Assembly: GCF_036971445.1 (NCBI RefSeq)
Contig: NC_091473.1
Location: forward strand, 28,520,001-28,584,000
Reading direction: 5' to 3'
Origin: Narcine bancroftii
Taxonomy: Eukaryota
DNA length: 64,000 nucleotides
The position numbers were made by a program, and so were the translations under genes. Below the pieces are notes generated by a model. It saw only the letters and a list, made by a program, of their open reading frames with translations, did not search any database and was not told the DNA's origin. This document shows positions 1 to 64,000 of the stretch, in pieces. Numbering within the stretch: the first letter of the stretch is position 1; every line of letters starts with the position of its first letter.

Positions 1-417
1 AGTTGAAGGGATTGCCCATTAAAGACAGAGGAGGAGGATTTTTTAACTAAAATTCTTACTACAGCAAAGAAGGGGGAAAAAAGTCACATATTTGAGGAAG
101 ATATTTTAACCACAAGAGTATTAAAGGAAATGAGAAGAGGGCCGCTATGCGATATTTAGATAATTTTAGGAATGTTTCTACAGGGTTGACGGCCTATTCC
201 TATTTATCATGTTCTTCCATATTACAAAAAAACATGAATAGGAGCTTCAGCCTTATTAGAGGAAGCAAGTGGAAAATTGTGTTAACTCTTTATAGCTTGG
301 TGCACAGATCTCAGCCAGATTAGCCTTTATATTATGGGCACTTCATGACTCAACATTAAGACTGTTGAAGCCCTATACTAGATTTATCAGAATGGTAGAC
401 ATGATTCAGTGAAGTGG

Positions 418-806
418 TGAAATGTAGATAAATATTGGGACATTTTGGTAAAATTAGAGGTTACATACACATACATACACCCATTTTAAAACAGATCTTA
501 TTTGAAATACTGTAGAATTAATATTCAGTGAACTTTACAGAAACTATGGAGAATGCTATGAACATTCCACAAGTAGGTGCTAATTGAAATGATGTCATCA
601 AATGTATTGACTGGAGACAGGTCGTTTGTGTTGAACATTTTTACAAGGCTTCTGACCTTTCTGCAAAGTGCACAGAAAGGTCACTCCTGAGAATTTTGTT
701 TACCTAAGACAATAGATGGGAACAAAAGACTAACTCCTATTGTTTACTGGAGAAGGTTGGGGGGGGGGGGGCTTGCAAGTGAGAGAGTCACATGGGCTTT
801 CTGGCA

Positions 807-855
<49 letters not shown>

Positions 856-1511
856 GAAACAAGTTCTCTCAGCCAGTGTGTGATTGACATTGAAAGAGAG
901 CTGAACAGCTGAAGCAAGCAGGAAGCTTGTTAGAATTGAAACAGAAAGCTCCAGAGCGGCGGATGGCTGGAAGTGCTATCTGTCTGATCTTTCTCTTGGA
1001 ATAAGGGGAACAGAAAGCAACTCTGTGTTAGCCTGAAAGAAAGAGGTTATCATCTGGAGAACCCTAATGGGGCAAGTTTCATCAGCAAGACATTGAGGTG
1101 ACTAATGGAGGTATCTCAGTTGTGGAAATCCTGGAACAACAAATCTCTCTCTGCAAACCTCCAAGAACCTTCCTGAGCAGTAAACATTTACCTTTCAAGC
1201 ATCAAAGACTGGTGAACTTTATACATGTTAAATTCTGTGCACAGTATAAGAATTGCCTGCAACAGTGAACTTGAAAGAATAGAAGTGAGATTGAACTGTG
1301 AACCAAAGAACTTTTCCTAAATTTACACATATATTACAAACATGTGCACTTAGAATTAAAAGGGGGTTAATGTTAGTTAAGTTAATAGAGGTAAGTTAAA
1401 GTTTGATTCTGTTTTCATGTTTAAAGATAATTAAAAACAATTTTTAAGTAACTACTTGTCTTGATGAATGTCTATTGCTGCTGGGTTTTGGGGTCCTTTG
1501 GGCTCGTAACA
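418..1511. mobile_element. Solo LTR (about 1.1 kb, Gypsy-like) in PPP4R2 intron 2
   Basis: TG...CA termini, 4-bp TSD GTGG (414-417 / 1512-1515), internal G-run and (GA)n; splits an old CR1 whose halves join across it. Confidence 0.7.
811..851 (+). repeat. (GA)n microsatellite
   Basis: About 20 perfect GA units. Confidence 0.98.
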
Positions 1512-1959
1512 GTGGGAAGAAAGAGAAAAGGAATGTTGCTCACTTTCAAAGAGAAGCACAGGAATGAAGGACATCTCAGTGTTCAAAAATTATTACATTT
1601 TGAAACTGGGCAAAATTATTTCAAATACAACAAGTTAATAATTAAATGATGGAGACTTAAGATGACTGGCCAGAGAACCATTGGTGGGGACTTGAGGATT
1701 TGTTAAAAATACTAAGAAATTGTACTGGAATTTATTGAATGAAAGGAGGATGGAAGTAGATTCAACAGCATTCAAAAGAGAATCCAATGTACTTTGTATA
1801 CAGATTAATTGGATTGTTATATCAAAGACAGACAGTAAATCAAGATTATTCTCCCCTACTTCTGCAACGTCAAGGATAGGGCCAACTACTTGCCTCATAA
1901 CATCCTTTTGCTTTCTGAATTTAAATGAGGCAAAATAGTATGAATAGCCTCTGTGATTT

Positions 1960-2195
1960 TTAAAAAAATGTAGACATACAGTGCAGTAATAGACCCTTCC
2001 AGTCCACAAGCCCCATTCTGCCCAAATAACCTACAACCCCTGTGATTTTGAAGGGTGGGAGGAAACCAAAGGACCCAGAGGAAACTCATACAAAGACAGG
2101 GAGAATATACAAACGCTTTACAGAAAGTGCCAGATTCAAACCCAGGTCACTGGTGCTGTAGCAGCGATGCGCTAACCACTACGCTAACTGTGTCG
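1960..2195 (-). mobile_element. tRNA-derived SINE
   Basis: Minus strand shows A-box (TAGCGTAGTGG) and B-box-like (GGTTTGAATC) head; same family as 9150-9402. Confidence 0.7.
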
Positions 2196-2239
2196 CCAGG
2201 GGCGACTGTATCTCATGTACCTGACAGGTTTTTTTTTTA

Positions 2240-3255
2240 AAAGGTGACCAAAGAGATTAGAGGGTAGGATGTCAACATTCTCTACATGGAGTTCAGCAAG
2301 GCCTTTAACCAAGTCCGACATTTCAGGTTAGCCTGGAAGGTTGGATCACATGGGATGGTGAATTGGATTCAAAACTGCCTTGGTGAAAGCAGTCAGAGGA
2401 CAATAGCGGAGAGTTGCTTTTCTGATTGAAGGACTCTGATCAGTGATGTGCCTTAGGAATCAGTGCTGGATCTACTGCTGTTTTTTTCTATTTCAATGAT
2501 TTGGATGATAATGCTGTAAATGAAATCTGCAGCAGACACCGACATTGGTGGTGTAGTGGATTATGAGAAAGAATATCCAAGTTTACAATAGTTGAGATGG
2601 TGAACCAATTGGCAAATGTTATTGAACTCTGTACAGTGAAATGATACACCTATTGAGAAGTGAAAACCAGATCAGAATAAATGGTTGAGCCTGAAAAGCA
2701 TTGTAGAATAAACACACTTGCCATCATTGGATAGGGTACAGAGTACAAAAGTGGAGATGTCATAATGCATCTGTACAATGCATTGGTGAGGCTACACTTG
2801 GAGTACTCTGTGCAGTTCTGGTCTGCTATAGTAAAGATATCAGTCAGTTGGAAGTGATGCTGAGGAGATTTGCCAAGTTGCTGCCAGGGCTAGAAGGCTT
2901 AGTCATTGGGAAAGTATGGATAGCCTAGTTTTATTCTGTTGAGCAAAAGAGCTTGTAAAGGTACACAAAATCTTATGGGATATGGATGTTTAATCTTTTC
3001 CCCACAGTTACCCATTCTAAAATTGGAGGACAAAGGATTCACGAGAGATCTGAGGGTCAACTTTCCTACTCAGATAGTAATCTGCATCTGAAAAAGCTGC
3101 TAAATGAATCTATAGAAGCAGGTAAGTTATGATAGATATATGGATAGGAAGAGTTTTAGATCAAATGCAGGCAAATGGGCTGAGCCCAGAATGTGAGCTT
3201 AGTCAGCAGGCTCAAATTGGGCTGCAAGGCCTGCTCTATGCTGTATGACTATCCA
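2240..3255 (+). mobile_element. CR1 LINE, decayed RT and 3' end
   Basis: Degenerate DFSKAF, LEY.VQFWS motifs; CTATG-type tail. Confidence 0.75.
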
Positions 3256-6200
3256 CAACTAAAACTGAATAAAAACTCAAACCAGGCAAATCCATAGCTG
3301 CTGTCATGATTAGTTTCTAAGCTACCTCGAATTCTGATAGGAAAGCAAGATTGCAAATTCAAATCTGTCTTCAATCACTCTCTTAACTAATTGTTCCCAA
3401 AGCAATACATGCCCTATTTTCATTGAACAAAAAAAATAAAAAAAACACTATGCTCATCTCCTCACACAAATACAGCTGGTGCACAAATATGCAGCTTTGC
3501 CAAAATACATTGTACTCATTATATTCACAGATGACACAAGTAATATTGGGCACTAAGAGCTCAAGGGATACTGAAATTAGAGATAAAAGCAAATGAATTA
3601 ACTGTTATCTTCAACATATTTATGGTGTGAAATTAGAAATTAAAAACAAAATGAAGTAAACTGCTTCCACTTATGTTCTATTTGTATTGTTTTGCAAAGT
3701 ATTTTTCATGTTTGACAAAACTCTGTACCAATAATAATTCCAAAAGAGTACATATTTTAGCAATTTAGCAGAATGATGAACTTCAAATTTCCCTGACCAA
3801 ATAACCTGTTGCTTAAATCTGCTATTCCTGCAATACCAGTAGTGATATCTTTGCAATACACACAGCAGTGTTCTAATATTAATTTAAATAAATAGATACA
3901 TTGTGTATTTTTTTACCAATTCCAAAAGAGTACTTTTAAGTCCTAAGTGTGCAAGATAACCTGCATACTCAGAGGATCAAAAAAATATTGTTTCATAGGG
4001 AGAGAGGAAGGATGGGGGGGAAATCATGTGACATTTTAAAGACGGCTCTGTGAGTACAAACTTTGCGGAGGCACTCTGAGAGAGAGTGAAATAATGAGGA
4101 TGTAGGGAGTTCGAATATCAAAGTCACAACAAAATCCCAACTTGCACCCTGCCGGAATCATTTTTGGTGGGTCTGGCAAATGTAAGGTTTGCGCAATGCA
4201 GTTTAGGTTCAACAGACAAGGACACTGAATCAGCCCTGAACCCAACATCTGGGAGAAACGTCCAACTATCACAGCTCCAGCACGCCCACTGGGCCCATTA
4301 ATTTGCACAGCCCTGGGCAAGGCCTTCAGTTTATTTGAAAGCACAGGCCATGATGCTGGCTAGCTGCATTTAAATGGAACTCCTGGCTGCCAGCTTCATG
4401 CCTACAGGAAATGAGTGGCCATTGGCTCTCTTCAGGCTTGCGAAGAGATAGCAAACCCAAAGTCTGCCCCAGGAGTCTGGGTGTACCTCAGATACACTGT
4501 CGATTCACTCAGCAGAGGGCTCAGATTCCTTTATGCGGATTAAATTAACACTGGCCATAGCATAGATAAAGTTTGATCACAATTTCCCTTTAAAGGCTTC
4601 AACCTTCCTAGGAGTGAGAATCAAAGCTGAAAGACTTGCTACTGACAGATATTTCCCTTGTGAATTACAACCAAATAGAAGCACCAAATGATAGGTTTTC
4701 AAAAACATTCAGGAGATATTTGGCATACTCTTGAAATTGCAATTTAGCCCAGCTAATATACTACATAATGGAAATTAACTTTTTCCACCCACAAACAGAA
4801 CAATGTAAACCAATCAGAAGCAAAGTTGCCCAGTTAATAAAAAAAACAGAGTGAAATAAAGCAACTGGTTCTACACATTCCAAAACTACTTTTTGATTCA
4901 GATATATGATGGATCTACTTAAAAATGTTATATGGATATTGGACTACATTAAAGCATCTTTTGACATTATTCCAACACTTCCAAAGACAGAAGTGTCTGA
5001 AGTATGGCCAGATAAAATCAGCAACTGCCCTAACCCTAATGCCAACCTACACCAACTTTGCACAAATCCCCACATCAGTTTCCCACCTTATCTGTCAACC
5101 ATACCAGTATCATACCAGTATCACTGCTCCCAAAGAAACCAACTCCCCTGGCAAGTTTCCCTTCTCTCAAAAGGACACAAGATGTTCTGCCAATCTGTAT
5201 GTCCCCACAATTTCCAACTCCAAAATGACCAGCTCTTTCACCTAACTCCATCCCCAAGGCAATCAAATCACCACCCAACCTGACTATACCCACATCTATG
5301 CCATATTATCCTCACCTGTGTTAATTGAGCTGAACAGCACATAGACAGTCCCATTAAGCTAACTCAGCCATGCTAAGTTACCTTTTTGAGCTAGACCTTT
5401 TTTCCTGGGCTTGGCCCACATGCCTCTCACCCATTCCTACCTATGTGTCTTTCAAATGTCTTGATTGCATTCATCTTTAGCACTTTCTCTAACAGCTTTT
5501 TCCATATGCAAACCACCCCCCCTCTCATAAAAAAGTAATACTTTCAACTCATTTCAAACTATATCCTCCCAGATTTACTCACAGCCTCAGAAAAGATTGT
5601 GATTCACTATATCTATGCCCCCCATGTTTCTTCCAGCTCAATGTTGTCTCCCCCTCCCCACATTCAGGGACCATCACCATCTCGAAATCCCATTACAGAT
5701 AGACCAGGAGCTCTGTCCTTTTCACCCAGGACCAGCTCCATTTTCCAAACTCTGCGCCCAAGGATTCCAGCAATCCAGCTTTCATTGATTACTACCAACA
5801 ACTGCCCCAATAATCTGTCCTCCAGGATTCAAAATCCTCCTCTACCCTCCCAAGGACACCACATTGTCCACATCACCAGAGATCACCTCCCCTTTACAGC
5901 CAATATTCCCATCATAACTCTGATGAGAGAACATCGTCCTGTCCTGTCCAAAATCCCTAAAGAGAGACTGCTTCCAAATTCTAACCATTTCAATGATCTC
6001 ACAACTTTATCTGCTCTCTATCCTGTTCATTCTACATACCGCGCCTTTTGAATAGACCCCTTTATCCAATCCACAACACCTGCACCCCACGCCCCACCCA
6101 AGAGCAGATCCCCTCTTTCTCAGGTCACCCTCCAGCCCAATCCCCTCTTTCTCAGATCTCCCTCCAACAACCACAACCCATTCCTGCTTCTCCCCTCCCC

Positions 6201-6468
6201 CACCACTCATTGCATTTTGGCTAATTTTGTGAAACTGGAGACGTGCAACTCATCCGGCGAAACTCCTAGCAACTGAAAGTACCCTCCTCCTCCCCCCTCT
6301 CACCCCCTCCCACCCCCCCCCCCCACCCGACCCGGGTTTTCGGTCTCCATCCAGACCAGAAGAGGGGAACAGCACAGCGATGCGAGGCCGGGCACGTCCT
6401 GTCCAGCCAGATTGACGCCCGAGCTGTCCCAGGGTGCCCTCCCTCCGGTCCCGCACTCTCTGACTCAC

Positions 6469-6550
6469 AGGGTTTCTCCCGTCTTTGCGACATGACAAAG
6501 GAACTGGTCCAGCAGCGAGGACACTTCCTTCTTGGACTTCTTCTCGAAAT
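6469..6550 (-). CDS. PPP4R2: PPP4R2 coding exon 2, [27 protein letters not shown](L)
   Basis: ggcag|AT acceptor and CT|gtgagt donor; 82 nt; phase fits exon 1; matches PPP4R2 [27 protein letters not shown]. Later exons not found, presumably left of the window. Confidence 0.93.
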
Positions 6551-6683
6551 CTGCCGGTGGGAAACAGGCTGTGGGTTAGCGAGGGACAGCAAAAAGAACA
6601 CGAAGCTTTAACGATCGAATCTCGCAGCTGATTATGATCCAGCAAACATCACCGCCGGTAAATGAGAGTCCGAAACCACTGAC

Positions 6684-6717
6684 CTGCCAGGGCTTCGAGA
6701 AGGCTTTCAGGCTCCAT
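6684..6717 (-). CDS. PPP4R2: PPP4R2 (protein phosphatase 4 regulatory subunit 2) coding exon 1, MEPESLLEALA-D
   Basis: aagATGG start at 6717; 34-nt exon ending G|gtcagt; resembles the vertebrate PPP4R2 N-terminus (MDVERLQEALKD); lies in a CpG island; synteny with GXYLT2. Confidence 0.9.
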
Positions 6718-6891
6718 CTTACAGGTGCAACAGAAAGTGTCCCCGTCCCCCCCCCCCACAAGTCAGTTAGTGGGATGAAGAGTACCGCAGAATAAAGTTT
6801 CCCCCTCACCAGTCAGTAGGCCCGGCGTGGAATGAGAGACGCACAACATGGCGTTGCTCCGCTCAGTAACGTCATCCTGACGCTCGGGGGC

Positions 6892-7110
6892 GCGCGCGCT
6901 TCGAGGCCGGGGCACAGTGCGCGCGCTTCGAGGCCGGGGCACAGTGCGCGCGCTTCGAGGCCGGGGCACAGTGCGCGCGCTTCGAGGCCGGGGCACAGTG
7001 CGCGCGCTTCGAGGCCGGGGCACAGTGCGCGCGCTTCGAGGCCGGGGCACAGTGCGCGCGCTTCGAGGCCGGGGCACAATGCGCGCGCTTCGAGGCCGGG
7101 GCATGCGCGC
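6892..7110. repeat. 27-bp GC-rich minisatellite, about 8 copies (GCGCGCGCTTCGAGGCCGGGGCACAGT)
   Basis: Units start at 6892, 6919, 6946, 6973, 7000, 7027, 7054 and 7081; nearly identical. Confidence 0.97.
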
Positions 7111-8287
7111 TTGCCCGCAGACGCTTGATGATGCCGGACAGGCTGGTGACTACTGGGAACATCTGCTGAACAAAGTTGCGTGTTACAGTCGTAAATGCTC
7201 ACCGGCTTCAGATGATGTGGATTTTCTAAAACTAAAAGTTCAAGGCAATTAAAACGAAGGGCAGCAAATGTAAACAGAAGCAGGCATATTTTGCAAATTA
7301 GCCCTGGGCAGCAACACCGAACGAAATGGTATTGCAGTGTTGAGAGGGAATTTGTCATCATACATTAATGGGCTGCAACCTAAACTCGTCGCTTGCTCGT
7401 TACTTCTCCATGTGCTTCCGTTTAGCATCACGAACTGCTGTTCAAACGTGTGAAAGGTGGCTACTTTGAAATCCAATTTTTTTTAAATTTTAGCGTGAAA
7501 ATAATTGATGGATAGTCACAGCAGGAGTCATGTTTGATGTTAATTATGCTATCAATATTTAGACTGCTGCTTGATTTTGCATGGAACCACGTTTTAACAA
7601 TACATTGATCTGCGATAGATAGGAATACACATTGAGCCTTCGTGTTTTTCTATCTCCTAACAGCTAATGTCACATCTAAAAATAGCCATGAGCAAAATGA
7701 ATAAAGCATTCTTATTTTTAATATTCTTTATATTAATTCTTTTTAAAAAGTTGTTTGCTTTAGAATGCGGATTGTTGATGTCCCTCCTCGTCTTTATTGT
7801 GCATGTCACAAGGAGTAAATTTTGCACATTAGGACTGCTCCATGAAAGTGCACTTTACGGTTATGATGCACTGAGTCAGGAAATCGCAGTACAACTTCAC
7901 ATGGGAACTTCCTGATCTCCGTCCAGTCGCCGAGGAACCCTTTCGGGTATTGGACTTTTGGAGCGAGGTTGGGGGAGGGCGGTGAGAAGTCGCTGTTTAA
8001 AGTTGTCAATGACATCATATCGGAGAGTAGCCCAATCGCGAGTGCTCGGGCGCAGAAGAGGTGGTGGAAAAAGGGAGAGATGTCGTCATCCAAATGCAAA
8101 TAAATACTGTCTGAGGTCTATGTTATTCGCAAGTAGCCAATGAAAAAGAGAAACATTGAATCTTTGGAGACTCGGCAAGTGCCAATGCAAGGGAGTACAA
8201 AGAATGACTGGAAATTTTGTAGTTCCATCGGGAATGGGAGGAGCCTAACCATGGAATCAAAATACAGACTCAATAAGCCAAAATGTG

Positions 8288-8466
8288 TTAGACTTTTAAA
8301 AATGTCAGTGCATTGAGACCTTGTGCATTAAATAGTTTAAAAAAAATCAGTGCTTTGAGATCATATGCTGTAGACTATTATCATGCATACGGTCTAAAAC
8401 CAATTATTTTTTTAACTATTTAATGCACAAGGTCTCAATGCACCGACATTTAAAAAAATATCTAAT
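8288..8466. repeat. Long imperfect inverted repeat (hairpin)
   Basis: AAATGTCAGTGCATTGAGACCTTGTGCATTAAATAGTT (~8299) is the near reverse complement of AACTATTTAATGCACAAGGTCTCAATGCACCGACATTT (ends 8450). Confidence 0.9.
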
Positions 8467-9149
8467 GCTCTTTAATAGTCCTTAAAATTCTAAAATGATC
8501 CAGTTCTCTATAACGCTATTTGAAACAAAAAAAAACAGTCACTGAAAATATTAGAATAAGTGATTTAAAGGAGGAAGGTGAATTGGAAAAGTAGTGAAGA
8601 TTTGAAGGAGATTCTAGAGCTGAAGCAGCTGAAAGAATTTCAAAGGTGAAAGAAGGAAGGCACTGGAATTGGAGATATCCAAAGTTTTCAGAAGATTGTA
8701 GGAATGGATAAGATAACAGAGATCACAAAGGTCAAGACCCCTGGCATTTATCGACCCCTTCGAACCACACTCCCCCCCCACCCCCGGTCAAAATCAACCA
8801 CCTTGGAGACCCATGTTATAGACCGTGGATAGTCCCATCGAACCTCCCCTTTTTCAGGAGTGTGTAAAATTAGGCATCTGCTCAAACAAAAAGGTTGAGA
8901 GGAGAATCAAAGGCTAGGTAGGATACAGGTGGGGGTGAGCGGGAAGGAGTTAAGAGCTGATGGGAGAGAGGGCTATCTTTCTGAGTAAAGGAAGACATGA
9001 AGCCAAAAACAGACATCCAGTACGACAAAGGGCTGTGATACTAAAATGGTTAGCCAGTGAGAAATCCTTGCTGACAGATCAGTAAGAGCAAATGTACTCA
9101 AAAAAGCAATGTGCCAATTACAAACGGGCACTTAAGGGGCTGCAAGATT

Positions 9150-9402
9150 TTTTAAAATTAGATATACAGCACTGTAACAGACCAATTTGGACCTTCAAGT
9201 CCATGCAGCCTAATTTACACCCCATTAACCTACACCCTGGTATGTTTTTGAAGGATGGGAGGAAACCAGAGCCCTTGGAGAAAACCCACCCAGACATGGG
9301 GAGGATGTACTAACTTTTTACAGACAGCGCTGAATCCAATCCTAGGTCCAGTCCCAATTGCTGGTGATGTAAAGGTGTTGCGCTAACTGCTACGCCAACC
9401 CA
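9150..9402 (-). mobile_element. tRNA-derived SINE
   Basis: Homologous to 1960-2195 (GCGCTAACT/CACTACGC head region, GGGAGGAAACCA core). Confidence 0.7.
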
Positions 9403-9469
9403 TGATGTGGTCAGTCAAGAGACAGACCACCCCGACGCATTACAAATCTTCTTCGATTACTTTAACCCA

Positions 9470-12447
9470 GTCTGTCTCAAGAAAACCCTGCCCAACTACC
9501 ACTAGCAAGTAACCTGCTACACCAGAGGTCGCAGCATAATCGATTACTGCTACACCACGAAGGAAGATATACCGTTCTATTGGATTTTGGAAAGTCAGAA
9601 GCTGTGCTTCTTCTACCTACATAAAGACAAAGCCTAAAAAGAGAAACTCTGGAGATTAGGACAGCTAGAAGGTGGTTGCAGGAGGCTGAATAATAGGACT
9701 TCCTCAAGTCAGCAGAATGGGTGGTGTTCAAGGACTTAGATGAGGATCTGAATGATGATGCCAGGGCTATCACACACCTTATCAAAGAAGCTGTCGACGA
9801 GTGTCTCCCCACCAAATCATTTAGGGTTTTCCTCAACTATAAGCCCTGGGTGAACAATGAAATCCAGAACCTGCTGAGAGCCAGATCACAGACATTTAAG
9901 TCTGGAGATCCAGATCACTACAGAAGAAACAGGTATGACCTTCAGAAGGCCATCTCCTGGGCGAAGTGGAGTTTCTGGATGTGATGGGATCTAAATTACA
10001 TAACCTGCTCCAAAACCAATTCTGGTGCAGTAGGAGATGGCAAAGTTTCACTCCCAAATGAACTTGATGCCTTTTCTACCTGAATTGATCCTAAGTACAA
10101 GAAAGAACCACCACAGTGCACTTCCACGTCTCCTGATAATTCTCACCTGTCCATATCCAAGATGATGAGCAGGCTACATTCAATCCAAGGAAAGCATCAG
10201 ATCTGGATGGAGTACCCGGTCTAGTTTTAAAAATCTGTACTGACCCACTGCCAATGTATTCATGGATATCTTCAACATCTCACTCCGGCAAGGCATAGTA
10301 CCCACCTGTTTCAAACAAGTGCCAATCATACTGGTGCCCAGGAAGAGTGTAGTAATCTGTCCAAAATGACTATCAACCAGTGGCATTCAAATCAATAGTG
10401 ATGAAGTGGTTCGAAAGGTTGGTGTTGAAGCATATCAGCCCCTGTATGAGCAGTAACTTGGATCTGTTCCAATTGTCCTATCAATGCAACAGGTCTATGG
10501 CGGATACCTCTTCACTGGCTCTACACAAAGCATTGGAACACCTAGACAGCAAGGATGCATACATCAAGGTGTTTTTTTAATCAACTACAATTCAGTATTT
10601 AACACCAATATCCCCTCAAAATTGATCAGCAAATTCCAAGACCTGGGACTCAAACCCCTACTATGTAATTGGATCACAGATTTCCTCACCTCCATTCCAC
10701 AATCAATGAAGATCAGTATGAACATCTCCTCCACAATCTCCATCAGCAGCGGAGCACCACAGGATTAGTTCTTGGCCCCCTGCTCTTCTCACTATACTCC
10801 TATGACTGTGTGGCTCAGAACAACAATGACATCATTAATAAATTCATTGATTAGACACAGTAGTGGGTTGTATAAAAAGGGGTGAAGAGTCAGCATACAA
10901 GAGGGAGATGAAAACATGACTGAATTATGCACCAAAAACAACCTTGTCACCAAAACCAAGGAAGGGAAAACCAGATGTATATGATCCAGTGATCATTGGG
11001 GAAATCAGAGGTGCAGAGGCTGAGCAAATTTAAGTTCTTGTTAGTCACTATTTTGGAGGATCTTTCCTGGACCCAACACACAAATGGCATTATGAATAAT
11101 GCACGTCTGCTCCTCTACTTCCTCAGGCGTTTGCAGAGATGTGGAACATTGAAAAATGTTGGGTGTGGGGGAGGCTCCCTGCCTATTTCTGGTGGTCACA
11201 TGGACTTCCTGCCTAAAACTCATTCGGCAATCACACCACCTGTCAGTTCCTGGTGTACTCTTTGTTCCACTCGAAGTTATGGATAGTGTTACAAACTCCA
11301 GGAGGAATGCCAGCTGAGATTGGGCTCAGACCACTAGTCAGTGCTCACCTTGCCATTGGCTGGTTCAAATCACTCAGTGTCCTTATTGGCTTGAGCTCAA
11401 GGCTCTGCCTTGTGATGATAGCCTTGAACACCACTCCATGCCAGGTCACTGTTTGTGGACATCGCTCGGAAGGGTCACGGGTAAGGTGCACACTGCACTG
11501 AAGCTGAGCCATATTGCTATATATCAAATTGCTATAGATTAATACTGGCAGTAGAACCATCACTCTCAACTGATCAGAGGTCCATGGGTGTGCAAATACC
11601 CCTATGGGTACAGTGGTACTAGATCCACCTCCCCTTATTTAGGTGTCTGGAAGGGTGTGTATAACTTCTGCTTATAGGGTATGCATGAGTGAGTAAATTA
11701 ATACTTGTGTACTAACATTCTTCTGTTTGTTTCCTGTTATGATTGATTCCCATGCTCCCTTATAAATTGTGTGCATATGTTCCCACACTCCCTTATAAAT
11801 TATCTCTCATTAATTATTGTGTTACATTTGATTGCAAACCCTTGTGTCCAGACTCGCCTCTCTTTGAACCCACTTTCTCAACAAAACAGAAATCCTGGTA
11901 AATTTCTATGGATGTGCGGTGGAAAGTGTGCTGAATGGCTGCATCGCAGTCTGGTAATGGGTCACCAATAACCCTGAGTGTAAGACCCTGCAAAAAGGTA
12001 GTAGACACAGCCCAGAACAACACAGATAAAATCCTTCCCATCATCAAGAGGATCTACAGGGAACGCTGCCAACGAAGAGCAGCAGCAATCATCAAGGATC
12101 CACATCACCCTGCACCCGCTCTGTCAAGCTGCTAGCATTAGGAAAGAGGTACAGGTGCCACAAGACTCACACCACCAGGTTCGGAACAGCTGCTACCCCC
12201 CCCCCCCCCCCCCCCACCATCAGACTCCTGACAACAAACTCAATCAGGGACTCAAATTTAAGGACTCTTACTTTTGTACTTTATTTTTTACTCGCTGTAT
12301 TACACATTCAGTTTGTTTACATTTACATGTTGTATGTTGAGTACAGTTTTTTTTGCACTTCAATGAGTGATGGTTCTGCCTCAACTGCAGAAGAATCTTA
12401 GGGTTGCTGGTGATCTCATGAATCCACTCTGACAATGAATCTGAAAT
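9470..12447 (+). mobile_element. Rex1/Babar-like LINE, decayed, interrupted by a solo LTR
   Basis: Fragments KPWVNNEIQNLLRAR, MKWFERLVLKHI, LSYQCNRS, AIIKDPHHP; 3' end CTCTGACAATGAATCTGAA. Confidence 0.8.
11157..11883. mobile_element. Solo LTR nested in the Rex1-like LINE
   Basis: TGTTG...CAACA inverted termini; LINE sequence resumes directly after 11883; TSD imperfect (AAAA/AAAC). Confidence 0.65.
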
Positions 12448-12459
12448 GTTAATCTAAGA

Positions 12460-13157
12460 TCCGGAGCATCTGTGGGGGTGTTATGGCCTGGGCAGGTATG
12501 ACTGCCACAGGTAGTGCTGCACTTATCTTCACTGATGATGTAACTGCTGATGGCAGTAGCAAAATTAATTCTGAGGTGTATAGAAGCATCTTAACTGCTC
12601 AAGTTCGAGCAAATGCTTCCAAACTCACTGGATGGCTTCTCATCCTACAGCAAGATCCCAAACATACTGCTGAAGCAACAAAGTAGTTTTACAAAGCTAA
12701 AAACTGGAAAATTCTTGAATGGCAAAGTCAGTCACTCGATCTAAATACAAATTGAGTATGCCTTCCATATGCTGAAGGGAACAAGCCCCCAAAAATGGCA
12801 GGAACTGAAGATGGATGTAGTAGCGGCCAGGCAGTGCATCACCAGAGAAGATACTCAGCACCTGGTAATGTCTATGAATCACAGACTTCAAGCAGTCATT
12901 GCATGCAAGGGATATGCTACAAAGTACTAAACATTACTACTTTAATGCACGTACAATTGCTATGTCTCAAATATTATGGTGCCCTGAAATGAGGGAACTA
13001 CGTATAAAAAGCGCTGTAATTTCTACATAATCAAACAAAAATGTATACGAGTAACCTTGAATAAAATCACATGTGAATTGTTTGATTACAAATTTAAAAT
13101 TGTGGAGTATATGGGCAAAATAAGGAAAAGAAATGTCTTTGTCCCAATCATTTTGGA
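12460..13157 (+). mobile_element. Tc1/mariner transposon remnant (3' part of DDE transposase and degenerate TIR)
   Basis: GGVMAW...LQQD(ND)PKHTA...ILEWQSQSLDLNTIE resembles Tc1 QDNDPKH and WPSQSPDLNPIE. Confidence 0.85.
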
Positions 13158-14754
13158 TATTAAGGGCAATTCAATTTTGTTACCTATTATGCCATGGTAA
13201 AACTATTATGGTAAACTCAGACTCCATTCCTAACACCAATCATGCTCTCAAGCTGATCAGTTCCAATTAAAACAATTGTTTGTGGACTTTCAAGTTGAAG
13301 CCATTTTTTATTAAAAATTCAGTACTCTTTTAAAGTTGTTGGCTATTGTATCCCAATCAAATTTGAAAACTGATTTGTATATTTAAAATAATGTTGTCAT
13401 TTAAAATTGAATTCAATCCATTTTCAGCTGTAACAATCACATTACCTCTCTTAAATATATTGAGTAAAAAAGCAAACAATAAAACATCGCTATTGAATGT
13501 TCTTCAATCATCCTTGCTTGTCTGACATTTTGCAAATGAGGCTCAGTGAAAATTCAGAAAGGAAGCACTTTTTAAAATGGACATTTTTGTTCAAAACATT
13601 AACTTCACCCAAAGCAAAATGTTGACCCCAGTGTGCATAGGGTTTACAGAGAACATTATGCAAGTGCGTAGCAAAGATGACACAGCACTTTGTGAATGAA
13701 ATGTGACCTTTTATTTAAAACAAATGCATAAATATTGTAGATTATGGTAAACAATGAAAATAAAAATAGCTTGCACTTCAAATTCAATTGTTCTGGGAAT
13801 TATTAATTTTCATGGTAGAAAAGAGTGATCATGACTTCTGTTATATTGATACATAATTATATTGGCACCAAAGCAGCAGGCACAAAAATTTGTAAATTTT
13901 CTTAATATAAAAAGTAAAAAGCAGAATAAGCAAGTGCCACAAAAAAAACATAATTTTAAGTGATATCAGGTAGAAGAGAGGTAGAAAAAAAATGAACAAA
14001 TTGAAGAATGAGAAAATAAGCTAAGATGACATTTAAAGCCTTCAGAGAAGAAGAAAAAAATCACTGTACAATGAAAAATGTTTAAATATTTAGTGTTGAA
14101 ATGCCAAAATAAATGAAGAGGCAGAGTTTGTGCTGATTACCAGGCAGGAAGTTGCTATCAATTTTTGGCAACTATCAGAGTGTGATGGCCAATGAGGGAA
14201 GACAGAATGCTATTATACAAGGGAAATACCATGCATATATATTTTGCAATATTACAGATGATTCATGAAATGCAGGAAGGTTTTCATTTTCATCAACTGA
14301 AGAAAGTTGGTAAGTAATGTAACTAAAGATGAATCCTATAACAGTGCTTTAGAGTAATTGAAATTCCAGAAAAGTATGTCCTTGCCATCAAGGGAAAACA
14401 GATGAAATGTATGATGAAAGTGTGGTATGCTTTGAGGTAGAGTTCCAATTAGAAGCTGGATGTATACCAAGGCCTTCCTGTTGTGGATGTGATGGATGTT
14501 TTCATTTGAGAGAATAAGGAGAACATTCTGGAATATGATTTATTAGGACAACAAATAATTTGTATTGAGGAAAAGAGATCTAGACTAGTGGAGATAAACA
14601 TTGCCATGGTAAGGAAAATAATCAATTGAAATTGAACAAAATCAGGTCCGATGTGACTGATGGGAAACCTGTCTGAAAAGTTGACAAGTATAAGCCAAAC
14701 ATTCAGCAGTTAAGTAGATTGTTGGTTCATCAAATCACAGTGGAGTAGACAATC

Positions 14755-14880
14755 TGGAATTGATACAGGGTCAAAGGTCTGAAGTGTCCATTCGGTTTTC
14801 TGTCCATTGGTACTACTCGACCTGCTAAATATATCCAGCATTTTGTTTCTTTATTTCAGATTTCCAGCATCTGCAGATTT
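14755..14880 (+). mobile_element. Short Penelope-tail/SINE-like repeat in the GXYLT2 3'UTR
   Basis: GACCTGCT...TCCAGCATTTTG...CAGATTTCCAGCATCTGCAG, similar to repeats near 16250-16350, 36000-36080 and 45520-45715. Confidence 0.6.
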
Positions 14881-14918
14881 TTTTCTTTTGAAACAAAAAT
14901 ACCCTCTGTCTTCAATCA

Positions 14919-15083
14919 TTATCCTATATGAATGACGTGAAGCTCATACACTTTTCTCATAGCTTGTTCAAATTGTTTCAGAAATACTTGTGGAAGCCTG
15001 CCACATAAAGTGTGTACTGTGTTCATGAAACTGTTTTGAAGTGGCAAATATAGAGACTGAAATAAATTATCTTCAAAGGGAAA
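14919..15083 (-). CDS. GXYLT2: GXYLT2 exon 7 (last coding), [16 protein letters not shown]...[14 protein letters not shown]...HVIHIG*
   Basis: ctttcag acceptor, TAA at 14919-14921; matches the GXYLT2 C-terminus. An AT-rich 3'UTR follows, with candidate minus-strand AATAAA near 14850 and 13710. Confidence 0.96.
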
Positions 15084-15699
15084 CTGAAAGAAATAAGAAG
15101 TTAGTGATCAACTTTTTTGCTTATTTGTAAATTTTGATATTCCCAGACCATACTTATCAATGAGGATGGGATGAGCCATTTCTTTTTCAGAGCAAAACTA
15201 GCAATTTTTAACATTTTGATCAATATGCCAAAAAACAATTGTTCCCGTTGGTTTTCTCAAATTAATTGTCATCGTGCACATTAATGTAGCATGAGGTACA
15301 AGAGGGAGGCTAATTAGGAAGTGTGCCATGATAGTGCTTTCATGAACTAATGATATACTGACAACACGCATTAAATATTCATCCCGAACTAACTCTTGTG
15401 CGCAGTCCACAGTGCCGACTGCTGAATGACAGCTCAACTGTCAAATGCTTTAAACTATTGATTATCTGAAGATCACTATCACATCTGCAAAAACATTGAA
15501 TTCAAATTTTGATTTGCACACAAAGATAAAGGTTTTGGAAGCACTCTTGGAAAGGGTAGGATCATACAACATCCATAAATCCAATTTTCTCAATACATTC
15601 TCAACATTGGTAAGATCAAATAAGAGAGATTTTTATTTTAACATTAATTCTATGGTCTTTTCGGCCTCACGAGATCGTAAGTTGTGCGAGTACATCAGT

Positions 15700-16680
15700 A
15701 ATAGCTATAGTCAGAGATCACAGTGATACAGGCAAGGAAGCAGTACCTTTGGCCCAACTTGCCCACGTTGAGCAAGTCGCTTGCCAGAGCAGGTACCTGT
15801 GGTCCATATTACTCTGAACTATTCCTGTCCATTTACCAATCTAAATCTTTTCGACGTTATAATTGTTCATCTCGTCAACTTGCACTGGCAGCTTGTTCCA
15901 CATATCCGCCACGTTCTGTGTGAAAATTTTAACCCTCTAAAATCTAAAAGGTCCCTTTTAAATCTTTCCCCTCACCTTGAATCTACACCCTCCAGTTTTA
16001 GGCTCTCCTATCCTGATTTAAAAAAAGACCATTGCCATTTACTATAACTATACCATTCATGGGTTTATGTACCTCCGTATCGGTCACCCTGAGCTTCTTC
16101 TTGTTTTTCATCAATTGTCTTTCAGACTTAATGACAACCTCCCTGTAGCTGGGCAACCAGAACAGAGGCCAATACTTTTAAGCATGGTCTCTACGTGTCT
16201 TGCACAGTTGTAACATAACATCCTAATTGATAAGGTCCCTTCCCACTTTGATGATGATAAAGGGTCCTGACTGACCATTTCTCTCTGTTGATGCTGCTTA
16301 ACTCGTTGAGACTCTCCAGCTTCACTTAAGATTCCAGCAACTGCAGTTACTGTGTTTCTCTTCCTTCTTCATACCCCTGTCTGCATGTCTTGCTGCTTTC
16401 ACGGACTTCTTTGTCTCTCTCTGTTCTACAACACTCTTCAGGGCTCTAATTACCAGAAAAGTCTTTCCGAAACGCAACAGGTCACACTTGTCTGAGTTCA
16501 TTGCCACATGCTATTTCTTCATATGCTTCCCTAATTGATCTTGATCATGTTTTAACCTTAGATAACCTTCTTCACTGTCCACTTTTTGTCGTCTGCGTAT
16601 TGACTAACCATGGCAACTACGTTGTCATCCAGATTGTTACTACAGACCCAGTACTGATCCCTGCAGTGAAACCACAGGCA
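15700..16680 (-). mobile_element. Old CR1 LINE 3' region with a nested short repeat
   Basis: Minus-strand fragments KCDLLRFG, SVVEQR; CR1-type 3'UTR. Confidence 0.55.
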
Positions 16681-16835
16681 CAATTTGAAAAATAAAAATT
16701 TGAAACTTCAAACTGAAAAAAAAAGGAATAAAATGAAATACTGGTGAAATTAGCTCTTCAAAAATGAGTAAAAACGAAAGTCTGCAGACAGCTCTTCAAA
16801 AATGTGTCACATATGTTTGCATTTAAAATACTTAC

Positions 16836-17008
16836 ATTGCGTATAGCCTCATACATTACTTTAAAGGCAGGCTGTTTTTCATTATGATAAACTCCACGGT
16901 TTCCATGGAGAATGGAAACCCCTTTATCTTCTGCTCCCCTACAGTTGCTGCCATACATACAATGATCTGGTCTATAATTCCACTGACAAGGAAATACGTA
17001 CAGATATT
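16836..17008 (-). CDS. GXYLT2: GXYLT2 exon 6, [23 protein letters not shown]...LHGNRGVYH...YEAIRN
   Basis: tttag acceptor, gtaagt donor; 173 nt; phase consistent with neighbours. Confidence 0.97.
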
Positions 17009-18034
17009 CTAAATAATTAGAAGAAACATCATCTTAATTTTCTATCCAGATCATTTATTATTTATTGTTAAAAGTTTTTTTTGAAAATTATTATTCAGCA
17101 CTTTAAATTTAAATTCTGAAAAGACTGAGGAAGCATTGAAAAAGAACAATTGTTTTATATATCACATAGTTGTAAACTTTAGGCTTTAGTTTTGCAGGAT
17201 TCCCCAATGACTTTCTGTAAATGGTTCAAGTGGCATGCAGACGAGGGAAGGTGTGAGTATAGTCAACAGGTTGAAGGAAATGAACCTAGCAGGTGGTTGA
17301 GTTGGGAGGAGTAAAAAGTAATATTCAGCTGTTTTCTGATGTTCTCGTTGCTATGCATTGGCAACTAATGAATGATACCCTGCCCACTTCAACATGAGCT
17401 AACACTTGAATCTAGGCTTACACACATTCTTCCAGCACTCACCCTGGTATGATCAAGTCAGCTCATGTTTTCCATGTTTAGTTGTGTATTTGTGAAATTG
17501 TATTTGGAAACTTTATAAAACTCATTTTTTCTTCTGGTCATGTAGAATACAATTGAAGAATTAATTTAAAAAATTGTTATCTTCCATCAAAATTATTAAG
17601 TACAGAAAAATAAGTTTGTGACTTTTTTATATTTTACTTATGTGCTTGAAAATTGTCGACAAATATCTTTCAGTTAGATCCAGCATTGATTTAACTCAAT
17701 ACTGTAGGATCTTTTATGTGATGCCTTTATTACATAATGTAAACACTGCCAAATGCATTGGACTCAAATTTCAAGAGCATTGTGACACTTTTTTTAAAAC
17801 TTCCCTGAACTATTTTGAAAATGTACAGCTCTTATATTTCCATTTAAACTGCACTCATGTAGTCAACAGTATTTTGGATCATCTCAGATGCCAACGTTAC
17901 CATGAGGAATTGCCTGCAACAAAGCTATGAAACTTAGATTTAATTTATTGAAATTTTGGAAATTCAGTTTTAACATGGAAAGCTTATATCAACTATCACT
18001 GCACTTTACAGAGAAATAATTTGTTTTTACCCAC

Positions 18035-18158
18035 CTGGGTTATAATGAAATATTATATTTAATAAATCCTGGTCTCCCCATGTGATATCATTTTTGTATT
18101 TATGATACAAAGGATATAGTAATTCTTCCCATCTTAGGCCAGTTGGAATCATACTATT
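18035..18158 (-). CDS. GXYLT2: GXYLT2 exon 5, [41 protein letters not shown]
   Basis: cctatag acceptor, G|gtgggt donor; 124 nt; [10 protein letters not shown]8 motif. Confidence 0.97.
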
Positions 18159-19070
18159 CTATAGGAAAGAAAGTAAGAAAATGAATGATATTTCATTTGC
18201 TCACCAGTTCACCCCTCACCCTCCAACACGCAAAGAAAACAATCCAAATTTCTCCTGAAAGTTCTACTCTCTATTCCAGACAAGATCCTGATGAACCTCT
18301 TCTACACCCTCTCCAATGCTTCCACATCTTTCCTGCAATGTGGAAAGCAGATCTGCACACATCAAATCTGGCCCAACAAAGGTATTACTGAGCTGAAATG
18401 TGACTTCCCACCTTTTCACTCACTGATGGAAGTCCTGTATTCAGAATGCCAGCTACTTTTATTGCCTCTTTCAGGAAGTTATGGATGTGCACCTCAAGAT
18501 ATCCCATATAGCAATGGTCTTAAGGATGCTGCCATCTACTGTATACTTTCCAATTGTATTTAGCCTTGCTAAATATGACACCTCACACTTAAACTCCTTC
18601 AAAGCGAGCATTTTTTCTGAATTCTTCTGAACAAAACTTTGGCCTGGAGATCCCTGGGTGACTAGAAAGGCCTGTGAAATGTATCGGGCATGGTGGGTGG
18701 AGGCAGAGTTCTTTTGAGGACTTGTCTCTTCAAATTCTGTTGCTCACAAGATCCATTGTGTTCAGTGCCACAGAACAGGTCTTGCATGATTAATCCCTAA
18801 AAAGACCTTTCCTCCATTCGATTACCCTTTGGAAATTAACTCGGAGGAAAACAGCTGGATCCTGGTCAGTTTGTGGAGGTGCCAGCGACAGAGGGCTGGA
18901 TAAGAATGGTTCAGGACATTTGTCAAAGAAGAGCTCAGGATCCAGAGCATTAGTTGAGGGCTGTGCAATGCTAAGGAATAGGGGAGGGATTAGGTGGTGA
19001 TGCAGATGGGTAGGAGGATGGCTAGAAGTTGCACTAGGGCTGGGGATGGGGGACTTGCAAATTCCCACAC

Positions 19071-19460
19071 CAGGTAGTGGACACAGCCCAGGACATCACA
19101 GGCAAAACCTTCTCTACTATCGAGAACATCTACAAGGAACGCTACCGTTGGACAGCAGCAGCAATCAAGTATCCACACCACCCAGCACACGCTCTGTTCC
19201 TGCTGCTGCCATCAGGAAAGAGGTACAGATGCCACAAGACTCGCACGACCAGGTTCAGGAACAGCTGTTACCCCTCCACCATCAGACTCCTCAACAATAA
19301 ACTCAATCCGGGGCTTATTTAAGACTCTTACTTTTGCACTTCTTTGATTTTCTTTCCTCTGTATTGTACAGTTTGTTTACATTTATTTATCTGTTTACAT
19401 ATGTATGTTGAGTACAGTTCTTTTTGCACTACCAATAAGGAAGTGGTCATTTTGCCTTCT
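19071..19460 (+). mobile_element. Rex1-like LINE 3' fragment
   Basis: DTAQDITG...HPAHALFLLLPSGKRYR...RFRNSCYPSTIRLLN. Confidence 0.85.
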
Positions 19461-19770
19461 CATGTTTTGTATTGACCTGTTTCTCCATTTTCAAAGCAAT
19501 ATAAATCATGGGTGTCCAGTGATGCCTCACTGCCACTGAATTCCACACCACACATTCAGGCAACTCGCTGCACTAGAATGTCAGATGCAAGGAGGACCTG
19601 TTGGGGAAACATACACTTTTCCATCCATCAAATTCTTGCGTTTGAAGAATTTCTGCTAAAATATGGATCAAAGATGAAATTGAATCTCAAACTACTTATT
19701 TTCATCTAAGAATCTTCAGCAAGCTTTAAAATGCAGTCGTAAACAAACTATTGCATTATTGATAAATGAC

Positions 19771-20022
19771 CTTAAACAGCTGACTTCTTATTCGAGTGAG
19801 ATTCATCAGCATGACTCCTGAATTGACTCCAGCTGCTCCATAATATGGATGCCGTGCAAACCGACTGTACCATCCAATCTTTGGGATTTCATGCTCTGGG
19901 GCCATGGCTGCAAGTTGTGTAGAATTGAACAATTTCAGAAAATTCCAGATATCATCAACTGGTCTTAGAAAGAGAACATCAGTGTCAACGTATAGCAGAG
20001 AGTCGACATCCTTCAGGATCAT
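19771..20022 (-). CDS. GXYLT2: GXYLT2 exon 4, GT8 catalytic core with DxD (YVDTD)
   Basis: [25 protein letters not shown]...[11 protein letters not shown]...[15 protein letters not shown]; 252 nt; AG/GT boundaries. Confidence 0.98.
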
Positions 20023-21773
20023 CTGATTCAGAAATAGAAAAAAAAATGCTTTCAAAGAATACAAAAACTGGAAATGAAATCCAATTATCATTCAAAATAT
20101 ATTATTTTGAACCAGAAGAGAATGGCAACTCCCCAATTCAATTGTGCTTATTATTTCTGAATCTCAATGAATCTTTGGTTATGTGAAACACCAGGGTTAC
20201 ATACAGGGATTTCAAAAACTGGAAACATTGTACAGGGATTTTTTCATTAGGTTTTAATGTTTCATGTAACTGAGACAACAGGACAGGCACTGTACTGCAC
20301 ATCTTTAATTCATTCTTGTTTTTCACCTTGAAGTGGCCAGGTTAAAGGTTTTGTTTTTGCTTTATTCGGTGAGGGGAGCGATCTACATCTGCTTCTATTG
20401 CAGTACAAGTTTAGCATGGTTTTCATCTTCAGATCATTAATAGAATGAAAAGTTATCATATCAATTTGGAATGTTTTTCTGTTTCCCTCTCCACAAACGC
20501 TACCCCGCAGTTTTTCTTGCATTTCTGTTTTCGCTTCATTTCGGTTTACAAAATAATAGACAAATGGTCAGTTGGGATGCAAGTGGTGAGCCAGAAACCT
20601 GTGATTGACTGTTGGTCCAGGGGTTAGTGTTATGTGGTTAAATTTTGCTGATCGGAGCTGGGAGTCTGGAGATCAGCAGGTGGTGTTTGGCAATGTCATG
20701 AGATTCTTCATGGTATGGGGTTGTTGTCATAGATATGTTCTAAGTAATGGAAGGGGTAGAAGTTAAATTACAGATTTAAAGGCTTTCCTGTCACGTGTCC
20801 ATGGCTAACTGAAATCTGCTCAAGGCTCATCGCCCTGGGAGTGTCCCGCACTGTGCTCGCCGACATCGCCCTCCTTGTGATTACGTGGGTCGTTGAACTG
20901 TTATAACATCTACATGCAGGGAGCGGGCAACGGATTCGGATAGCTCTGGACACGTGAATCTGGATGATGTGGGTCCCCTGTGGGGCTCCCGAATGGTCTG
21001 GTTCTCAGATCATTAACACTGGGCAGTGTTGCTTGGGGGGAGCGCTTGCGCTTTTAGACCGTCTCCCCCAAAAATAAATGTAAATAGCCCATTTTAAATC
21101 ACATTGCTGTAGAGTAAGCAGTGCTCCTGAACTCCGGGTAAACTTTGAAATGAGTAGCACTGAAAAGCACAGTACTCCAGGATCAAATTTCAAGGCCTGG
21201 AACTTTGTTAAACAAAACAGCATGTGGAGCAGCAGAGAATCACTGACCACAGCTAACGAACTTCAGCATTTAACTTCTTGTGGTATAAGAATAGCAAGCA
21301 ACAATAGTTTTATTGCCATTCCAACTGTGAAATCTGGAACTATATTTAAATGACCCTTGTGTTCTGTGGAGTCAAACAAAAGAAAGAGGTGTGGGACCAA
21401 ACTAAAATTTGGCAGAGTTCGATTGCTGCAGACAATGTTAATGTGTCTGGGATGTGGTGAGCAAAAAGGATTGAATTTTGATGGTGGACCATTGATCTGA
21501 AGATAAAATGGGAAAGACAGGTATGTCCCACTTTTCACTCAATTCATTGACTCTTGCAACCAATGGTCATACCTGAGGAGCAATTGGAAGTACAGCTTTC
21601 AGAGAAAGAGGAATAAATAAATAAATGCTATAACTTCCCTCAAACAATACCTTTTTACAAAAATCTGAAGCATGTTTTATCAAAACTTTAGAACCAAATT
21701 ACTAATTGGCAAACATCAAAACAAATGTCCTTTTGATTCAATTACATAAGTAATGATGAAAGTGGTAACATAC

Positions 21774-21905
21774 TGGAAGAAACAGGCGTTGCGCAGCACA
21801 TGGCTTAAATAACTTTTTCCATTCATGAGGATCTCCCACTGAAAAGTTGAGTGGGTAGATGTGATATTCAAGGTGCGTTTTGTACACAGATGGCCAAGCT
21901 TTAAT
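21774..21905 (-). CDS. GXYLT2: GXYLT2 exon 3, [44 protein letters not shown]
   Basis: Manual translation (this frame is not in the ORF track); caacag acceptor, gtatgt donor; 132 nt; [16 protein letters not shown] motif. Confidence 0.97.
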
Positions 21906-22414
21906 CTGTTGAAATCAAAAGCAAGGATTTTCATGTAGAATTCTATATTTTACTGAAAAGTCCAAATTCCCCAAATTAACTGTAGATTAAATAAAGATAT
22001 GTGCTTTGTAATTTTCATCACACTTCTGTTTATTTGTCACTTGTTCAAAAAGTAGATAACAAACTCAGTTGTCTATTTTTTTTGCACTGGTTACTCAAAT
22101 GATTAACAGTCCTCTTCAAGTTTTTCAGTCAGCTAAAGATGCAAAATTTAATCAGATGCAAATTTCTCTGTGACAGGGATTCAGACTTTTGATCTGTTAT
22201 TTCAAGGCCAGCACTCCTCATAATTATAATGAAAAGCATTATCCAAAAACAAGACTTTTAAAGGCTGATGAATGCACTGCAAAATTCCATCAGACTTGAA
22301 AATGCAAATATTTGGAGAAAGCAAATTATTGTTGGTGATGAGAGTAAGCTAATAACAGTGTAGTTACTGTCACATGTAAAAGGTATCACCTTCATCAACT
22401 GCAGAAGTATTAGG

Positions 22415-23488
22415 ATCGCCCACTATTTGTTGACAGTTGTCGACCGCACGACGAGGTGGCTGGAATCCATTCCCCTGAGAGATATTTCCTCTGACACCTG
22501 CACCAGAAACCTACTCGCCCATTGGATCGCCATGTTCGGGGTCCCAGCACACATGACGAGCAACAGGGAAGCCCAGTTCACATCCCCACTCTGGTCACAG
22601 CTGGAAAACCTCTTGGGGATCAAACTCCATCACACCACCGCATACCATCCCCAAACCTATGGCCTAGTGGAGCGCTTCCACCAGCATCTAAAGTCAGCCC
22701 TCATGGCTCACCTCACCGGTCCCATCTGGACGGATGAATTGCCCTGGGTCCTGCTCGGCATCAGAATGGCTCCGAAAGACCTACAGGTATCGTATGCGGA
22801 GTTGGTCTATGGTGCGCTGCTGTCACTACCTGGGGAATTCTTCAGCCCAAGCACTGGTTCCATGACCAAGAATCAGACCATGCTGTCAGACTTGTGGGGT
22901 AAGCTCACCTCACTAGCACCCCCACCTCCGACCTACCACAGCAGCCGCCCGTCCTGCATCCCCAAGGAGCTGCCCATGGTTGATTTCGTTTTCATCCAGC
23001 GAGGTCCACACACTGTGTCCCTGCAGCGCCCCAACAAACAAAGTCTTGCAATGCTCAGGCAAGACGTTCACCTTGGACACCAGGGGCAAGGGGGGTTATA
23101 CACAGTCAACTGACTCAAGGCGGCACACTTGGACCTTAGCCGGCCGGTAGTGACGGGCCGGCCAAAACGACGAGGCTGGCCGTGCAGGCGGAGATACGCG
23201 TGAGTCTGTTCGGGGGGTTGGGGGTTGTGTGGCAGCGCACATCCTCATGGCGAACTGGCCCCGATTGTACCGCCGCACCAGCGGGGCAGATGCGAGATGA
23301 TGGCGCCGTCAGGGGACCTCTGTGCCTCGTGGGTTAGAACAAGGCACAAGCCTTGGGTGAGCATGTTGATGTCACCGCTGACATGGGGACAAAGCTAACG
23401 CTGCCCTTAAAGGGGCGCGCGTGAAGTTTGAATAAACAGTTCGTTTGAAACCCAAACATGGTCATGGTGTGTTTCAATCTGTGTATCA
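22415..23488 (+). mobile_element. Gypsy LTR retrotransposon fragment: integrase core, PPT and partial 3' LTR
   Basis: ORF 22427-23113 with LTVVDRTTRW, HHTTAYHPQTYGLVERFH, WTDELPWVLLGIR; G-rich PPT ~23212-23227; LTR starts TGTGGC at 23228 and contains AATAAA. Confidence 0.9.
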
Positions 23489-24210
23489 GAACCAGGATGA
23501 GAGAGGGTGCTGAAGACAAAAAGGGCTCCTGTAGTGCCTAAGGGTTTATCGTATCGGAGGTTTGGATCTAGAGCTCGGGCTATAGAGTAGGGATCTGTGT
23601 GGCTGCAAAGGCTACAAGAGTGCTGGAGGCGAATCCACAGACACTCAGTTATGGGTTTTAGACTGCAGGTATGTAATGTTACAATCAAGGAATTTTGCCA
23701 GTCTAAAAAGGAATGTGAGGAATTTTGAGTTAATTCCTGCACCACGATTCATCCTGCAGGACCCCTACAACGTTTTGGAGGAAGCCTGCAGTGTAAATTG
23801 TACCAGAAAAATTCATTGATGGTCATTCACTCTACTGAACGTCCAACCACCAGGACTGTTGCACAACCACACAGGTAGTAATTTTCCTGATATTGCGACT
23901 TTGAAGGGACTCTCTTTTGCTTCTCTTCACCAACTGTAAGAGACAGCAAGCAATACGAATAGCAGACTCAAGGAAATTTTGTGTAATATTACATTTACTG
24001 TTTTATTACATGTTGATAAAACAATCTTGAAAAGGATTTTGTGAGATCCTGCACACAACTTGCTGTTAATTTGAGAGTCAGGGATGTAATTAATTTATAA
24101 AGTTTACATAAAAGCCAGTATATAATCCTGAATAATCTGCAGTGAAAGAAAGAATTGACCACGCTTTACAGGGAATGCTTTAAAAAGATTGCTGAGCGAT
24201 TTTTATGGTT

Positions 24211-26694
24211 CTTTGGCTTGGCTTCGCGGACGAAGATTTATGGAAGGGGTAAATGTCCACGTCAGCTGCAGGCTCGTTTGTGGCTGACAAGTCCAATGCG
24301 GGACAGGCAGACACGGTTGCAGCGGTTTCAGGGGAAAATTGGTTGGTTGGGGTTGGGTGTTGGGTTTTTCCTCCTTTGTCTTTTGTCAGTGAGGTGGGCT
24401 CTGCGGTCTTCTTCAAAGGAGGTTGCTGCCCGCCGAACTGTGAGGCGCCAAGATGTATGGTTTGAGGCGATATCAGCCCACTGGCGGTGGTCAATGTGGC
24501 AGGCACCAAGAGATTTCTTTAGGCAGTCCTTGTACCTCTTCTTTGGTGCACCTCTGTCACGATGGCCAGTGGAGAGCTCGCCATATAACATGATCTTGGG
24601 AAGGCGATGGTCCTCCATTCTGGAGACGTGACCCACCCAGCGCAGCTGGATCTTCAGCAGCGTGGACTCGATGCTGTCGGCCTCTGCCATCTCAAGTACT
24701 TCGATGTTAGGGATGAAGGCGCTCCAATGAATGTTGAGAATGGAGCGGAGACAACGCTGGTGGAAGCGTTCTAGGAGCCGTAGGTGATGCCGGTAGAGGA
24801 CCCATGATTCGGAGCCGAACAGGAGTGTGGGTATGACAACGGCTCTGTCTACGCTTATCTTTGTGAGGTTTTTCAGTTGGTTGTTTTTCCAGACTCTTTT
24901 GTGTATTCTTCCAAAGGCACTATTTGCCTTGGCGAGTCTGTTGTCTATCTCGTTGTCGATCCTTGCATCTGATGAAATGGTGCAGCTGAGATAGGCAAAC
25001 TGGTTGACTGCTTTGAGTTTTGTGTGCCCGATGGAGATGTGGGGGGGCTGGTAGTCATGGTGGGGAGCTGGCTGATGGAGGACCTCAGTTTTCTTCAGGC
25101 TGACTTCCAGGCCAAACATTTTGGCAGTTTCCACAAAACAGTACGTCAAGCGCTGAAGAGCTGGCTCTGAATGGGCAACTAAAGCGGCATCGTCTGCAAA
25201 GAGTAGTTCACGGACAAGTTTCTCTTGTGTCTTGGTGTGAGCTTGCAGGCGCCTCAGATTGAAGAGACTGCCATCCGTGCGGTACCGGATGTAAACAGCG
25301 TCTTCATTGTTGAGGTCTTTCATGGCTTGGTTCAGCATCATGCTGAAGAAGATTGAAAAGAGGGTTGGTGCGAGAACACAGCCTTGCTTCACGCCATTGT
25401 TAATGGAGAAGGGTTCAGAGAGCTCATTGCTGTATCTGACCCGACCTTGTTGGTTTTCGTGCAGTTGGATAATCATGTTGAGGAACTTTGGGGGGCATCC
25501 GATGCGCTCTAGTATTTGCCAAAGCCCTTTCCTGCTCACGGTGTCGAAGGCTTTGGTGAGGTCAACAAAGGTGATGTAGAGTCCTTTGTTTTGTTCTCTG
25601 CACTTTTCTTGGAGCTGTCTGAGGGCAAAGACCATGTCAGTAGTTCCTCTGTTTGCGCGAAAGCCGCACTGTGATTCTGGGAGAATATTCTCGGCAACAC
25701 TAGGTATTATTCTATTTAGGAGAATCCTAGCGAAGATTTTGCCTGCAATGGAGAGCAGCGTGATTCCCCTGTAGTTTGAGCAGTCTGATTTCTCGCCTTT
25801 GATTTTGATGATGGCATCACGAAGGTAATGAAGCAGTTTTCCTTGGTCCCAACAAAGCTTGAAAAACTCATGCAGTTTGACACGCAGAGTTTTGCCGCCA
25901 GCCTTCCAGACCTCTGGGGGGGATTCCATCCATACCTGCTGCTTTGCCACTTTTCATTTGTTCAATTGCCTTATATGTCTCATCCCGGGTGAGGACCTCA
26001 TCCAGCTCTAGCCTTAGGGGCTGTTGAGGGAGCTGGAGCAGGGCGGAATCTTGGACTGAGCGGTTGGCACTGAAAAGAGATTGGAAGTGTTCTGACCATT
26101 GGTTGAGGATGGAGATCTTGTTGCTGAGGAGGACTTTGCCGTCTGAGCTGTGCAGCGGGCTTTGGACTTGGGGTGAGGGGCCGTACACAGCCTTTAGAGC
26201 GTCGTAGAAACCCCTGAAGTCGCCAATGTCCGCGCTGAGCTGGGTTCGCTTGGCGAGGCTAGTCCACCACTCATTTTGGATCTCCCGGAGTTTGCGCTGA
26301 AGATGGCTGCATGCGCGACGGAAGGCTTGTTTCTTCTCTGGACAGGACAGCTTTGTAAGGTGAGCCTGCTGGGCAGCTCGCTTCTTTGCCAGCAGCTGCT
26401 GGATTTCCTGGCTGTTATCGTCGAACCAGTCCTTGTTTTTCCTAGAGGAGAAGCCCAGAACCTCTTCAGTGGATTGCAGTATGGTAGTCTTCAGCTGATC
26501 CCAGAGGGTTTCAGGGGACGAGTCCGTGAGGCGGATTGCATCGTCGAGCTTTGCTTTGAGGTTTGCCTGGAAGTTTCCTCTCACTTCGTCTGACTGCAGG
26601 TTTCCAACATTGAACCTCTTTCTGGGGGCTTTACTGTTCCTGGGCTTTGGCTTGAAGTGAAGGTTGAGCTTGCAGCAAACCAGTCGGTGGTCCA
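24211..26694 (-). mobile_element. Young RTE-clade LINE, 5'-truncated, with perfect 20-bp TSD
   Basis: RT ORF (NYRGITLLS, VDLTKAFD, GVKQGCVLAP, LLFADD); TSD GCTGAGCGATTTTTATGGTT at 24191-24210 and 26695-26714. Confidence 0.97.
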
Positions 26695-28527
26695 GCTGAG
26701 CGATTTTTATGGTTAGTCATATAATATATATATTCTATTTATCACAGTACTTGCTTGTCTATACTACTTTACACCATCATTTAATTTCTAATATTTTTTA
26801 ATTTACTAAGAAGTTCCTCAGAAGAGCACCCATAATTATGGTCTTATTCACATCTCTGTATCAGTCCTACTAAGGACTTCTTAAATAAGGTTAAGATTAG
26901 AATGTAAACTGCCTTGTCTTATAGAATATTGAAGGCCAATGCAGGGCCACGATGTTGTGCTGACTGATAGAAACCTACTTAACCAACTAAATCTTCCCTG
27001 ACTTACACCCATAACCCTCTATTTTTCTTGTATCCATGTGCCTGTCTAAGAGTATTTTCTCTAAAAGTGCCTATTATACCAGTCTCCAACAGCATCCACT
27101 GAACTGTGCAAAAAACCAAATCCTGACTTCTCTAAATTTCCCTCTGTTCACCATGTACAGATGTTCTCTGGTGTTTGCTACGCTTGCCCCTTTATCTTTG
27201 CCATACATGTACACTATTTGACTGGCTAATTTTCTCCAGCTTTGTGTTTTTACTTGGGACATCATAATTCAGCTGTACAAGGTCTTGGTGACAGTCCATT
27301 TTTGGCGCAGTTCTTTTCTTTAATGTATCAATAAATTGAGATGATTCACATGGATGTTTCCAGGACTGGAGGGGTCAAGTTAAGATTCAAAATTCTTTTA
27401 TTGTCATGTAATGAAACAAAAAAAATGTAATATGGCACAAAATATCCTTTAGGCTGCCATAAGGCAGATAAAGAGACGCTATTAGTATTGCCCATGCCCC
27501 TTACAATATGAGAAAGAGATGCAAAGGAATGTCCCTTCAAATTCACTGCGTGTCCATGAATTTTCCTCCAGTACAAAGTTAAAGGAAGTGATTGGAGGCA
27601 CTGAGATTTAATTCCCTGGAACACAGGAGGCTAAGGGGTGATCATATCGTGAGACATGGATAAAATTAACACTCTTGGTCTTTTCCCATGGCAGATGATT
27701 CTGGAAGGAGAGAGCACATGTTTAATGTGAGAGAGGAAGATTTAAGATAGAAAAAATGAGCGATTTTTCACTAAGGATAGTCTGAATCTATATAAAGTAC
27801 ATAAAATCCAAAAAAAAAAATGGTTGTGCGGATATATCGATAGGAAGCATTAAAAAGATTTGCTCCAAATCCAGGCAAATGGGATGAACACAGATTATTA
27901 ATGCAGTTCGTCAAAAGTCCATGTTGATGTACGTAGGGCTACATTTTACCAAGATGATTAACAGCGCAGCAGTAATACTCACAATTATTTGTGCACAATG
28001 TAGACTGCAGCAGCGACAAGGCAGAACTCGCAGGTATATTGTGAACACATAAATTTCTGTTTGATCTGGATAAAAATTGATGGTTCAGGTTCTAATCCAG
28101 AAACCTTCGTGCAAAATCTAAGACCATTCTCAAATGCTGGCAAAGTCCTGCAACGTCTGACATGCCATTTCTTAGATGAGATTGTAAACCATGGACCTGA
28201 CTACGTTCTCAATTAAGTTTTTTTTTCCCCCGAATCTTAGAAAACACAAATGTAAGACACGTCATTATCAGTGATTACTCTTTTAAAACACATTTCGAAA
28301 AACAGACGTAACATAATCAGACGACCATCCTGGAAGATGAAATGGCAGATTATTTGAAGAATGGGCTGCCGGAGGATGCAAAGCAACTTGATTAAATGAA
28401 GCCACATAAGCAATGATAACATGCTTATCTAAAATTAATGCATGCACCATTTAATAGACAGCATGTTTTCAAATCTGTTCATCAAAGTAGATTCAAACAG
28501 CACTTGCTTTTTGATCCAGACACTCAC

Positions 28528-28720
28528 ACTGCTTTCAAACTGTTGGTGGAGTGCATCTTCAGCAAAAATGTGGAATTTTATCTTGTAGATACTGAAAAGT
28601 ATAGCTGACTTCATCATTGTCATTGCCTCTTCAAGTCGATCCCCACAGGCCACCACTGCTAAGTGCACCCATTCTTCTCCTTTCCACTTGTGGAGGTGAA
28701 ATATTGGTTCATGAAAATCC
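28528..28720 (-). CDS. GXYLT2: GXYLT2 exon 2, DFHE...WVHLAVVACGDRLEE...FHIFAEDALHQQFESS
   Basis: tttctgtag|G acceptor, |gtgagt donor; HLAVVACG motif of GXYLT1/2. Confidence 0.96.
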
Positions 28721-29419
28721 CTACAGAAAAACAAAATGTCCAATAATTAAAATTTGTAGTTTTAATTTAAACATTGTTGTTCTTTTTTGCTTTGTTTATT
28801 TGCTGTCTTCTCACTGCCACACAAGGCAATCTTTGTTGCCACATCTAAATGTTCTCTGAAATCTCCGAACAACTGTTACGTAGACAAGAGTCCCAACCAC
28901 ATCAAAAAGATAAAAGGTTTATGTGCATGCTTTTTATATTCAGGTTTTTCTGAATTTTATCTTATTTGTAACATTGCAAGGTGAAGGATAACATGCAAAG
29001 TATTCAGTGGTGGTGATTACCCAGGTGTAAGTTGATGGCTGTGTAGTCAACATGATCTTCTTAGATGATTAAACACTACTCCTGGATGGTGGTAATTCAG
29101 CCCAAAATGCCTGTGAGGAAGTTCTAATTATTAATCTTTCAAATTGTCCTGTAATTTTTACCACTGCACACATAATTTTGAGTTATGAATGAATGTTTCC
29201 ACCATTCAAAGCATTTCAGATCATTAAAAGCTCAGCACAACTGTTTTATCTCAGCCTCTTCTTTTCTAATTGGTCTTACTGCGGCATCTTCCACTTACAG
29301 TATTTCTGCCAATGGAAACAATTGCTCCTAAATTACTCAGTCCACAAATCATGATTTTGAGCACCTCTACTAAATCTCCCGTTAACCTCTCTAACTCGAT
29401 TAATCGTAGTTTTGCAATA

Positions 29420-30150
29420 CTCAACGTAACAACTTGATTATTGACTTCAGGAAGGGGAATCCAGTGATCACTGGGGGAATCAGAGGTGGAGAGGGTGAAC
29501 AAATTTAAGTTCTTGGGAGTCACCATCTCGGAGGATCGTTCCTCAGTCCAACACATTAATGGCATCATGAAGAAAGCACGTTAACACTTCTACTTCCTCA
29601 GGAACTTGCATAGATTTAATATGACATTGGAAAATCCGGCCAAATTTTCCTGATATCCGATTGAAAGTGTGCTGACTGGCTGGTATGGGGACATCAATAC
29701 CCTGAGAGCAGAGCCCTGCAAAAGGTAGTGGACGCAGCCCAGGACATCACAAGCAAAACCCTCCCTACCATCGAGAACATCAACAGGGAACGTTAGCGTT
29801 GGGAGAGCAGCAGCAATCATCACCTCCCAGCGCTCACTCTGTTCTCACTGGTACCATCAGGAAAGAGGTAATAGGTACCAGAAGACTCACACTACCAGGT
29901 TTAGGAACAGTTGCTATCCCTCCACCAGCAGACTCCTCAACAATAAACTCAATCAGAGACTACTTTTGCACTTTATTGATATATTCTTCCTTTCTGAATT
30001 GCACAGTATGCTTACATTTCTTTATTTGTTTACATGTGTATTTTTTTCTTGCACTACCAATAGGTGATAATTCTACCTCGCCCGCAGGAAAAAGAATCTC
30101 AGGGTTCCAAGTGCCATGTATGTTTCCTGACAATAAATCAGAAATCTAAT
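29420..30150 (+). mobile_element. Rex1-like LINE 3' fragment
   Basis: EVERVNKFKFLGVTISED; same 3'UTR and tail as the 9470-12447 element. Confidence 0.8.
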
Positions 30151-32454
30151 CGAACAATGAAGCATTTAGTACTTATTTTGCTCACTATTGTGTCATCTGT
30201 TTTCTTGCTGCTGGTTTCAGTCAGCTCTATGAAATCCATTGCTCCATTAGCTTCATGCCACATACAGAATGTAATTCAGGATTTTATCTTAATATAAATG
30301 CAAAAGGTATATAATGTTCTTTTTTTTTTCCATTTGAACTGCAAACAAAATCTCCAGCAATGTTTCTGATGTCTCCGCGCAGTTTAACAGTAACAAATTA
30401 AGAGTGAAATAAATGCCAATAAACTAAATCCTCATGATCTGTGAGAGATGGGGGACAGAGTCTTTTTGGAGATTACAAAAAAGGCACAATACCAGTAAAC
30501 CTTCTGGCATTGATCCTTTTATAGATATAACAAATTCTGAGTATTTGTTCCTTGAATGACCTTACCTGCACGAGTATGTGTTCCAGCTTTCTTGCTTCCA
30601 CAAGAACAAATTTAGAGCCTGGGGCCGACGTAAAATGCGTGGATCTATGTACAAGTAAATCAGTGAATAATGACTTGGTGTACTTGATCACCCATTTCAG
30701 GTGAATAAGCAGTCAATTAGTGCCAGGAACTTTGGAATGTTGGAAGGTTATAAAGTGCACAAGCCACTAAAGACCAGTGTAGAAAATGCAGCAAATGATT
30801 TTGAAGGAAAATATTATGCTGGTCTTTATCACAAGATAATTTAAGGAGTGAGGAAGTCTTGATGCATTTTACATTTTATAAATATGGTGGCTTTGTGTGC
30901 ACTTCTGGGGCACAATCAATCTTTGAACAGTGCTTCACTTGTCACGTACAGCAAAAGCTCTGTGTGAGCCACACATAAAATCACATCTGAATGACAAGAA
31001 TCTCCACTCTCAGCTATCGAAAGGGATCCTTAATTATTGAGAATTGAGTTTGGAAGATACCATATTTTACCTTGTAGATACTGAAAAGTATAGCTGTGAT
31101 TTTATAGTCCTGAAGACTCTCAGAGGAATTTAGAAATTAGAATTATTTACAGAAGGGTTTAAAGGCTTTGAAATTAAAGGCCGAAGGACAAGGAAGAAAA
31201 TGGCCCAGATCTCGGTGCCTTTTTCCTTCAGATTCTTCTTAGGACAATACACCAACTCCATCTGTTCAAGAACCAATGTGTTTCGAGACAAATATCTTCA
31301 ACAGACTTGGACAGAGATCCGCCATTGGCTGCAGGCAAACCTCCAATTATAGGTCCAAGCCTAAACTATTTAACTGCAGAAATAAAAGTCCCAGTGCTCT
31401 TTCCAAATGGTGGCAGACGATTTATGTCACTTCATGCAGTGTGCTATGTAACATGATGGAAACTTTTGCTCAGAGGTAGAGGAAGTCATCGCTGTCTGTA
31501 CAGACATTTAAACAGCGCAGACACAGGTTTTCCTATACAGCTCCTGAATCTGAGGGAGTTGGCAGACAACACACATGTGGGATTGTGGTTCACAAATGCA
31601 AATTACAACTTGTTTTGAAACAGAGGCACATATCTCTTCCTGAACATGCAACTTGTGTCTGACCACCATTAAAAGTCAAACCAACAAATCACGAGCCCAG
31701 GAACCGTGCATTATTCCTTCATTTTAAGGGAGTCTGTTGAGACCATTCTATCAGGTGTATGTTGATAAATGGTGCTTGGGAAACCAGCGATAGTCCTCAC
31801 ATTCCAAGGCTTTACACTCCAGTGAAGGCTCCAGAAAGGTTGGTGACTGTGGCTAAAAAGGAACATGCATGGGCACTTGGAACTTCGTGGAGTCAAGCAT
31901 CCTGATCCTCAAGTAAAAAAATTTTGGTACGTAACCAATCGGGGCCAATCCTGTGAAACACACGAGATGATTTTCCAGGCCACTGTCCTTAACAGCAGCA
32001 CAGTTGCAGCTGTACAATAGAGCAGGAGGATATGAGAGGAACAAGAAAAAATGTGGAGGAACAGAGAATACAAATGTGTTTTGTGCAGATTAATTGGATA
32101 GCATGGAGATCTTAAATCCATGTAAAACCTGCAGTTCAAAGCAACTTAAAAATCTGTTGTTCACAAAGCAAATCCACAGGATCTGAAGAAAACAAGCTCA
32201 GGCATTCCAAAATGATTTACAGTTAGTTAACTACTATTGAATTTGCAAGCCAACCTAGCCATAACAAAAGACCTCACAAACCAGAATGAGGCAAGTCATT
32301 ATGATCTTCTATTTTTAGTTTTGGTTGAAGAGTGATTGTGGGGTAGGACTTGGACCACTCAGAGTAGTTTTCTTCAAGTCAAAGTTGAGATTTATTGTTA
32401 GAATACATACATGGCATCATATACAGCCCAAGTTTCTTCTTCATAAGTGCAATG

Positions 32455-33457
32455 TGATTGTTCAAGTTTATTGTCATCCATACAATGCAACAAAATAGCA
32501 CACCTCTATCTGGCCGCAACTACTGCACAAACACAGACACACAGTACACCCTATACACAAATGACATATATACATAGTGATCCAAAATAAATATATATAA
32601 AAATGTATAGGTTTCTAGGATTGTTCAACACTTCTCACCACCTGCGGGAAGAAGCTGTTTCCCAATCTGGCAGTCCTAGTTATAATGCTCCTCTCCTGTA
32701 CCTCTTCCTTGAATGTAGTGTCTCAAAAGCTCTGCGGACTGGGTGATTCGCGCGTGGATCCTTCTTTAAGCACCATTCCTTTTAGATATTGTCAATAGAG
32801 GAAAGGGAGACCCCAGTGATCTTTTCAGCAGTTTTAATCAATCTCCATACTAACTTCTGATCTGATGCTTTTTTGCTACCACATCACACCAGAGTGATTA
32901 CTCTCTATTGTGCTAGTGTAGAACATTGTTAAGATGGTGGCCTTGCCACCCTCAACTTTCTTAGGATGTGTAGGCACTGCTGCGCCTTCCTGACTAATGA
33001 GGAAGTGTTGTGTGTTCAGGATAAGTTGCCCTTTAAATGGATGCCAAGGAATTTTGTACTCTGCGCTTTCTCTATGTCGAGCCCAATGATTATGTAGTGG
33101 GGAATGGTCGTTCATCCTCCTAAATCCACAATAATCCCAGTGGGAATGGTTTTTTCACCAGCCTCTGAGGTTTGATTGTGTTGAAAACCAAGTTGGTCAA
33201 GGAACAATATCCTGGCACATGAAGCATTTTTCTTTAGGTGGGTCAGGACAGAGTGGAGGGTCAGGGCTATTACATCGTCTGTGAGTCGGTTTGGCTGAGA
33301 GGCAAACTAGAATGGATTCAATGTTGCTGGTAGGTGCTCTTTTGATGTGCTCCAATACTAGTCACTTCATGATCGTGGAGGTCAGTGCCACTGGATGGGA
33401 ATTATTTAGTCCAGCACTCTTGGCACACAATGTTGACACACATTTCATTGTCTGATC
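32455..33457 (-). mobile_element. Rex1-like LINE fragment (another subfamily)
   Basis: Minus-strand ILTMFYTSTIES and RNSFFP-like motifs; 3' tail near 32460. Confidence 0.6.
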
Positions 33458-33995
33458 CAGTGATTCTCAACCTTTTTCTTTCCACTCACATCTTTGGCTT
33501 GGCTTCGCGGACAAAGATTTATGGAGGGGGTAAAAGTCCACGTCAGCTGCAGGCTCGTTTGTGGCTGACAAGTCCGATGCGGGACAGGCAGGCACGGTTG
33601 CAGCGGCTGCAGGGGAAAATTGGTTGGTTGGGGTTGGGTGTTGGGTTTTTCCTCCTTTGCCTTTTGTCAGTGAGGTGGGCTCACATACCACTTTAAGTAA
33701 TCCCTACACCAATGGTACTCTGTGATAGGTGGGATGTGAGTGGGAAGGGAAGGTTGAGAACCACTGCTCTTCACCCTATTGTTACTGAAATATTTTGCAA
33801 GAGAATAATTGTCATTGGCCTATTTCCTTTGGAATTTTGAAATGGTGCACATAACAAGTCAATTAGGTACGATTAAAACAATGGTTTTCAAACTTTTTCC
33901 TTCCACCTACATACCACCTTAAGCAATTCCTTACTATGGCATACAGAATACTTAAAGTGGTATGTGAGTGGAAAGAAAAAGGTTGAGAACCACTG
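33458..33995. mobile_element. hAT-like composite MITE with CAGTG...CACTG termini and internal TIR copies
   Basis: CAGTGATTCTCAACCTTTTTCTTTCCACTCACAT versus ATGTGAGTGGAAAGAAAAAGGTTGAGAACCACTG; extra TIRs near 33750-33766 and 33880; no clear TSD. Confidence 0.7.
33492..33679 (-). mobile_element. Short RTE 3' fragment inserted inside the MITE
   Basis: Near identical to the RTE 3' end at 24211; flanked by CTCACAT duplication. Confidence 0.9.
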
Positions 33996-34704
33996 TGATA
34001 GAGCCTAGGACAATCATATGTGACATATATACAATGCCAAAACCTGCAAGGTCCTATGCCCTGATAAACATGGAATCAAAAGAAAGTAAATCTCAAAGGA
34101 CAGCATTCCCTCATTTCTGCACTGAAGTGCCACCCTGGTTGTTGTCCTTTGCACTTGAACTCAAGTCCTCCTGTCTCAAAAGCAAGTGCGTCACCACCGA
34201 AAGAGACCAAAACCCAGTGCTCAATGTAATATATGTCGTAACAGCTGGATGCGGACCCTCCATTGGATGTTTACTAAGAAATTTATAATTGTTTTTCCAA
34301 AGAAGCTGGTTTCAACTTCAAACCAGAACAAGACAACATCTGGGCAGCAGTTCCACAGTACTCCATGTCCTGTCTGGCAGGCAGCTTCCATGCTGTGGAA
34401 ATGGTGAAGCATCCATAAAATATTTAGCAAGACCCCAGTTCAATACTGTGACAAGAATACTAATATTTTGGACAGTACTGAAAATGCTTTCTAAGTGCAG
34501 TCAGTACATCTTAAAATTATTTTGATGCAATCGTATGTGACATATATACAATGCCAAAACCTGCAAGGTCTTATGCCCTGATAAACATGGAATCATACAG
34601 CATGGAAAGGGTCTTCAGCCCAACTTGTCCTTGTGGGCTCAAGATGCCATTCTGGGTAAGTGCTATTTGCCTACATTTGACCTTGCCCTCCACTCTCTCC
34701 ATGC

Positions 34705-36078
34705 TAATCCTAACCTCACCATCAAACCCGCAGACAAGGGTGGAGTTGTTGTGGACTGGCACATTGACCTATATCTGGCCGTAACTAGATAACAACTCTC
34801 GGACACCTCCTCTTAACTTACTCTCCAACAAGACCCTACTACAACTCATCACACACTAACTCTGATCTTGTCACTTCCAGTCATCTACTTTGCAGTCTCC
34901 AACCTCATTATTTTGCCAATTCCACGCTGCCCAGTTTTACCTCCAGCCTAAAAGCCATAAACATAATTATCCCGCTTGATCTTGCCCCACCAAACAGGTA
35001 TTCACTGACTTTTACTCTGTTTTGTCTCCCTTGGACCAGTTCCTGCCCAAATACATCCGTGATATTTCATATGCCCTTCATTGCTTCTACAACTTTCAGT
35101 TCCCTGACATTGAATGGTTCATCTTTCGCATGGATATCCAATCCCCTATACTGAAGGCCTCAAAACCCTTTGTTTCCTTCCCAATAGACACAACCAGCCC
35201 CACTCCACCACCTCCCTCCTCTGGCTGGCAGAACTTCAATAACTTCTCCTTTGACTCATCCCACTTTCTCCAAGTCAAGGATAGCCCTGAGTACTTGCAT
35301 GGGCTGCCTTTTTGATGGCTACATAGAGCAATCTATCCTACAAGGCTACATCAACAATTACATTGGTGCTGAAGATACACTCGTGAGGAGCTATTTGACT
35401 TTATCCACTTTGTTATATTCTTATATTCACTTGGTTCATCTCGAGCAACATTTTTTAAATTTCTCTATCTCCATCTCGGGAGACAAATCTGCGACAGACA
35501 TCTTCTACAAATCCTCTATCTACATCTACACCTCCTCATATCCTGTCACTGTAAGGATTCCATTCCTTTCAATTCCTCAGCCTCATCTGATCCTAGGTCA
35601 AGGACTTCCATCCAGATCATCCGAGATGTCCTCCTTCTTCAAAAATTGTGGCTTCCCCTCAACCACCATCAACTCGGCTCCCATCCACATATCCTCCATT
35701 ACCTGCACATCAGCCCATGGACTCAATCACTGCCAGATTGAGACCATCTACAAATTAGAGGAACAACACCTCATATTCTGTCTGGACACCCTCCAACTGG
35801 ATGGCATTAACATTGACCTCTCTGGTTTTTCTCTCTGTCTCTCTCTCTCTCTTCCCTTTTTGTTCTGCATTCATGTCAAAAATCCCCCAATCTATTCTCA
35901 CATTTCCTTTCTCCTGTCCTTCCATCCATATCCAAATAACAAAGGTTATCCCTTTGCCCTTTTAACTCAGACATCTATCTGCTTTTTACCCATATCTTGA
36001 AGAAAGGCTCAGGCCGAAATCTCGGTTACTATGGATGCTGCGTGACCTGCTGAGTTCCAGCAGCATTTCTGTGTTTTC
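34705..36078 (+). mobile_element. Penelope-like element remnant (RT plus GIY-YIG tail)
   Basis: KPADKG, YIRD, NNFSFDSSHFLQ and KLEEQHLIFCLDTLQLDGINID motifs; hammerhead-like 3' terminus. Confidence 0.75.
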
Positions 36079-36579
36079 GCCAGTAAGAAATGGTTTGCTG
36101 GCAGATCTATTCATCCTCAGTCGACCTGTGGCCTGAGCTGCCAGCTAGCTGCCTATTTAATTCAGGGCAATCTGCCAGAGACAGTAACTGGGCAGCCTTG
36201 CAGCAGTGAACTGATTACTTCTGGGCATTATTTTATTTCAATCTTCAGTTTCTCTCCAGGCAAGCTCTGAACAATGTGAAAGTCCACGGCCCACTGAGTT
36301 GGCGGGAGAATGTAGCAACGTATCCCGAGCACTGCTGCTACACCCCGCAGTTACTGACACAAACGGACGTGATAAACATGCAGATATAAGGGAAGAGTAT
36401 TTCTTTTAAAAAGTTGAATCATCCAGGATACTTTTTTTCCCTCCCCTTGCAGACTGGAGGGGAGGTGATACTTTCACTAGATACTTTCAGATTTGCTCTC
36501 GACTTCGTGCTGCTTCTGATGCCGACCCCTCCACCGCCGAACGACCTCGAGCGAACCACGCTTGAAGTCACCCTCTTAC

Positions 36580-36827
36580 CTGTCGCGCACTGGCTTTTGG
36601 CGCTTTTTTGTCAAGCGATGTGGCTGCTGCTTTAAAATCGGCCGAGGCGGCGAACGGACAACGGTGGGGTGGCGCGCAACCAGGCGCCCCTGAACTCCTT
36701 GCACGACCCGCCCGTCGTCTCCCGGAGGCGGGGGCTCTCCAGCCGACATGCCGAGCAGCAGATCGAGCAATAGGCGGCCACCCAGCAGGCAGCCGACCAC
36801 TACAGCGATTTTGCAGTAAAGTTTCAT
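36580..36827 (-). CDS. GXYLT2: GXYLT2 exon 1 (type II membrane anchor and stem), MKLYCKIAVVVGCLL...KPVRDR
   Basis: ATG at 36827 in a CpG-rich patch; AG|gtaag donor in phase 2, matching exon 2; hydrophobic N-terminus followed by Pro/Arg-rich stem. Confidence 0.85.
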
Positions 36828-37358
36828 TGTGTGACTTCCCACCATCGGGCTGACAAGATCCGCTCCCTCTCGCACTCACGTCATTTGCTCTGCACTTTGT
36901 TGCCGTAAAATTATTCATACTTTGTCGGAAATTAATGCCAGATTTGTCATTTTTTCTCTCCAGTTTACTTATGCAGCACTAATATCTACCTCCCCACTGC
37001 AAGACGCAACGCTATCGTTCCCCAAAGAGGAAAGAGGACCACGTAACATTTAACCCTTTGTGTAATTTTAGTCAGTGGGCATTATGTCAGCGAGTTTCTA
37101 TAATATGCAGATCAAAAATGACAAATGTAACATTTGCATTGGGGGTCGAGATATTTGTTTGATTTTCAGGTTTGGCGTCTCATTTCCCTCTGCTTGAAAA
37201 CTAAAACGCACATTTGTAACGATGAATGGGAAAGTTTACAATTTGTGTAAAAAGGGCAAAACTTTAGATTCTCAAGTGCCACCATCGACTGGTTTCTTAA
37301 GATTGAATGAGACTTTACAATAAGGCAATGGTCATTCTTAGCGCTGCATTAGTATTTA

Positions 37359-39511
37359 TTTCTTATTTTCTTCTTTGGCTTGGCTCGCGGACGAAGATTT
37401 ATGGAGGGGGTAAAAGTCCACGTCAGCTGCAGGCTCGTTTGTGGCTGACAAGTCCGATGCGGGACAGGCAGACACGGTTGCAGCGGCTGCAGGGAAAAAT
37501 TGGTGGGTTGGGGTTGGGTGTTGGGTTTTTCCTCCTTTGCCTTTTGTCAGTGAGGTGGGCTCTGCGCTCTTCTTCAAAGGAGGTTGCTGCCCACCGAACT
37601 GTGAGGCGCCAAGATGCACGGTGGGAGGCGAGATCAGCCCACTGGCGGTGGTCAATGTGGCAGGCACCAAGAGATTTCTTTAGGCAGTCCTTGTACCTTT
37701 TCTTTGGTGCACCTCTGTCACGGTGGCCAGTGGAGAGCTCGCCATATAACACGATCTTGGGAAGGCGATGGTCCTCCATTCTGGAGACGTGACCCACCCA
37801 GCGCAGCTGGATCTTCAGCAGCGTGGACTCGATGCTGTCGACCTCTGCCATCTCGAGTACTTCGACGTTAGGGATGAAAGCGCTCCAATGGATGTTGAGG
37901 ATGGAGCGGAGACAACGCTGGTGGAAGCGTTCTAGGAGCCGTAGGTGATGCCGGTAGAGGACCCATGATTCGGAGCCGAACAGGAGTGTGGGTATGACAA
38001 CGGCTCTGTATACGCTTATCTTTGTGAGGTTTTTCAGTTGGTTGTTTTTCCAGACTCTTTTGTGTAGTCTTCCAAAGGTGCTATTTGCCTTGGCGAGTCT
38101 GTTGTCTATCTCATTGTCGATCCTTGCATCTGATGAAATGGTGCAGCCGAGATAGGTAAACTGGTTGACCGTTTTGAGTTTTGTGTGCCCGATGGAGATG
38201 TGGGGGGGCTGGTAGTCATGGTGGGGAGCTGGCTGATGGAGGACCTCAGTTTTCTTCAGGCTGACTTCCAGGCCAAACATTTTGGCAGTTTCCGCAAAGC
38301 AGGACGTCAAGCGCTGAAGAGCTGGCTCTGAATGGGCAACTAAAGCGGCATCGTCTGCAAAGAGTAGTTCACGGACAAGTTTCTCTTGTGTCTTGGTGTG
38401 AGCTTGCAGGCGCCTCAGATTGAAGAGACTGCCATCCGTGCGGTACCGGATGTAAACAGCGTCTTCATTGTTGAGGTCTTTCATGGCTTGGTTCAGCATC
38501 ATGCTGAAGAAGATTGAAAAGAGGGTTGGTGCGAGAACACAGCCTTGCTTCACGCCATTGTTAATGGAGAAGGGTTCAGAGAGCTCATTGCTGTATCTGA
38601 CCCGACCTTGTTGGTTTTCGTGCAGTTGGATAATCATGTTGAGGAACTTTGGGGGACATCCGATGCGCTCTAGTATTTGCCAAAGCCCTTTCCTGCTCAC
38701 GGTGTCGAAGGCTTTGGTGAGGTCAACAAGGGTGATGTAGAGTCCTTTGTTTTGTTCTCTGCACTTTTCTTGGAGCTGAGGGCAAAGACCATGTCAGTAG
38801 TTCCTCTGTTTGCGCGAAAGCCGCACTGTGATTCTGGGAGAATATTCTCGGCGACACTAGGTATTATTCTATTTAGTAGAATCCTAGCGAAGATTTTGCC
38901 TGCAATGGAGAGCAGCGTGATTCCCCTGTAGTTTGAGCAGTCTGATTTCTTGCCTTTGTTTTTGCATAGGGAGATGATGGTGGCATCACGAAGGTCCTGA
39001 GGCAGTTTTCCTTGGTCCCAACAAAGCTTGAAAAACTCATGCAGTTTGGCATGCAGAGTTTTGCCGCCAGCCTTCCAGACCTCTGGGGGGGATTCCATCC
39101 ATACCTGCTGCTTTGCCACTTTTCAGTTATTCGATTGCCTTATATGTCTCATCCTGGGTGATGACCTCATCCAGCTCTAGCCTTAGGGGCTGTTGAGGGA
39201 GCTGGAGCAGGGCGGAATCTTGGACTGAGCGGTTGGCACTGAAAAGAGATTGGAAGTGTTCTGACCATCGGTTGAGGATGGAGATCTTGTCGCTGAGGAG
39301 GACTTTGCCGTCTAAGCTGCGCAGCGGGCTTTGGACTTGGGGTGAGGGGCCGTACACAGCCTTTAGAGCCTCGTAGAAACCCCTGAAGTCGCCAATGTCC
39401 GCGCTGAGCTGGGTTCGTTTGGCGAGGCTAGTCCACCACTCATTTTGGATCTCCCGGAGTTTGCGCTGAAGATGGCTGCATGCGCGACGGAAGGCTTGTT
39501 TCTTCTCTGGA
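37359..39511 (-). mobile_element. Young RTE-clade LINE, 5'-truncated, about 530 bp upstream of the GXYLT2 ATG
   Basis: 425-aa RT ORF nearly identical to the 24211-26694 copy; C-terminal CxxC...HxxxC; AAAG-type tail. Confidence 0.96.
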
Positions 39512-39754
39512 CAGGGCTGCCATATGATATTAAAAATTATTTACGGCTGCCATAAAATTGGTACTGTAAAGTTTGATACGCCAAATCAAAATAAAAGAAA
39601 TATAGAGATCCATCTCCACTTGTAAAGAAAAAAAAAATTTTCCCATCCCCCCACCAAGAAAAAAAAAAGTTGATGTCAACCTCAAATAGGAGGGAGCCCC
39701 AGTCAGAAAAATATTGTATGTTTCAATTGTTACATCACAGAAATTAACAATCAT

Positions 39755-40260
39755 TGTCCTTGTCTGTCCATGGTCTCATGCACTGCCAGAGTGAGCACTC
39801 ACAAATTGGATGAACAACACCTCATCTTCTCTCAGGGCACCCTCCAACCTGATGGCATAAACAAAAACTTTTTTTGCTTTCCGGTAATCTTACCCACCAC
39901 TCCCCTTTCACTCCCCCCCTCCCCACCCCCGTGTCTCCTTTCCTCTAGTTCTGACTCTCTCCCTCTTCCATTTTCCCTGTGTCTCCTTTCACAGAGCCAA
40001 AATTAATTCTCACATTTCCTCTTATCATATCCGTTTAACACTTTTTGTCTGATGGCCTGGACTCCACCCCCTCCCAATCTTCCCCCTTTCTCTCTCCAGT
40101 CTTTAATTCAGACACCTCCCTGCTTTTTGCTAATACCTTGAAGAATAGCTCAGGCCCAAAACGTTGGTCATATATCTTTACTTCCTATGGATGCTGCGAG
40201 ACCGACTGAGTTCCTCCAGTTTTTACTACAATCACAACATATGCACACTTTCGTGTTTCA
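39755..40260 (+). mobile_element. Penelope-like 3' fragment
   Basis: KLDEQHLIFSQGTLQPDGIN; same tail as 35740-36078. Confidence 0.75.
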
Positions 40261-40672
40261 CTCCTTTGTATTTCCACAGCATTCTCTTGTACAAGTTCAC
40301 TATAAATGGCTGCTTTTCACATACATTGAGTACATACATGACAACACATATGACCCTAAGATTCTTTTGTTTCTGGTGTTCCAACATCTGCCTTTGATAT
40401 TGTGGTGATATGTTTCCTCCCTTGTGTATAGTTATTGTTGGCTACTGTATATATGGAGCTGACCCGCCCACTGATGACTCATACCCTATGACTCCTCCCT
40501 TGTGGTCTTGGGCCATAAAGGTTGAACCACCTCTCGCTTCCCTCCATTCCTATACCTGGATCCGGGCCACCAAGGTTTTGTATATTAAAGCTTATCGTTC
40601 CCTCAACCTAGTCTTGGTGGTTACTGATAGTGCTCTACAATTTAATATACAGAAATTTTTTTTCCTCCGGTA

Positions 40673-41431
40673 ATGGAGAGGCTGCTGCGCCCCGATCGGT
40701 TAGAAGTGGACCCCCCAATCTCCAAGAGCGTCTGAACAGTAAGAGTAGTGGATCAGCTGCTTCTGCAATTTCCTCGAGGCCGCTGCCGAACTGATTGACT
40801 TTGATGAAAAGAAGCTCAAAGTTCTGCAAGCAAGAGTCAGCCAGAGGGCTTTCCAAACCATCAGGAGCAGTGCTATTTACATCGGGCCCTCTACAAACCA
40901 AGGGTCAACAACGTGTACTCACGTTACCTCCTGGCGTCCAGAAAACAGCAGCCTGCTGAGTCGGCAGAAGAATTAATTTGTGCCCTGCTTGTACTGGGGA
41001 GAGACTGTAGGGATAGTTCCACGGCTCCCGTACTGGTGGCCCAGTGCGTCGAAAACCTGGCCTGGGATGCCTGTGTGTCAGGGTTGAGATCTGACTACAT
41101 AAGGCAGTGCCTACTCAAGGAAGACCAGTTGCCACTGAAGTGAGCCATACTGCTGGTAAGGACTCTAGACTCAGCCCAGCATCATGCAGAATTGATCGCG
41201 AGCAAAAGCAGGCCCTCCATGTGTGCGCCAAAAATGCCCCCATCTTGGGAGATGGCCTCGGGGACGGCCGACCCAACCACAGCAGCGGTTGCGATTGAAT
41301 TTCAGAAGTACTACTTCTGCGGGCAGACGAAACACCAGCGACAACTCTGCCTTGCGAGGCATGTTAGTGGCTCCAGCTGCGGAAAAAAGGGACATTATCT
41401 GCAGGTATGTAAGGCCAGAGCCTCCCCATGA
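40673..41431 (+). pseudogene. Decayed gag with tandem Cys/His knuckles
   Basis: Starts MERLLRPDRLEVDP; GLRSDYIRQCLL; YFCGQTKHQRQLC...SCGKKGHYLQVCK; frameshifts and stops. Confidence 0.85.
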
Positions 41432-41679
41432 AGCAGCGCGGCATGTGCAACCGACAAGTCCACACTTCCAGAGCCGACTGTGTGCACGGTGAGAGGAGCA
41501 CCATCTTACCTGCTGCCACCCTCGTCCTCTACATGGACTGCGCAGTCGCAGCCCGCTTTGCTGATGTCACTTCCGCCTTCTTCCTCGACCTTTTCAACCA
41601 TGATCGCGTGGTCAACATGGATGCTGCCATCTTGTGTATTGGGCCTCCCAGTTAATGACGAAGACGACGATCCGATCCT

Positions 41680-42070
41680 GGCATCAATTAAACTGAACCA
41701 GGCCAGCCCTCATTCAATTGCCCACTCCATGATGCAGATCAAGGTGCATGGACAGAGGATGAACTGTCTCTTCGATAGTGACAGTACGGAGAGCTTCATC
41801 CATCCTGAGGTGGTCTGCAGACTCTCGCTCCCAGTCTGACCAATGAGCAGCTCCATCTTGTTGGCAGCAAAAGAGCATAAAGTGGACATTAGTGGGTACT
41901 GTGTGGTGTCTTTGATGGTAGGAGAGGAATGCTACAATAATTTCTCCTTACTGGTCATGCCCCAGCTCTGCGCGCCGATCCTCATAGGCCTTGACTTCCA
42001 GAGCCAGTTTAGGAGTGTGACAATGGTGTTCAGAGGCTCTCAACCGGCCCTCATGGTAAACAACGCACAA
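41680..42070 (+). pseudogene. Decayed retropepsin-type aspartic protease
   Basis: CLFDSDSTESFI (degenerate DSG active site) and LCAPILIGLDFQ; in-frame stop at ~41837. Confidence 0.85.
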
Positions 42071-42094
42071 CTCACGGACCTTGACACCCCCACC

Positions 42095-42455
42095 AAGCGG
42101 CGGCGGCGGAAATGGACATCGGACCCCCCGGCGGCAACAGCGGATCTCAGCCCCCTCCCTGGCAGTGGCAACAACGGACATCACCCCCCCTCCCCCTAGC
42201 AGCGGCAGCGGGCTTTGATCCCCCCTGGCTGCAGCATCAAATCTCGACCATTCCCAGCAGCGGCAGCAATGGACATTGGAAGCACTGGCGGTAGCAGATT
42301 TCGGACCCCCCTGGCGGTGGCACAATGGACATTGGGCCCCCTGGCAGTGGCAGCAGACCTCGGTCCACCACCTCCCCCTGGTTGCGACGGTGGCAGCGGA
42401 TGTCGGCCCTCCGGCACTCTGGTGGCTGTAGCGGTGGACCTTGTCCCCCTGCCGG
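42095..42455 (+). repeat. Degenerate ~30-bp GC-rich minisatellite (GGCRGYGGCAGCGGAYNTCGGNCCCCCC-like), about 11-12 copies
   Basis: Recurring GGCGGC/GGCAGTGGC ... GGACAT/GGACCT ... CCCCC units between protease and DEAF1 segment. Confidence 0.85.
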
Positions 42456-42459
42456 CAAG

Positions 42460-43340
42460 AGCGGAGCCTCGGTGACGAGAGGTTGGTGATGGGGAACAAG
42501 CAGATCGACATGGCCGAACAGTTGTCGAGCGCGGACGAAAGTGGCTCCGCAGGCATGACAGCTGTAACTGAGAGAGGTATGACTGGTGCTACTGATAATG
42601 TTTGTGCAACATCTGTTGCAAATGCTTCCAAATCAGAGCAGGTACAGTCGGGAAAAACCACACTGCGGAATGGAGGAGGTCTCCCCGCAGACAAAGCCAC
42701 ACTGATTATGGCCAAAACAGAGGACAGCATGGTGGAAACAATAGGATTGAAAATGCCCAGTGTACCGATAACTCAAGACCTACGGGCAGTATCAACTCCT
42801 CTGAGACCAGGCCCTGCCAAGGATGGAACCCAGTACAACTGGGATCCATCTGTGTATGGGAACGAGCCCCCAGTCCTTTGCCAAAATGCGAGTGGTATTT
42901 TGCTCAAATACAGTTTGGGTTCTGGAAACAGAGGGCCTTGCATAAAACAGGGAGAGAGCTGGTATACTCCCACCGAGTTGAAGGGATGGCAGGTTGTGCA
43001 AGTAGAAAAGGCTGCAAAAGAAGCATTCGCTATGCTGGCCACCCCTTTCAGGGTCTGATACAAGATGGCATTCTAGAATCCGCAGGCAGCGTCCTGCACC
43101 TGTACTGCCTGCTGTGAAGGCATGTCCCTGACTGAACCAGTCAGACTCTTTGTTCCAAACAAAAGACACAATCATTGAATCATGTACTGTTCCAGAGAAT
43201 AAGGTGTCTCTGAAGAATATCACTCTACGACCTATTGCAAGTGCACCTGTCTTTAACATGACTCCAGGCTGGTAGATCACCCCTCTGAGATACTGGCCTT
43301 CCAGCGAACGCGTACATTAAATGCCGTAGTCATTTTTCCA
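42460..43340 (+). pseudogene. DEAF1: Processed (intronless) DEAF1 fragment including the SAND domain
   Basis: Across frames: [140 protein letters not shown]; collinear with vertebrate DEAF1; frameshifts and stops. Confidence 0.93.
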
Positions 43341-44224
43341 GTTTCAGAGGCTTTCACTAATACCACAGGGGTTGGTACTCACCAGGCTCAGCCGTTTGGG
43401 ACTGGTGGTGGTCAAAGAGGTATGTGTCATTCATGCCGGAGAGCTCAGAACTATCCCATACACTCCTGATCACCCTTCGTTTTCACATCACTCCAACACA
43501 AACAGCACCCTCTCCAAGTAGTCAATTGGTGGCCCCTTATCTAGACTACCAGCCAGCAGAACAGCAGGCCACCTCTATCCCTGCTCCCTGCAGGTCCCGT
43601 AGACAGAGGAGATCACCAGTGCGCCAGATTCGGTTGCCTTGGCAGTTTTTTTTTGTTTGTTTAAATGTTCGAAGACTAAGGGGGGGGGGAGTTCTGTTTT
43701 AAAAGGAGGGGTGAATGTGTCGTGATATGTTTCCTCCATTGTATATAGTTATTGTTGGCTACTGTATATATGGAGCTGGCCCGCCCACTGATGACTCATA
43801 CCCTTTGACTTCTCCCCTGTGGTCTTGGGCCATAAAGGTCAAGCCACCTCTCCTTTCCCTCCATTCCTATACCTGGATCCGGGCCAGCAGGGTTCTTCTG
43901 TATATTAAAGCCTATCATTCCCTCAGCCTAGTCTTGGTGGTTACTGATAGTGCCTTACAGATATCAAGCAAAGTTAATTTGATAATGAACAGAATGGAAA
44001 TATTTTCAAGGCACTGGAGAAAGAAAAAAAAATGGATTTTCAAAACATTACCTCAATTCACCACAGAAATATCAAAGATGTGCAAAGATCAGCAAGTGAT
44101 GTGTTCTTTTCAAAACCCATAAGTGCAAAATGTAGTTTATTCAATATTTTCCTGTTATTCTTATTTTTACTTGAATATCCCCTGCAGCTCATTGATACCA
44201 CATGAAATGTTCACAAGAATGTTA

Positions 44225-44620
44225 TTGAATCAAGAGGCTGAAGCTATATTCTCTGGAGTGTAAGAGACTGAGGAGTGATCTTATGGATGTTATAAAATCA
44301 TGAGAGTGAAAGGATAAGGGTTAGAGTTAAGGTGAAAGGAGACAATTTTTTTTTCTCAGAGTAGGGGACCTAAAACTAGAGGGCACATGTTTAAGATTAG
44401 AAGGGAACATTTAAAGTGCTACATTTTCACACAGAGGGTTGTAGGTATGTGGAATAAGCTCCCAGAGAAAGTGACAGGTGCAATTCCAATATTTAAGACA
44501 TTTACAAAGGTACATGGATAGGGAAGATTTGGAGACAAATAAGACAAACTTAGTTGGATAAATTGGCCAACATGGAGTTGGATGAAGGGTCCATTTTTAT
44601 GCTGTTTAATTATGACTACT
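44225..44620 (+). mobile_element. CR1 LINE 3' fragment
   Basis: RLRSDL, TRGHMFK, FTQRVVGMWNKLP motifs. Confidence 0.75.
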
Positions 44621-45899
44621 TCCATTCAATACCCTTTCAAATCTCTTTCACCCAGAAAATCAATGTCCAAGGATCAGCAGCGCAGGTCACCAGAGATGGC
44701 CAAGGTCAATTTTAAAAGTTATTGAAAATTCTTAGGGATATATCAGTAGGTGGTCTTATAGAGGACATTGCAACTGTAGTGAATTTAAAGGAATCCATAC
44801 GCTTATTAAGGAAGTGAGAACAAGGGATAAAGCTTAGAATGGCTTTGTGAAAGCTAAAAGAGAGGGTTATTTACTCCCTAAAAAAAGTCTTTTCTTATGT
44901 TTCTAGCATTTCTGTTTTTATTTTAAATAACATAAGCAAGTATTACTGAAAGCAAATCAATTTGTCAAGTTCTCCCATCTTTCTCTTCTGTCAAGGATTG
45001 TTCAACTTGCAGCTTTTTGCAAACAGCTGCTGTTCTGTTCTCCGGGCAGTGACCGTTCCATGACAGCCGCCTGCAGCTGTGGACATGTATCCCAATCACA
45101 GCGCCAGAGCACAGTATGCCCTGGTTAATTTCTACTCGTTTGCCCCCACCTCCTCCCCTCCCTTCCCTCCTCATATCCACCCCTCTCTGCTCATTCCTGC
45201 TACATGCTATCTGCAAAATTCCAAAATATGACCAGTCAGCCAGAATGGATCATGAACATTTGTCAGAAAGTACCTGTATGTGCACACTTGTGTGTTCTGG
45301 GGCGAGGCTTAGATAATCTTTTTTTAAGGAACCACCATCTCCTTCATCAAACAGGATCTGCCACCACCTGGCCCCAATGCTCCTGAGGACATTCTGTGCA
45401 GAACACTGGCCAATTGAATTGTGGTCTAGATTTTTTTTCTCTCTGTACACTCTTGTCTGCTAAGGCAAGTGATAGGTACCTTATGGCCCACCTGAACAGA
45501 ACATGGCATTGTGGCCGATAAACAATAAAATCTGCAGATGCTGGGGTCAAATGCACTTCACGAAGTACTCGAGAAACTCAGCATGTTGCATCGCATCCAA
45601 TAGGAAGTAAAATTCCATCTACGTTTCAGGCCTTGAGCCCTTCTTCTGGGGTGTTCAGACTCAAAACGCCCAGTCTTTTTTACTTCCATGGATGTTGTGC
45701 GACCTGCTGAGAACCTGAACTGTCACAGATTTCACACACTTAAGAGCGGGAGGCCAGGACTGAATCTGGGTCTCTCGAGCTGTGACATCGATGTTATTTT
45801 ATTTTACTTTTGTACTCTGATAATTCGTTGCAATTGTGAGATAATTAAGTAGCACTTAAATACAATACTGAGAGACCTATGGAGATTCAATCCACTAAC

Positions 45900-46820
45900 T
45901 CTTCTCAACACCTTGTTGTCCTTCCGAATCCCTTGCACGCTCCTTCAGATTCAGCGAAGCCTTGGTTAAGAGATGTTCGGCGACCGACAACCGTCAGGAC
46001 GTCGCTTTCAGCACCTTCAAAAGGGAAGGAGAGAAAACCTCGGGGCTCTCGGTCGCCTTTCTCCAGACATTGCGGTGACCGCGTTCGAGCACTGTGACAC
46101 TGAAAGAACCCGCGCGAGGTGCCCAGGGGAAGGCCAACGCCGAGGGGGCGGAACGTTCGGCGGAACGGCGAGGGGGCGGAACGTTCGGCGGAACGGCGAG
46201 GGGGCGGAACGTTCGGCGGAAGGACAAAGGGAAGTGGAATTGCAGGAGGGAACTTTCGGACGGACCACACTGAAGCTGACGGACAGATTGCCGGTTGGTT
46301 CTTTACACGCGGTGACCCTTCTGGCCTGGGTGAACGATCACGTTGATAGAAACTACGACTTCTAAAGGGCGAGTAATGTAGTAAACGGGTTATGTGAGAA
46401 GAGTGTTTTTTTTTTTAACCAACTGCTGGTTTCACTGCGGAAAGGGCATAAAGTGGCAGTATTCACGCGCTTTAAGCTTAAAAGACGCCCGAAAGCACAA
46501 CGCTGCGAATGCTGGAAATTGGAAATGACTTGTGGGATGAAACCCCACCATACGAGGCAGTATCTGTGAGGGCCAAGCAGAGATAATCAGCTTTATTTGG
46601 ATGCTGTTACCACACACACACACAAAAAAAGCCAGACTTCATTAACTTCGGTGTCTCTTGGACGAGCAGAGGCAAGAGTAACTTGTAAGTGTAACTTGTG
46701 ACCGTTTCCTCTGGGTCTCATTTCAAGAGGAAGCACGTGGCTGTTTCCGTGGTGATTTATGACACCGCCGCAAGTGAAATTGAATACTGGCTGTCGCGAA
46801 TCAAGTGGTACCGACAGATG
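45900..46820. promoter_or_regulatory. CpG island / probable promoter with no identified coding exon
   Basis: High CpG density, tandem GC boxes, E-box CACGTG (~46735). Confidence 0.6.
46141..46221. repeat. 28-bp tandem repeat x3 (CGAGGGGGCGGAACGTTCGGCGGAACGG)
   Basis: Units start at 46141, 46169 and 46197. Confidence 0.95.
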
Positions 46821-47223
46821 GATGACATTGTGTCATGTGCATCGTCTTGAGAAAAAAGTTAAGGGGAAATAACAGGACCAAAATTGGGAGTAAATATTCA
46901 TAATGATTAAGAAAAAATGCTCATCTTGTATCAAATGTGACTTCTCCTTTAATAATACCCCCAATCTATATCTTGGCGATTTGCTCTTCATATTGCGATT
47001 CATTGAATCATGATTAACAAACATCAATTCCATCGTTTTGTTTTTGCATCTTAAACTTTTAGTTTTGCAATGATGTGAACTTGTGTGGTTGGATAATTGC
47101 TTAAATTAAACTGGCAGAAGATGAAATGGGCATGGAGCAATGGAAGTGATGATTAAGATGAACAAACAATGCACCTGGGAAGTAGTACATACAGCATTAG
47201 GTGTGGATTGATTAAGAGCGTAT

Positions 47224-47591
47224 AGCCCCTTTTCCACTGGCATCCTTTCTCAGGAATTTACTGGGACTTGGTCCAGTGGAAATGGAACATTGTCCGAACA
47301 CCAGCATCAAATGACATCATTTGCCACTGGGGATTAACCACTTCGACCCCTACTCATATCCCCGGTGTTTGCTGACGCCCGCATACTGATAAAACCAATG
47401 GAAAAGGGACAGCAGAAAGTCACCCATTTCCAGTTGAAGGTAGAATCCTCTGATCCCCAGGGATGAGTGTGTTCTGTGGAAAAGCAATTGGTGTCCCAGT
47501 TAAAGGTAAGCCCAGTGGAAACTGCACAAAGGGCTTCCTATCCTGGGACACTGCTCAGCCAATAAACTGGGATGCCAGTGGAAAAAGGGCT
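47224..47591. mobile_element. PIF/Harbinger-like MITE
   Basis: TIR AGCCCCTTTTCCACTGGCATCC / GGATGCCAGTGGAAAAAGGGCT; 3-bp TSD TAT; internal CCAGTGGAAA copies. Confidence 0.85.
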
Positions 47592-47661
47592 TATGAGGAA
47601 GGTAAGATTGGTTAAGAATGCTTGTGTTCTAAATTGAAAAACATTGGTAAATTGTAGACAA

Positions 47662-48195
47662 AGTTCAAAGTTCAGATTTATTGTCAAAGTATATGCATGA
47701 CTTCACACAACCCTGAGATTCTTTTTCCTGTGAGTCTAATTATCGGTAGAGCAATAAATTATACTCAAGAAAAGATACATATACAAAAGAGAGAAATGTA
47801 AACAAAAACTGTAAACCAGCTGACTGTCCAATACAGAAAATATTCAGCAATAATTAATGTCTGAAGTATGAGTCTTTGAATCTCTGAATGAGTCTTTTGT
47901 TTAGGAGTCTGATGGTTGAGGGCTAGCAAGTTTTCCTGAACCTGGTGATATGAGACGTGGCATCTAAACCTCTTTCCTGATGGCAGCAGTGAGAACAATG
48001 TATGTCCTGGGTGTTGTGGATCCTTGATGATTGCTGCTTCTCTCTGACATCAGTGTTCCATGTAGATTCTCTCAATGGTGGAGAGTTTTTGCCTGCTATA
48101 TACTGGGCTGTGTCCAAGCTTTCTGCTTGGAAGTATTAATGCCCCCATACCAGGCTGTGATGTAGCTCATCTGCCCACTTTCTATGACACACTTA
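47662..48195 (-). mobile_element. Rex1-like LINE 3' fragment
   Basis: FSLLPSGKRFR and DTAQYIAG on the minus strand; same 3'UTR family. Confidence 0.8.
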
Positions 48196-50785
48196 GAAGT
48201 CTGGGCAACATCCTGGTAAATCTTCTTTGAACTTTCTATCTTATTGATATCTTTCTTGCAGTTAGGTGACCAAAGCTGCATCCAATACTTCAAATTTGCC
48301 CTCAACAATGTCTTGTCCAACTTTTCCATAACATCCCAACTTCAATACTCAATATTTTGATTTATGAAGGCCAATGTGCCAAAAATTCTCTTTATGACCC
48401 TATCTACCTGTGAAGCCACTTTCAGGGAATTGTGTATCTGTATCCCCAGATCCCTCTGTTCGACCGCACTCCTCAGTGCTCTATCATTTACTGTGTATAT
48501 CCTTTCCTGGTTTGTCCTTCCAAAATGCAACATCTCACACTTGTCTGCATTGAATTCTATCTGTCACTTTTCAGCCCATTTTTTCCCAGCTAGTTCAGAT
48601 CCCTCTGCAAGCTTTAAAAACTGTCCTTGCTGCCCACAACGCATCAATCTTTGTGTTATCTGCAAACTTGCTGATCCAATTTACCATATTATCATCAAAA
48701 TCATTGATGTAGATGACAAGCAATAGAGGTCCCAGCACCAATCCCTGAGGCACGCCACTAGTCACAGGTCTCCAGTCTGAAAAACAAACATCCACCAACA
48801 CACTCTGAATTCTGCTGCATAGACAATGTTGAATCCAGTTTACTCCATCACCATGAATGCAAAGCATCTGAATCTTTCTGACTAGCTTCCCATGTGGGAC
48901 CTTGTCAAAGGCCTTGCCAAAGTCCACATAGACAACATTCACAGCCTTCATCAACATTCCTGGTAACCTCAAAAAACTCATCAGATTGGTTAAACACGAC
49001 CTACCACACACAATGCCATGTTGACCAGCACTAATCTGCTCTTGACTATCCAAATACTTGTATATCTGATCTGATAGAATGCTTTCCAATAATATTACCT
49101 ACTACTGACATCAAGCTCACCAGCCTATCATTTCCAGGGTTACTTCTTGAGTCCTTATTAAACAATGGAACAACATGAGCTACCCACAATCCTCTACCAC
49201 CTCACCTGTGGCTAAGACATTTTAAATATTTCTACCAGAGCCCCTGCAATTTCTACAATCATCTCCCTGAAGGTCTGAGGGAATAGCTTGTCAGGGCCTA
49301 TGATTTATCCACCCTTATTTGCTTTAAGATAGCAAGCACCCCCTCCTCTTTTATCTGTATCAGTTCCATGACCTCACTGCTTGCTTCTGAGCCCTCACCT
49401 ATCTCTTGGCTCCATACACAGCTGATCATTTTGTTCCTTGCTATCCTTTTGGTCTTAATACACCTGTAGAAACCCTTAGGATTTTCCTGCATATTCTCTA
49501 CCAAAGCAAACTTGTGTCTTTTAGCCTTCCTAATTTGTTTCTTGAAGGTTTTCTTGCACTTTTTTTTACACTTCTCAAGAACCTTATTTGCTCCATGTTG
49601 CTTATATCTATTACATACCTTTCGAACCAGATCCACAGTGTCCCTCGAAAACCAAGGTTCCCTATGCCTGTTAACTTTGCTTTTAATCTTGACATCTGCA
49701 CACTCAAAATTTCACCTTTGAAGGTGATATGCCTTGCATATCCTTGCCAGAAAACAACTTATCCCAGTCAATGCATTCAAGGTCTTTTCTCATTTCCTCG
49801 ATATTGGCCTTTCTCCATTTTAGAATCTTAACCTGAGGTGCAGACCTATCCTTCATAATTAACTTGAAATTAATGGTATTATGATCACTGGACCAAAAAT
49901 GTTCCCCTGCACATACCTCCGTCACCTGTCCTGTCTCATTCCCTAGTATTGCACTCTCTCTAGTTGGTACCTATCTATATTGATTTAGAAAACTTTCCTG
50001 AATATATTTGATAAACTCCAATCCATCCAGCCCTTTTACAGTGTGGGAATCCCAGTCAACATGGGGAAGGTTAAAATCTACTATCATAACTTTGTTTCCT
50101 GCAGCTGTCTGCTGTCTCTCTACAGATTTGCTCCTTCAATTCTCGCTTATTATTGGGTGGTCGTTAATACAGCCCCTTGAGTGTGGTCATACCTTTCCTG
50201 TTCTTCAGCAGACAAACCCTCTGGTCTGACCTGCCTGAGCATAGCTGTGTTACTGTGATATTTTCCCTGATGAGTAATGGCACTCCTCCATCTTCATTCC
50301 CCCTGCTCTATTGCATCTGAAACAATGCAAGTCTGGAACATTGACTTGTAACCAAGTTTCACTAATAGCCACAATGTCATAATTTCACGTGCCAATTCTC
50401 GCTCTAAGCCCGTTTGCCTTTCCTACAATACTTTTTGCATTGAAATAGATGCACCTGAGAACATTTCCACCACGTACAACCCTTTGACCTCAAGCATTAC
50501 ATGCAATTTTCCCTCCTCTACTCCCCTATCTACTCTGGCACTGTTGTTCCCATCCCGCTGCAATTCTCATTTAAACCCCCCGAAGCAGCACTAGCAAACC
50601 TATCTGCAAGGATATTAGGCCCCCTCCAGTTCAGATGCAAACTTTACTGTCGGAACAGGTCCCACCTTCCTTGGAAGGGAGCCCAATGATCCAGAAACCT
50701 GAAGCCCTCCCTCCTGCATCATGTGTTTAGCCACATTAAGCTGCATTATCTTCATATTTCTAACCTCACTAGTATGTGGCACTAA
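48196..50785 (-). mobile_element. Long decayed CR1 LINE (ORF1 end, endonuclease, RT)
   Basis: SSDHNTI, YVDFGKAFDKVPH, SGVPQGLVLGP, ISKFADNTK, LHFGRTN. Confidence 0.88.
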
Positions 50786-51539
50786 GGCTGTAAATGAATA
50801 GATAATAGGTAACGTCTTCATGTAAAATAATTTGAAAATAATGATCTTGGATAAAAATGTTCATTTTATCATTCTATATTACTTAATTTTGATTTTTTTT
50901 TTAACAAATAAAATATCTATTGCAAAACAATGCTGAGCCATTGGAATCTAGGTGGAATTTGGTAAAGGTGGAGGAAGAAAGCTATTATGCACCATGTTCT
51001 TGACCAGCCATTCTTAACAGCAGCCACAAAGCCCTCCTGGAGGCCACAGCTCATTTAAGGGAGGGGGCAAGAACTAAAATCATTTTTTTCTCTCATTGTT
51101 AGGAGAGAAGTAGAAAAGAAACCAACTAAACATGACTGCTTCACAGGGAAGGGGCCTAAAAACTTTGAGGAAAGTCCAAGGCTGGGTGGGGGCGGGGGAG
51201 AATAGCCAAAAAAATGTTTGTGAATGGACTACATTTTCCAAAATAACATAAAGGTATTCTCAATTTCCCCACTAATTTTCTCTGTAATCTATCTCTCCAT
51301 AAGCCATCAACTCCCCTGAGATTCTTTCATTCGCATACATACCAAGGCAAGATACAGTGGCCTGTGAATTTTTAGAGATTAGCTATACGAGTTGTGCTCT
51401 TCTGAAGAAATGAGAGACTTGTCCAGAATTTGAACCCAGGATGTCTTGTAGATGATAACCTGAGCAAAAATTATCCTCCTTGGACCTACACAGCTGGTCT
51501 TCTGCCAGTGAGATTTTCCCTTTGTCTTCAGTCAGAAAA

Positions 51540-64000: not shown

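What the first reader, a model, noticed from the sequence alone, without database searches (positions are those of the whole stretch)
40401..43959. Gypsy LTR element whose pol is replaced by a spliced copy of host DEAF1 (SAND domain)
Seen: both LTRs, GATAT TSD, PPT, gag and protease, then about 0.9 kb collinear with DEAF1 in the sense orientation, then a pol-like terminal motif (PAPCRSRRQRRSPVR) before the PPT. No RT, RNaseH or integrase motifs are visible. Known: in vertebrate DEAF1 this stretch spans several exons, so an intronless copy indicates mRNA capture, typically by template switching during reverse transcription; SAND domains bind CpG-containing DNA. Inference: the LTRs differ by roughly 20 substitutions in ~240 bp by eye while the DEAF1 part looks heavily diverged, so the chimera may have amplified as a non-autonomous family and may once have encoded a Gag-PR-linker-SAND fusion. 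The KDWK DNA-binding motif reads KGCK here, so this copy is probably binding-dead.
Basis: partly seen in the sequence, partly recalled or inferred. Interest (0 to 1): 0.9.

Follow-up and report, generated by a model that had tools for sequence, protein, structure and literature searches.

The report
Ray retrotransposon family carrying broken DEAF1
A jumping gene in a ray genome has its copying enzymes replaced by an intron-free piece of the host gene DEAF1 and sits at more than 40 places, but the piece is broken at the same spots in nearly all copies, so it likely rode along as dead cargo while the element likely kept making its own shell protein and likely borrowed the enzymes from intact relatives.

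Summary
Confirmed. A 3.56-kb Ty3/gypsy element (LTRs differ at 20 of 239 bases, GATAT target duplication, purine tract) holds host DEAF1 coding bases 48-996 (exons 1-9, 82% identical, all eight introns missing) where its sisters hold 2.2 kb of RT-RNase H-integrase. At least 43 loci carry it; 28 of 28 that reach the 3' end stop at the same place, so there was one capture and then amplification. The fusion idea fails: 25 of 28 copies share a frameshift inside SAND ahead of KDWK, and shared cargo changes are neutral (omega 0.97). New here: in the younger sub-lineage Gag-protease shows purifying selection (omega 0.23, small counts), and gag trees mix chimeras with pol-bearing sisters (AU p 0.004). 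So the element likely supplied its own Gag and borrowed Pol, recombining with its helper. The family looks self-priming. The mechanism is published (Tan 2016), and this scan already noted the same kind of capture in other sharks and rays (SUDS3, RBM25, 4E-T, MYC, OFD1; unchecked notes); DEAF1 is a new cargo.

The parts
40396..40400 (+). left target-site duplication GATAT
   Evidence: identical to 43960-43964
40401..40639 (+). 5' LTR, TG...CA
40576..40589 (+). LTR-internal stretch complementary to the primer-binding position (predicted self-primer)
40641..40654 (+). primer-binding position, no TGG start; pairs with the LTR-internal stretch at 13-14 of 14 bases in 30 of 39 copies (G-U allowed)
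40673..42067 (+). decayed gag (zinc knuckle near 41378-41410) and aspartyl protease (from about 41735), broken by stops and frameshifts in this copy
   Evidence: tblastn to P0056 33% over 443 positions, E 3e-51
42080..42481 (+). GC-rich degenerate tandem-repeat linker (unit about 30 nt by eye), length 100-540 nt among copies, absent from pol-bearing sisters; holds the 5' switch; origin unexplained
42482..43411 (+). spliced DEAF1 mRNA piece, host coding bases 48-996 (exon 1 part to exon 9 part; codons 16-332), sense orientation; no MYND or coiled-coil part
42977..42979 (+). 1-base deletion at host codon 182 inside SAND, shared by 25 of 28 copies
43007..43018 (+). KDWK position, reads KGCK in the host frame (KGWK in 11, KDWK in 10 of 26 copies read in host frame)
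43409..43411 (+). 3' switch point: TGG shared by host mRNA and pol-bearing sisters
43412..43700 (+). remnant 3' end of integrase and 3' untranslated part; group A copies lack about 57 nt near 43437
43701..43715 (+). polypurine tract
43718..43959 (+). 3' LTR (possibly from 43716)
43960..43964 (+). right target-site duplication GATAT

Best explanation
This is one dead copy of a multi-copy gypsy family in which spliced host DEAF1 sequence stands in place of RT, RNase H and most of integrase, likely captured once by two template switches, and then likely spread as neutral cargo by an element that likely still made its own Gag-protease and likely borrowed Pol from pol-bearing sisters. Steps. (1) Shown: the insert is intron-free DEAF1 exons 1-9 with one shared 3' end. 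(2) Inferred: DEAF1 mRNA was co-packaged in a particle, and reverse transcriptase, moving from the 3' end, jumped from the integrase tail into exon 9 at a TGG shared by both RNAs and jumped back near the end of the protease; the repeat linker grew at that second jump. (3) Shown: two 1-base deletions in base runs are in nearly all copies; inferred: they arose at or soon after capture, so no whole SAND domain was made by the spreading element. (4) Shown: copies have different target duplications and LTR ages, with an older group B and a younger nested group A. (5) Shown statistically, on small counts: group A changes are mostly silent in gag-protease but not in the cargo; inferred: Gag favours its own RNA, so gag stays selected in cis while Pol comes in trans. 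(6) Shown: gag-protease and cargo trees disagree; inferred: chimera and helper RNAs were packaged together and recombined. (7) Predicted: priming is by the element's own RNA, not a tRNA.
For: Nine host exons hit in order, introns of 0.9-10 kb absent. 42 loci mapped plus one truncated; 28 of 42 reach coding base 985-1000, none passes 996, all 28 run on into the pol tail by eye, 21 by a strict motif. Sisters share LTR, gag-protease and tail but carry RT, RNase H, integrase in gypsy order; about 2.2 kb is replaced. Of 15 copies with both LTR ends, 6 have perfect 5-base duplications, all different, and 2 match at 4 of 5. LTR K2P medians: B 0.136 (n 12), A 0.102 (n 10), pol-bearing 0.105 (n 10). 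Deletions: -1 in 25 of 28 at codon 182; -1 in 26 and -2 in 2 of 28 at codon 284; stop at codon 282 in 15 of 15 A and 3 of 12 B. Group-A changes: cargo 39 non-silent to 13 silent (omega 0.97, p 0.60 against private changes), gag-protease 6 to 8 (omega 0.23, p 0.003); gag against cargo p 0.049. None of 22 pol-type copies carries more than 8 of 32 group-A gag markers. In the gag tree chimera L059 nests with pol copies L108 and L116 (support 100), L121 with L129 (100), L104 with L007 (90); holding chimeras together is rejected, AU p 0.004. Same model in PMC5131818 (passages).
Against: The 3' microhomology is only 3 exact bases (about 5% by chance, my own arithmetic) and the 5' switch is hidden by the linker, so template switching is inferred, not shown. 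The gag selection rests on 14 changes; only 40 of 1480 gag candidates and 40 of 3290 LTR candidates were scored, so an unsampled pol-bearing donor of the group-A gag is possible. Silent change in gag (0.034) is half that of the cargo (0.067), not significant (p 0.12). Tree conflict could also come from gene conversion after insertion. Widely shared changes upstream of codon 182 show omega 0.59 (p 0.006 raw), which fades to p 0.063 once likely host-lineage and CpG changes are removed. L104 lacks the SAND deletion. Frames for gag came from natural ORFs of single decayed copies. Nine of 15 copies lack a perfect target duplication.
Confidence: 0.8

Rival explanations
1. The chimera was fully non-coding from the start; the silent bias in its gag-protease was imported by recombination from pol-bearing helpers, and all proteins came in trans.
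For: Recombination with helpers is seen; almost no fixed gag differences separate chimeras from pol copies (0-3 per 200 sites); gag silent divergence is lower than in the cargo.
Against: No pol-type copy among 22 has group-A gag, though they were picked for likeness to a group-A copy; no frameshift in gag-protease is shared across group A, only a 9-base in-frame deletion in 7 of 11, whereas the cargo has several shared frameshifts.
Confidence: 0.25
2. The element made a Gag-PR-linker-DEAF1 fusion whose DEAF1 part (the N-terminal half, up to codon 181) was useful to it, for example by binding host DEAF1 or DNA, and this favoured its spread.
For: No group-wide frameshift or stop upstream of codon 154; omega 0.59 for widely shared upstream changes against 1.52 downstream (p 0.024); the window copy keeps a 208-codon open stretch over that part.
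Against: After filtering, upstream against downstream p 0.38; eight group-A copies share a 7-8-base deletion at codon 161; group A fixed changes in the first half of SAND (L145P, R148L, G165R); KDWK, the zinc motif and the nuclear signal, which PMC4274154 (passages) names as needed for DNA binding, lie beyond the shared frameshift; linker frames are not biased.
Confidence: 0.1
3. A LINE enzyme inserted a DEAF1 processed pseudogene into an existing gypsy copy, or double-strand-break repair patched in the cDNA, and the result then transposed.
For: LINE RT remnants are common in the window; a repair patch could also replace pol.
Against: No poly(A), no own target duplication, the insert ends inside exon 9 of 14 and is in sense, and 2.2 kb of pol is gone.
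Confidence: 0.07
4. The many loci are segmental duplicates or assembly repeats of one insertion.
For: None found.
Against: Different flanks and target duplications, 10 contigs, 70-87% identity to the window copy, different LTR ages.
Confidence: 0.01

Closest known systems
LTR-mediated retrocopies of animals (Tan et al. 2016, PMC5131818; 12 passages seen)
   Same: Intron-free mRNA piece between two discontinuous parts of an LTR element, short shared bases at the switch, no poly(A), further rounds as a non-autonomous element; cases in zebrafish, chicken and mouse.
   Different: Their cases in the passages seen are young with one or a few sites; here at least 43 old loci in nested sub-lineages, with helper copies, recombinants and a selection contrast between gag and cargo.
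Crocodilian ERVs with captured KIT-ligand and nectin3 (PMC4299795; 12 passages seen)
   Same: Vertebrate germline retroelement carrying a host mRNA in several copies; nectin3 replaces a viral gene.
   Different: Those are retroviruses and their cargo is intact and under purifying selection; here a gypsy element lost pol and the cargo is frameshifted and neutral.
TR-GAG elements of plants (as described in PMC8704663; 6 passages seen)
   Same: LTR element that keeps gag, lacks RT and integrase, and moves with a related autonomous partner.
   Different: Here protease is kept too, a host cDNA fills the gap, and the host is a vertebrate.
Replication-defective transducing retroviruses such as MC29 gag-myc, and maize Bs1 (both recalled, no call)
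   Same: gag kept, pol replaced by host cDNA, helper needed.
   Different: There the captured part is translated in frame; here the key domain is split by a founder frameshift.
Self-priming Tf1/sushi-type gypsy elements (PMC6317226, 8 passages; PMC5006619, 2 passages)
   Same: No TGG after the 5' LTR; at least 10 bases there are complementary to a stretch inside the LTR.
   Different: No chromodomain hit in the 3' ORFs scanned or in the Pfam lists of 120 pol relatives; clade not placed by an RT tree.
Earlier notes of this scan: shark and ray gypsy families with SUDS3, RBM25, 4E-T, MYC, OFD1 (unchecked AI notes)
   Same: Same layout and amplification in other cartilaginous fish genomes.
   Different: DEAF1 was met in no note; no note held all my words on gag selection, recombination and self-priming.

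Membership tests
Ty3/gypsy LTR retrotransposon | Two LTRs TG...CA, 4-6 base target duplication, polypurine tract | tested here: met
Ty3/gypsy LTR retrotransposon | gag with zinc knuckle followed by aspartyl protease | tested here: met
   weak in this copy; firmer in sisters and by tblastn
Ty3/gypsy LTR retrotransposon | pol order protease-RT-RNase H-integrase | tested here: met
   met in the pol-bearing sisters; this copy keeps only the two ends of pol
Ty3/gypsy LTR retrotransposon | Placement by RT phylogeny | not tested
   only a homolog list: sharks and rays 61-66%, cnidarians about 52%
LTR-mediated retrocopy (Tan 2016) | Intron-free host mRNA piece | tested here: met
   8 of 8 introns absent
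LTR-mediated retrocopy (Tan 2016) | Flanked by discontinuous parts of one LTR element, no poly(A) or own target duplication | tested here: met
LTR-mediated retrocopy (Tan 2016) | Short shared sequence at both switch points | tested here: inconclusive
   3' side 3 exact bases; 5' side hidden by the linker
LTR-mediated retrocopy (Tan 2016) | Further transposition as a non-autonomous element | tested here: met
LINE-made processed pseudogene | Reaches the mRNA 3' end, poly(A) tail, own target duplication | tested here: not met
   ends in exon 9 of 14; no copy passes base 996
Functional SAND/DEAF1 protein | Whole SAND domain with KDWK in one frame | tested here: not met
Functional SAND/DEAF1 protein | Purifying selection on the coding sequence | tested here: not met
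   omega 0.77-0.97 for shared changes; weak upstream signal not significant after filtering
TR-GAG-like gag-keeping element | gag kept coding while RT and integrase are lost | tested here: met
   omega 0.23 on 14 changes, no shared gag frameshift; small counts
TR-GAG-like gag-keeping element | Gag protein actually made and packaging its own RNA | not testable with these tools
   all copies are decayed
Tf1/sushi chromovirus | Self-priming complementarity | tested here: met
Tf1/sushi chromovirus | Chromodomain at the integrase end | tested here: not met
   no hit

The most novel reading that the evidence does not exclude
Gypsy elements of sharks and rays form helper-dependent vectors that keep Gag-protease under selection and swap pol for host regulator mRNAs, and in this one the N-terminal half of DEAF1 was translated behind the protease in the early lineage and acted on host DEAF1, or chimeric transcripts still tune the host gene; that would be a germline retrotransposon using a stolen piece of a CpG-reading repressor, as transducing retroviruses use oncogenes.
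Probability: 0.1. Interest if true: 0.8.

Novelty: new member of a known kind. Interest (0 to 1): 0.45.

Why it matters
It is a clean fossil record of retrovirus-style gene capture in a vertebrate germline: donor gene, helper family, junction, founder breaks, sub-lineages and recombinants all lie in one genome. The contrast of selected gag against neutral cargo gives a natural test of how non-autonomous elements stay mobile (own Gag, borrowed Pol). It also warns annotators that dozens of DEAF1-like and SAND hits in this genome are transposon cargo. It is not evidence of a new functional protein.

Tried and rejected
PDB sequence search gave only weak SP100/SP140 hits. Tandem Repeats Finder found no array in the linker at score 30. 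Linker from the host 5' region: mean local score 23.5 against 21.6 for resampled controls, 10 of 100 as high, not supported; an exact 24-base linker motif occurs twice in the genome, both in chimeras. Frame of the protease-to-DEAF1 join: uninformative. Other cargo in this genome: the Sds3 family search rang nowhere, controls included, so it says nothing; none of the other LTR, tail or gag loci examined showed a different cargo, a small sample. Expression: no RNA holder listed; three runs guessed to be RNA hold contigs that cross the DEAF1-pol junction and differ from the window copy at 60-75 letters, one spanning all 561 bases of L013, but run type is a guess and no silent control was laid, so this is inconclusive. 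The right flank has no cover in organism B, which proves nothing. The strongest SAND hit, on C5, is another gene, not a DEAF1 copy. Literature: DEAF1 plus retrotransposon gave 17 papers, 16 listed, none on capture by title or abstract start; cartilaginous fish terms gave 11 papers, 9 listed, none; supplied comparisons. Subscription papers, Repbase entries and supplements were not seen and may already list this family.
Full report
Setting. The window is G000:C11:28520001-28584000 of a 3.33-Gb genome. The host DEAF1 gene on C1 encodes P0001 letter for letter in 14 exons with GT or GC donors; the source label of P0001 is Narcine bancroftii, an electric ray. The rest of the window holds other retroelement remnants; none of the 13 other ORFs of 150 codons or more that I scanned hit a host gene family.

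LTRs at 40401-40639 and 43718-43959 differ at 20 of 239 bases (K2P 0.090), GATAT flanks both ends, and a purine tract precedes the 3' LTR. Zinc knuckle and protease hits are weak in this copy and firmer in sisters. Window 42482-43411 matches nine separate host exons over 45 kb in order and aligns without a break to the spliced coding sequence, bases 48-996, at 82%. All eight introns (0.9-10 kb) are missing. The piece covers codons 16-332: SAND and the region after it, not the coiled coil or MYND. A protein search with whole P0001 found the C-terminal part only at the host locus (a strict first look, 75 of 140 candidates scored).

It is a family with one origin. The insert search gave 49 matches from 40 of 51 candidates, the junction search 43 from 37 of 37. 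I mapped 42 loci and found one more cut short. Of the 42, 28 reach coding base 985-1000; none passes 996 and all 28 run into the same pol tail by eye, 21 by a strict motif; 28 start at or before base 70, the earliest at 42. Of 15 copies with both LTR ends, 6 have perfect and mutually different 5-base duplications, 2 match at 4 of 5, and 7 match at 3 or fewer. The cargo tree of 37 copies plus host (5 short ones left out) puts the host 0.014 from the root and nests a well-supported group A, with the window copy, inside an older group B. LTR ages agree: median K2P 0.136 for B (n 12), 0.102 for A (n 10). At 30 of 34 informative sites where P0001 differs from the Mobula-labelled P0002 the P0001 residue outnumbers the other among copies, so the capture came after those lineages split. 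A run of a second coded organism, guessed to be DNA, holds contigs that bridge DEAF1 exon junctions (records 7 and 8) and two that cross the DEAF1-pol junction with 26 and 30 bases on the short side, just under the tool's bar of 31; this hints that the family is shared with a related species. I give no age in years, as no rate was measured.

The helper is there. Of 20 further loci picked by LTR and leader, those that are complete and lack DEAF1 share the LTR, gag-protease and the last 0.47 kb but hold about 2.2 kb with RT, RNase H, integrase zinc finger and core in gypsy order. Their LTR ages (median 0.105, n 10, biased by how they were picked) overlap those of the chimeras. All examined are decayed. 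At the 3' switch host mRNA and sisters share TGG; three exact bases arise by chance about 5% of the time (my arithmetic), so this is modest support. The 5' switch lies at the protease end and is followed by a GC-rich repeat linker of 100-540 bases found only in chimeras; its last 30 bases resemble host exon 1 by eye, but the rest did not beat controls and stays unexplained.

The cargo was broken early and drifted. Length across host codon 182, inside SAND and ten codons before KDWK, is -1 in 25 of 28 copies, -9 and -12 in two, and unchanged only in L104, a truncated copy; across codon 284 it is -1 in 26 and -2 in 2 of 28. Both are losses in base runs, as slippage would give (inference). Group A adds a 1-base insertion at codon 214 and a stop at 282 (15 of 15) and turns KDWK to KGWK. 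Outside CpG sites private changes run 475 non-silent to 144 silent, group-A shared ones 41 to 17 (p 0.33); a second tally gives 39 to 13, omega 0.97. Against this reading: widely shared changes upstream of codon 182 give omega 0.59 (p 0.006; downstream 1.52). That class includes changes on the host line; with these and CpG reversals removed, p is 0.063 and upstream against downstream 0.38, and eight group-A copies share a 7-8-base deletion at codon 161. PMC4274154 (passages) ties DNA binding to KDWK plus the adjacent zinc motif and nuclear signal, all beyond the shared frameshift. A working Gag-PR-SAND fusion is therefore not supported; a translated N-terminal stub in the earliest copies is not excluded.

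Gag-protease behaved differently. Group-A diagnostic sites are 1-7 per 200 bases in gag-protease and 10-19 per 200 in the cargo. They split 6 non-silent to 8 silent in gag-protease (omega 0.23, p 0.003 against private changes) and 39 to 13 in the cargo; the non-silent rate differs at p 2e-9, the silent rate does not (p 0.12). Changes shared by three or more chimeras and no pol copy give omega 0.61 (p 0.036) in gag-protease and 0.86 (p 0.16) in the cargo. No frameshift in gag-protease is shared across group A, only a 9-base deletion in 7 of 11. To ask whether group-A gag came from a helper I searched with it (40 of 1480 candidates scored): none of 22 pol-type copies has more than 8 of 32 markers, while 8 of 11 group-A copies carry half or more of those they cover (markers were defined on these copies). 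So the spreading chimera likely had to make its own Gag-protease, as plant TR-GAG elements keep gag (PMC8704663, passages). Counts are small and frames came from natural ORFs of decayed copies.

Chimera and helper recombined. In the gag-protease tree of 40 copies, chimera L059 sits with pol-bearing L108 and L116 (support 100), group-A L121 with group-B L129 (100), and L104 inside group A (90). Forcing the 27 chimeras into one clade is rejected (AU p 0.004, quick tree). Co-packaging with template switching explains this and is what borrowing Pol predicts; conversion after insertion is not excluded.

Priming. The bases after the 5' LTR do not start with TGG; they pair with a stretch 50-64 bases inside the LTR end at 13-14 of 14 positions in 30 of 39 copies, and the region folds so (z -2.6, 3 of 200 shuffles). 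By eye three copies change both sides together and three change one side only. This meets the working definition of self-priming used in PMC6317226 (passages) and described in PMC5006619 (passages). No chromodomain was seen, so I do not file it under Tf1/sushi.

Known or new. Tan et al. 2016 (PMC5131818, passages) describe this chimera type in animals, including fish, and further non-autonomous rounds; crocodilian ERVs carry host mRNAs in several copies with selected cargo (PMC4299795, passages). My searches found no paper on a DEAF1 capture, within an open-access library only. Earlier notes of this scan report the same layout in other shark and ray genomes with SUDS3, RBM25, 4E-T, MYC and OFD1; I did not verify them, and they lower surprise but suggest a recurring habit of these elements. 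DEAF1 appears in none. Verdict: a real and well-documented new member of a known kind; its extra value is the selected-gag, neutral-cargo contrast and the recombination with helpers. Interest 0.45.

Noticed in passing
L051:4553-5290 (G000:C5, minus strand): Strongest SAND hit of the genome search (E 1e-20), with KDWK intact in a 246-codon open frame; no DNA match to DEAF1 or the element. It looks like SAMD11 (recalled, not checked).
   Followed up: partly
L104 (G000:C9:186.04 Mb): Only copy without the codon-182 deletion; basal in the cargo tree but with 14 of 32 group-A gag markers. Could be an early side branch or a recombinant with host mRNA. It is truncated and interrupted.
   Followed up: partly
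L132 (G000:C8:32.15 Mb): Lacks a 12-base deletion in the cargo and another in the pol tail that most other copies share; looks like the earliest surviving layout.
   Followed up: partly
window 22364-23110, 24331-25953, 37426-38793, 48598-49098: Other retroelement remnants: an integrase core and three RT pieces.
   Followed up: no
window 46136-46231: Near-perfect GC-rich tandem repeat with a 28-base period.
   Followed up: no
L052 and L053 (G000:C17:153.14 Mb, C15:5.06 Mb): Two further SAND genes split by introns, no match to the element; probably GMEB-type genes (recalled, not checked).
   Followed up: no
P0049-P0058: Pol relatives at 61-66% identity, mostly labelled as other rays and sharks, and about 52% in cnidarians; they may be the lineage behind the other captures noted by the scan.
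   Followed up: no
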